Shown piece after piece: positions 1 through 64,000 of a stretch of DNA of 64,000 bases. The position numbers and the translations under genes are program-made. Within the stretch, counting starts at the first letter, position 1; each line of letters starts with the position of its first letter. Under the pieces are notes generated by a model. The model saw only the letters and a list, made by a program, of their open reading frames with translations. It was not told the origin of the DNA and searched no databases. The stretch spans positions 169,508,001-169,572,000 of the forward strand of contig OX597815.1 in NCBI GenBank assembly GCA_951406725.2. The letters are read 5' to 3'. The DNA is from Octopus vulgaris (Eukaryota).

Positions 1-748
1 ACTAAAATTTACAGAAAAACAAAAGATGAAGACAAGTGTATGACCAACAAGCAGGTGTGTTAATTTAACACTCGAGAAAGTGAGAAAGTCTTTTATGTTT
101 TGAGCCTATGCTCTTCAGCAGAAAGGAATAAGAGAAAATAAACAGAGGGAGAATAAAAAAAACTTGCGGATTTAGTGGTCAAGCTCCCCTGCTCGCAATA
201 TACCAGATGTAGCTGTGCATCGTTAACCAGCTAAAGGAGATGTCGTCTTGGGGGCTAACAAATCACAGTAAAGTCTGTTTGAACAGAACAGCCATGTTGA
301 AGTGGCTATGAACATTACTTGCTAGTACAACTACTGCATTCATCTCTTAAAGAGATTCTAGAACTACTGTTTCTTTTGCTTGTTGCTAAACCAGCGAGTG
401 TGTGTCACTTGAATTTACATATATTGCAAGCAGAAGTGAGCTATTGCCATCTCTAGCAGATGACATCTCCAGTACTGAAGAGAGGCAGGAATAGCTTGAA
501 ACCAGGCTGGTCTGCTGGTCCTGTCATTAGAAGGTGGTAGGGGTTTGCTCCCCTGCTTCCAATGTATCGGATGCAGCTGTGCATTGTTAACCAGCTAGAG
601 ATATCCTCTTGGGGTTAAGAAGGTCTGTTTGAATGCAACAGCCATGTTGGAGTGGCTATAAACATTACTTGCTACTACAACTACTGTGTTCATTAATTAG
701 AGAGAACTAGTGTTTTATTTTGCTTATATATATATATATTTGTATATA

Positions 749-804
<56 letters not shown>

Positions 805-1004
805 CACACACATGTACACACACGTGAATAGCTTCCACACAATTTTCTAATTAGCTCAGTGCTAGTGTAGAAGACACTTGTCAAAGGTACTGTGCAGTGT
901 GACTGAATCCAAAACTCTGTAGCTGTAAAGTGAACTTCTTAACCACATGACCAAACATGTACCTAAATACTTACATGCATACATACATACATATATATAT
1001 ACAT

Positions 1005-1420
1005 AGGTGTAGGAGTGGCTGTGTGGTGAGTAGCTTGCTTATGAACCACATGGTTCTGGATTCAGTCCCACTGCGTGGCACCTTGGGCAAGTGTCTTCTA
1101 CTATAGGCTCGGGCCGACCAAAGCCTTGTGAGTGGATTTGGTAGATGGAAATTGAAAGAAGCCCTTTGTATATATGTATATATATATATATGTGTGTGTG
1201 TGTGTATATGTTTCTGTGTTTGTGTTTGTTCCCCCAACATTGCTTGACAACCGATACTGGTGTGATATGTCCCCGTAACTCAGTGGTTTGGCAAAAGAGA
1301 CTGACAGAATAAGTACTAGTTTTACAAAGAATAAGTCCCGGGGTCGATTTGTTCGACTAAAGGTAGCACATGAGCATGGCCACAGTCAAATGACTGAAAT
1401 AAGTAAAAGAGAGAGTAAAA
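1005..1420 (+). mobile_element. tRNA-derived SINE family A (head ggagtggctgtgtggt, internal microsatellite, taaaagag tail)
   Basis: A/B-box-like head, ccttgggcaagtgtcttc core, conserved tail. Partial copies at about 830-950(-), 1985-2160(+), 29045-29210(+), 30875-31015(-), 56980-57540(+), 60230-60345(-). Confidence 0.85.
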
Positions 1421-3369
1421 GAGATACATAAATGTATACATACATGCATATATATGTGAGTATGTGTATGTGTGTGTGTATGTGTATGTGTGTGTGTATG
1501 TGTATGTGTGTGTGTGTATTTCTGTCTCCACTCTCAGATGGAATGTCATCACACATAGCAAATCTGTAGCTGGGTATCTGACAGGTGGTACTATTCCTGG
1601 TTAGGGTAGATTTAGGAGTAATAGGAACACTCCTTAAAACCCTGGATCTCCTGAACCAGAACACCACTAGCAGACACAGTTTGAAGCCATACTCAGGACT
1701 TTATATAAGGTACATATGCTTGTATGTATTCATGTATGTATCTATGCATATGTGTGAGTTTCTGTGCATCTGAGTGTTTGTTTAAAATTGTGATTGTCTG
1801 AAAATCACTCAGCTACAAGTGTCAATGTTGCTGTCATTTTCCATGTCGATGAGTCAACTGCTAGCTTTGCACCTTTGAAAACAAGAAACTTGTGACACAG
1901 GTAAAGGTTATGGACAGCAAGGGCATCTGGTTGTTAAAATAATACCTCAATAATATTTAGCCTATGATCGTATGGAACAATGAGCATGACAGTGTGGTAA
2001 GAAGCTTGCTTCCCAACCACATGGTTTTGAGTTCAGTCCCATTGTGTGGCATCTTGGGCAATTGTCGTCTACTATAATCCTGTGCTGTCTAATGCTTTTT
2101 GAGTGCATTTGGTGGAAAGAAACTGAAAGAAGCCTGTTGTATATACAGACACACACACACATATATATATATGTCTGTATATAAATTAGTGAGTGGACAA
2201 ATGAAAGAAAAGGGTACTTAGCATATTTAGTGGGGGTTACATGTATTATATAAAATAGTTTGATTTGGTTCTATGCAGCTTAAATTTTGTAGGCCTCTAA
2301 CAGAAGCCCTTCTTTTGGCAATCCAAAACCTGAAAGAGATGGGCTTTTGTTAGAGGCCTGTGTAACTTTAAGTCACATGGAACTGAATCAAACTGTTTTA
2401 AATAGTATATATATACATACACATTAATTACACTATTTACAATTGACAGATATTTGTCCTCATCTTGTTTGCTGTTAATGCAACATTTCAGCAGGTATAC
2501 CTTCCAGTGTAATAACCAAATCAAGTAAAAGCTAGCAGATGGAAACATTTACACAACACTCACCCACTCAAGATACAAAACCTATTTAACTATAAAGTTC
2601 ACATCAAAGATCTTGCAAGCTAAATACATACAAGTATACAATATACTTACATTTTCCCAAAAAGTAACGGAAATACCAACGAGTTTGGGATTCTGGATTC
2701 TCAAGATGAATTGGGCTATTCAAGGGGCTGGGGATTTGAAGATGGTTCTAGAGAAAATAATGATAAAAAAAAACAAAAAAAAAAAACAAAGAAATAAATA
2801 AAACTTGAAAATAGAAAACAAAGAAAATTAAATTCAATTTGTTGAAATAAGAAATGAGAAATGAGAAATAGTTGTAAGATATTTCAAATTCTTGGTCACC
2901 AGTAATTAATTATATTTCTGTCGTGACAGATGTTAGCACTGAATAAATAAACTGAATATTTAAACTGGATGGATACAGCAGACGTTTTATGGCAATCTGT
3001 CATTAAAAATGGAATTGGAAGCAATGCTTTATTTTATGTTCTTTTTCAATTTTGTTGACTAATACTTGAAGACTGATGAATTACACATCAGCATCTTTAA
3101 ATGAAAATAGATATTATTTCAAGCAGTAAATTTATACCAGTCTCCAGACAGTATGTATCTAGTTTATGATAATATGTTCTCATTAATTTTAACTATAAAC
3201 AATCTTCACAGAAAGACTATGTAAATTTATATATTCAAAATAGATAATGTCATATCCTTTGTGTTGAAAAGTTATAATCAATATGACAGCAGATATTTGT
3301 CAAATGATTTCCTTGGGATCCAATATCTTCTTCCAAACACTTGTCTCACGTGGCAAGAGCCAAAGTGAG

Positions 3370-3820
3370 AGCCTCTATTTGGTTGTTTTACTTGCTAGAA
3401 ATAGCAGCCAAATTTTCCACCTTTGGCATTTCACTGAATAAAGAAAGAGGCTTAATGGATATTAGAAAAGATGGTATGGTTATGGCTGCAATGCCTTTGA
3501 TTATAGGTTTGGTTGGTCAGTGCTGATATAGGGCTTTGAAGAAACAACAACAACAGTCACAACAATAACAACATCTAGGATAAAGAAGCCAATGAGAAAG
3601 CCACTGCATGGTCATTCAACCTGCTAGAAATAACTACCAAATCTATTGCATATTATAATAAGCTGTCCTGAAAAAGAGGATTGATCTGATTGGAGAATAT
3701 AGTTCTAGATACACAGTATCTGAATGAAAAAAAAAGTGGTGAGATAATTATTGCTGCTGTATTTTTAATTACAGGTCTGCTCAATCATGGTTGAACAGAG
3801 ACAAAGCAACAACAAGAACA
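3370..3820 (+). repeat. Two tandem copies of a dispersed ~200-bp repeat (ctgctagaaatagcagccaaat...ggctaaacaacaac)
   Basis: Further decayed copies near 9750, 14930, 15870, 16580, 16820, 47650, 51750 and 63850; the (AAC)n tail suggests a retroposon 3' end. Confidence 0.55.
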
Positions 3821-4089
3821 ACAATGACGATATTATCATCATCAGCAGCAATGACATCATCTCTCACATTGTCTCTCTCTCCTACCACTTCTTATTTATG
3901 TATGAAGCTCACATGATCCCGCATTCCTTATCAGTTGCAACAAGTCTTTTGTTTTTAATTTAGAGGATATAAAACTCTGCTGCCTCTCATTAATTTCTCT
4001 TCCTTTCAACTTTTCCCTGAAAAAGGACCCTGTCTGAAACGTTGGATTTTCCACTCCCTACAACAAGTTCCCTGTACCTTTTTTTATTG

Positions 4090-4320
4090 GTTGAACTGGC
4101 AGAAACGTTAGCTCACTGGGCGAAATGCTTAGCGGTATTTTGTCTGCCGCTACGTTCTGAGTTCAAATTCTGCCGAGGTTGACTTTGCCTTTCATCCTTT
4201 CGGGGTCAATTAAATAAGTACCAGTTACGCACTGGAGTCGATATAATTGACTTAATCCATTTGTCTGTCCTTGTTTGTCCTCTCTGTATTTAGCCCCTTG
4301 TGGGTAGTAAAGAAATAGGT
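4090..4320 (+). mobile_element. SINE family B (head ggcggcgagctggcagaaacgttagc; Meta-domain-like core gcctttcatcctttcggggtcga)
   Basis: Many copies in the window; the core resembles the Meta/Sauria-SINE central domain as recalled. Other copies at about 15550-15750, 27225-27405, 47960-48335, 58698-58915 (+) and 32215-32740 (-). Confidence 0.8.
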
Positions 4321-4609
4321 TTTACTGAATAATAATAACTTCTAGATGCTAGCAGTCCAACCCATGCTAGCATGGAAAACGGACGTTAAACGATGATGAT
4401 GATGATGATGATGATGATTAGTTCTATTACCTACAAGTGGATGGATCAGTTGCCTACTTTAGAGATTATTGACTTAACCAATTTATATGTGGTTGCTATA
4501 GAGTAACAATATGTAAATTAGCGAGTCCATCCCACACATGTTTGCATACCAGGTAACAGTTCTCCAGTGTTTGCATGTTTTTCTGTTTTCTCTGTGTCGG
4601 TTGACTGGC

Positions 4610-4900
4610 TTAAGATCCTCCTGAAAGACTTGATGCCATAACGGTTCTTGGTCTTTCTCATCTTTTTCAACATGTTACAACCTGTTACTGTCTCTCTTAA
4701 TGTTGCTCCTCCCACCCATACCAATAATCTGGCTTTCTCAGGACATGACCTGTCGGTTATGGTCTTTGTTCAATTCCCGAGTTGTGGAGTTTTTGTGACA
4801 ATATTCTTCTATAGATCTCATTTCTGATATAATCACGGTAGAAAACTCGCAGGGTTTTCCTTAAACATTTTTGGTGAAAGATATTCCTACATTTTGGTGA
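4610..4900 (-). mobile_element. RTE-clade LINE C-terminal relic
   Basis: Minus strand gives FHQKCLRKTLRVFYRDYIRNE...GHVLRKP with frameshift and stop. Confidence 0.6.
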
Positions 4901-5879
4901 ATTTTTAACACTTTTCTCTCACGTTATGCTTGGTTAGTGTTTAAAGCATTTGTTTGACATGTGAGACCATGGCCCTGTGCCTACAAAGAGTATGAGATGT
5001 TTTGGCACAGCCGTGTTGACACTGCCTATTTGATATCAAACACTTTAATGTTTCTCTCATTCTCTCCCCACTCTCTGTATTTGTGAGTGTGAGCATATAT
5101 CACTTGATGTGTATGAAGAGAGAGAGAAAGTATTTATATCAATCGTGTTCAATTAATAGATTGTAATGCCTCTCTCTCTACTCCCACCTTCTATCTGTGG
5201 GAATATATTTTGACACACACGTGCATGTGCGTACGTGTTTGCCTCCAGTGCTAAAAAGTACTATCGCCAAAACAGTTAAATGTCCTGGCAGCGCTCAAAC
5301 AGCTGCACACAATCGCCTCGTTCTGGCTTAGAACGCCTCACTCCAGTCTTATTAGCATAGCAGCGTCTGATTTGGCCGTAGACACCCAAACGGTTACAAT
5401 GACTGTATTTGAAGGTACTGTCTACCAATCTAGTTCTACTGATGTTTCTCTGTCGATTTTACATTTCTTTATCAGCAAACTTTAGCCTCTCCTCTCGTTT
5501 TTAAACTGTTCCAGTTTTCAGTGAGAGCGATTACCAAGTAATGTCCTCTCACCTTTTAAGCATTCATGTTAGAGATTTTCATGTCTCTTACGCAGACATT
5601 CTTGAAAAATATAGTTTATTCTTTTACTAATTTTCCTCGTAGGACTATGGCTGTGAGGGGAAACCCACTTTTGAGGGTATGGTTACTTATATCAACTCTT
5701 TGTACTTGATTTGTACATACAGGCATCACTTGTCTTACGGTTACTTCAGGGCATCGGATTTTGTGCTTATGGACAGTATAAAGTATGACTACTAATTTCA
5801 GGATAGACTGTAATTTTGCCACATTGCCAAAAGCATTAAAGCTTGCAACGTCTTCAGTGAAAATACATGGCAATGGAAA

Positions 5880-6669
5880 TTTAATTCAAGTGGTCAAGAA
5901 GCTACTGCGTTAACTGCTTGGACCTTAAGTTTTCAAAGATTTAATGTGGTGCTTAGAATGGAACAGCTCTTGAGCGTATAGATCAAAGATCAAACTCGAC
6001 GTAATATATCGATAAACACGTTGGTAATTAAAAAGAGTCAAAAGTTTATATGACGATTTGCAGCAAAGGGAAGTTGAAACTTCTAATGGAAAAAAAAAAT
6101 TTTCTGGCTAGTAAAGTCTGCTTGGAAAGTTTAAGAAACGCTTGATTTGCACAGCATGAAAATGACTGGTGAAGCTGAGAGTGTTGATTCAGAGGCTGTT
6201 ATTAATTATCCTGAGTAGCAAAAAAAAAAAAAAAAAGAAAAAGAAAAATGTTAAACTAAACTACACACCAGAGCAACAAAATAATGTTGCACTTTTCTGG
6301 AACTTTCATTTCTCGAGAAGAAAAATCGACCAAAAGTCGCTTAACGCTTCTTCTGGAAATAAGTGTTACTGGTGATGTCAAATCAAAGTCCTAGTCGTGT
6401 ATTAGTCTGAAAATCCTAGGTTTCAAGGATTGAGGGATGTTTAATTTATCTCTGGCTCAGAGAAACATTTTTGTCCCCTGTAGAAACGTACAATGTCAAA
6501 GAATATTTTCAACAAAACATTGCTCCTTTTTGCTATTTACAACAAAACATTCCCTATTTATTTAAAAGAGTTTTCTGATAACGTGAAAGTTAATTCCACA
6601 TTATGGACTCTCGCGCCATAACAGTATTTTCAGAAATCGTCACCTCTGTAACGCGGGGGGATTCCTGTA
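5880..6669 (+). mobile_element. Tigger/pogo transposase relic with right TIR
   Basis: Broken frames give MEQLLSV*IKDQTRRNISINTLVIK...SLYDDLQQRE...FLASK...LHSMKMTGEAESVDSEA (CENP-B HTH region); ends gtaacgcgggggattcctg TA. Confidence 0.7.
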
Positions 6670-6951
6670 CTTTAGCGATCTCGGAATATATAAAAAAAAA
6701 GGCTAAATTGACCTGGGTAGAATTTAAATTCAGAATGTAAAGAGGATATCTGAATATATTTATTTATTTTATATGAAAATACTAAAGTGTATTTAATGAA
6801 AACATCGTCGCAGCTGATGTTATTTCTTCCCACATTCGACTTACAACTTTCTTCTCTCTCTACAATTTCACGAATAATTCAATTATTAAAATATTCAATG
6901 CATAAAATGCTTGTGAAAATATCAATTAATTTAGCTTTCAAATCTCTTTAC

Positions 6952-7032
6952 CTCATCTGTATCTCTTTCGCCCGTTTCTACACGGAATCGACCCACGCTC
7001 TGGTTGGATCCTTCAGCATCACATGACGTAAG
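6952..7032 (-). CDS. GARNL3: GARNL3-like coding exon, 81 nt, phase 0 to 0
   Basis: Acceptor ttttctctttcttctaattgcag and donor GAG|gtaaag. The only open frame, LTSCDAEGSNQSVGRFRVETGERDTDE, continues the previous exon and matches human LISSDADGAIQRAGRFRVENG as recalled. Confidence 0.9.
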
Positions 7033-7423
7033 CTGCAATTAGAAGAAAGAGAAAACAAAATATAGTAAACAAACAAACAAACAAACAAACGAACGAACAA
7101 ATACACGATTCGTTTCAAAATGATATTTCAAATTCAATGAGAAAACCATTTATTTTAATATGTTCAAATAATATCCATAATACAAACAGCAGTTAGTGTT
7201 GGTATCAACGATGACAACAGTGTCGACGACGACGCCGGACGCCGACTGTTTCAACAACAACAACAACAACAAACAACAACAAACAACAACAAACAACAAC
7301 AAACAACAACAATAACAACAACAATGTCAATATCGACATCAACAACGTTACAAAATAACCTTTTACTGTCTTTGTATTAATCTAGAACCAGGTGGACGGA
7401 TTCAAATAGTCAAAATAAGAAGG

Positions 7424-7690
7424 CCGGTATCCCCGCGTTACGGAAACGTTATGTTCCCGAAAATTTTTCCGTGACGAGGAGTTCAGTAATCCGAAGCCTT
7501 CCCCCCTTGGATGTCAAATAAGAATGCAAGCATCTCGGTATTATAGGAACGCTGTGTTCCTGATAATTTTCCCGTAACGTGGAATTCGATAACGCGAAAC
7601 CCTTTTCCCTTGAAGTCAATGAGAAATACGTCTTGCATTACGGAACCCTTTCTTAAGACATTTCCAGGAACGCAATACTGCTGTAACGCT
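7424..7690 (+). mobile_element. Tigger-type MITE fragment
   Basis: Starts ggtatccccgcgttacg, similar to the reverse complement of the TIR at 6648-6667; internal cgtaacg-like repeats. Confidence 0.5.
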
Positions 7691-7927
7691 AATGATATCT
7701 GTTCGAGAAGAAGAGAATATTTAAATTTTAAGTATGATATTGCAGCAGTCAAGGTAGAAACCAGTGTTCACTCGGAATGTGACAGGTGCTGCAGCATGGC
7801 CACTATCATATGACTGAAACAAATAAAAGAATAAAATAACACCCAGATGTTGCAAATACTCCGGGTGCTGGATAAGCTTTGAATACCCTGTTCAAGGCAG
7901 TAACAGTAGTATTGTAAAATTCTGGTC

Positions 7928-8252
7928 CTCCGTCGATTACGATGATGATGACGAGTGTTTCAGTTGATTTGACCAGCAGAATAGCCTGCTCGTGAAATTA
8001 ACGTACAGGTGACTGAGGCCTCCACAGATACGCGTACCCTTAACGTAGTTTTCAGGGAGATTCAGCGTGACACAGAATGTGACAAGGTCGGCCCTTTGAA
8101 TTACAGGTACATTTAATTTTTGCCAGCTGAGTGGACTGGAGCAACGTGAAATAAAGTATCTTGCTCAAGGACACAACGAGCCACCGGGAATCGAACACAC
8201 GACCTTACGATTATGAACCGAAAACCCTAACCACCAAGCCACGTGCCTTCGC
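7928..8252 (-). mobile_element. tRNA-derived SINE family C (V-domain-like gtgtccttgagcaag)
   Basis: tRNA-like head (ggttagggtt...gttcgattcc). Plus-strand copy at 11830-12150; relative at about 45860-46010(-). Confidence 0.75.
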
Positions 8253-8491
8253 TACTGTTGTAATAAAGCAAGTACAGAATCACTGAATCAGAATTGCTAG
8301 CTTAAGATGTATTGTGATTTTGGAAGTATTACGTCATTATCTTTTACTTCTTTCAGTTATTGGATTGCAGTTTGCTGAGATGTCGCTTAGACTAGTGCTA
8401 CTCAAACAATCTGATGTGACGTACCGGCATTTTTTTTACTAATCTAGGAACCGATAATATTTCTCAGTAATATTAATTTATACTGGAAACA

Positions 8492-8891
8492 ATATATATA
8501 TAAAGCTGAAGTTGTCTGTGTGTGTGTGTGGCAGGTTTGGTAACCTTCAACTAACACTATCTCCTCTGAGACCTTGCGGCGCAAGTTGACCAAAATTGAG
8601 AGTATGATAGAAGGCTTGCTCTTCATTCCGTAGAAGAAAAAATTCAAATGGGACCATGTTAAGACCAAAAATTATTTACATAAAAAAGGTGCTTTTTTTT
8701 CTATGAAAATCCCTATTTTTCACAATTTTTTGACTGCTGTGTCGCAATTTTTCGGTGTATTTCATCCAGAAAAATGTTCACTTAAAGAGAATAACAAGTT
8801 ACATATTGCAAAATTTTTACTTTTCAAAAATTCCAATTCTAAAGGGTCGAAAAGAAAACAAACCCGAGCAACGCCGGGTTATACTGCTAGT
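8492..8891 (+). mobile_element. Non-autonomous Helitron
   Basis: 5' tatatataaag; 3' hairpin cccgagcaacgccggg followed by atactgCTAGt. Confidence 0.7.
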
Positions 8892-9972
8892 AATGAATAT
8901 AATAAAAGTTGACAATTGTTGTTATATTTATTTTGTAAACAAATAATATTACATAAGCATTTTATAATGTGTCTTTATTTTCTGGAAACTCGTCGCGTAC
9001 CACCACTTTTAGTAGCACTGGCTTCGACGGGTTTAGTCGAACAAATCTAGAATCTTTTCTGTTTGGCTTTCGCTTTTCAATTCCTTTAATTTTCTCCCAA
9101 TTGATTTCAAATTACTGATGTAGTTTTGTATGCGAATTATGGAAATGAAATTCATTTTTGCCATAAATTAATAACTAAAAAGTTAATAGCTTTTAAGGCT
9201 TGCAAATTTTGGGTAATTTTAGCCAGTCGTAAGCCACAGACACATTGGTGCCTATTCCCATAGTAACAAGCCAAGCTATTATCTGCTTAAAACAACAACC
9301 ACTACGTATTCAGAACTCTCGTTTTTGAATTTTTGCTATAAAAAATATATTCATTGTTTATTTATCAAATTTGGTATATTGATGTAATTTTTCACGCCGA
9401 ATCTGATTTTGCTATTCACTTTTTCCAGAAATTTTTTTTTGAAAAATGTTCACTAAAAGTATGTTACTAATTGATTAATCGCAGGTCAGCCACTGGTCGG
9501 ACTGACCTTAGACGCCAACCCTAAATTCCAAGTCTATTGCTACATCTTTCACTACATCTATCGCTACACCTTATGCTATTTTAGTTACTAAGCTAATCTG
9601 TCATAAATGAGACTGTCTTTCGATTTTGAACATAACGCCTTCAGTTTTAAAGTATTCATTGTTTAAATTATAGCCTTCTGTATAATTCTATGCGATCATC
9701 TTTTGGTAAGTGATATTCCAGGCACCAGGAGGGACGGGAAGGGAAGGGAGCCTCTATGTAGTTGCTTGACCTACAAGAAATAGCAGCCGGCAAATTCCTT
9801 CAATTCACACCTTACCGTCTGAAAAAAGGAGAGAAACATAGGACGACCGTAGTCTTGGATAAGGAAAAGGACACGATGGTCAAGACTACGATGTCTTTGA
9901 TCATGGATTTGTTAGAACAGAACTGACCTATAACTAAACAACAACAACAGCAGCAGCAGCAGTAACAACAGT

Positions 9973-10300
9973 GGAGGCGCAATGGCCCAGTGGTTAGGGC
10001 AGCGGACTCACGGTCGGAGGATCGCAGTTTCGATTCCCAGACCGGGCGTTGTGTGTCTATTGAGCGAAAACACCTAAAGCTCCACGAAGCTCCGGCAGGG
10101 AGTGGTGGCGACCCCTGTTGTACTATTTCGCCACAACTTTCTCTCACTCTTTCTTCCTGTTTCTTGTCCCCGACTTCCTACGCAAGCGCTGAGCTCTCGG
10201 TGTCGGGGGTTGACCTGCTTTCTCTTCTGCGAGTCTTACGAATAGCAAAGGACCACGTTTCGGACTTCTCCTACGAAGACCACTTCGCTCAACAAACAAA
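9973..10300 (+). mobile_element. tRNA-derived SINE family D
   Basis: ggaggcgcaatggcccagtggttagg...ttcgattcc head, non-tRNA body, aac-rich tail. Confidence 0.7.
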
Positions 10301-11567
10301 CAAAACAAACAAGCAACAACAACACCAACAACAGAAATAATAACAGCAGCAACAACAACGGCTATGGATGTTATTATACCTTCTACCAAAACATTTAATC
10401 ATTACTAAAAACTACTGCTAATGCCATAATCTTTCTTTGTCACGAGAACCACGACGACGACGACGACCACCACCATCAACATCAACAACAATATTATCAC
10501 CTCAATTCAACGAGGGACCTTAGAATATTGTCGTTTGATTAGATGAAATAACAGCTATATTTCTCTCGAGCGATACTTTTGTTATTATCATTATTATTAG
10601 TAGTAAACTAGTTAACCGTGTAACCAATTAAGAAATCAATTGTTTGCTTAATTGTTCAGTCGATCAATAGATTAGCTAACTGGTTAAATGGTTAACTAGT
10701 TGACTGATAATAATAAAAGAAATGAGATCGAACCAGTGCATGTGTTTATTATTGGCATAATGACCCTCCCGAGATACAACAAAAACTGTTTCAACTCACG
10801 AATTCGCATAAAGAATTTTGCAAACTAAACATAAAAACGAAACATTCTCTCGACTTCAAACAACAACAGAGAAAAAATACCAAATAATACATTAGATGAT
10901 GCACTCCAGAGTACAATATGTCGGAAAAAATAATATAAAAAAGCCCAAAATTACAGAATGTCCTTGACCAGAGTCTACTTGGAGGCGGAAGTTGCTAAAA
11001 TACAGCAGCAACAACAACTTTAACATTGCCACCACCACCACCACCACAACTACCGCCACCACCATCATCACTGCCATCGACATCGTCTGTGTGGCGCCAT
11101 GAATATTGTCGTCACTTCTTCAATCATCGCCTTTACAACTACCATTAACAACAAACACAACAACGTCCCCGCCCTCGTTACCCACCGCACTTTTGACTTT
11201 TTTTTGGATTGTTGAATATTTTCAAAGCTTAAATTGAAACACAAAGCCAGAGGATTTCATTAAAATTATGGTCACGTAATGGGGGCGCGCATTGAACACA
11301 TCACAAAGCAGTCAAGTCTCGTAACGACGGCAACAACGATAACAACAAGAACAACGAAACCAATAAAAATATTGAAAATATAAATGAACAACATTTTGAA
11401 GTAATCGTAATTTTTTTTAACGATTTGAAGGCTGTGAACAAGCAGAATCATTTGTAACATCGGACAAAATGCTTCACGGATATTTCTTTCAGAGCTTTAC
11501 GTTCTGAGTTCAAATTCCACAGACGTCGACTTTCATCCTTTCGAGATCGACAAAATAAGTACCATTG

Positions 11568-11796
11568 CTTCTTATTTCTTTATTGCCCACAAGGGGCTAA
11601 ACATAGAGGAGACAAACAAGGACAGACAAAGGGATTAAGTCGATCAGATCGACCCCAGTGCGTAACTGGTACTTAATTTATCGACCCCGAAAGGATGAAA
11701 GGCAAAGTCAACTTCGGCGGGATTTGAACTCAGAACGTAACGGCAAACGAAATACTGCTAAGCATTTCGTCCGGCGTGCTAACGATTCCGCCTTCA
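11568..11796 (-). mobile_element. SINE family B nested in an older plus-strand family B copy
   Basis: Flanked by target-site duplication aaataagtaccattg. Confidence 0.85.
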
Positions 11797-11829
11797 AATA
11801 AGTACCATTGTTTCTGTGTAGTTTAATAC

Positions 11830-12150
11830 TTGATTGGTTAAAACAGAGAAAGTCAAGGTATTTGGCTCACAATCGTAAGGTCACGAGTTCAATTCCCAGT
11901 GGCGTGTTGTGTCAATGAGCAAGACACTTTATCTCACGTTATTCCATGCCACTCAGCTAGCGAAAAGGAATAATATCTGTATTTCAAAGGATCAACCTTG
12001 TCACATTTTGTGTTGCGCTGAATCTTCCTAAGAACTATGTTAAGGGTACGCGTGTTTGAAGAGGGCTCAGCCACATGCACGTTAATTTCACGAGCAGGCT
12101 GTTCTGTTGACCGGATCAACTGGAACCCTCATCGTCGTGACCAACGGAGT
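11830..12150 (+). mobile_element. SINE family C copy
   Basis: Inverted homologue of 7928-8252. Confidence 0.75.
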
Positions 12151-12501
12151 GCGAGGTCCAAGCAGTGAACACATCTGATGGGAACCAAATTGTCCTCTTA
12201 TCACAGCCTTACCAGTGGCGGAGCATGGATTAGCGCTCCACTTCCTTAAACGTAACATATCTACGACTATAGTAAACATTCGTATATACAGTGATCACCC
12301 TGAGTAATCTGCACATCCCTCATATCCTACACTAGGCCACTGCATCCTATTGTTTTAAAAAACGTAAGGTCAATTGAACAATGGAGTTGTAACAGGATGA
12401 AAGGTCTGTAACACTTGAGGGGTAAATTATTCATCGAAGGAAAAGCCAAGACTTCGAATATTTTCAAACAGCATAAATATTTTTATTTTCTGGATTCGCA
12501 G

Positions 12502-12537
<36 letters not shown>

Positions 12538-12869
12538 CCTTCAGGGAAAATCAGTAGCCATGGAGTTAGTCGCTGTAGTTAAATGGTGTGAACCAAATGC
12601 TGTCTCGTTCCAGCATAGTGTAGCTTCGCCATGTGGTGGCAGCTTCATAGAGCTGTGAGAACGCGTCCGTTCAATTCGGCTGTCAGCTCCGAGAGAGCGA
12701 TACGCGGGAAGTTTTGCTGTTGCTAGTTCTCAACGCATGCGCATGAGGGAACTTCCGGCAGGCCTCCCGGAAGAATCCAACTCTGCACATGCGCGCTGAA
12801 GACTTCCAAAATGGCCTCACTATAGAGTCCTTGACATAGAAAACAGACAACATGCTTACTGTTTGAACT

Positions 12870-13190
12870 CCTTGGATCATAGATCTGCTCGATCTGAGTT
12901 GACCTCGAGTTATGAAACATTATTGTTGAAATTACAACAATGCCAGCAGCCGACCATTGAAGATCAAGTCCTTCAGCGCAGACCACAGCAGGATGAGCAC
13001 CAGAAAACTACCACAGCAACTTTTGTGACGGCAGCGACCTACGCTCTGGAGGGTCCAGAGCAGCGCACCAAAGAAGACAAGGGTGAAATAAACTGAGGAA
13101 GCACCCCCACTTCAAGAATGCTAAGGGCTGCGCCATGGATCGGAAAGCGTGGAATAACATCATCACCAGAGTCCATCATCCAGCGTGACC
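12870..13190 (+). mobile_element. Decayed RTE-like LINE 3' end
   Basis: Fragments CQQPTIEDQVLQRR, RMSTRKLPQQLL and AMDRKAWNNII resemble RTE ORF C-termini. Confidence 0.4.
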
Positions 13191-13310
13191 CACAGTAACG
13201 TATTGATTGAGAAGACAGCCACCTCCTCTGGTCGTCTCTGCGGAAATTTACATAAATATTTTTTTTGCCAGGAATGTAACAAAGCGTCTGTGTTAATAAT
13301 ATAAAAAAAT

Positions 13311-13433
13311 CTAGCAGTATAACCCGGCCTTGCCCGGGATTAAGTTACGATTATTAAGCTAATCAAGTTCTTTATTTCAAACCAAACTAAGTAATATAGA
13401 CGTCAAATTTGGGCGAAATCCGTTGAAATTAGT

Positions 13434-13494
<61 letters not shown>

Positions 13495-14034
13495 AATATA
13501 ATATAAATATATATGGGCAACAGACACAAACACACATACACACACGTACGTACGTACACCTATTGCATGTTTTGTGCACGCATACATGTTCATAAACAGA
13601 AATGAATGGAAAAAATGTTAAATTTGTAGATTAACACTCGCACGATTTTCACTAAAGTATATATACTATGATTATAAAATATAGTGTCTTTCAAAAACAA
13701 AAAAAACAAAACATTTTACATTTTATTTTTTATGAACGTCATAACTTACTCTCTCTGTCTCGCCCTCTCTCATTTTGTTTTTCCCGTGAAACTCTCTTTT
13801 TTGTTAGACGCCATCAAAAAAGTCAAGGCTGATATTTTTCGTGGCTAAAAGCTATGTCTGAAAATAGATATTTACGCTACCCACGGGTGCCTCGGGGAAA
13901 AAAATAAATTGACAAAACTCAGATAGGATGTTGACAAATGTCCTCCTAAAATTGGAGCGACATGCGTGCTAATTTATGGACGTGCATAAATTACAATCAC
14001 GTACGCACACACATCCTCCCTTTTATGGATATGA
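13311..14034 (-). mobile_element. Non-autonomous Helitron
   Basis: Minus 3' end cccgggcaaggccgggttatactgCTAG, the same terminus as the 8891 element. Confidence 0.65.
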
Positions 14035-15249
14035 TAAAATAGTTCTATTCTACAAAATCACTCTGGTTTGTGAAGCAATGGAAAAATATACATTACATCC
14101 ACATATTTAAACACAAAGACACCTACACACGCACACACACAATTCCTGACGTTTACGTACACACGTATGAGTATTCGTGGACGTTTGAAAGCCTGAGGCA
14201 TATTAAGATCCTGGTCAAGTTTTCTCATTTATTTTAATAGAAATCCTGGATAAGTTTATATAACAACGACCGGGCAGAACAATTGAAAGTATTTCACGGA
14301 ATATTTTGAACGGAAGATAAAAGTGGAGATGCATTTAGGATATAAAATTAGACAGCGAGAAATATAAATACATAGTGATTTAGGCATTATTTCACGTAGT
14401 ATAAAGTGTTGAAAACAAAAGAGAATCGAATCGCCAGTTTTGAAAAGGATTAACCTCTGTCATTTACATCTCTTCAAATTGTATCTATTCCAAGGTATTT
14501 ATCTATTGATGTGTAATCATGTTGCTAGCTATACGATAAGTTTCCACATATTGTTAAACGCTGTCAATATTGCTGATTTTATTTCCTTCAAGCTGGTATT
14601 TAGGTTAGAGGTGACTGAATTGTCTCTTGGCTTTCTCAAACACTAACAAACAGACTTTTAAGTATTGTGTGATTCTTGTGTCTGTTACACATCGAGTTAG
14701 ATCACCGATACTTGCTTATATTGTTTTTATTGTCTTCCGGCCATCGGAGGAAAACCTTTACGTCAGACATGGTCAACCTTTTGCGAGAAGAAGACGCCTG
14801 AGACATGACTCATCATCAGGCAAACCGCATAACTAAAACGTTCAAAGTAATTTTCGTTCGTTGTGTCATTTAGAAAGTCCCGCGGGCCGCAGTTTGCACA
14901 TAGCTGCTCTGCGTTTTCGATCGATTCGTTAGAAATAACAGCCAAAATTTCTCTCAGATCATACACTCACTTCTCCCACGTTCGACCGTCATACAAAAGG
15001 ACACATTCGATAATGTGTTGTTGGGTTTCGTGTATTTGGCGGCGGGCGTAGGGATGGATGAGTGCGGTTGCGGAGACGGATAAGACTATAGTTACGGCTG
15101 AAATGCACTTAATCATAGTTCTGCTCATCTGAGTCTACCCTGGGGCTAAACAACGACGATTATGACGACAACTATTGCAGATATTTGCCACCAAAACGAT
15201 TAAGGCAACCTCTTTATCAATCTCTTTTGAGGTTGATAAAAAATATTGG

Positions 15250-15545
15250 CTGTCTAGTAAGAAGTTTGCTCCTCAACAACATGGATCCGGGTTCAGTCCC
15301 AATGTGTGGCACCTTGGGCAAGTGTCTTCTATTATAGCCTCAGGCCGACCAAAGCCTTTTGAGTAGATTTGGTAGATGGAAGGGAAACTGAAAGAAGCCC
15401 ATCGTTTATATGTTTCTGTGTGTGTGTGTGTGTGTGTGTGCTTTTATGGTCTGTGTTTGTACCCCACCACCGCTTGACAACTAGTGTTGGTGTGTTTTTG
15501 CCCGCGTAACCTAGCGGTTCGGTATAAGAAGCCGATAGAATAAGT
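15250..15545 (+). mobile_element. SINE family A copy (truncated)
   Basis: Aligns by eye to 1005-1320. Confidence 0.8.
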
Positions 15546-16049
15546 ATCAGAATCGTTAGCACACCGGGCAAAATGCTTTGCGGCATTTCGTTCAGCTTTA
15601 CGTTCTGAGTTCAAATTCTGCTGAGGTCGGCTGTGGCTTTACATCCTTTGTGATGTCGATAAAATAAGTACCAGTTGAGAACTGGGGGATCGATGTAATC
15701 GGCTTTCCCCCTCCCCCGAACTTGCTGACCTTGTACCAATATTTGAAACCATCATTAAGATTCTTTGTTGCTCATGCCATAATCTGTTTACCACGACCAG
15801 TATTACTAACACTATCTTATTGACTCGAGGGTGGTGGTGGTGGTGGTGGTGGTGGAGTTGGCAATGAGGGGAGTCTCTAAGTGGTCGCTAGAAACAACAG
15901 CAATATCTACCTCAATAGGTAAATTGGGAACAGTGTAGTTCAAGGTATACTGTGGTCTTGAGAAAAAAGACGGGAATGTTTTTGATCATAGATTTACTTA
16001 ACCAGAACCTACTTAGGGAATGGGTGAGGTGAACAACAACTTTATATTA

Positions 16050-16051
16050 CC

Positions 16052-16111
<60 letters not shown>

Positions 16112-16575
16112 GCCATAACCTCTGCCATTAATATCCCAGCAGCCCCTCCTAACTGTGACCATCACCAACCACTACCACCACCCTCATGACCACTACCACA
16201 ATCATCATTACCACTATTACCACCACCATCATCACCTACCACTCTATCACACCGTCATCATTACCACCACCATCATCATCGTCGTCATTATCATCATCGC
16301 CGTCGTCACCATCATCTTCGTCCTCGTCATTGCCAATATCACTATCACACCACCATCGTCATCAACATTAACACTAACATCATCACCACCACCAATCATC
16401 TCTATCACACCATCGCCATCATCATTATCACCATCACGACCACCAACATCTTCATTACGACAGCCATCATCATTACTACCACCAATATCATCATGTCTAC
16501 CACCACCACCACCACCACCAGTATCATTACACCCACAATTACCAACATCATCTCCACCTACTACCAAAACCAAAC
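16050..16575. repeat. (TAC)n followed by a degenerate (CAC/CAT)n trinucleotide tract
   Basis: Directly visible; explains the His/Pro/Ser-rich ORFs in the track. Confidence 0.9.
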
Positions 16576-16922
16576 CAGTTAGAAATAGTAGTCAATTTTC
16601 CTCTCTCAAATCATACTGCTTTCACCGTTCGAAAAAAAAATTGGGCACATTGGATAATATGGTCAAGCCTCCCCCCCCCACACACACATATAGGAGAAAA
16701 AAAAACTAAATGGGATGATCATATCTGGAATACTTCTGATCATAAGACTGACTGGAGGCTAAACAACAGTAACAAAACAACAACAACACAACAACAACAA
16801 CAACAACAATCTAATGAGGGAGCCCCTATGTAACAGCTTGTCCCGGTATAAATAACACCTGAATCCTCCTTAGATTACTCCTTATCGTCTTAAGGAAATA
16901 GTGGAATGGAAACATTATATAC

Positions 16923-17082
16923 CAGCGGTTCTCAACTGCGGCTCACAGGGCCGCATGCAGTCCTTCTGGCGGTTCGATGGTCTTTTTCTAATTGACTTGT
17001 GTTTTATTTTTCTTGGTGTGACCCCTAAAAACTATCCAGGTTTTGGATCTGACCCGAATATTTAAAAGCTTGAGAACCACCG
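16923..17082 (+). mobile_element. hAT (Charlie-type) MITE
   Basis: TIRs cagcggttctcaa / ttgagaaccaccg; 8-bp TSD ttatatac / ttatatgc. Confidence 0.75.
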
Positions 17083-17182
17083 TTATATGCTATTGTCCTA
17101 TAATACTCGTAAAAATACGAGATAGTCACAGCTGGGACGCTTTGAGCTTAGGCCTGATCGATCAGAGTTAACCTTGAGCTAA

Positions 17183-17188
17183 ATAATG

Positions 17189-17263
<75 letters not shown>
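17183..17263. repeat. (TAA)n microsatellite
   Basis: Directly visible. Confidence 0.95.
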
Positions 17264-17264
<1 letters not shown>

Positions 17265-18528
17265 GAACAACAACAGCAACAACGTTATCAGTACTAACAC
17301 CCGTACAAATTACCCTCAGCCATCATAAACAACTACCTCAGGGTGTCTCTGAGAAATTCTATTAGTGGGGTACGAAGTTTGTTTCAAGCCCCTATGGCAG
17401 ACATTTTCTTGAGATCTCAGTAAATCCTGCTGCCAGAGTACGAGGGACCTCTTGCACTCTTCCTCTCATAGGTCCGGGACCACCAACGTAATTGCCTACC
17501 CACAATTCCTTCCGGTGCAGCACCAGTATTAATACTTGCCATCACTACTGCCATCAAGATTTATCAAATAATTGCAACATGTACATTTTCATGTAAATAT
17601 AAGTTTTCCTTATCTAAATTTGGCGTCACCTACATTTACTGGTGTAAACTAGATTAGTGTAATCTAGTTTAAACCAGCTGTGCATTGGGTGTGGCACCAT
17701 TTTTTCTTTCTTGGCTTTTGATATCAGACCATGTTTAATTGAAGCAAGATTTTTTCAGCTGGATGTTTTCCTAACACCGACCTCTCTATGTGGACAGTTA
17801 TTAAAACTAACACGTTAAAAAACTAATATAACTTCTATTTCAGGAATTCTGACTCAGCAATGGCATTACTTCTTCCTGCCTCTTCTGTAAGCTATACAAA
17901 TATTTAAAGAAAGATACCTACCCCTAAAAAAAAAAAAAAAATTCGGAATGAAACAAACAGAATAATTTTTTCTTCTAATTATTTTTTCCTTGGTGTTGAT
18001 CCAAGAATAAAGATGATTGAGAACCGAAATTGAACGAGTTGATAAAACGATGGCCTATCAGTTGAAAGGTCAACGGTTGGTATCATGTTCTTGGCACAGC
18101 TCTCTGAATTCCTGAGAAAGTCGCTTAACTTTCACTGATACGTTGTTTACCTTGGCGTACGTAAGCATCATATGCAGTCACAGCTTCCTGCTGCAAGCAT
18201 GAAGAGTACTGCACAGTCAACAAGTGCTTGGTTGACGTATTTAATTCATATCTAGCCATGAGTGTGTCATGTGGAGATCAAAGAATCGGTTCTGCCAGCT
18301 TGACTTACTTCATTGCCTTGAGTTATTTGACTAGCTCTCTGACTTAGTGACTTAGATTTTTGGGTTCTGTATAGTCGTAGCTGAGGATAAGCTCTCTCTG
18401 CTCAATAAAACGGTTCCATATGACGCGTGTAGATTGATCACCTCTACTCAGCACTGAATTAACCATTAAGCAGAATAAGCACGAGCTTAGGGTACCAAGG
18501 AAGTGGAGGTACCGCAGAAATTGTAAAT

Positions 18529-18722
18529 GGCGGCGAGCTGGCAGAAACGTTAGCACGCCGGGCGAAATGCTTACGCTGTGGTCGACTTTGCCTTTCATCC
18601 TTTCGGGGTCGATAAATTAAGTACCAGTTACTCACTGGGGTCGATGTAATCGACTTGATCCCTTTGTCTGTCCTTGTTTGTCCCCTCTATGTTTAGCCCC
18701 TTGTGGGCAATAAAGAAATAAG
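18529..18722 (+). mobile_element. SINE family B with TSD
   Basis: agaaattgtaaat duplicated on both sides. Confidence 0.85.
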
Positions 18723-19542
18723 AAATTGTAAATGGCTTACGGTGCAAAAGATATCAACCCCTTTAAACTTGCTGAAATAATATTGAAAGTGGAAATATAA
18801 TTTCTAAGTGTTCATGGTTTTATAATGAAGATTTGATCAAAGACTTTGCAATTAAAAAAAGTAGGAGAAAACTTTTCAAATATAAATAAAGTGGAAGTAT
18901 ACAAAAATAAGCATTATTGTCCATCTTATTGTTAGTTTTGTTTCATTTTTAAAAATAAAAAAAAACTTATGATTTATTGTTTTTTATTTTGAATTACATA
19001 TATATGGAGGCACCAAAATCTTTTAAGTAGCAAAGGCCTCTATGGATCTTAATCCGGCCTTGCCTCTACTGGACAGGTTATCTTACATGTGTCCTCATTG
19101 CAGTACTAGTATCACTAAGCTGGAAAATGTATGAAAACGAGTATTCATTCTTCTAATCATCCAAAATTTCTCAATGAGAATCCAGGATGTATCTGATTCA
19201 GAATTCAGTGACTGCTAGTTGCTCTAGCCTCTGGATCTTGTTAGTAAACACGTCCATACTGTTCATCGGCGGACACAGTCCACATACTCTCCGGTACTTA
19301 ATTGAAAACAAATATACCAAGCTAAAGATGATTAAAAACCAAAGTTGTACGAGTTGATAAAACGATGGCCTATCAGTTGAAAGGTCAACGGTTGGTATCA
19401 TGTTCTTGGCACAGCTCTCTGAGTTCCTGAGAAAGTCGCTTTAACTTTTACAGTGATACGTTGTTTACCTTGGCGTACGTAAGCATCATATGTAGTCACA
19501 GCTTCCTGCTGCAAGCATGAAGAGTACTGCTCAGTTCATTAC

Positions 19543-19870
19543 CAGTGGTTCTTAACCGGGTCCGTATAAGATTTTTTGGTTCCATGTAAACAGAATAGTA
19601 AATTGCGGACCCACAGTAGTTTATTAAGGGTCCATGAAAAAGTTTTGCTTTAGATGTCTTTATTACAAGAAACAGCCAGGTTTCTTTTGAAAACGTCTTA
19701 CAAAGTTCAACCTACACAAGTTAATGTGTGAAAAGCAAAATAGTTATTTTCAAAGACGAATCTATAACGTCTTAAAACATCGAACGGCTATTGGGTAGGG
19801 GGAAATAACCAGAATAGACTAGCAGGCAAAGAGGTCCACAGATAAAAAAAAAATGGTTGAGAACCACTAG
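19543..19870 (+). mobile_element. hAT MITE
   Basis: TIRs cagtggttcttaacc / ggttgagaaccacta. Confidence 0.65.
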
Positions 19871-20019
19871 TGTAAGACAATAATTTGGTAGCGAAAAGCA
19901 CTCACTCGATTACAATTCTCTTTGTTTAGCATAATGGAGCTTCATTATCATTGGCAGCTGTCTCGGACAAACACCTCTACCTCCAGAGAGACAGTTTCGA
20001 AGAGTATAAGGATCGTCAA

Positions 20020-20240
20020 GGCGGCGAGCTGACAGAAACGTTAGCACGCCGGGCGAAATGCGTAGCCGTATTTTGTCTGCCGTTACGTTCTGGGTTCAAA
20101 TTCGGCCGAGGTCGACTTTGCCTTTTATCCTTTCGGGGTCGATTAAATAAGTACCAGTTATGCACTGGGGTCGATGTAATCTGTTCGTCTGTCCTTGTTT
20201 GTCCCTTCTGTGTTTAGCCCCTTGTAGGTAGTAAAGAAAT
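20020..20240 (+). mobile_element. SINE family B with TSD
   Basis: tataaggatcgtc duplicated on both sides. Confidence 0.85.
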
Positions 20241-20319
20241 ATATAAGGATCGTCTAATAAACCCGAGTTTTCCATCCATCCATCCATGGAAATATTTGGC
20301 TTCATAGTTGTAGTGAAGG

Positions 20320-21020
20320 TGACCTGTTTAAGAAGTTGGATAATCTGTCTGGGAATTTGGGTAATTAAATCTGCATGCAAAAAGGAATTCTCATTTTGAG
20401 TAAAAGACAAATTGTATGATACGCTATGTTGCATAGCAATACTCTTGCTATGTTGCAAGAGTATTGAATGCAGATGTGTGAAACTGGAAAGAAAAGAATC
20501 GAATACGTTCCATTCGATGTCTACTGTTAGTGTGTACGATTGACGGAGAAGAAACGATCTGATAGAAAAATTGGGAATTAGGGAACAGAAGAAAGAAGTA
20601 GAAAGAAGACATGCACCCAACACCAGAGCTGAAGACACCTCCGAAAAGGGGGGCCCTGCCACGTCAAAACGGTAGAGGAGTAGGGGCCGAAACCGGACGT
20701 GGTTCCTTCTGATGATGTCTTGAGCTAACTGGATCCTATAAAGGAGCTGTTGTGGTAGCAGACCACGAAACACGGTTGAAATTTCTCTTGTGTGCAAGAA
20801 AGAGAGGAGACTGCGGTGGAACGGACATATGAGGACTGTAGAAAAGGACAATTGGGTAAAGAAGCACCAAGCAATCCAATGGAAGGATCCTGCAGAAGAG
20901 GAGGACCGCAAAAAGTATTGGAAAATGTAGTGAAATTAATCTGGAGAGACTCAATCTCACGAAAGCGATGCCAAAGAACTGCGGCGATTGGCAAGACTAG
21001 AGAAAACCCGTCTAACCAAT
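20320..21020 (+). mobile_element. RTE-clade LINE C-terminal relic with internal insertion
   Basis: Broken frames give VKDKLYD..., LERKE...VSVYD...LIEKLGIR, RRLRWNGHMR, EGSCRRGGP. Confidence 0.65.
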
Positions 21021-21243
21021 TCAAGCATAGAAATATGGACATAAAAATGGCTGATACTGTAATTGTTGACAATATCGATGATGATTATGTATATTTCGTC
21101 GACCTTTCTATAATTGGAATTCAGTTTTATAGAGCACCAATTTTCGAGAATATTTGGTTGCTATGGTATTTATTATAAGGCAGTGAATGTTACGGTCCAA
21201 ACAGCTACGCACTGGCTTGTTTTGTGAGTGTATGCAGGCATAA

Positions 21244-21287
<44 letters not shown>

Positions 21288-22039
21288 CTATACTTTTGTT
21301 TTATTAAATTGGATACAACGAGTCACATATGTTGTGTTAAGGATGAAAGCGCGTGTCTCTGTGTCGATGCTATGCATTATGTTATATTTGGTTACAGTAG
21401 GTTCCTTGTTTTGTTAAGTTCTCTATAACTTTGTATTCTAGAATATCTGAAATTATATTTGCTAGCTTATAGTAGCTGCAGCTGTTAATAATTGCTTGTT
21501 GGCTGATAAATGAGGTTCTAAATTAATCAAGACATCTTATCTAATTGCATGTATTTTCTATTATTGTCTCTTTATTTTTGTTAAGACTACACTGTTTTAA
21601 TAACTATCTAATTTAGCTGATTCTTTTTTTGTAGAAAATACAAATGCTTTGCTGTTTTGTTCAGAATTTCAACAATTTTGTGGTGCCAAAACATGAGTCG
21701 TTCGGATGGGACATCGCTCTTATCACCAGCAACATTTCCAGAGGATCTGCTATCTGTTTTTCACAGAGGGCGATTCACAACACAGCGAAATACCTGCAAC
21801 ATATTTGAATTCATTATCTTGTAAACCGGTACTGTATCGCCCCATCCACTTCGCCACTACACTATAGCAAGCGATGGAAATTGAATACGGTGTCCTTGCA
21901 AGTTGGTGTTTTGAATAACATTTATTAAATCTCATCCATGTTTTATTAACGTGTATTGTCTAGACGGCACTATGTAAGAAATGTAAACTTTTAAGCAGCA
22001 TTGGCGAACTGTCTGATGTTATTATTAATGAGCTACAGA

Positions 22040-23030
22040 AGGCGGCGAGCTGGCAGACACGTTAGCACGCCTGGCGAAATGCTTAGCGGCATTTCGTCTG
22101 CCGTTATGTTCTGAGTTCAAATTCCGCCGATGTCGACTTTGCCATTCATCCTTTCGGGGTCGATAAATTAAGTACCAGTTACGCACTGGATCGATATAAT
22201 CGACTTAATCCGTCTGTCCTCGTTTGTCCTCTCTGTGTTTAGCTCCTTGTGGATAGTAAAGAAATAGGTATTTCATCTGCCGCTACGTTCTGAGTTCAAA
22301 TTCCGCCGAGGTCGACTTTGCCTTTCATCCTTTCGGGGTCGATTAAATAAGTACCAGTTACGCACTGGGGTTGATATAATCGACTTAATCCGTTTTTCTG
22401 CCCTTGTTTGTCATTCCTGTGTTTAGCCCCTTGTGGGTAGGTATTTCGTCTGCCGCTACGTTCTGAGTTCAAATTCCGCTGAGATCGACTTTGCCTTTCA
22501 TCCTTTCGATATAATCGACTTAATCCGTTTGTCTGTCCCTGTTTGTCCCCTCTGTGTGTAGCCTCTTGTGGGCAATAAAGAAATAAGAATCGTTAGTGTG
22601 TTGAATAAAATGCTTAGTAGCATTTCTTCCAGCCCTTTACGTTCTGTGTTCAAATTCCGGCCAGGTTGAATTTGACTTTCATTCTTCCGGGGTCAATAAA
22701 ATAAGTACCAGTTGAACACCGGGATCAATGTAATCGACACACTTCCTCCCCTAAAATTAATGGTTTTGTTCCAAAATTTAAAACCATTATTAATAAGTAT
22801 TCCTAAGGTGGTGGATTGGTCGTCGTTAAAGCGCCCGAGGAGTAAAGAATCACGATTTCTTTTGATTCTTTATATTCTGATTTGATCCTACCGACGTCAA
22901 CCTTGCTTTTCATCCATTCGGAATCGATAAAATAAAATAAAATACCAGTCATGTACTGAGTTGATGTAATTGGTCAATGTCTCCCACGAAAATTACTGGC
23001 CTTGTACCTAAATTAGAAGCAATTATTAAT
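22040..23030 (+). mobile_element. Head-to-tail cluster of about five SINE family B units
   Basis: Repeated ttctgagttcaaattccgcc...gcctttcatcc blocks at about 22110, 22290, 22460, 22640 and 22875. Confidence 0.8.
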
Positions 23031-23354
23031 GAGTATTTTTACGTTTTTTTTATTTGGAGCGGGAATGGGAATTCTTTTTATCATCATAACTAACTTTGCC
23101 TCAGTCCATTTTGTTTTTACTGTTAGAGTTTTTAAATAATCGTGGTCAACTCAATACGAATAGATCTATAGTATAAGGGTAACTCGATTGTCACGTAGCA
23201 CCCCACATGCCCAGTAATTCAAATCCAACAAAGGAAGCTTCTACATGATCGACAGACCTTCAAAAGGTAGCAACTAACCCCACCTCTCTTAAATCACACT
23301 CTAAGAAAACATAGGACACATTGGTCAATTCTTTTGAGGTTGATAAAAAATATT

Positions 23355-23670
23355 GGCTGTGTAGTAAGAAGTTTGCTCCCCAACAGCATGGATCCGGGTT
23401 CAGTCCCAATGTGTGGCACCTTGGGCAAGTGTCTTCTATTATAGCCTCGGGCAGCCCAAAGCCTTTTGAGTAGATTTGGTAGATGGAACGGAAACTGAAA
23501 GAAGCCCATCGTTTATGTATGTGTGTGTGTATGTATGCCTTTGTGGTCTGTGTTTGTACCCCACCACCGCTTGACAACTGGTGTTAGTGTGTTTACACCC
23601 GCGTAACTCAGCGGTTCGGCAAAAGAGACCGATAGAATAAGCACCAGGCTTAAAAAAAGTAAAAGATAAA
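23355..23670 (+). mobile_element. SINE family A copy
   Basis: Aligns by eye to 1005-1320 and closely to the 15250 copy. Confidence 0.8.
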
Positions 23671-24166
23671 CGGTAAAATGTTTCTGAGCAAAGCCACTTA
23701 ACGCTTAACATTATATTTAATTAGCTGTAAATAGGCTTACTGCCCAAGATAACGAGTACGTTTTATAATTGGTTTGTGTTCCATTAGGCTTAAGTAATTA
23801 GCTCAAATCCTCCCATGGGCCCGAAGACGGTTCTAAGAATCTGTCAAGAGTGTCTTAAAAATGATGGATACACACTACCTAACACACACACACACACACA
23901 CACACAACATATATGAGAGAGAAAGTGAAAGAAAATGGAATTCATGAAACTGTTTATTATCCACTACGATCGTTTCAACCCATTGTGTATCGGTGCATCA
24001 TTGGTGATGTGTCTCATTAAGTGACTTCTCAAAAGGTACCTCGCTTTTTAATCTCCGTTTCGCTTATTTCGAGTAGAATACATATTGGTGATTGTCTGTT
24101 GCTACACGTATACACGAGAAACACGAGTTAAATTATCACGGTGGCATACTACAAGGTGTATACCCA

Positions 24167-24238
<72 letters not shown>

Positions 24239-24240
<2 letters not shown>

Positions 24241-24600
24241 TAGCACTATGACCTGGCGTTGCCGGGTCATAGTGCTAGTACATGCATATACAGCTGCGTG
24301 TGTGCGCACATACACGCGAGTACTGTCCAAATCTCCGACCAATCACATACAGCTAGCTGGCATTCAATTGGCGTATCAAGTTTCGAGCATTTTGATTGGG
24401 TTTTGGATAGAAAATTCACAAAAAAGTCACTTCTATTAATTTTTTTAATGGCTTTGCGGGGTGACTGGGGAAATGTAAAGATGTGCACGACCACCCTTGG
24501 ACGGTTTTGAATGACTATAGAAAGTGCGAGCCGTCTAACTGAAAAATTGTGGATTTGTATAAAGGATACACACGCAGACATTTTGCCATTTATATATATA
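24239..24600 (-). mobile_element. Non-autonomous Helitron with palindromic 3' end
   Basis: Minus strand starts tatatataaatggcaaaatgtctg and ends gacccggcaacgccaggtcatagtgCTAGt. Confidence 0.65.
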
Positions 24601-24813
24601 TATATACTATTAAATTAGTATCTAATTCTCTCACCCTTATTAATTAATTATAATTATGCTGCATTTATTTCTAAATGCTGTATTTGTTTTCCGTGAGAGT
24701 TTGGCGCGCTGTTGGTTGGGGCATTTGAATTATAACGTCCGATGTAATCAATTGAACCGCACGCGTATTTATCGTTATGGTAAAATCTGGCGTGTGATTG
24801 AGTGGATTTCATC

Positions 24814-24907
24814 CAGATAGTCTTGGCTGAAGAGCTACAAATGGATTATTGTAAGTAATATTACATTTAATTCATTAATAGCGAAACAATTGTCCGAAAA
24901 TAATCTG
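24814..24907 (+). ncRNA. Type I hammerhead ribozyme, copy 1 (stem I variant with G-G mismatch)
   Basis: cagatagtcttgg CTGAAGA gcta...tagc GAAA C aatt G TC cgaaaataatctg; predicted cleavage after C24894. Confidence 0.8.
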
Positions 24908-25347
24908 TATTTTTGTTATTTTTTATTTGCCCTGTCCGTGTGAGCTAACAGTCGTACCGGCTTTCATGGGAAACATGTATTTTTCGTGGTTGAAACCTTT
25001 TGGATTAACTGGTGCTAGAGTGATCAATATAGTGACCACTCTCTTATATTTATTTTGTGAAAATATTATAATATGTTATAAAATATTATAATAATCCAGG
25101 TTTCTCGTAGCACTAGGCCACTTGGTGTGGAATAAATATACTATTAAATTAGTATCTAATTCTCTCACCCTTATTAATTAATTATAATTATGCTGCATTT
25201 ATTTCTAAATGCTGTATTTGTTTTCCGTGAGAGTTTGGCGCGCTGTTGGTTGGGGCATTTGAATTATAACGTCCGATGTAATCAATTGAACCGCACGCGT
25301 ATTTATCGTTATGGTAAAATCTGGCGTGTGATTGAGTGGATTTCATC

Positions 25348-25441
25348 CAGATAGTCTTGGCTGAAGAGCTACAAATGGATTATTGTAAGTAATATTACAT
25401 TTAATTCATTAATAGCGAAACAATTGTCCGAAAATAATCTG
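25348..25441 (+). ncRNA. Type I hammerhead ribozyme, copy 2 (stem I variant with G-G mismatch)
   Basis: Same as copy 1; predicted cleavage after 25428. Confidence 0.8.
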
Positions 25442-25881
25442 TATTTTTGTTATTTTTTATTTGCCCTGTCCGTGTGAGCTAACAGTCGTACCGGCTTTCA
25501 TGGGAAACATGTATTTTTCGTGGTTGAAACCTTTTGGATTAACTGGTGCTAGAGTGATCAATATAGTGACCACTCTCTTATATTTATTTTGTGAAAATAT
25601 TATAATATGTTATAAAATATTATAATAATCCAGGTTTCTCGTAGCACTAGGCCACTTGGTGTGGAATAAATATACTATTAAATTAGTATCTAATTCTCTC
25701 ACCCTTATTAATTAATTATAATTATGCTGCATTTATTTCTAAATGCTGTATTTGTTTTCCGTGAGAGTTTGGCGCGCTGTTGGTTGGGGCATTTGAATTA
25801 TAACGTCCGATGTAATCAATTGAACCGCACGCGTATTTATCGTTATGGTAAAATCTGGCGTGTGATTGAGTGGATTTCATC

Positions 25882-25975
25882 CAGATAGTCTTGGCTGAAG
25901 AGCTACAAATGGATTATTGTAAGTAATATTACATTTAATTCATTAATAGCGAAACAATTGTCCCAAAATAATCTG
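25882..25975 (+). ncRNA. Type I hammerhead ribozyme, copy 3 (intact stem I)
   Basis: Core as copy 1. The 3' strand ccaaaataatctg pairs with cagatagtcttgg at 11 of 13 positions; predicted cleavage after 25962. Confidence 0.88.
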
Positions 25976-26415
25976 TATTTTTGTTATTTTTTATTTGCCC
26001 TGTCCGTGTGAGCTAACAGTCGTACCGGCTTTCATGGGAAACATGTATTTTTCGTGGTTGAAACCTTTTGGATTAACTGGTGCTAGAGTGATCAATATAG
26101 TGACCACTCTCTTATATTTATTTTGTGAAAATATTATAATATGTTATAAAATATTATAATAATCCAGGTTTCTCGTAGCACTAGGCCACTTGGTGTGGAA
26201 TAAATATACTATTAAATTAGTATCTAATTCTCTCACCCTTATTAATTAATTATAATTATGCTGCATTTATTTCTAAACGCTGTATTTGTTTTCCGTGAGA
26301 GTTTGGCGCGCTGTTGGTTGGGGCATTTGAATTATAACGTCCGATGTAATCAATTGAACCGCACGCGTATTTATCGTTATGGTAAAATCTGGCGTGTGAT
26401 TGAGTGGATTTCATC

Positions 26416-26509
26416 CAGATAGTCTTGGCTGAAGAGCTACAAATGGATTATTGTAAGTAATATTACATTTAATTCATTAATAGCGAAACAATTGTCCCAA
26501 AATAATCTG
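26416..26509 (+). ncRNA. Type I hammerhead ribozyme, copy 4 (intact stem I)
   Basis: Same as copy 3; predicted cleavage after 26496. Confidence 0.88.
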
Positions 26510-26779
26510 TATTTTTGTTATTTTTTATTTGCCCTGTCCGTGTGAGCTAACAGTCGTACCGGCTTTCATGGGAAACATGTATTTTTCGTGGTTGAAACCT
26601 TTTGGATTAACTGGTGCTAGAGTGATCAATATAGTGACCACTCTCTTATATTTATTTTGTGAAAATATTATAATATGTTATAAAATATTATAATAATCCA
26701 GGTTTCTCGTAGCACTAGGCCACTTGGTGTGGAATAAATATACTATTAAATTAGTATCTAATTCTCTCACCCTTATTAA

Positions 26780-26866
<87 letters not shown>

Positions 26867-27410
26867 CACATATATATATGTGTGTGTGTGCGTGTATATG
26901 CACATATATATGTGTGTATGTGTATACATATATTTGTGTGTACTCATACACACACATATGTGTATATTTTTATACATGGAAACCGATTTCCTCTTAAACA
27001 TATTGAGTTCGTCTATGCTGTGTGCTTTTTGCCATATTTTCAATATCGTTGAATGGAAAATTACCACCGGAATTTGAACGTTTAACCGTTAGATTTATAT
27101 CCCATGAAGCAAGTGTTTATTTTTGTAATTACTTGTGTTATATGTGTTCCTGCATTGCAGTTTTGTGCTTTGCTCGAAATATTGCTTCCATTAATATTCA
27201 TAATTAAATTGCTATGAGCATTAAAGGTTGTGAGCTTGCCGAATCGTTACCGTGCTGAACAAAATACTCAGCGGCATTTCTTCCTATTTTACATTCTGGG
27301 TTCAAATGCTTGCGGGGTCGATAAAATAAGCACCAGATGAGTATTGGTGTGGAAGTAATCGACTTACCTCCTTCCCGAAATGTTGGCCTTGTGCCAAAAT
27401 TTGAAATCAG

Positions 27411-28017
27411 GGATCTTTACCTCTTGACAGACAGATTTAAAAAAATAATTTTTTGAAACTAAACACTTTCAAACTTCGGACACTGGTAGAATGTGCCATA
27501 TAAAACATGTTTCACTCGTAGCATTTTTGAGAAAAACTTATATTTAGGAAGTTATTTCACGTTAAAGTAGTTGTATTTCGGTAATTTCAACCAATCAATG
27601 ACGTGTATTACTGCTGTTGTCTGTCAACAACAACTATCAGCGGTGTATTTTTCGTTCGTCACTGTTATTTATGACATCGTTCGTGCGTTTGTACTGGTTT
27701 TAGCTTTAAGGTTTTAGGGTGAGGGTTTTAGGGTTAGGGTAGTCATAAATAATAGTGACAAACGAAATATACACCGCCGATAGTTGTTGACAAACAGCAG
27801 CAGTAATTTTATTCAACTGAATACACGTCATTGATTGGTTGAAATTACCGAAATACGACTACTTTAACGTGAAATAACTTCCTAAATATAAGTTTTTCTA
27901 AAAAATGCTAAGAGTAAAAGATGTTTTATATGACACATTCTACCAGTATCCGAAGTTTGAGTGTCTTTAGTTACAAGAAATTATTTTTAAAATCTGTCGA
28001 TCAAAAGGTAAAGATCC
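27411..28017. mobile_element. Foldback MITE with ~270-bp TIRs (Merlin-like termini)
   Basis: ggatctttacc...ggtaaagatcc termini, arms complementary along their length, 8-bp TSD gaaatcag / gaaatcaa, ttaggg-like repeats in the spacer. Confidence 0.8.
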
Positions 28018-29409
28018 GAAATCAATATTATTATGCGCATTGCTTCCATATCGTTTATTTTTGTGGAGGATTTGTATAGTATAGATGTGTTACTAATTAA
28101 TGTTTTATTGCAGTGATTCTCAATCTTTTCATTTCCAAGAACCCCAGGATATTGAAAGGTCTATCAGCTTAACATGTTCATGTAGTAAACTAATGATTAA
28201 AAATTAAAATTCTGGTAGAAATATCCACACCAATTATATTGGCTGTACCTTACTATAAAGAGATAACAAATACGCGTCAATTTCACTTCATCTAGAAAAT
28301 GAGATCAAGAAAAGCTAGAAGCGTTGACAATTGATTCAGGCACTTTACTGCTCCAAACAAATTGCAAAGAATTCATACTAAAAATAAAAAGAAAACCTTG
28401 ATTAAAAAGATAGAAGCTAGAATAAAGATATGTTTTCAACACGCGCTCATGTAGACGTTCACAGTCTACTGTTGACGACTTACACAGATCTTTCATCCAG
28501 AATGATACTGTTATGGCATGATTAAGCAACCAATAGTAATAACCTGAATTGTTAGTGTACGACTAAATAAAGAAAAAAATTGCTTATGATTACTATCAAA
28601 AACTGTTTTTTTATCCTTGAAAAGGGAGAAGGATTTTTATAGCTAGCCCTTCCTCCTCCCCCCTCCATTCTCCTCCTCGCAGTCGTGAATTTACATCACA
28701 CTAAATCTGTTTCCTGAACTGTAACAAACAAAGAACGGTTTTCTTCCCATTTCCTCATCCTAAAGTGGCATAGTTTGGTTGCATGTTATCATTGATTGCA
28801 GACGTGACACAGATTAATGATGAGCTTCCGGATTTTCCACCAACTTGTTTACCAAACCATTTACTACAAAACACTCTGATTCAGGTTTAAAAATAAAAAT
28901 CTTTCACAATTATTTCTTATTTTTATTAGTTTGTTCATTTTATGTCCGCTTATCTATGCTGGCATGAGTTGGATGATTTTTAAGTTAAAAAGAAATTAAT
29001 CTTTATGAAAAAGAGCAAGACTTTCTCTTCCATTTTTTTTCAAGGTGCAACCATGGCTATGTGGTTAAGAAGCTAGCTTTGCAACTACGTAGTTTCGAGT
29101 ATAGTCCCACTACGCAGCACCTTCTGTCAGTGTCTTCTACTATATCCCCTGCCTGAACAATGCCTTTGTGAGTGAGTCTGGTCGATGGAAACTGTGGAGG
29201 CCCGGCGTGTATGCTAAAGCGTGTCTCTAGGAGAAGGTCACTCTGATATAAAAGCAGAAAATGCAGGGAATGGAATTGAAAATTTTGGGAATCTTTTGAT
29301 TGCGCTTGAGATCATGACATTCACAGATTCCTGACCCTGCAACTCATATTGGTACTGGATATCTTGCCCTGGATGGTCTCTGGATCATGCCGAAGGATAG
29401 AGAGAGAGA

Positions 29410-29470
29410 TTATGGTTAAGAACGCGAGTTACTAACCCCAAGATTCTGTGTTCGATTCCAGGCAGTGACC

Positions 29471-29536
<66 letters not shown>

Positions 29537-29646
29537 AAAATAATAATAACATCGAAAAATACCTTGGGAATGAGAACCCAAGTTCAAAATTTCCCCAAGA
29601 CACCTGATGAAGGCTAGAGGGTATATCAGCCGAAACGTTGTATGTC
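29410..29646 (+). mobile_element. Composite short element: tRNA-like head, (TAC)n, tail with a minimal hammerhead motif
   Basis: TGGTTAAG (A-box-like, 29413), GTTCGATTCC (B-box, 29450), then gacac CTGATGA a ggct...agcc GAAAC GTT. A decayed tail copy lies on the minus strand at about 2440-2510. Confidence 0.6.
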
Positions 29647-29806
29647 AGGGATGTAACTAAATATACATAGGCGGACAGAAAGCACAGGTCAACAGTTCTT
29701 CATCAGTTATTGGCCAGAAGGGTCAGTCGAAACCGTCGATGGAACATGGTTATCACAACTGCCACTTTTAGCCATTTACTGTCGCTGTCAGTATGTACGT
29801 ATACAC

Positions 29807-29930
<124 letters not shown>

Positions 29931-30139
29931 TTGTTTTTGTTTGTCCCCCACCATTGCTTGACAAACAGTGTTAGTTTGTTTATGTCTGTAACTTAGCAGT
30001 ATGGCAAAAGAGACTAATAGAATAAGGACCAGACTTAAAGCATCAGTACTGGAGTCGATTTGTTCGACAGAACCTTTCAAGCTGGTGCCCCAGCATGGCT
30101 GCAATCCAATAACTGAAACAAGTGACAAAAGATATCTCT

Positions 30140-30350
30140 CTTTACTCTTTTACTTGTTTCAGTCATTTGACTGCGGCCATGCTGGAGCACTGCCTTTAGT
30201 CGAGCAAATCGACCCCAGGACTTATTCTTTGTAAGCCTAGCACTTATTCTATCGGTCTCTTTTGCCGAACCGCTAAGTTACGGGAACGTAAACACACCAG
30301 CATCAGTTGTCAAGCGATGCTGGGGGGGGGGGACAAACACAAACACAGAA

Positions 30351-30417
<67 letters not shown>

Positions 30418-30590
30418 GACATATATACGACGGGCTTCTTTCAGTTTCCTTCTACCAAATCCACTCACAAGGCTTTGGTCGGCCTGAGGCTATAGTAGAA
30501 GACACTTGCCCAAGGTGCCACACAGTGGGACTGAACCCGGAACCATGTGGTTAGTAAGCAAGCTACTTACCACACAGCCACCCCTACGCC
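30140..30590 (-). mobile_element. SINE family A, full length
   Basis: Reverse complement of the 1005-1420 consensus, including the ctctttta tail repeats. Confidence 0.85.
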
Positions 30591-31178
30591 TTGCAGTTAT
30601 CTTCAAAAGCTACATATCTATTGCATAAACGATCCAGTTCTCCTCTAAAATTAAAGCATGACATGTTTTATCTGCCTGATAAAGCTTGCCAAAACAATCC
30701 TGAAATTCATAACAGTACAAGGCATGATAAAGATGATAAATCTAAGCCTGAAGCTGGCTTAGATTCTGCCCCTCTCGCCACTTTATTTATTTTATTCTAA
30801 CTGTTATATCTTTTATATTGATTTATTCTCTTTTATTTTTTCTTTTTTTTCTTTTATTCTTACTTCTTCCTTTTATTCTTTTACTTGTTTCAGTCATTTG
30901 ACTGTGGCCATGCTGGAGCACCACATTTAATCGAGCAAATCGACCCCAGGACTTATTCTTTGTAAGCCTAGTACTTATTCTATCAGTCTCTTTTGCCAAA
31001 CTGCTAAGTTACAGGGAGGTAACTAAATATACACAGGTGGACAGAAAGCAGCGAAGGTCACCAATTCTTCATCAGTTATCGGCCAGAGAGGTCAGCTGAA
31101 ACCATGATATCATGACTGCCACTCTCAGCCATTTACTGTCGCTGTCAGTATGTATGTATACAGTTATCTATCTATCTG

Positions 31179-31255
<77 letters not shown>

Positions 31256-31279
31256 TTATCTTACTATCTATCTATTACT

Positions 31280-31678
31280 CTTTTATTTTTTTACTTGTTT
31301 CACTCATTTGACTGTAGCCATTCAGGAGCATCACCTTTAGTCAAGCAAATCAACCCCAGGACTTATTCTTTGTAAGCCTAGTACTTATTCTATTGGTCTC
31401 TTTTGCCGAACCTCTAAGTTACGGGGACGTAAACACACCAGCATCGGTTGTCAAGCGATGTTGGCGGGGCAAACACAGACACACAAATACACACACACAT
31501 ATATATACATATATACAATGGGCTTCTTTCAGTTTCTGTCTACCAAATCCACTCACAAGGCTTTGGTTGGCCTGAGGCTATAGTAGAAGACACTTGATCA
31601 AGGTGCCACACAGTGGGACTGAACCCGGACCATGTAGTTGGTAAGCAAGACCTTGCCACACAGCCACTCCTATGCCTA
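31280..31678 (-). mobile_element. SINE family A, full length
   Basis: As above. Confidence 0.85.
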
Positions 31679-33267
31679 TTGTTTATTTTTTTCTTTTATC
31701 TTTTATTTTTTACTTGTTTCAGTTACTGAAATGTGACCAAGCTTGGGCACTGCCTTGAAGGGCTTCATTTTAACAAATTAATCCAGTACTAATCATTTCT
31801 TTTTAAAGTTTGGCACTTATTCTGTCAGTTCTTTTGCCAAACTGCTGAATTATGGGAATATAAACAAACAAAGACTGATTGTCAAGTGGTGTAGATGGGG
31901 GCTGACATAACTGTTTAGCTCCCTCTCCCCAAATTTCATTTCTTGTGGTTATGAAACAAAGAATTAAATTAAGAGCAGAAAAAACTATAATATTTCCTTT
32001 CAAAAGTCAATCAATATTTAATTTATCTCATATTGATTTGATATACAGCATAAATTATATTACTTTTTTTCTTTTTGTTGTGTAATCAAAAATACTTATT
32101 TATGATTGGCTAGCCATGTTACCTACAGGGGAACATGAAATCAGACTTATAAAATTCAAACTTAATAATAAAATACACTTAGAATACACTTACAATTAAA
32201 GTGATTTCGTAGTATCCTGAAGGCCATCAGTCTACCTTGAACTCAGAACATTAAGATAAATGAAACGCTATTATGAATTTTGCTGAATGTGCTAACAATT
32301 CTGCCAGCTTGTTGCCATTGCAAATTTTGGCACAAGGCCAGCAGTCTTTTTGTGGGGAAGGCCAAGTCGATTGAATTGACCTCAGTGCTCAACTGGTACA
32401 TATTTTACCAACCCTGAAAGGATGAAAGGCAAAGTCGACCTTGGTAGAACTTGAACTCAGAATGTAAAGACAGATGAAATACCATTAAGCATTTTGCCCA
32501 GTGTGTTAACAATTCTGCCAGATTGCAACATGGGCAAATTTTGGCACAAAACCAGCAGTTTTGGAGAGGGGGCAACTCAGTTACATCAACCTTAGTACTT
32601 GAATTGTATTTTATTTTATTGTCCCCAAATGGATGAAAGGCAAAGTTAATTTGGGTAATATTTACATTCAGGACACAAAGAACAGGAAGAAATGTCCCAA
32701 AGTGTTTAGTCTGATGTGCCATGATTCTATCAAGTTGCCGCCGTTTTGTACTTGTAATAAAAACTTTGTGGAATACCACAACTATTTTTAATACAACACT
32801 TCAAACAGTGAAATATTGGCCCTTATGAAACTGGAAGTTTAAACTTGAATGAATGAGTTAAATAACTTGAGAACAATTCACAAAAAAACCAATTAAGGAC
32901 TCTTTTTATTTTGTGTCTTTTATAATTTTTTTTTTTAGAAATGAAGTGCTTGTGTAAAATATGATATGAAGAAAAGTGGTTTAAAATTGATGCATAGAGA
33001 GATATGTGGAGTGTTGAACACACAGCATTAATTGAAGTGAGTTATCATCAGATCTACAATAGTTGAAAACTGCTCTGATCATAATTAACATATAACTAGC
33101 AATGGAATCATACTGATATGCATCATCATCATCATCATCATCATCAACATCATCATTGACATTGTCGTTGTCATCATTGTTGTCGTGATGATGATGATGA
33201 TCGATCATCATCATCAGTTAACATCCATGTTCCCTGCTGGCATTGGTTGGATGGTTTGACTGGATCC

Positions 33268-33497
33268 AGCGAGTTGGCAGAATTGTTAGCACGCCGGGCG
33301 AAATGCTTAGCAGTATTTTGTCTGCCGCTACGTTCTGAGTTCAAATTTCGCCAAGGTCGACTTTGCCTTTCATTCTTTTGGGGTCGATTAAATAAGTACC
33401 AGTTATGCACTGGGGTCGATGTAATCGACTTAATGCCTATGTCTATCTTTGTTTGTCCCCTCTATGTTTAGCCCCTTGTGGGTAATAAAGAAATAGG
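33268..33497 (+). mobile_element. SINE family B with 16-bp TSD, inserted in a family E repeat
   Basis: ggtttgactggatcca on both sides. Confidence 0.85.
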
Positions 33498-33937
33498 TTT
33501 GACTGGATCCAACGGGTCCAAAAAATTACTCCAGTGTTTGTCTGTTTTGGCCTGGTTTTTGGCCTGGTTTTTACATTGGCATTAGGAAGGCTGGATGCCT
33601 TCCTAATGCCAACCTCTTTATATTTATGGCATGTATACTATAAAAGTACTTAGAAATGAGAAATATTGACTTGATTGAAGCACACTGGAAAATAGAAAAG
33701 TCTTTTCAATGCTGTACACACATATTGAATAGTTAAAGAATAGGACATCAAACAGAAGTAAATATGTAAAACTACAAAAAAAAAGAGTTTTATACTGAAG
33801 CATGTGTACTCAGATTCTATATTGATGATGATGATGATGATGATGATGACGATGACGACAACAATGCATGTTTGGTTAGCCATATTGACATTAAAGGAAG
33901 AATGAATTCAGAATTAAATTATTAAAAATTTCTCTGA

Positions 33938-34005
33938 TACACACACACACACACACACACATACACACACACACATACACACACATATGTATGTATGTAT
34001 ATATG

Positions 34006-34038
<33 letters not shown>

Positions 34039-34243
34039 GTATGTATGCATATGTATATGTATATATGTATATGTATATGTATATATATATGTATGTATGT
34101 ATATATATATATGTATATATGTATATATGTATATGTATGTATATATATATATATATGTGTATATGTATATATATATATATGTATGTATGTATATATACAT
34201 ATATATATGTATATATGTATATATACATATATATATGTATATA

Positions 34244-34322
<79 letters not shown>

Positions 34323-34365
34323 GTATGTATATATACATATATATATGTATATATATATGTATATA

Positions 34366-34405
<40 letters not shown>

Positions 34406-34473
34406 TATATATATATATATATGTATAAATATATGTATATATATATATGTGTGTGTATATATATATATATGTA

Positions 34474-34525
<52 letters not shown>
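33938..34525. repeat. Long compound (CA)n/(TA)n/(TATG)n microsatellite
   Basis: Directly visible. Similar tracts at 725-815, 24168-24239, 26785-26960, 36445-36630, 43700-43920, 50180-50340, 54260-54640, 57065-57205. Confidence 0.95.
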
Positions 34526-34531
<6 letters not shown>

Positions 34532-36039
34532 TATAAATATGCATGTGTGTATGAATAAGTTATAATGTTGCTTTAGAAAAACACCTGTTACTTTTTCTTT
34601 ATGCCTGGAGGCAGATAAGAAGGAAAAGAAAATTACTTTGTTATATCCCAAGTTTTCAATGCCTTAAAAAATATCTTTGTCAAGAATTTACTCAATGATT
34701 CTACATAGGTAACCTTAAACTAGAAATGTCTATATGTGTGTGTGTGTGTGTGTGGCATATGTTTAAAACTATTCATATGTATAAAACTGTCATAATATTA
34801 CGTAGTCTTGCCTTGGGTATTCTTCTATGCATTCAGCCAGTTATTGTAAGGATAAACTTGATGTTTGCTTCAGAATAACAAATAATCTCAAACAATCTCT
34901 TGTACATAATGAGACTGGTGCACAAACAATAAATTTAAATGTAACATGCTTTCATTGAAAAGAATCTATTCTTACCAGCAAATTCCTTAATATTTCTGTG
35001 CACACACACATACACACACACACATTTATACATTATCATCATCATCATCATAGTTTAACGTCCATTTTCCATGCTAGCATGCGTTGGATGGCTCGACCGG
35101 GGTCTGAGAAGCCAGGAGGCTGCACCAGGCTCCAGTCTGATCTGGCAGTGTTTCTACAGCTAGATGCCCTTCCTAATGCCAACCACTCCGTGAGTGTAGT
35201 GGGTGCTTTTTACGTGCCAGGGGAGGCTGGCAGTGGCCACGATCGGTTGGTAATTTTTACGTGCCACCGGCACAGGTATCACAACTTCAATTTCCATTTG
35301 ATTTTTTGATGTTGATGTACTTGACTCAATAGGTCTCTTCAAGCATAGCAGGTCACCCTACGATCCAAGGTAAGCACAACAGGCCGTCCTGTGATCCAAG
35401 GTACTTTGGATGGGTTGGAGCTTCTATGTGAAGCTGGTGCAGAAAACAGTCATGAACTCACGTTATTTGACGGGTCTTCACAGTTACAGCATTATACATA
35501 TATGTATTTATATATAACTAATGATAGAGATAGAAAAAGGAATATTTGAGAAACTTTATTGCTCACAATGATCGCTTCAGTCCATCCTGCATCGATCCCT
35601 TGCAGGTGGGATACTGTACAAATGGTTGTGGTGCATTCCTTGGTGCAGAAGTCTCTCACCAAGTCATCTTACAAGGGGTATCTTGTTAACAAAAACCTTA
35701 TTTTGCTCGGTTTTACTACAGCAAGTTGTTAGCGACTGTAGGTTTAAGCCATTGTATTAAATATATATGTTTATACATGTATGTGTGTTTGTGTATATAT
35801 ATATATATATATTATTAATAAAAGGAATTCCAACCTTGTCTGATTTTCGCATTTTATTTACAATTTTATAATGATATAAGATAATATAATACAATATAAT
35901 AAAATAAAATAATAGAATGTCAAATGTTCATTCTGATTGAACTAGTATTTTCATGCATTAAATTCTGCAATCTTCAGGTTCCTGTAGTAGTGGTGACAGT
36001 CATGCTTCACAATTTTTGACTGTCTATATATATATATAT

Positions 36040-36440
36040 ACTCTTTTACTCTTTTACTTATTTCAGTCATATGACTGTGGCCATGCTGGAGCACTGCCTT
36101 TAGTCGAGCAAATCAACCCCAGGACCTATTCTTCATAAGCCTAGTACTAATTCTATCAGTCTCTTTTGCTGACCTGCTAAGTTATGGAGACTTAAACACA
36201 CCAGCATCAGTTGTCAAGCGATGTTAGGGGGACAAACATAGACACACAAAAATATACACACACATACACATATATATACATATATACGATGAGCTTCTTT
36301 CAGTTTCCATCTACCAAATCCATTCACAAGGCTTTGGTCAGCCCAAGGCTATAGTAGAAGACACTTGCCCAAGGTGCCACACAGTGGGACTGAACCCGGT
36401 ACCATGTGGCTGGTAAGCAAGCTACTACATAGCCACTCCT
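36040..36440 (-). mobile_element. SINE family A, full length
   Basis: As above. Confidence 0.85.
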
Positions 36441-36455
36441 GTTCATATATATATA

Positions 36456-36523
<68 letters not shown>

Positions 36524-36571
36524 CACACACACATACACATACACACACACACACATATATATACACACACT

Positions 36572-36622
<51 letters not shown>

Positions 36623-36944
36623 TCACATATATTATTTGATTTCTTTGCAAAGTATATATTTGATGCCTGGAAGATATTTAAAAGGGGGGAAAATATATTC
36701 ATGCCTGTGGGGCCACAGTTTACTGTATGTAGTGTAAATTGCCTTTCTATTATGCCACCAATTGTATACACTGTATAATTTGTAAATTATTCGTACATTG
36801 TAGTAATGGCTTCATAAAACATATCTTGTTGAATAAGCATTTAATTACATCAATGCAAAAAAAGAAACATGTGTAAAAAAAGAAAGCTAATTTCTCTAGT
36901 GAAGAACCCAATCCATTGAATATAGATACAGGTATACAGATATA

Positions 36945-37515
<571 letters not shown>

Positions 37516-38168
37516 AAAAGGCATAACACTGGCTTTTTGGACACTGATTCTTTGGAACCTCTTATAATCCACACAAATTTAGGAGCAGGAACTTCAAATT
37601 TCCATAGATCCTAGTCTAGTTTATTGGTACCTTGCAAAGACTAGTACCTTGCTCAGTATAGTATCAATAAATTTGCATCATTTACAGTAATGTACAGGTA
37701 CCTGTTTATCATTTAAGTAAATTTAATATTTGTTTACTTCAGAGTGTGACCACTCACTAGTTCAGAAAAAAATATCAGTAATCCAGGAAAGATTTGGAAC
37801 CAAAGGGTTGCAGAAAATTGGTGTTCTACCTGTACTATTGGTATTTGTATTTGTATTTATTGCCATGGTAGTAGTAGGATTCATAGAAGAAGGTTCGTGG
37901 GAATATTGAATTCACAAGCAGTCCCCGACATCCCGCATGCATATCCCGAGTGACGGGACGCCCTGTTTGCCGCAGAGTCTCCACAGTTGCAGGGACAGAA
38001 CGACCTTGAAGCCGCCGATTGCCGATCAGATGCCTCTTGGAATTTTCATCATTATTAGATATCAATAAATTTTTATTAAAAATCTGAGATCAACATTAAT
38101 TCTTTGCTTGAATAATTTCAAGGATTTCTTAAATATAGACAAATTTGTGTACTTTATAATCAAATTTA

Positions 38169-38535
38169 TTAACTCTTTTGGTACCATATTTCTGTTGATA
38201 TATGAAATTAATGAAGAATTTATTGAAATAACTGTCATTCTTAAGCTGGTACTTAGAACATAAATTAGTACGAAATTTTGATGGAAGATTTTAATTTAGA
38301 TCATTCTAACTCTAATTTTGTTACCATATTTCTGTTGAAATATACTGCATTTATTTGCAATAACTTTTAAAAATAATGAAGAATTTATTGACATAACTGT
38401 TATTATTAAGTTGATGTTTGAAATGTAAATTAACATGAAATTTTGATGGCAAATTTTCATTTAGATAATTTTAAAACAGGAAGTTTGTATCATAGAACCA
38501 GAGGTGATCTGAAGTAGATTGGTACCAAAAAGATG
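38169..38535 (+). mobile_element. TTAA-type (piggyBac-like) MITE with internal tandem duplication
   Basis: ttaactcttttggtacc ... ggtaccaaaaag; the block accatatttctgttg...aaattttgatgg occurs twice. Confidence 0.5.
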
Positions 38536-39464
38536 ATATACTAGATCGGATTTAGATCTCTGCAGGATCATATGATTGATACATTTCTTGTACTGAATAC
38601 TAGGGCATTGTGAGGAATCAGTATGAATTGGCAGTACTAAAGCTACTATGATGTACTTTTTCTTGAAAAAATATGTTATGATCAACATTAAATTCCTGCC
38701 AAAATCAATAATGACACTCTATGATCAGTATCAAGAGACTTTGGAATATTTTCCATTATATTGATTAAAATGGGGATAATTTAAGGGAACTAAACTGGGA
38801 AGAATATAAACAATTAACTTTATCAATAAATTTTATTAGATGCCATTATGCAAAAATTCTCCAAAGGTTTTTCAATTCCCTAGAATAGAAACACAAAGGA
38901 ACTTCAGTTGTCAGATAAAAGTGAAGCTATTTTTTGCTGTTGTTATCAACTGTGATGCTATAGCAATGAGTTGAAACTTTATTCCTGAAGCTATTGCATC
39001 ATGCTACTAGGTAGGGCACATAACTCTTCTTGCCTCAGTCTGCCTGACTGACAAATCCTTTCTACTTAACAAAATAGTGGTCAGCAATAGGAAGAGCAGC
39101 ATCTAGCTGTAAATTACTTGTTTCAACAATAACTAAATCGATTAGTTCAATAGTATGTAATTTCAAAACTCATTCCATACCAAATTAATAAACAAAAGAA
39201 TATCATGGCTGTATGGTTAGTGTACATATATATATATATATATATGGTTAAAGAGAGATGGAAGATGGAAAATACGAGAGTTTTTATTAATCACTACACT
39301 TGTTTCGATACACCTAGCACAGAAACGATTGTAGTGGTAAATAAAAACTCTTGTATCTTCCATCTTCCGTCTCTCATTAACTTGATACATAACAAACTCT
39401 GTGAAAGTGAACGAGTTTTATTAGTAAGCTACCGGGTATAAACCACTCGTTTTACTATCAAATC

Positions 39465-39790
39465 ATCATCATCCTTTAACGTCCGCTTTCCATGCTAGCA
39501 TGGGTTGGACGATTTGACTGAGGTCTGGCGAACCAGACTCCAATCTGATCTGGCAGAGTTTCTACTTCTGGATGCCCTTCCTAACGCCAACCACCCCGAG
39601 AGTGTAGTGGGTACTTTTACGTGCCACCGGCACGAGGGCCAGTTTGGTGGTACTGGCAACGGCCATGCCCAAATGGTGCTTCCTACGTGCCACCTGCACA
39701 GGAGCCAGTCCAGCGGCACTGGCGACGACTTCGCTCGAATATTTCAAATGCCACCAGCACAAGTGCTAGTAAGGCGACGCGGTAACGATC
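39465..39790 (-). mobile_element. Short retroposon family E (3' end catggaaa.cggacgttaaa + (GAT)n)
   Basis: Also at about 35035-35290(-), 33215-33615(-, interrupted) and 4350-4417(+). Confidence 0.65.
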
Positions 39791-41137
39791 ACGATCAACG
39801 ATCAAAGATCAAATAATAATAATAATAATAATGATAATATATATATATATATTCAGATGAATATGGTACTTAAGTTGAGGTACCAGAATTTAGTACGATA
39901 TTATCCATACAATTTCGAAATAAGATGATTAAAATTAAAATAAGCAACAAAGATATCCAGAGGTAATGCAGTACGATCGTTTCACGCAACTCCATTTAAT
40001 TGAACAATGCAGCCATTACATCAATTTAAATGCAGAGCAATCCTCAGCTGCACAAAGACGGAGAATTTAATTAAATTATATATATATATATATATATATA
40101 TCATTCAGCTGTAGAAATGAGTTGCGACGTCACTGGTGCCAAGCCGTATCGGCCTTTACCTACACTTGGATAACATCAGTGGCGTGGAGAGTAGAGACTG
40201 GTATGTATGAGTAACTGCTGGTCCTCCATAAAACAATCTTGCATGGACTTGTGCCTCGGAGGATAACTTTCTAGGTGCAATCCCATGGTCATTCATGACA
40301 GGAGGGGATATTTTTGTTTTAATTATAATAGACACACGCACACGTATATATTAGTGTGTTTGTTGTACTACGGTCTTCAATAAATATTCTCTTGCGATTG
40401 CTCGTAGAGAAACAAACTGAACTGTTTCTTGAAATAGAGACATCTAAAGCAAAAATCTTTACAGGAACCTTAAAATATAACCGTGGAGCACCAGTTTACT
40501 ATTTTGCTTGCATGGCCCCACAAAATCTTATATGGACCCTCAGGGGTCAAATGGACCCCGGTTGAGAACCATTGGCTTAGAGTCAAGAACAATATAGCTG
40601 AAAGGCGAACTTCTGAAATCACAAGGTTGTTGTGCCTGAGCCGACGCGTAAGACTGTTCGTCTGATGGTATTCACGATTGTAATTACACGCGCGCACACA
40701 CATGCACACCTACGCGCACACATACACATCGAGTGATGCAATGTTTTATGAGTGAAACTGTATTTAAGCAGGGTCAACGGCTGATAAATCTGTATTAACA
40801 AAACTTGTCAAACTAATTATTTTCCTCTTTGTTCCATCATAAAGAAAAATAGATTAAATTTGTTTCCATAATGATGTTCATAGCTGACTGGCTTGATATG
40901 TGAAGATAGTCGGAGATGCTAAGAGTATGTGTAGACATAAATACATACATACATACATGCGTACGTATATGTAGAATTATATGTGTATATGTATGTATAT
41001 ATTTAGATATAAAGATATGTATATATATATATAAATGTATAAAGGTATATATTATATATGTGTGTGTGTGTATATAAAGGATATATATATTATATTATAT
41101 TTATGTATATATATATATATATACGCATATATTTTAT

Positions 41138-42010
41138 TATAGGTGAATAAACTGTCGTCTAAGTTAAGCACAAATGAAAACACTGACATCTCATTTTAAC
41201 AGATATATTTACCTAAATTACAAAAATATCCTGAAATACTAAAGACTAAATTTTTTTCAATAAAATCGTCGTTGGCTTCAACCATGGCCTCCAGACCACT
41301 TCAGAACCTCCTGCAACACATCTCGACGGTTTCCTAGTTTAAATCGGTGTGTGCTACCATAATCTTTGCCTTCAGTTCATCTTTGGTGTTACAAAGATCT
41401 TTGCTGGTCTCTCGCTCAGCTACGCCCCACATATAATCAAGTCGGTTGCAGTCTGGGGAGTTAGGTGGCCAGATGTTAAGGGTGGTGTAGTTGCAGAAAT
41501 TGTCTGACAGCCATGACTGGGTTCTCCTGCTTGTGTTGCACGGTGCGGAGTCCTGTTGCCTGACATAGGGTATTCTATCAGCCACCCTCTTTTCCCAGGG
41601 CAGTACTATCTCCTCAAGGCACTTGATGCAGGCTTCGGTGTTGAGTGTGAGACCGTGTGGGAAGATGAATGGAGGCATAACGTTGCCATCACTACTGATC
41701 ACTACAAACACTATGATGTTGACTGGATGTTTGATTTTTATCACTCTCGGTGCATGTTCTCAGATTGCACTGTTCTCAGACTGAGACCCAAAACCTCTGA
41801 AATTTTCGTATTGGAGCTTCCGGCGCGAATACCAAGCAGTACAGCATGTCGTTTCCAAATTTCTGGCAGAGTGAATTGCATCATGGTGCTGTTTTTCAAA
41901 CAGGCGGTGCCCAACTGATCCTACGGTACTGTGTAGTCGACAAAATCAAAAACAAACAATGCACATGCGCGAAATTAGAAATATAAAATGATGACAATTT
42001 ACCCATCGTA
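41138..42010 (-). mobile_element. Internally deleted maT (DD37D) Tc1/mariner transposon
   Basis: ORF 41744-41334 has QQDSAP...WPPNSPDCNRLDY with 37 residues between the last two Asp. N-terminal HTH-like MMQFTLPEIWKRHAVLLGIRAGSSNTKISEVLGLSLRTVQ near 41885. Imperfect TIRs ggtgaataaactgtcgtc / gatgacaatttacccatc. Confidence 0.85.
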
Positions 42011-42037
42011 TCCTCCATATATATGTATATATATAGG

Positions 42038-42091
<54 letters not shown>

Positions 42092-42359
42092 TGTGTATAT
42101 ATATATGTATATACATATATATGTATATAGACACACACACATGTATTTTAGATGCCGGTTAAAGGAAATGATGCAATGCCGATTTTTTAAAACTATCTAA
42201 TACGAAATACGACAGCTATGTACCGTGTTAAGAAATACACAGGTCAGGCATTAGGCAATTAATATAGTAAATTGTCAATATGAGGCATGAAGTTTTATCA
42301 CTATGAGATAGTATATAAAATTATGTTGATAATAAAAAGGAATAATTTCAACACACACA

Positions 42360-42399
<40 letters not shown>

Positions 42400-43050
42400 T
42401 ATATGCATATATGTATAGTTATGCTCTCACACAGACACAACACGCACATATGTATAGAATGATACATATACAGATATATAAATGGGTAGACTAATTTGCG
42501 TTTCCAGAATTTGTTGGTGGCGTTATTAATTAATAAATAAATATTTACACTCAAGCATTTTGTGTTAGAAAATATGTGATATGTTTAATATAGCTGATGT
42601 ATAGCATTTATTGCCTGCACAATAAGAGGTAACAAATATAAAAACAATATGTTATTCTCTTCGCCAAAAGAAACATGAAAGAAATCTTAACACGTTTCAT
42701 GGCTAATTGGCCACTCGTTAAATAATTGGCAGAGCTTATTTTCCTAAGAAATGAAAACAAAATAATTACTTTTTAAATTATACGAATATTAAGATATCAG
42801 ATAATGTTAGACAACTATGAAACATTACAGTGGTCAAGCATTAGTTTTATATATATATATATATATATGAACTCTCACGTTCGTTCACTATTTTTTCACT
42901 CGATTAATTGATGAAACTGAACCATATCTGAAACAACTGTAAGTCTATAATGATGAAACTGAACCAATATCTGAAACAACTGTAAGTCTATAATGCACAA
43001 ATAAATGTATAAAGCCCACTATGTAATTATTTATGCTTATATATATATAT

Positions 43051-43111
<61 letters not shown>

Positions 43112-43701
43112 CATACATACATATATGTATTGTCTTTTGGAATGGTGTATCTTGAATCACATAAAGCTACAAGTAATAACATGTGAATATTAGGTTGGAA
43201 AAAAACCCTTTTGGGGCTGAAAGATTCGTAGGCTGGCCGATGGACTCGAACCCACATTTGCTGTTAACATGACGGGGTTTTCTACCATTAGACCAAAGCA
43301 TTCTTTCGAATTTCTGCATCCATTTTAGAAGCTTTATTCTTACCAGCAAGAATTGTATGCTGTTGACGTCTTAAGAAATTTATAGACTTTCGAAAGAACG
43401 TGAAATAATTCGTTTTCGGAACGGTGTATCTCGAAGCACATAAATGATATGACAGATAACACTCCATTGTATACCAACCATGTGTAATATTAGGAAATAT
43501 GGTATACATAGTTTAATTTCTATTAAATTTCTTGGTGTTTATAAAAACAAACGATGATATAACTACCAATTTTCAAACGAAAAAATTATTACCTTAAAAT
43601 TAATATATATATATACATATATATATATTGATTTTAAGGTAAAATTTTTTCTTTTGAAAATTAGTATTCACACGCGTGTATACGTATATATGTGTGTGTG
43701 C

Positions 43702-43761
<60 letters not shown>

Positions 43762-44701
43762 ACATCTATATGTGGTATATGCGTGAATGTATGCGTATGT
43801 ATGCACGTGTATGTGTGCGTATTTGCGCTTGTGTGTATGTCTTGTATACTTATGAGTCTGTCTATAGTTACGCGTGCACACACACACACACATACACACA
43901 CACACGCGCGCGCACACACACATTTCCAAGTGTCTGAATTTTATATTCTCACTTCCTAATACGGATATATATATATATATATTCCTCTGTTTACATCGGC
44001 TAGGAACGTATTTATACGTTTGTTTATTCGTCTCAGGAAAAACAAAATTTCATAGAGACGATTATAAAACATTGTTTTACACTCCGAACTGTTTAAATAC
44101 CCTTTTTCAATTAATGTTTCTTGTCTTTATTACTCTAGTCCCATTGTTTTTCACATAACATTTCAAACGTATACTATTCTTCCATAATTGACCGCTTCCC
44201 TTCCTCTGTGTATTTCTTTACCTATCGCCTTCTTCCTATTCCTCTTTCCTTTCCGTTTTACCTTTTCCATTAACCTCTCTCACCCAGCATCATATCATTT
44301 TCTCTCACTACGCTCTTTCCTGCCTCCTTTATTCCCTCTATTTTGTTTCATTATTCTTTATTCTGCTATATTTTCTGTTTTACACCTCAAATATTGATAC
44401 GAACTGTCGCTCTTTCATCCCTGCCTTTATCCCTCATTTTCCCATTCTCTCACTAACTACTCTGTCACCTATAACCCATCTCCTCCTCCTCCCTGTCTTT
44501 GTGATTATTTTTCTCTCTCTGTAGAGTTCTTTACTCATTGCCTTCCACCAAGCCAGGTATTTGGACTCATCCTAAACCTCAAGTTAACTCTTTCTGTATT
44601 TAACTTTATTTTCTCTCACCCTTCTTTCTATTTGATGAAAGCACGACTGGAGAAATCAATCAATCAACCAAGAACATTTATATCAGCTATTATTAGCCAA
44701 G

Positions 44702-44738
<37 letters not shown>

Positions 44739-46044
44739 TAAATGTAGACACCTTGAGAAGCACTTGTTAAGTAAATAGAGCATACCACCACTACATGACT
44801 AAATATACTTGCAAAAAGGAAAGAAAAGGAACCCAGTTTTCCTTCCTTACACCGTTTTTATAAGAGCGTATGTTTCTTGTTTTTATTGTTATTCGTTATT
44901 TTTTCTTTTTTTCTAGCCTTTCCTGCATACATAGAGAAACGACATATTGTACATTGCTAGTTACTTCAATTTTGTGCTTAAATTGAACACTCATTCCATC
45001 CTTGTATTTACAGCAAAAATTTCACAAAAGACTCGAAAGAAAAGTTTTCAGTCTGTGACATGGATGGAAAAAAAAAAGGTATCGAGTAATAAATCCGAGA
45101 AGATGGAAATAATTAATTTTTTTTAACGAACCCAAAAAGAATTGTAATTAATGAAATGCAATGAATGAACATTTTTAAATAATAGGGGAGAAGATTTAAA
45201 GGAGACGTAGAGGCGGTGGGAGGCCGGAAAGAAGAAAAAGAGCAAAGAAAAACAAAAACGAATAACGATAAAAAGAGTATACACATATATAGACAGTCTG
45301 TACATTCCCGCCACACACACATACACACATACCACACACACACACACCACACACACAAACACACACACACACACACACAAGCGCATTGTAATAAATAAAC
45401 AAACGTAGGTGTTTTTGTAAGTATACGAGTATTTAGTCATTCAGTGATACTTTGATCTACTTATGTAATAAGCATTTCTCAAAGTGTCAACATTTTCGAA
45501 AATTTCAGCACTAGCATCGAAGCAGAAGGCAACGTATTATTAGTTTTTTTTAGGATAATTATCACTAATGCAAGGTCTCGATCTTTTACTAATAGTCTAT
45601 TTGTTGTTATAATTTGAACCATTTTCTTTCCATTTCTATTAGTCGGTTAATTTAATCATGTTTCTTCTTACGATGTGATTAAAAAAAGTTTAGTTATAGT
45701 ATCTGTATTTGAATCTTCCTTCAGTCATACCTATGTAGCATTTGAACATGTGCTGAGATTTAGCTTGGTGGAAGTACTCTCTCCTTTAAATCACAACTTC
45801 TGATATGAGATATGGAGAGCGCCGATATTCTCGCTCCTGAATGGAACAACAGTCCTTGGTAGGGTTACCCATTTACAGCTTAAAGTCCTGGAGCAGTGTG
45901 AAATGAAGTGCTTTCCTCAAGAGAACAACGAACCGCCGGTCTTGAAATCGAAATCACGATTGCAAGATATTGCCATCGTGTCCGCAACTCTCCACTAACC
46001 ATTACGCCATGCGTTTTCCCTATCATTATACCTCAAAGATATAA

Positions 46045-46650
46045 AGGCGGCGAGCTGGCAGAAACGTTAGCACGCCGGGCGAAATGCTTAGCAGCCCTTC
46101 GTCTGCCGCTACGTTCTGAGTTCAACTTCCGCCGAGGTCGACTTTGCCTTTCATCCTTTCGGGGGTCGATTAAATAAGTACCAGTTACGCACTGGGGTCA
46201 ATATAATCGACTTAATCCGTTTGTCTGTCCTTGTTTGTCCCCTCTGTATTTAGCCCCTTGTGGGTAGTAAAGAAATAGGTATTTCGTCTGCCGTTACGTT
46301 GTAAGTTCAAATTCCGCTGAGGTCGACTTTGCCTTTCATCCTTCCGGGGTCGATAAATAAAGGACCAGTTATGCACTGGGGTCGATATAATCGACTTAAT
46401 CCGTTTGTCTGTCCTTGTTTGTCCTCTGTGTTTAGCCCCTTGTGGATAGTAAAGAAATAGGTATTGAAATAAAGAAATAGGTATTTCTTTTATCTTTACG
46501 TTCTGAGTTCAAATTCCGCCTAGGTCGACTTTGCCTTTCATTCTTTCGGGGTCGATAAATTAAGTACCAGTTGCGTACTGGGGTCGATCTAATCGACTGG
46601 CCCCCTCCCCCAAAATTTCGGGCCTTGTGCCTAGAGTAGAAAAGATTATA
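46045..46650 (+). mobile_element. Trimeric SINE family B
   Basis: Three tandem cores separated by aaagaaataggtatt. Confidence 0.85.
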
Positions 46651-47458
46651 CTGCAAAGATATATTATCATTAAAACACGAAAAAAAAACGAATTATTTTC
46701 TTTAAGAAAAAAGAGAAAGAGAAATATTCATCTCTCGCAAAAAAAACAAAAACAAAACAAAAACAAAAACAAACAAAAACAAAAGAAAAGAGAGAAGGAA
46801 GCCAAAACTTTTTAAAGAGCAAAAGCTTTATTGTAATTTGAAACTCTGCCTAATACTAACTGAGTAACTGGGTTACCGCTGAAGATTTTTATCTTCGCGT
46901 AGTTTATCAAGTTCAAGACAACTTGATGAATTCCAAGCCTCTTCAAGATATATGACTATGGTTGAAACCCTTGATATCAGGATTAAAGGGGAAGTGAAGA
47001 GTTCAACGGAGAATAAGAACACCAACGTCATCACAACGTCATACGGACACGGCCAGTTATGTTCAGATATTTTTGTTCAGTTCTCTCCAGGTTCTGAATC
47101 AACTCTACTTCCCCATAATCAGTTTATGACAAATTCAACTCTAAAGGAAACAGGATGTTGCGTCATATATATATATATGTATGTATGTATTTATGTATGT
47201 ATGTGTTGTGTATATGCGTGTGTTTGCTTTTTAAAGAGTATTAGCCATCTAATTGAAGATAATTGACTGCAACGGAGAATTAGAACCAGCTTGTGGACAT
47301 AGTTCACAGGGTTCCGCCCAGTCCCCTGTTCTATATAAATAAATATATTAACATATGCGCGAATATTAATCCATGCTGTATAGCGTGTTATATAATTTTA
47401 CTCGTACACTTTATTATCATTTGAGTATTGGGTACTTTAAGAGAAAGAGAGAGAAAAC

Positions 47459-47513
<55 letters not shown>

Positions 47514-48590
47514 CGAGAGAGAATAAGAGTGGAACGTATGTCACACAAGATTCCCGAATGTACTTCTGCATAAATGAAAGACAAATGGTTTCTATCAGAA
47601 ACTACTCGTAAAACTATATTTATGCTAAACTAATGAGAATACCTCTAAATAGTTACACGACCTGCTAGAAATAGCAAACAAATCTCCTTTAAATTACGCC
47701 TTATTAACGTATATGAGTATCAATCATCTAAATAAAGAAGGACACATTATATAATGTAGTTCTTGACTACTTCCGTCCACAAGACTGAATGGTCATGGCT
47801 GGAACGCTTATAATCCTAGGTCTGCTCGATAAAGTCTGACCAGAGGAGAGCTAGACAATAAATTCAGTAAGTGTATCATAGTCTCACCTTTTTAAGAGCG
47901 TAGCCCTTTTTTCAACGATTTTTAATCCTTAGTATCATTAGATATTAAGGCTGCGAAAGTGGCGAGGTGACAGAACCGTTAGCATGCCGGGAAAAATGCT
48001 TAGCGACATTTCGTCCGCCTTTACGTTCTGAGTTCAAATTCTGCCGAGGTCGACTTTACCTTTCATCCTCTCGGGGGTCGATGAAATAAGTACCTGGTTG
48101 AGCACTGAGGTCGAAGTAATCGAGTAGCCCCACCTGGTGTTGTGCCTAAATTTGAAACCTCAAGGTGGTAAACTGGCAGAACCGTTAGCACGCCGTTCTG
48201 AGTTCAAATTCCGCCGAGGTTGACTTTGCCTTTCATCCCTTCGGGGTCGATAAAATAAATAAGTAGCAGATGAAAACTGGAGTCGATGTAATCGACTTAC
48301 TCCTCCTTCAAAAGTGCCAAAATTTGAAACCAATATTATTAGGCCTCCTTAGAGTCGACTTTACTTGTTGAAATTCAAGTAGAATCAGTTGATTCAAATG
48401 AAAATCAATTGTAAAAAATGTCCATTATTGTTCACAAGTTGACGTAGAAAATTGAAATATATCTAAGAGAATATATTGAACTTTCCGACGCTATCTACAC
48501 GAGACAAATTTTAAAATAAGAACGTTAGTTAGTGTTTTTGTATTTGGCTCAAGGAGCAATCAAAAGCTAATTAGAAATATTTTCTCTTAC

Positions 48591-48660
48591 CAATTCGACC
48601 GAGCCATAGTGTCGTCTGCTAAACACTCCTCGTCGAGCAGCGAGGTCTGATGCAGGCGAA
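48591..48660 (-). CDS. GARNL3: GARNL3-like (GTPase activating Rap/RanGAP domain-like 3) coding exon, 70 nt, phase 2 to 0
   Basis: Acceptor ttttctctctttctatttacag and donor TTG|gtaaga. Translation SPASDLAARRGVFSRRHYGSVEL matches the human GARNL3 N-terminal motif EDLGCRRGDFSRKHYGSVEL as recalled. Confidence 0.9.
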
Positions 48661-49223
48661 CTGTAAATAGAAAGAGAGAAAAAAAATGAATAAAACACAA
48701 AAATAAATATATAAAAATGGAACAAACAAATGAGATAAACATTATTGAACTTAATTCACTTTCTAGATAATAAATCTCCTTGAAATATTCTGAAAGGAAA
48801 TGAAAAATAATTTGATTAATCGAAAACCAAGGATATTTTTTTTATGTATGATCATGGCTAAGTATTTCATTTCAATGTTGAATGTTGAGTGCCAATATTT
48901 CCCTCGCGATATGTATGTATTTATGTATGTAAGTATGTTTGTATGTATGTATGTAAGTATGTTTGTATGTATGTTTGTATGTATGTATGTATGTATGTAT
49001 GTATGTATGTATGTATGTATATATGCACGTATTTAAGTATGTATATATATGTGTGTGTGTAAATTGGACATTTTTGTACATTTGTATAATATACATGTAT
49101 GTACGTACATACAAACATACATAAAACACACACACACACACACATACCTAGTTATGAAATATGTGTGCATAGCTTCAGATATACACATGCATATCATGTA
49201 TGTGTGTGTATGTGTGTGTGTGC

Positions 49224-49266
<43 letters not shown>

Positions 49267-49571
49267 CCATATGTGTATTTTTGTATGTACGTATAAGATA
49301 TATTTAAATATGTTTATATATATGTATATATTATAAGTATATGTTTATGTGTGTAATAAATTTATCATGGATATTGACAGATATATAAATATATAAACGA
49401 TCTGAAAATAAGAACATGCGTACTTCTAACCGCATGAGAGTAATGAGGAATAACTATGGTTGACATCGCGATGTGATGGCTATTAAAATCATGTACCGAC
49501 TTCTAAGGAATATAACCCTAAAATAGCTTCAGAACGGAACTAGGAATACAAACACTTTATGCTCCATCATA

Positions 49572-49648
<77 letters not shown>

Positions 49649-50557
49649 AGAGAGAGAGAGAGAGAGAGAGGAGGAGACTATTCTCATAAAAACGTCAGCT
49701 GTTTCGTATTTTATGCAGTTTATTTATATTATATATTTTCTTCCATAATATTCTAATATTTTTCCATATAATCCAATTGGCTAAATTTAGTGGAGAGGTA
49801 TTTACCGAGCAATTAATGCTTGTTCCGGAATTGACCATATGTTGGACATATTTTGTTGGTCGAAAGAATTACAGAAGTGATTCATTATTTTGGAGATGAA
49901 TGATTGGAAGCATGCTATCGGAACCAGAGTTTGGGTTGTGGGATATACGCAACTGACATGTATTTATGTGAATCAAGAAAAAAATAATATAAACAGGAAA
50001 AACAGCAAAAGTCAGAAGGACGTAAACAGTAAATATATTAGATTGACGCTGAGAGAAAGTTTATGATGGTAAAACGAGGTGGGGGTGACGTTTCTGGCAT
50101 GACTGTTCGTCAGACATGGGAGAGAGGAAAAAGTGCGGAGAGAAGGGAAAGGGTAGTTCGAGAAAAGCACGCGTGTCGTTATGTATGTATGTATGTATGT
50201 ATGTATGTATGTATGTATGTATGTATGTATGTATGTATGTATGTATGTACGTATGTATATATGTATGTATGTACGTACGTATGTATGTATGTATGTATGT
50301 ATGTATGTATGTATGTATGTATGTGCGTGCGTGCGTGTATGTATGTGTACGTGTACTATGTGTATGTATGTGACTATGTTTGTATATATGAATGTGTATT
50401 TGTATGTAAGTCTACATACATATGTTTGCATGTATGTGTACATATAAATAAGCTTGTACTGATATATGTATGTTGTATGTATGTATGCATACGTATGCAT
50501 GTTATACGTACACATTTACAGACACAGACATACACGTATGTGTGACAGACATTATGC

Positions 50558-50598
<41 letters not shown>

Positions 50599-50657
50599 GT
50601 TCTTTCTAGCGTGTTGAATCCCACGAGTAGATTCCTTATGTGTTTAAATGTACACTG

Positions 50658-50716
<59 letters not shown>

Positions 50717-50934
50717 TAATATGCATAATGTTTGTGCACACACACACACACACACACACAATATGTATATCTTATGTATGCTTTATATGACGCGCGCGCA
50801 CACACATACATACAGAAGAATAAGAAAAAGATGGAAAATTAGATAAAGAGAGATGTGAAGTATAATATTCTGGATTGAGAGATGCTTTGAGTAGGTTTGG
50901 TAATGGTAGAGACTGTTATAATAACGATATTATT

Positions 50935-51470
50935 ATTATTGAGAGAGCAACGCATGCCATCAAAGTGACACTAGGGTACAAATATACGAAGCCCAATATA
51001 CCCATCATGACTAACTATCTGATAAGGATACACCAAGCATATGCATCACAACCATATGTTTGCGACACGATGATCTTATATCAAGATAAGCAGCGCATGA
51101 TCTTGCAGGCGGGGCCCTGTTAGAATTTTCTTGAGGTAGAGTAGCCCATCCCGCTCAAAAGGTTCCTGAATGGGGGTTGTTTAAGGATGATGAACGAAAC
51201 GCCCATGTTTTCAGAGGTGATTTCTTCAAACCCCCAAAGGATTCCTCCTTCTGCACGTGATTAGAGATGCGCATATCACCAACCTCTAAGGGACATACTC
51301 AACTGGTTAAGGTCAAGCAACTGACAAACAAGTCTGTGGTATTGAGCAGTAAGATTGCTGCAGCCCATCTTTTTATACCAAGACAAAACATGTACATGAT
51401 AACATTTCCAATCAGTTAAGATCAGAAGCTATGAGAGCCACTGCCTGGTACTGCATCAGGGCATTTATTA
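50935..51470. repeat. Probable dispersed repeat bounded by (ATT)n tracts
   Basis: GC-richer block between attatt tracts; family not identified. Confidence 0.35.
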
Positions 51471-52069
51471 TCATTATTATTAGTATCATCATCATCATCA
51501 TCGTCGTCGTCATCAGTATCATTATTAGACACTGTTGCTATATTCTGGCAGGAACAGTTGTTAATTTCCTCAAAGCTTTCCTTTAATTAAAGTTAATCCA
51601 TTGTATTGTAAAAAAACAGTTTTTGTCTTGCCAAAATTCAAAAAGACTTGTTATTGCAAATAGGAGGTTTTAGTAACCTATACTACGCATAAACGATCCA
51701 TTGCTGTGATGGTGGTGATTGTAGTGGGTGCTTTATGCCGTCAATCGATTTGCTTGAAGAGCAACCGAATCTTTCACTCAAATAGCGCTCTAAATGCGAT
51801 CATCCCATTTATTTAGACGAGATGGACGCAGCTGGAATGCCTTTAATCATAAGTCTACAGCATTCAGGTTCGAGACAAGGTTAAATAACAAACAAGAGCA
51901 TATCACATATAACAAAGGTGAAGATGACGAATTGACAGAGTCGTTAGAGCGCATTTGTTGCAGCTCTGTGTGTTCTGAGTTCAAATCACGTCGAAGTCAA
52001 CTTTATCTGTTATGCTTCTAAGACTTTTCTGTCTTATTTTCTTCCCCTCTCTTTCTGAAAGAAAACGGC

Positions 52070-53570
52070 CCTTGCCAGCCATGGAAAAGGATATACTCCG
52101 CTAAGTTTAGCTGCAAAAATGTATATCACCACACAACAACTCAATCAGAATGTAAACGGTAATGATGTATACTGCATTCGATATATGAAACAAGCAATAG
52201 AAAGTGGTGCGTTTTCTCCTTCGTTGGCGCAGTATTGAACAAAAAGCTAGATATTTCATTTTTGCTGGATCATAATTACTAAGAGTTAAAATATTCTTTT
52301 CCTGAAGGTTCTCTAGCCTACTTCACACGTGTTTTTGAAATTGCTGTAGAACGTTCACATAAATTCATGGTTATTGCTAGTATCTCACAGTTTTCGTACA
52401 ATGGTTATTCTGGATGAAGAAAGGGTCTTTTATTCAGAGATAAGTAATGCTGCCGGTTTCACAATTCTCGTTTGAGGATATGGAAGAAGAGTGTAATAGT
52501 GAACGAGGATATGAATGTGAGAGGAAGGGAGGCATACATTGCAAAAGATGTAGAAGAATGGGGAATATTAGGGGAGGAGTGACAAAATGGAAATTGTTGA
52601 TAACAAGTTTAAATGCATATGGGATTAAATGGCCATAGAATTATATGCAATAAAAGGAGAAATTTCAAGAGAAAAATCTATAAAACTAGATAAAAACGAG
52701 TAGTTCCTACGTACACCAATAATTTTTACTATACTCAGTTATTTCGGGATCTAATGGTTGTAACCAAGTAGTTATGAAACCCTTAGCAACTAAAATATTG
52801 TATCCCTTTATATTGACACTCTGTTAAAGAAATCTTCTGAAAGACAACATTTTTTTGTGAAAACAGAACATTCCATACGCTTCGTGTATCTAGGTTACCA
52901 AAGTTTCCCCATAGTATGGATTAACTGGATTAATAAATTAGTGGGATCGATAAATTGATTGAATAAAATATTAATGTTTATGAAAAAAAGATATTCATAT
53001 TAAAAACATAATACAACATTATATTTTTTTGTTGATGTCCATCAATGCATAACAAGAGAACAGATGTTTGGTTAACAAAATCGAACTGCACAGCCTGCAA
53101 CTACTCTTGTGGTCTACATAAACATTGTAGGATGAAGTGGGTAGAGGAGTGCAAAGATTGGGTTAAACATGGGAACATTCTGAGGGTGTTGTTCTATAGA
53201 ATCCAGTGTGCTGAATGTCTAATAACAAAAGAGACGATTTTTGAAAAAAGAAAAAAATATATATAGATTGAGGTTAGACGTTTGATTAAATTTACCTGGA
53301 AAAATTTCCCCAACAAATATCCATAAATAAAATATAAGATAATAATGAGATCTTAGGAAATGCATTAATGAAATTTGATATTAACACTAATATGCTCTCT
53401 GTGGCCTTCTCTCTCCCCCTCTCTACCACAGGAACAAAATTTTTTTGCCACTATTTTAGTTTACATCTAAATGTGTACAAAATATTAAGTAGATGCAAAT
53501 TATAGATGACATTTTAACGACGGCAAAACAGCATTTAAAAAAATGCCGCCGACCGCGATAGCGTTAAAAC
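52070..53570 (+). mobile_element. Highly decayed piggyBac-like transposase remnant
   Basis: Scattered motifs in piggyBac order (YGIKW, SLYID, LPK, DWVKH...FYR); many stops. Confidence 0.35.
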
Positions 53571-54388
53571 GGATTATTATCATTATCGTCAATTTTTTTT
53601 GTTTTGTTTTAGCAATTTACATTTAGGAATATTATTTCTCGATATTGCTAAATAAGTGACGTTAAGTGGGATTTAAAATGGTTTAACTATATTCTGACTT
53701 TCTCACCAACCATTCGTGAACAAACGATTATTAACCGTGTAGAAACGAGTAATTTTGATAGAGGCGACTCTGCAGAAATATCAAACGATAAAAGCAAAAC
53801 AAAAACTAAACAGAACGAAACTAAACTAAACCAGTTAGCAATAAATGAATAACTAGCCATTACATGTAGACTATTAGTTCTTCGCTATACTCCAGATAGA
53901 CCCAGAGATAACCAAGAGAGAGAAAATAAGAATAAAAACCTAGTTTTCTTGGTTTTCCATTTACGTTTTCTCATTTTTCGATAAGCATCCCTCTTTGCCG
54001 CTGACATTTGATTTATTCGAATTAGCTTATCGGTAATGCTTTATCAGAGATAGGTCACTTTTGATCACGTGAATGAGCTGCTATGGCTCTTTGACCCTTT
54101 GATCTCTTTGTTAGTTGTTAAGAACCTTAAATGAAGCAACTCTTAACAGTGTCCGTCCCGTCATTTTTTTTATATAAACAATTTATAAGCAAAATGCTAT
54201 ATCGTCTTTATGCATATACACACATTATTTCACGCGCGCACAGACACACAGACATACTCGTATGTATGTATGTATGTATGTATGTATGTATGTATGTATG
54301 TATGTATGTATGTATGTATGTATGTATGCATGTATGTATGTACGCATGTATGTATGTATGCATGTATGTATATATATATATGTATATA

Positions 54389-54502
<114 letters not shown>

Positions 54503-54582
54503 AATATATATATGTATATGTATATATATATGTATATATATATGTATATATATATATGTATATATATATATAGATATATATA

Positions 54583-54632
<50 letters not shown>

Positions 54633-54989
54633 CATATATATAAATCTCATCTGCGAACCCATGGAAAACGAACCTCCACCAACTATTCTGCCTATATATC
54701 TTCTTTTTCTTCTGTCTGTACGTGGGGGAAGTTCCCATCATAAGTACGTGGGTGATTTTCTTGATCGAAGAAACAGCGATGTTTTGACTTCGTATTTTTG
54801 TTGAACATTTCTTCTGCTCAGTATGTTTATGTTGGTGATTTTAAATATATCGTAATCTTATAGATATATTGTATTTTAGTATACTTTCCAGATCAGTTTG
54901 CTGTTTTCTTTGAAATTGAAATATTTTTACGGGTTTTCAGAAGCACAGGAAAACACGTCTGGACCATACGAAACCGGAAGTATATATTT

Positions 54990-55180
54990 TTTTCCTCTGT
55001 CTTCCCTTCTAGGGATCTTTCCTTCTCCTTGTTTCCGACGAAGAGCTCCGCTCGAAATGTTAAACCCTCTTTCCCTTCTTTCCTGAGCGTCAAATAATAC
55101 TTTAATTGTTCCACGTCTTCGCGTTGCTGTTTTTTTTCTGTGTTTTTTTCCGTGTTTTCTTGTTTGGATTAACTTTATAT
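54990..55180 (+). mobile_element. Short Penelope-like repeat with minimal hammerhead-like motif, near (TA)n
   Basis: gttt CCGACGA a gagc tcc gctc GAAAT GTT aaac at 55031-55065; the same family is inverted at 57205-57410. Confidence 0.55.
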
Positions 55181-55239
55181 ATATATATATAAACACACAC
55201 ACACGCACACACATTTCCAATACTACTACACTAAAAAAT

Positions 55240-55640
55240 TGAATCAGTGCGGCGGATGAGCTACAGGGATAGGCTGAGAAGTCTACAACTTTACTCCCTG
55301 AAGCAAAAACGTGAGAGATATGCAATAGTATACATATGGAAAATCCGAGATGGGTCAGTACCCAACTTCGGCATTGAGTGTTATACAAATGCCAGAACTG
55401 GCCACCATTCTATTGTACCGAAGATACCACCCATTCCATCTAAATTCAGGACCAGGTACTGTAATAGTCTAGGGTTCAAAGGCCTACAGCTCTTCAATGT
55501 TCTGCCACAAAAATCTGCATAAGGTGGAAGTAGATGTCTCCACAATACCAGATGAACCAACAGCCCGATATTAGGTGTAGGCGAGGGCAGCGGAAACAAA
55601 CTCTCTTATACACCAAATAGGCCAACAGCTGGGACAAAGG
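55240..55640 (+). mobile_element. CR1-group LINE ORF2 C-terminal relic
   Basis: MSYRDRLRSLQLYSLKQKRERYAIVYIWKI...GLQLFNVLP fits the Y..RL..L.L.SL..RR motif downstream of the CR1/L2-group RT. Confidence 0.75.
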
Positions 55641-55743
55641 CACATACAGGAGTGGTGATGTGAAACACACCCTAGACTGAGGAAATCAGAAACACCATGG
55701 TGGTGTTCTAGTGAAACGTGTAAAAGTGTAAAGGACACACACA

Positions 55744-55793
<50 letters not shown>

Positions 55794-55799
55794 CATATT

Positions 55800-55833
<34 letters not shown>

Positions 55834-56050
55834 TGTATAATATATATATATATAGCCGGTGTCTATTCAAAGCAATGAATAGCTTATGACGAAACCATGG
55901 TATGCTTTGCTTTCTGACTTTTTAATTATCTCATAATAATTTCTTTTATGACTTTTATTACTACCTCAGTCCATCTTAATGTATACATCTGTCGTTACCT
56001 TTCATAAAAAGCCTTTTCTTATTTTATATTTTCTTTTTGTAACATATTTC

Positions 56051-56096
<46 letters not shown>

Positions 56097-56098
<2 letters not shown>

Positions 56099-56282
56099 AC
56101 GCCATGATAGATCGTTAGCTCCTACACGCATTTTTTTCTCTCCTTGTTTTTTTCTGTCGAAGAGCGTAGGCTCGAAATGTAAAAGACTTTTTCTATTTCT
56201 ATTCCTGAGCGCTATACTAATACAATAGTTTGTTTGTACTCCACCTGCCTTCGTTTTTTGTTTATTTTCGTAAACCTTCCCG

Positions 56283-56284
<2 letters not shown>
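56097..56284 (+). mobile_element. Related short Penelope-like repeat between (TA)n tracts
   Basis: ttt CTGTCGA a gagc gtag gctc GAAAT GTA aaa; a relative lies on the minus strand at 1-180. Confidence 0.5.
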
Positions 56285-56348
<64 letters not shown>

Positions 56349-57109
56349 TATATAATCTTTATCTTGGTTTAATTAATGTGCGTGGTGATTGTAAATATCG
56401 TGCTTATTTATAAGGTTTCGGTGTTTGAAAGTTGATAGTTTCAAATAACACGTTCGGAACTTGAAACAATCATCAGATTGATAGAAAGATAAAAAGAAGG
56501 AACAGATTTAATATAGTGATATGCTGACTGTATATCTCACGTCAAGGAGTCTATATTGACATGAAAAAGGAAACAGCGAGGAAACAAGTGTATTTCTGAC
56601 AACACACAGAATTAAAATCACAGAGAATAATTTTGGTTGAATTATCTAGCAAACCACGTGGCAGATTGTTTAGCAAACGGAGGAGTTATGTAGCTGTTGG
56701 AGGAGAGATGGTCGAAGTATCATTTCAATAATTTGCCAAAATTAGTTTTGTATCAAGTGAAATCAATATTTTTGGAGCGAAAATAACTGCGAAAGACTAG
56801 ATATAATACTTCAGACAAGATATATGCGACATAATATATTCTTTGCTGTTAAAAGATTGATGTTGAAATACTACATATTTGCTACCAGTTAAAGTTGACA
56901 AAATAACATGAAGGTAGACGAAATGACAGGGCACCGGATAACTAACAGAGAAGCTAGCAGTTTGGTTCTTGTTATTGGTGGGGCAATATTGTCTTCTGCT
57001 ATAGTCTCGGGCTAATCCAAGGCCTTGTAAGTGGATTTGGTTGACGGAAACTGAAAGAAGCCCGTCGTATATATATATATATATATTCTTTTATTCTTTT
57101 ACTTGTTTC

Positions 57110-57204
<95 letters not shown>

Positions 57205-57205
<1 letters not shown>

Positions 57206-57410
57206 GTTAATCCAAACAAGAAAGCACAAAAAACACAACAACGTAAGGACGTGGAACAAATATAGTATTATTGGACGCTCAGGAAAGAAGGAAAGAAGGA
57301 GGGTTTAACGTTTCGAGCGGAGCTCTTCGTCGGAAACATAGGAGATGGAAATATCCAGAGAAGAGAAGACAGGAAAAAAAAAGCGCCAACGGTACACACG
57401 CGGTCACATG
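57205..57410 (-). mobile_element. Short Penelope-like repeat with minimal hammerhead-like motif, nested in a SINE microsatellite
   Basis: Reverse complement of 57303-57337 is gttt CCGACGA a gagc tcc gctc GAAAC GTT aaac. Confidence 0.55.
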
Positions 57411-57544
57411 TGTGTGTGTGTATTTGTCCCCTCCACACTGCTTTACAACTGGTGTTGGTGTATTTATGTCCCTATAACTTAGCAGTTCGGCAAAAGAGAC
57501 CAACTGAATAACTTCTAGGCAGTCAAATAACTGAAACAAATAAT

Positions 57545-57762
57545 AATCCTTTCTACTGGAAGAACAAAGTCTCAAATTTGAGGGAAGGGATTAAGCCGAT
57601 TACATCGACCCCAGTACGTAACTGGTACTTAATTTATCGACCTCGAAAGGATGAAAGGCAAAGTCGACCTCAGCGGAATTTGAACTCAGAACGTAGCGAC
57701 GGGCGAAATACCGCTAAGGATTACGTCCAGTGTTCTAACGACTCTGACAGCTCGCCACCTTA
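57545..57762 (-). mobile_element. SINE family B
   Basis: Reverse complement of the family B consensus. Confidence 0.8.
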
Positions 57763-59311
57763 CTGTAACAAATAATAATAATAACAAAAAAAAAAAAAGA
57801 AAAGAAAATGGTAAGACGACTGTTGACAAAAGCTTTAAGTAGGTTTTGAAGCTTGTATTGTTTACTACCGTGCCTCGTGACGTCACGATAAAAACCGATG
57901 TGTATTTTGTTGAGTTGCAGTGTCGAACACAAGTTTCTCACGTGACGTATGCTATATGTGCAAATGGTTTCTTTTTGTAGTATAGGATCCACGAACGACT
58001 TATTGTACCGACAAAATCGGCTATATGTATCGTCACCATAATATATTCCACTCAAGTCTATTCTGATCAGTCGACAGAAGTTCATATATAACAAGCTAAA
58101 AGAATTGCATAAATTGCACTCGTGCGCCAATGGTATCTCTAAGCGTGTAATTTTGTGAAATTATACCCCTTTTTCATAGCAAGTTGCTAACTGCCGTTAA
58201 GACGTTGTTTTTTTTCTCTCCAACTAAATGATAAAGTTCAATTAACAGGAGAATCTTTTGCGCGAGTCGTTCAGTACACTAGTCATTATGATTAATTAAT
58301 GGTTATCTAACTTCGACTTTTCATTCAAAATTTTAGCTTCCTTCCTTCATTCTAAGACTTCATGGAAAAGAGAAATTATATTAATATACTCTTGGTGCTT
58401 CTCAGTTCAAGAAAATCCATTTTCCATTGTAACCTTGGTGTTTATTTCCTTCCCAACTTCTTTTTTATTACATCAGAGCACGATACTTCATAATTGCTAA
58501 TTAAAACAAAACAATATTCTTCGAGAAATGCATTAAACAACCAATAGTTTTTATCTTATTTATTTTTTCGTAATAGATATCATAAATTTGCATTTCGTCT
58601 TTAGTTATTAAATGTAAAAGCAATTCATAACAATTTAGGAATTCTTCACATAAAGAAATTGTTAAGGAACGGTCATTTTACTAATGGTTCCATTTTAAGG
58701 CAGCGAACTGGAAAAATCGTTAGCATTCCGCAAAAAATGCTTAGCGGCATTTCGTCCATCTTTATGTACCGAGTTCAAATTCCGCTGAGGTCTGCTTTGC
58801 TTTTCGTCCTTTGGGATCGATAAAATAAGTACCAGTCGAGCACAAGGGTCATTGTAATCGGCTACCCCCTTTTCTCAAAATTTCAAGCCTGGTGCCTTTA
58901 GCAGAAAGGATTATTAAAAAAAACAGTTTTACCCCTTTTCTTTAACTTATAGTACTGCCCCATATGTTTTCTCGTTATACAGTCAATTCTCCTTCGATGC
59001 GTAATGAGAGGGAGGGATAGGAACAGGAAGTTGATATGGTTATGTACTTAACCAAACAGCATTAATGACAAATAAAGAAAACGATTTCAATTCAAGAATG
59101 AAACTTGTTCTTTACTCTATATCTTTGCACAGGTGAAATTCTAACAAGTTGATATCTCTTTAAGAAAATCTGTCTGGTAACAGACACAATGACAATCTGT
59201 TTATTCATAATATATATTGCTGTCGAATCGACAAGAATTTATTCTGTTGTTAATAAGAGAGCTTTATTAAAGACCGAATCAACAATAGTTTTAAAATACA
59301 TCTTGCGGATG

Positions 59312-59740
59312 CTCTGGGATGCATCGTCAATGATGTTTCTGGCGCCTCAGAGAGTTTCAGGTCTTTCAACCTCAGACACACTCGCCCAGTTGACCCATTC
59401 GGGGTTGATCAAGTCCATCTTACATCCCAAATAGTAGAAAACCACTGGTCTACCCTCTTTATCCAAAGCCACCTAGTGGCCTTCTCTGCAGCTTCAGTGA
59501 TAGAATTTATAGCCTTTCTCTTTGCTGCACCAGTAACTCCAAACCCAAGCAGAGCTTTCAAGAATGGCCACTCCATAAAACTTTAACAGCCCACTTCTGT
59601 CACTTCAAAAACCTGCCTGCCAACACCGATTCCTGCACTACTCAACCAGCTCCTGGTATTTGGCAAGATTCCTCTTATGAGCTTCCTCCATGTGTTTCCT
59701 CCCAGGGCATAGTCAATTTCCACAGGATCACCTGTCTGCT
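59312..59740 (-). mobile_element. 3' end of an RLE-type non-LTR retrotransposon (HERO/R2-group-like)
   Basis: SRQVILWKLTMPWEE/HMEEAHKRNLAKYQELVE...EVGC...GVTGAAKRKAINSITEAAEKATRWLWIKR, plus a short 3' UTR bounded by gggat/atccc. Confidence 0.75.
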
Positions 59741-61529
59741 GATAGACATAATACGCCATCTATTTCTTCATAATATATACTGCTGTCAAATAGGCAAGAA
59801 TTTATTTTGTGTTAACGAAAGCTTTATTGAGGACCAAATCGACAATAAAGTATTACCGCTAGTTATTTGATCGATATCGAGTTAGCTTAACGCAAAGTCC
59901 ATCCCAGCAGCATTTTGAATTTTGAACCTAGACCTCGATTCTTACAACGAAATATTGCTAGGATTGACTATGTTGGATCCTAAAGCATAATATCGGTAAC
60001 TTCTTTTTTTTATAAAGGCCCACTGTTGCTTATTTCTTTTTCATAGTTGCCACGACTCACACGTATATTATATTAGATCTTACATTTAAAATTATGTTCT
60101 TAATTTATATTACTAGCAAAAATTAGGTAAATAATGACATGAAAGACTATCCAAAAACCACCAACAGCTCAATGGCTCACAAAGGCATTAAGTTTATCTT
60201 TTATCTTCTTTTCCTTTTACTTGTTTCTCATTTGCCGATTGCTGAGGATGTAGTAGGTGACACTTGTCTAAGGTACCACGCAGTGGACTGAACTCGGAAC
60301 CACGTAGTTGGGAAGTAAACTTCTTACCACGCAGCTATACTTGCGTCTAAATTTGAAAATATTCTTTAAAAAGTCTGAAACACTCGGAGAATACTTTCTG
60401 CCGACCTCTGTCATAGAGAGATGAAACCAATCCTTGCCATAAGACGATTGATTATTGTCTCCGAAGTTCCTGTCAATCTCTGGCCCTTTATATTTCGCCT
60501 CTAAATGACATAATTAACGAGAGATCATACTGGTTTTAAGAAGTCAAGAACCGTGTATTCGCCTAATAGTAAAACGAGTAAAGAGTCAGGGCAAAAATTA
60601 AAAAATACAAGTCGTAAAGAATTCGGTTAAGAAGAAATTGATGTAAGCAAAACTTGGCAGTTTATGATACTTAGATCGAATTCTCTCACAGGAAAATGAA
60701 TATGTGAACGAAATTGGATATCGACTTTGGCTTAATATTTGTTGGAAAGTTGAACACTACAGAACAAAAGGTAAGTAAATGGCGACTTGAAACATCGATA
60801 CTGTTACAATCCCCAATAGAAGCTACTTCACTTTATTTCCATCGTTAATGCTTTCACAAAACTCATGGACGCCACACTTTCCTTTCCACCTCCTATACCA
60901 TGTGGGATCTTAGAGTCTAGTAAAAAGGAAATCAATAATTATCGGAAGATTTGATGTTTTTTTAAAAAATATTTTTATGTTTCAAGGAAGTAGAAGTAGA
61001 ATCATGAATGTTCATATCTGTTTCAAGGATACTAACAGAGCAACTGAAGCGAAATAATTTCAGTTGTAAATCGAAAAGGTTTCCCCTAATGATATTGTTA
61101 GAAAGATTTCTCTTTTCTTTATGCCGTTTACATAGAAGACTTTATATTAAAGGACCTTTAAATGCAAAATATACCATTTTTGAAGGGAGGGAAACGGGAT
61201 ATGAAGACGGTTATGTGTTTTCCAAAGGCATTTGTCTCACAAATGGAAATTACTTAAAACCAACAACGAAACTTGTACATTACTCTACGGCGTATAGAGT
61301 AATTTTCTTTTAGTTGAGACACAAAGCAAACTGTTTTTGGGAACGGAAACTCGTAATTCTCATGCCTTTTGCAAATGATGTTAATGAAGTGAAATTGCAG
61401 AACTACTTAAACAGAGAATCGGAATTGGGTTGCAGTTTCGCTCCCCCAGTAATCTCTTGACCTGCGCTGCTTGATTACAAAACAAAAATATTGGACATGC
61501 TATATATTTGTAAAATTTGCTAAGTCGAC

Positions 61530-61923
61530 TTTACTCTTTACTCTTTTACTTGTTTCAGTCATATGACTGTGGCCATGCTGGAGCACCGCCTTTAGTCGAA
61601 CAAATCGACCTCAGGACTTATTCTTTGTAAGTCGAGCGCTTATTCTATCGGTGTCTTTCGCCGAACCACTAAGTTACGGGGATGTAAACACACCAGCATC
61701 GGTTGTCAAGTGATGTTGGGGGGACAAGCACAGACACACAAACACACAAAAATATATACAACGGACTTCTTTCAGTTTCCGTCTACTAAATCCACTCACA
61801 AGGCTTTGGTTGGCCCAAGGCTATAGCTGAAGACACTTGCCCAAGGTGCCACGCAGTAGGACTGAACCCGGAACCATGTGGTTGGTAAGCAAGCTACTTA
61901 CCACACAGCCACTCCTACGCCTA
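61530..61923 (-). mobile_element. SINE family A, full length
   Basis: As above. Confidence 0.85.
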
Positions 61924-61961
61924 CTTTAGAAACAATTTTTATCTGAAATATCATTGTAATG

Positions 61962-62250
61962 CAGTAGCTCCCGAACTTTTTCAGGCTGCCGTCTCCTTGG
62001 TACCCAGGTTACATTCCTAGCGCCCCCTCATCCTCACCACCACAAATATAGACCTCTTTCTGCAGCAAATTCAGAACAACTGTATTTCACAAGTAAAACT
62101 TAATCCTAATTAACTCATTAATATTTTTTTTAACATTTATCACCCCATTTTGGCCACCCTATTATCATCCCACTTTTCTTCAACGCCTGTCCCCATCGGA
62201 TCTTTCTACCGCCCTCAAGGGGGCAGTACTGCCCACTTTGGGAACCACTG
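61962..62250 (+). mobile_element. hAT MITE
   Basis: TIRs cagtagctcccgaac / tttgggaaccactg; 8-bp TSD ttgtaatg / ctgtaatg. Confidence 0.75.
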
Positions 62251-63085
62251 CTGTAATGAAACCAAGAAACATTGAACTGCAGTGTAAATTAATAATTGCA
62301 GTTGAATTAAATTAGCAAAAGAAAAAAAAATCTTCTCTTCATCTTAATGGCTTCTTGTTCACAAACTGTCACCCAAAGACATTCTTTCTTTTCATAAATT
62401 GTCAACCGAAGACGTCTGCTGAAAATATTTCAATTTTCTCTCTTTTTCCCTTCGAATCACGTTTCCGTTAAGCCGTAATTAACCAAACATTTTTAACCGA
62501 TAGCCGTCGTGGCTCCATCAACTTCTCCTATGTTTTCTCTCTACCCTACTCATTAAAAACATTAATAATGTTTAAAAAATCTGTATCACATACCCGATAA
62601 TTAAATACATTAACAAAATATTAACAAATAACTGCATAATTTATTTAAAAAAATCTAATTATTATTTTTTTTACTTCAATTAATTAAAATTGGTGAATTT
62701 GATCTAATGAGACTGACTCTTCAAAGTCTGGTGTATATAGTAGAACATTCAAGTTTTGATATCAGCCTAAGATATCATACTTATTCAGTAAATTCTCATC
62801 GCGATTGGTACATGTCCTCATTTCTCACGGGTATTTGACTCTCTCTCTCTCTCTCACTCACTCCACCAAAAAGAACACACTCTTAAATGGATCCGCGATA
62901 AATGAATAACAGAATAGATTAGGAAAATAGATTTCGTTCCCAAATCACAAGTTGTCTTGAGCATTGTGGACAGTCTCGAGGAGGGCGTCGATTTTGCAGT
63001 CCAAGCAGAAGCTCTAACTGATCGCCAAGTTGTGCTATCACGGATCAATTCGCGATAAACGTAACATGGTTCAGAATTAGCTTAC

Positions 63086-63090
63086 CACAT
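63086..63090 (-). CDS. GARNL3: Probable first coding exon (ATG TG) of GARNL3-like gene
   Basis: Minus strand reads gagataATGTG|gtaagc: A at -3, in-frame TGA four codons upstream, strong donor, phase 2. This matches the phase needed by the 48660 exon and gives MCSPASDL..., resembling the vertebrate ...CSSSVSEDL (from memory). Confidence 0.55.
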
Positions 63091-63332
63091 TATCTCAGAT
63101 CAGTGTTGAATAAATCAGTGATAAACGAGAATAGGTGTATATGAAATGTATCGTAACAACACGTCAATAAGATATAACGATCCGTATCACATCGTCATTT
63201 AAGAACTTAAAAATCTAGTGCATCAAAGAAACTCGTTTGATATTGACCTACTGTTGCAAAAGTACGTTAGTACTCAACATGTAAGTTATAAAGGATCTGA
63301 AAAGGTGCAAAACAAAGTTTTGGTGTATGTTT

Positions 63333-63373
<41 letters not shown>

Positions 63374-64000
63374 TATTTAAATGAACTAGCTGTGAGAGAA
63401 TAGCTGTTCTTGTCTTATTGAAAGGATAGAATACTATATTCAAATCTGGAAGGACGTGAACTGATAAATATGCGGCATCAAACTTAATGCAATGACATGT
63501 TTAGACGGTATTTGAGTCAACACTGACCTTCTATTCTAATATTGTTGATTTCTCCACTTGTAAACTACACATTTACACCGAAGAAAAAGACTTCACTTGA
63601 AACGTACCGTAATTAATGGTATATAAAACCTACTTTTTTAAATTCCATTCAAAAATGTCTCAAAAAATCGCTCCAGTTCCTATGTGCAAAGTTAGGCTCA
63701 TATTACTTTAAATGCACTAAAAACATCTTTTTCGTTCGAATATGCACTGCTGAAATTGGGGTGCGTCTAACACACCCAGGCATATTTTATACCCTCAAAA
63801 TACAGTAACTTCATATAGATTTGTCTCAAACTTCAACGAGTTCGCACATCCCGTTAGAAATAAGCAACCTAATTTTCATTCCACCACACCGTATCACCTT
63901 GAATAGGAAAGGGGGCTTTGGACCACACAACGGTTCAGGCCTCAAATACATTTGATGATAGAACTGGTCTGCTCAATTGGGACTGACCTGGTGTAAAGCA

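Follow-up and report, generated by a model that had tools for sequence, protein, structure and literature searches.

The window analyzed here, a 64,000-nt stretch of Octopus vulgaris DNA, carries at positions 24602-26788 a tandem hammerhead-ribozyme array that, judging from its sequence, very probably belongs to a young, non-autonomous family of metazoan non-LTR retrozymes mobilized in trans by an endonuclease-bearing Penelope-like element (PLE). A preliminary description of this DNA had proposed a retrozyme or Penelope-linked element, and this reading was supported by dispersed young arrays, a structurally conserved hammerhead and a PLE-type anatomy of the insertions. By sequence-level criteria the family would qualify as a metazoan non-LTR retrozyme; its GC content, for example, was 0.34 over 24001-26000, below the 50% criterion for retrozymes.

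The array consists of four 534-bp units plus 51 bp (4.10 units in the assembled window) and is a single-armed insertion, with its 5′ start at unit position 1 and its 3′ end at site A, one of two recurrent outer ends in the family. Neighboring units differ at two positions only (G/C at 25430 versus 25964, and T/C at 25744 versus 26278), which confirmed the 4.1 near-identical 534-bp copies reported earlier. The unit had also been called non-coding, and we found no stop-to-stop frame of ≥70 aa inside the array. The RT + GIY-YIG ORF of an autonomous PLE was absent from the window array and from the arms of the A-end loci that were fetched. Target duplications are unresolvable within (TA)n targets, that of the window locus included. 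The features of the array are as follows.

24602..26788, plus strand: single-armed insertion of 4.10 units, from unit position 1 to site A
24602..25135, plus strand: unit 1, with G at unit position 295
25136..25669, plus strand: unit 2, with G at unit position 295
25670..26203, plus strand: unit 3, with the family-type C at unit position 295
26204..26737, plus strand: unit 4, with C at 295 and a private T>C at unit position 75
26738..26788, plus strand: terminal 51 bp ending at site A (unit 45-52), with stem, CUUAU and AU-rich run
26619..26660, plus strand: site B of unit 4, with hairpin, CUUAU and AU-rich run, present in every unit
26661..26788, plus strand: "tail" of ~130 nt between sites B and A
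24591..24601, no strand: left part of the (TA)n target
26785..26823, no strand: right part of the (TA)n target
24814..24907, plus strand: type I hammerhead 1, predicted cut after 24894, stem I weakened, G at 24896
25348..25441, plus strand: type I hammerhead 2, predicted cut after 25428, stem I weakened, G at 25430
25882..25975, plus strand: type I hammerhead 3, family type, predicted cut after 25962
26416..26509, plus strand: type I hammerhead 4, family type, predicted cut after 26496
25963..26496, plus strand: sole predicted monomer between two family-type ribozymes, strongly self-paired

Other repeats were also observed in the window. The segment at 24240-24600 begins with a 39-bp near-perfect palindrome within a TA run, followed by ~310 bp that reach the left TA run of the array; it is possibly another small mobile element, perhaps Helitron-like. 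Short tandem arrays of a common dispersed repeat (179- and 184-bp units) occur at 22091-22508 and 46098-46465, and dispersed self-repeats make up about 25% of the 64 kb.

The ribozyme cores (CUGAAGA) are located at 24827, 25361, 25895, and 26429 and the GAAA elements at 24883, 25417, 25951, and 26485, placing the predicted cut after unit position 293 (24894, 25428, 25962, and 26496). Cores, stem II (gcta/tagc), stem III (AC-aatt-GU) and cut positions all agreed with those described before, and no dinucleotide-shuffled version of the unit, out of 20,000 examined on both strands, contained the motif. A complete type I hammerhead had been assigned to every unit; the core is indeed present in all four, but stem I is intact only in copies 3 and 4, where its 3′ strand reads ccaaaataatctg as reported. 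In copies 1 and 2 this strand reads cgaaaataatctg, and the private G turns the second pair of stem I, beside the predicted cut, into a G.G mismatch, at a cost of ~4 kcal/mol in computed folding (-15.2 versus -19.2). G at unit position 295 was seen in 1 of the 82 insertions compared. Since stem I is intact in two of the four ribozymes, the three clean 534-nt monomers that had been expected from a read-through transcript are not assured. The monomer predicted at 25963-26496 had a folding z score of -6.3 as a linear molecule, and the circular copy-3 monomer one of -7.8, both relative to shuffles.

A search of Rfam, which had been named as a check on the hammerhead, left the ribozyme undetected: there were no matches at the gathering threshold, and an E-value search returned two chance psm_mec matches only (E 7.7). 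Rfam models likely miss this ribozyme because of its long, branched stem II. A pattern search for relatives with a short stem II gave a single match, a copy of the same family whose stem II is shortened.

Comparison of 77-82 insertions showed that core position 7 is free to vary (A51/C15/G11), with three exceptions at the remaining positions of CUGANGA and none in GAAA or GUC; a C.A mismatch in stem I was repaired in two ways among the insertions compared. In an alignment of 32 selected rows from both this family and a sister family, 95.3% of stem cells pair and 47 have changes on both sides. None of 500 shuffles reached the observed values, and slid controls paired at 29-42%. Most of the both-side changes separate the two families and thus represent few independent events, and two pair-counting measures were not above shuffles in these 32 rows. 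The alignment omitted 31 of 61 distinct ribozyme sequences, which were junction-cut or near-redundant, and included two added window copies. The palindromic 8-mer of stem III was kept in 281 of 288 copies, which a double hammerhead would require. By analogy with the dimeric amphibian ribozymes in the accessible text of PMC7229834, we infer that the two-pair stem III may be completed between two copies. One locus (L227; G000:C10:103875450-103875630) has a deletion that starts at CUGA, extends to the first base past the cut and removes the ribozyme core along with stem II, as if copying had jumped across a folded or cut ribozyme.

The family is dispersed throughout its own genome (2.8 Gb, 227 contigs), as the preliminary description would have predicted. 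Scoring 40 of 811 candidates gave 240 matches, most of those listed being 97-100% identical, and exact junctions between the 3′ end of the unit at site A and (TA)n pointed to at least 855 insertions genome-wide. A ribozyme half-motif common to this and the sister family occurred in 2,563 exact copies. The sister family, first traced from loose ends in sequencing contigs, has units of 490-506 bp that are 70-75% identical to those of the window family and a ribozyme kept with compensated stem I pairs. Its loci (L172-L202 and L217, e.g., L180:1214-1697, with L190, L195, and L182 as duplicates) have shorter arrays and A and B ends ~105 nt apart; a first look gave 1,602 candidates, and one genome pattern for this family gave 1 match. 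Sequencing runs from four other organisms (X16, X17, X19, and X20) share 0.36-0.47 of the unit's words, which suggests that the retrozyme family may exist in related species.

We analyzed 98 insertions, made up of 39 top-scoring loci (the window included) and 60 loci taken in order along contig 1 by their site-A/(TA) junction, less L170. The latter and L115 are one insertion with identical flanks found at two places on contig 1, a segmental or assembly duplicate. A compound locus (L156) was left out of the 5′-end counts, and L042, L050, L061, L139, and two cut-off loci were left out of the arm-containment and flank comparisons. Two arms arranged head-to-head were present in 64 of the 98 insertions and a single arm in 34. 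Reinsertion as head-to-tail copies had been proposed earlier; the head-to-head arms of most sampled insertions are not the product of simple head-to-tail copying. The outer ends were at site A (unit 45-52) or at site B (452-457), ~130 nt apart, and 54 of the 64 two-armed insertions had strictly one A and one B end. AA or BB insertions were not found among the 64; of the remaining 10, two were incomplete at the edge of the fetched sequence and eight had one end outside the narrow A and B windows. In the top-scoring set, which was not selected by its ends, 25 of 29 two-armed insertions were AB, and simple arithmetic on this set gives a probability of 3e-8 for 25 of 25 AB insertions under independent choice of site. 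The contig-1 set was selected for an A end and therefore tests AA against AB only (0 versus 29). All 18 two-armed insertions of the sister family, likewise selected on the A arm, were A+B, with one B end approximate. L112 was scored as single-B and is probably A+B according to the junction and half-motif searches.

Both sites are preceded by a stem and then by CUUAU and an AU-rich run, and the hairpin of site B is kept in the sister family with a different sequence. Sites A and B are probable starts of reverse transcription. The flanks were TA-rich on both sides in 33 of 39 insertions, and target duplications of 13 and 14 bp were found at both of the non-TA sites among the 39 (L034 and L065). 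The 5′ ends were scattered over the unit, consistent with variable 5′ truncation.

A pattern search of the whole genome for arms that begin precisely at the predicted cut gave 10 matches, six of which were 5′ junctions; the other four were point changes or single-base losses (three) and a ribozyme-core deletion (one). In three of the six junctions both arms stop ≤3 nt from the predicted cut. The six junctions compare with a background of 1.6-3.8, a figure that is modeled only. In the sampled set, 2 of 158 5′ ends were exactly on the cut (0.3 expected; P = 0.04) and 4 of 158 were at 292-297 (P = 0.10), and of about 46 sister-family ends three were ≤2 nt from the cut, two of them on the second lap. 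Some templates therefore began at the ribozyme site while exceeding monomer length, but most arms end elsewhere. Two further signals were rejected. A broad enrichment of 5′ ends at 294-310 (12 versus 5) had been obtained with a reference that carried the private G and an interval chosen post hoc, and the corrected test was weaker. An apparent spike of within-array errors at the cut/ligation point comprised ≤2 calls per position at 289-296 and was partly due to the window's own G.

Substitutions per site amounted to 0.11% within an arm, 0.18% between paired arms and 2.6% between insertions. Thirty of 55 arm pairs were identical, and for these the arms of other insertions matched on average in 5.5%; arms of one insertion were nearly always of the same haplotype. 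In 10 of 42 long insertions every unit carried one and the same sample-private variant, suggesting passage through a monomer bottleneck. Rare variants were common to several units of one arm in six cases, including the G,G,C,C series of the window, versus 56 singletons, and the arrays are therefore not purely copies of single circles.

None of the sequencing runs is annotated as RNA; four that were guessed to be RNA were compared as contigs. One of them (X2) contained one haplotype at a depth of ~990 over the whole unit, including the cut site and the unit-to-unit joint, and a contig with the B end and (TA) at a depth of 6. This pattern agrees with either an abundant circle or a single-source long multimer, between which contigs cannot discriminate. 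All four runs have T at unit position 357 where the window locus has C, so these runs do not speak for the window locus, and no pile-up of ends was seen in their contigs. A 17-letter loose end occurred in one contig of run X1, at a site where mispriming is plausible; it resembles a template-switching cDNA adapter on the plus strand.

The array lies within a probable host gene, for which two candidate exons were identified in the window.

48591..48660, minus strand: candidate host-gene exon upstream of the array, with AG/GT ends
2651..2727, minus strand: candidate host-gene exon downstream of the array, acceptor position uncertain

RapGAP-domain exons, likewise on the minus strand, were found 30-52 kb outside the window, past its start, and the exon peptides look GARNL3-like. 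Because the candidate and RapGAP exons are all on the minus strand and the array is on the plus strand, the strand that bears the ribozyme runs antisense to this probable host gene, as had been proposed. Nothing suggests a host function of the array.

An autonomous Penelope sharing the unit sequence had been named as something to look for, and the outcome was negative: in 62 GIY-YIG loci, with 150 of 6,136 candidates scored, the unit had no homology to the pseudo-LTR of an autonomous PLE. L217, which gave the only strong match, was considered as a partner PLE and rejected, since the match is due to an insertion of the sister family, and (TA)n lies between this insertion and a decayed PLE. The genome does contain a young autonomous PLE family with a 781-aa RT + GIY-YIG frame (16 of 150 listed matches) and a CxxxxCxxC linker preceding the endonuclease, Neptune/Nematis-like as these are described in the accessible text of PMC8557442. 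Its loci (L099-L110, e.g., L102:744-5960) have two ORFs, a 500-bp pseudo-LTR and a 35-nt tail; they occupy (TA)n targets and end at two positions separated by ~35 nt, each of the two two-armed copies observed having one end of either kind. The 479-aa ORF had no Pfam match, and a possible deviant hammerhead-like motif in the pseudo-LTR was rejected by the motif scan and does not fold as a hammerhead. This PLE is a candidate only for the driver of the retrozyme family. Two or more additional PLE families whose GIY-YIG domains are C-terminal (L203-L208 and L211-L214) were observed, with frames broken in the copies fetched.

Retrozymes, a size range that covers the 534-bp unit and a proposed PLE origin are already published, as judged from the accessible parts of the sources cited here. 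Metazoan non-LTR retrozymes are known from coral, the mussel Mytilus, and axolotl and newt (PMC7229834). The unit had been thought longer than typical; it is above the 150-450 bp in PMC7229834 but within the 51-972 bp of a vertebrate survey (bioRxiv 10.64898/2026.07.22.740005), so its size is not novel. Our literature search, mostly of open-access papers and of preprints whose supplements may list more, found no cephalopod retrozyme, consistent with the earlier statement that no description in octopus was known, and no description of paired fixed ends in a retrozyme. Like the metazoan retrozymes of these two sources, as far as they were accessible, the octopus family has non-coding, low-GC tandem units with a type I hammerhead in each, dispersed copies that range from monomers to multimers, target duplications of more than 4 bp, strongly self-paired RNA and a PLE proposed as mobilizer. 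It differs in the long, branched stem II that probably defeats the Rfam models and in its two-armed insertions with paired fixed ends, which are absent from the portions of the published retrozyme descriptions examined. Cleavage and circles have been demonstrated for metazoan retrozymes, whereas the octopus family is known from sequence alone. In its two-pair stem III and closing palindromic 8-mer it resembles the satellite-type dimeric hammerheads of amphibians (axolotl; PMC7229834, in part), and by this analogy the octopus ribozyme may depend on dimers.

With endonuclease-bearing PLEs, as described in the accessible text of PMC8557442, PMC3846280, and PMC11167929, the family shares partial tandems, an inverted 5′-truncated second copy, a one-sided tail, a preference for (TA)n, a hammerhead in the repeat and two fixed 3′ ends. 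PLEs are known to form tandem and inverted structures in which one of the inverted repeats bears a 30-40-bp tail (PMC8557442; PMC3846280). For the Anolis element Poseidon, the PLE protein begins cDNA synthesis at two internal positions, one on either side of the tail, and a predicted PLE dimer cuts and extends both strands of the target (PMC11167929). Unlike these PLEs, the octopus family has no ORF, both of its arms can exceed one unit, its tail is ~130 nt (~105 in the sister family) versus 30-40, and it has no sequence match to an autonomous pseudo-LTR among the 62 GIY-YIG loci. Two published observations, taken from the parts of the sources available, count against the proposed retrozyme and PLE reading: eight of nine predicted frog retrozymes lacked cleavage in vitro (bioRxiv 10.64898/2026.07.22.740005), and the PLE ribozyme was dispensable for insertion (PMC11167929).

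A course of events that would produce these insertions can be proposed. Family arrays appear to be transcribed, the functional strand probably being the hammerhead strand. The hammerhead would then cleave 3′ of GUC, most effectively when two copies combine into a double hammerhead and probably with low efficiency, to yield monomers that could be ligated to circles together with partly cut multimers. A PLE protein, probably a dimer, would nick both strands of a target that is AT-rich or consists of (TA)n, with the nicks staggered by 13-14 bp, a step whose footprint is visible in the genome and whose chemistry is presumed, and each nick would prime reverse transcription at a fixed internal site of the RNA, one at A and one at B. 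Each cDNA may traverse several units, after which the two cDNAs would be joined head-to-head or, as may have happened at the window locus, a single cDNA would be joined directly to the target. The G,G,C,C pattern of the window may have arisen by local duplication of units afterwards or by inheritance from a mixed multimer.

As to how the template is used, one possibility, somewhat less than evenly probable, is a double-primed rolling insertion: a PLE dimer would bind two stem-CUUAU-AU-rich modules of one circular or partly cut multimeric retrozyme RNA and prime from one target strand at A and from the other at B, and both cDNAs could lap the template before being joined head-to-head. The ribozyme would act only as a pair, leaving monomer circles stable as templates, and the GUC junctions would record cleavage in the germ line. 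The same element and enzyme could act mainly on linear read-through multimers, with a ribozyme that only trims ends and circles that are minor, a possibility that we regard as real if somewhat more doubtful. Arms of more than one unit that read through one predicted cut and end at the following one, on a later lap (L048 and L051, and L176 and L181 in the sister family) fit a linear multimer better than a monomer circle; variants common to several units point the same way, one haplotype can dominate a sample so that identical arms need not share one molecule, and uncut RNA was the main substrate in PMC11167929. Against mainly linear templates are the private variants fixed in all units of long insertions, the unit-to-unit joint of run X2 at full depth with almost no flank junctions, and arrays that reach 12.5 nearly identical units.

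An inverted arm could also derive from fold-back self-priming of the cDNA or from LINE-type twin priming on one linear RNA, which we consider improbable. The 5′ ends of paired arms were ≤25 nt apart in 16 of 57 A+B insertions (5.4 expected), which speaks in favor of such an origin, and self-priming has been proposed for PLE inversions (PMC3846280, in its accessible part). In 14 of the 57, however, neither arm can be a copy of the other, five of these having no unit position in common, and fold-back is excluded in those insertions; L068, whose A arm was over-extended by the aligner, is probably a further non-contained case. The B arm was the longer in 22 of 57 and both arms exceeded one unit in 17 of 57. 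The arms overlap in 52 of 57 with A-arm starts scattered rather than beside B, which argues against LINE-type twin priming as a general route, and the strict A+B rule follows from neither model alone. Least probable by far is a satellite or a Helitron-type rolling-circle DNA repeat whose arrays grow at the DNA level with the hammerhead as a passenger. Tandem arrays at TA-rich sites, some local duplication of units and the failure to find a partner PLE among the 62 GIY-YIG loci would be in keeping with such a repeat, but the 13-14-bp target duplications, head-to-head arms, two fixed ends, variable 5′ truncation, ribozyme covariation and junctions at the predicted cut are not. Helitrons make no target duplication and have a single fixed 3′ end. 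This explanation is largely refuted.

The integration of animal retrozymes and the origin of tandem and inverted PLE insertions with one-sided tails are stated to be open questions in the available text of PMC7229834, PMC8557442, PMC11167929, and bioRxiv 10.64898/2026.07.22.740005. The octopus family offers hundreds of young insertions that follow a strict, countable rule, with one A and one B end, a common haplotype and either arm able to exceed a unit, and it is mainly this rule that makes a PLE/retrozyme integration mechanism testable; a candidate active PLE in the same genome and two defined RNA sites are available as well. If double-primed rolling insertion is the true mechanism, it would account for PLE tails and inversions generally and would provide direct genomic evidence that retrozymes are mobilized by PLE enzymes. 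Taken as a whole, the insertion ends of this family form an unusually clear record of the apparent copying of such RNAs by PLE-type enzymes.
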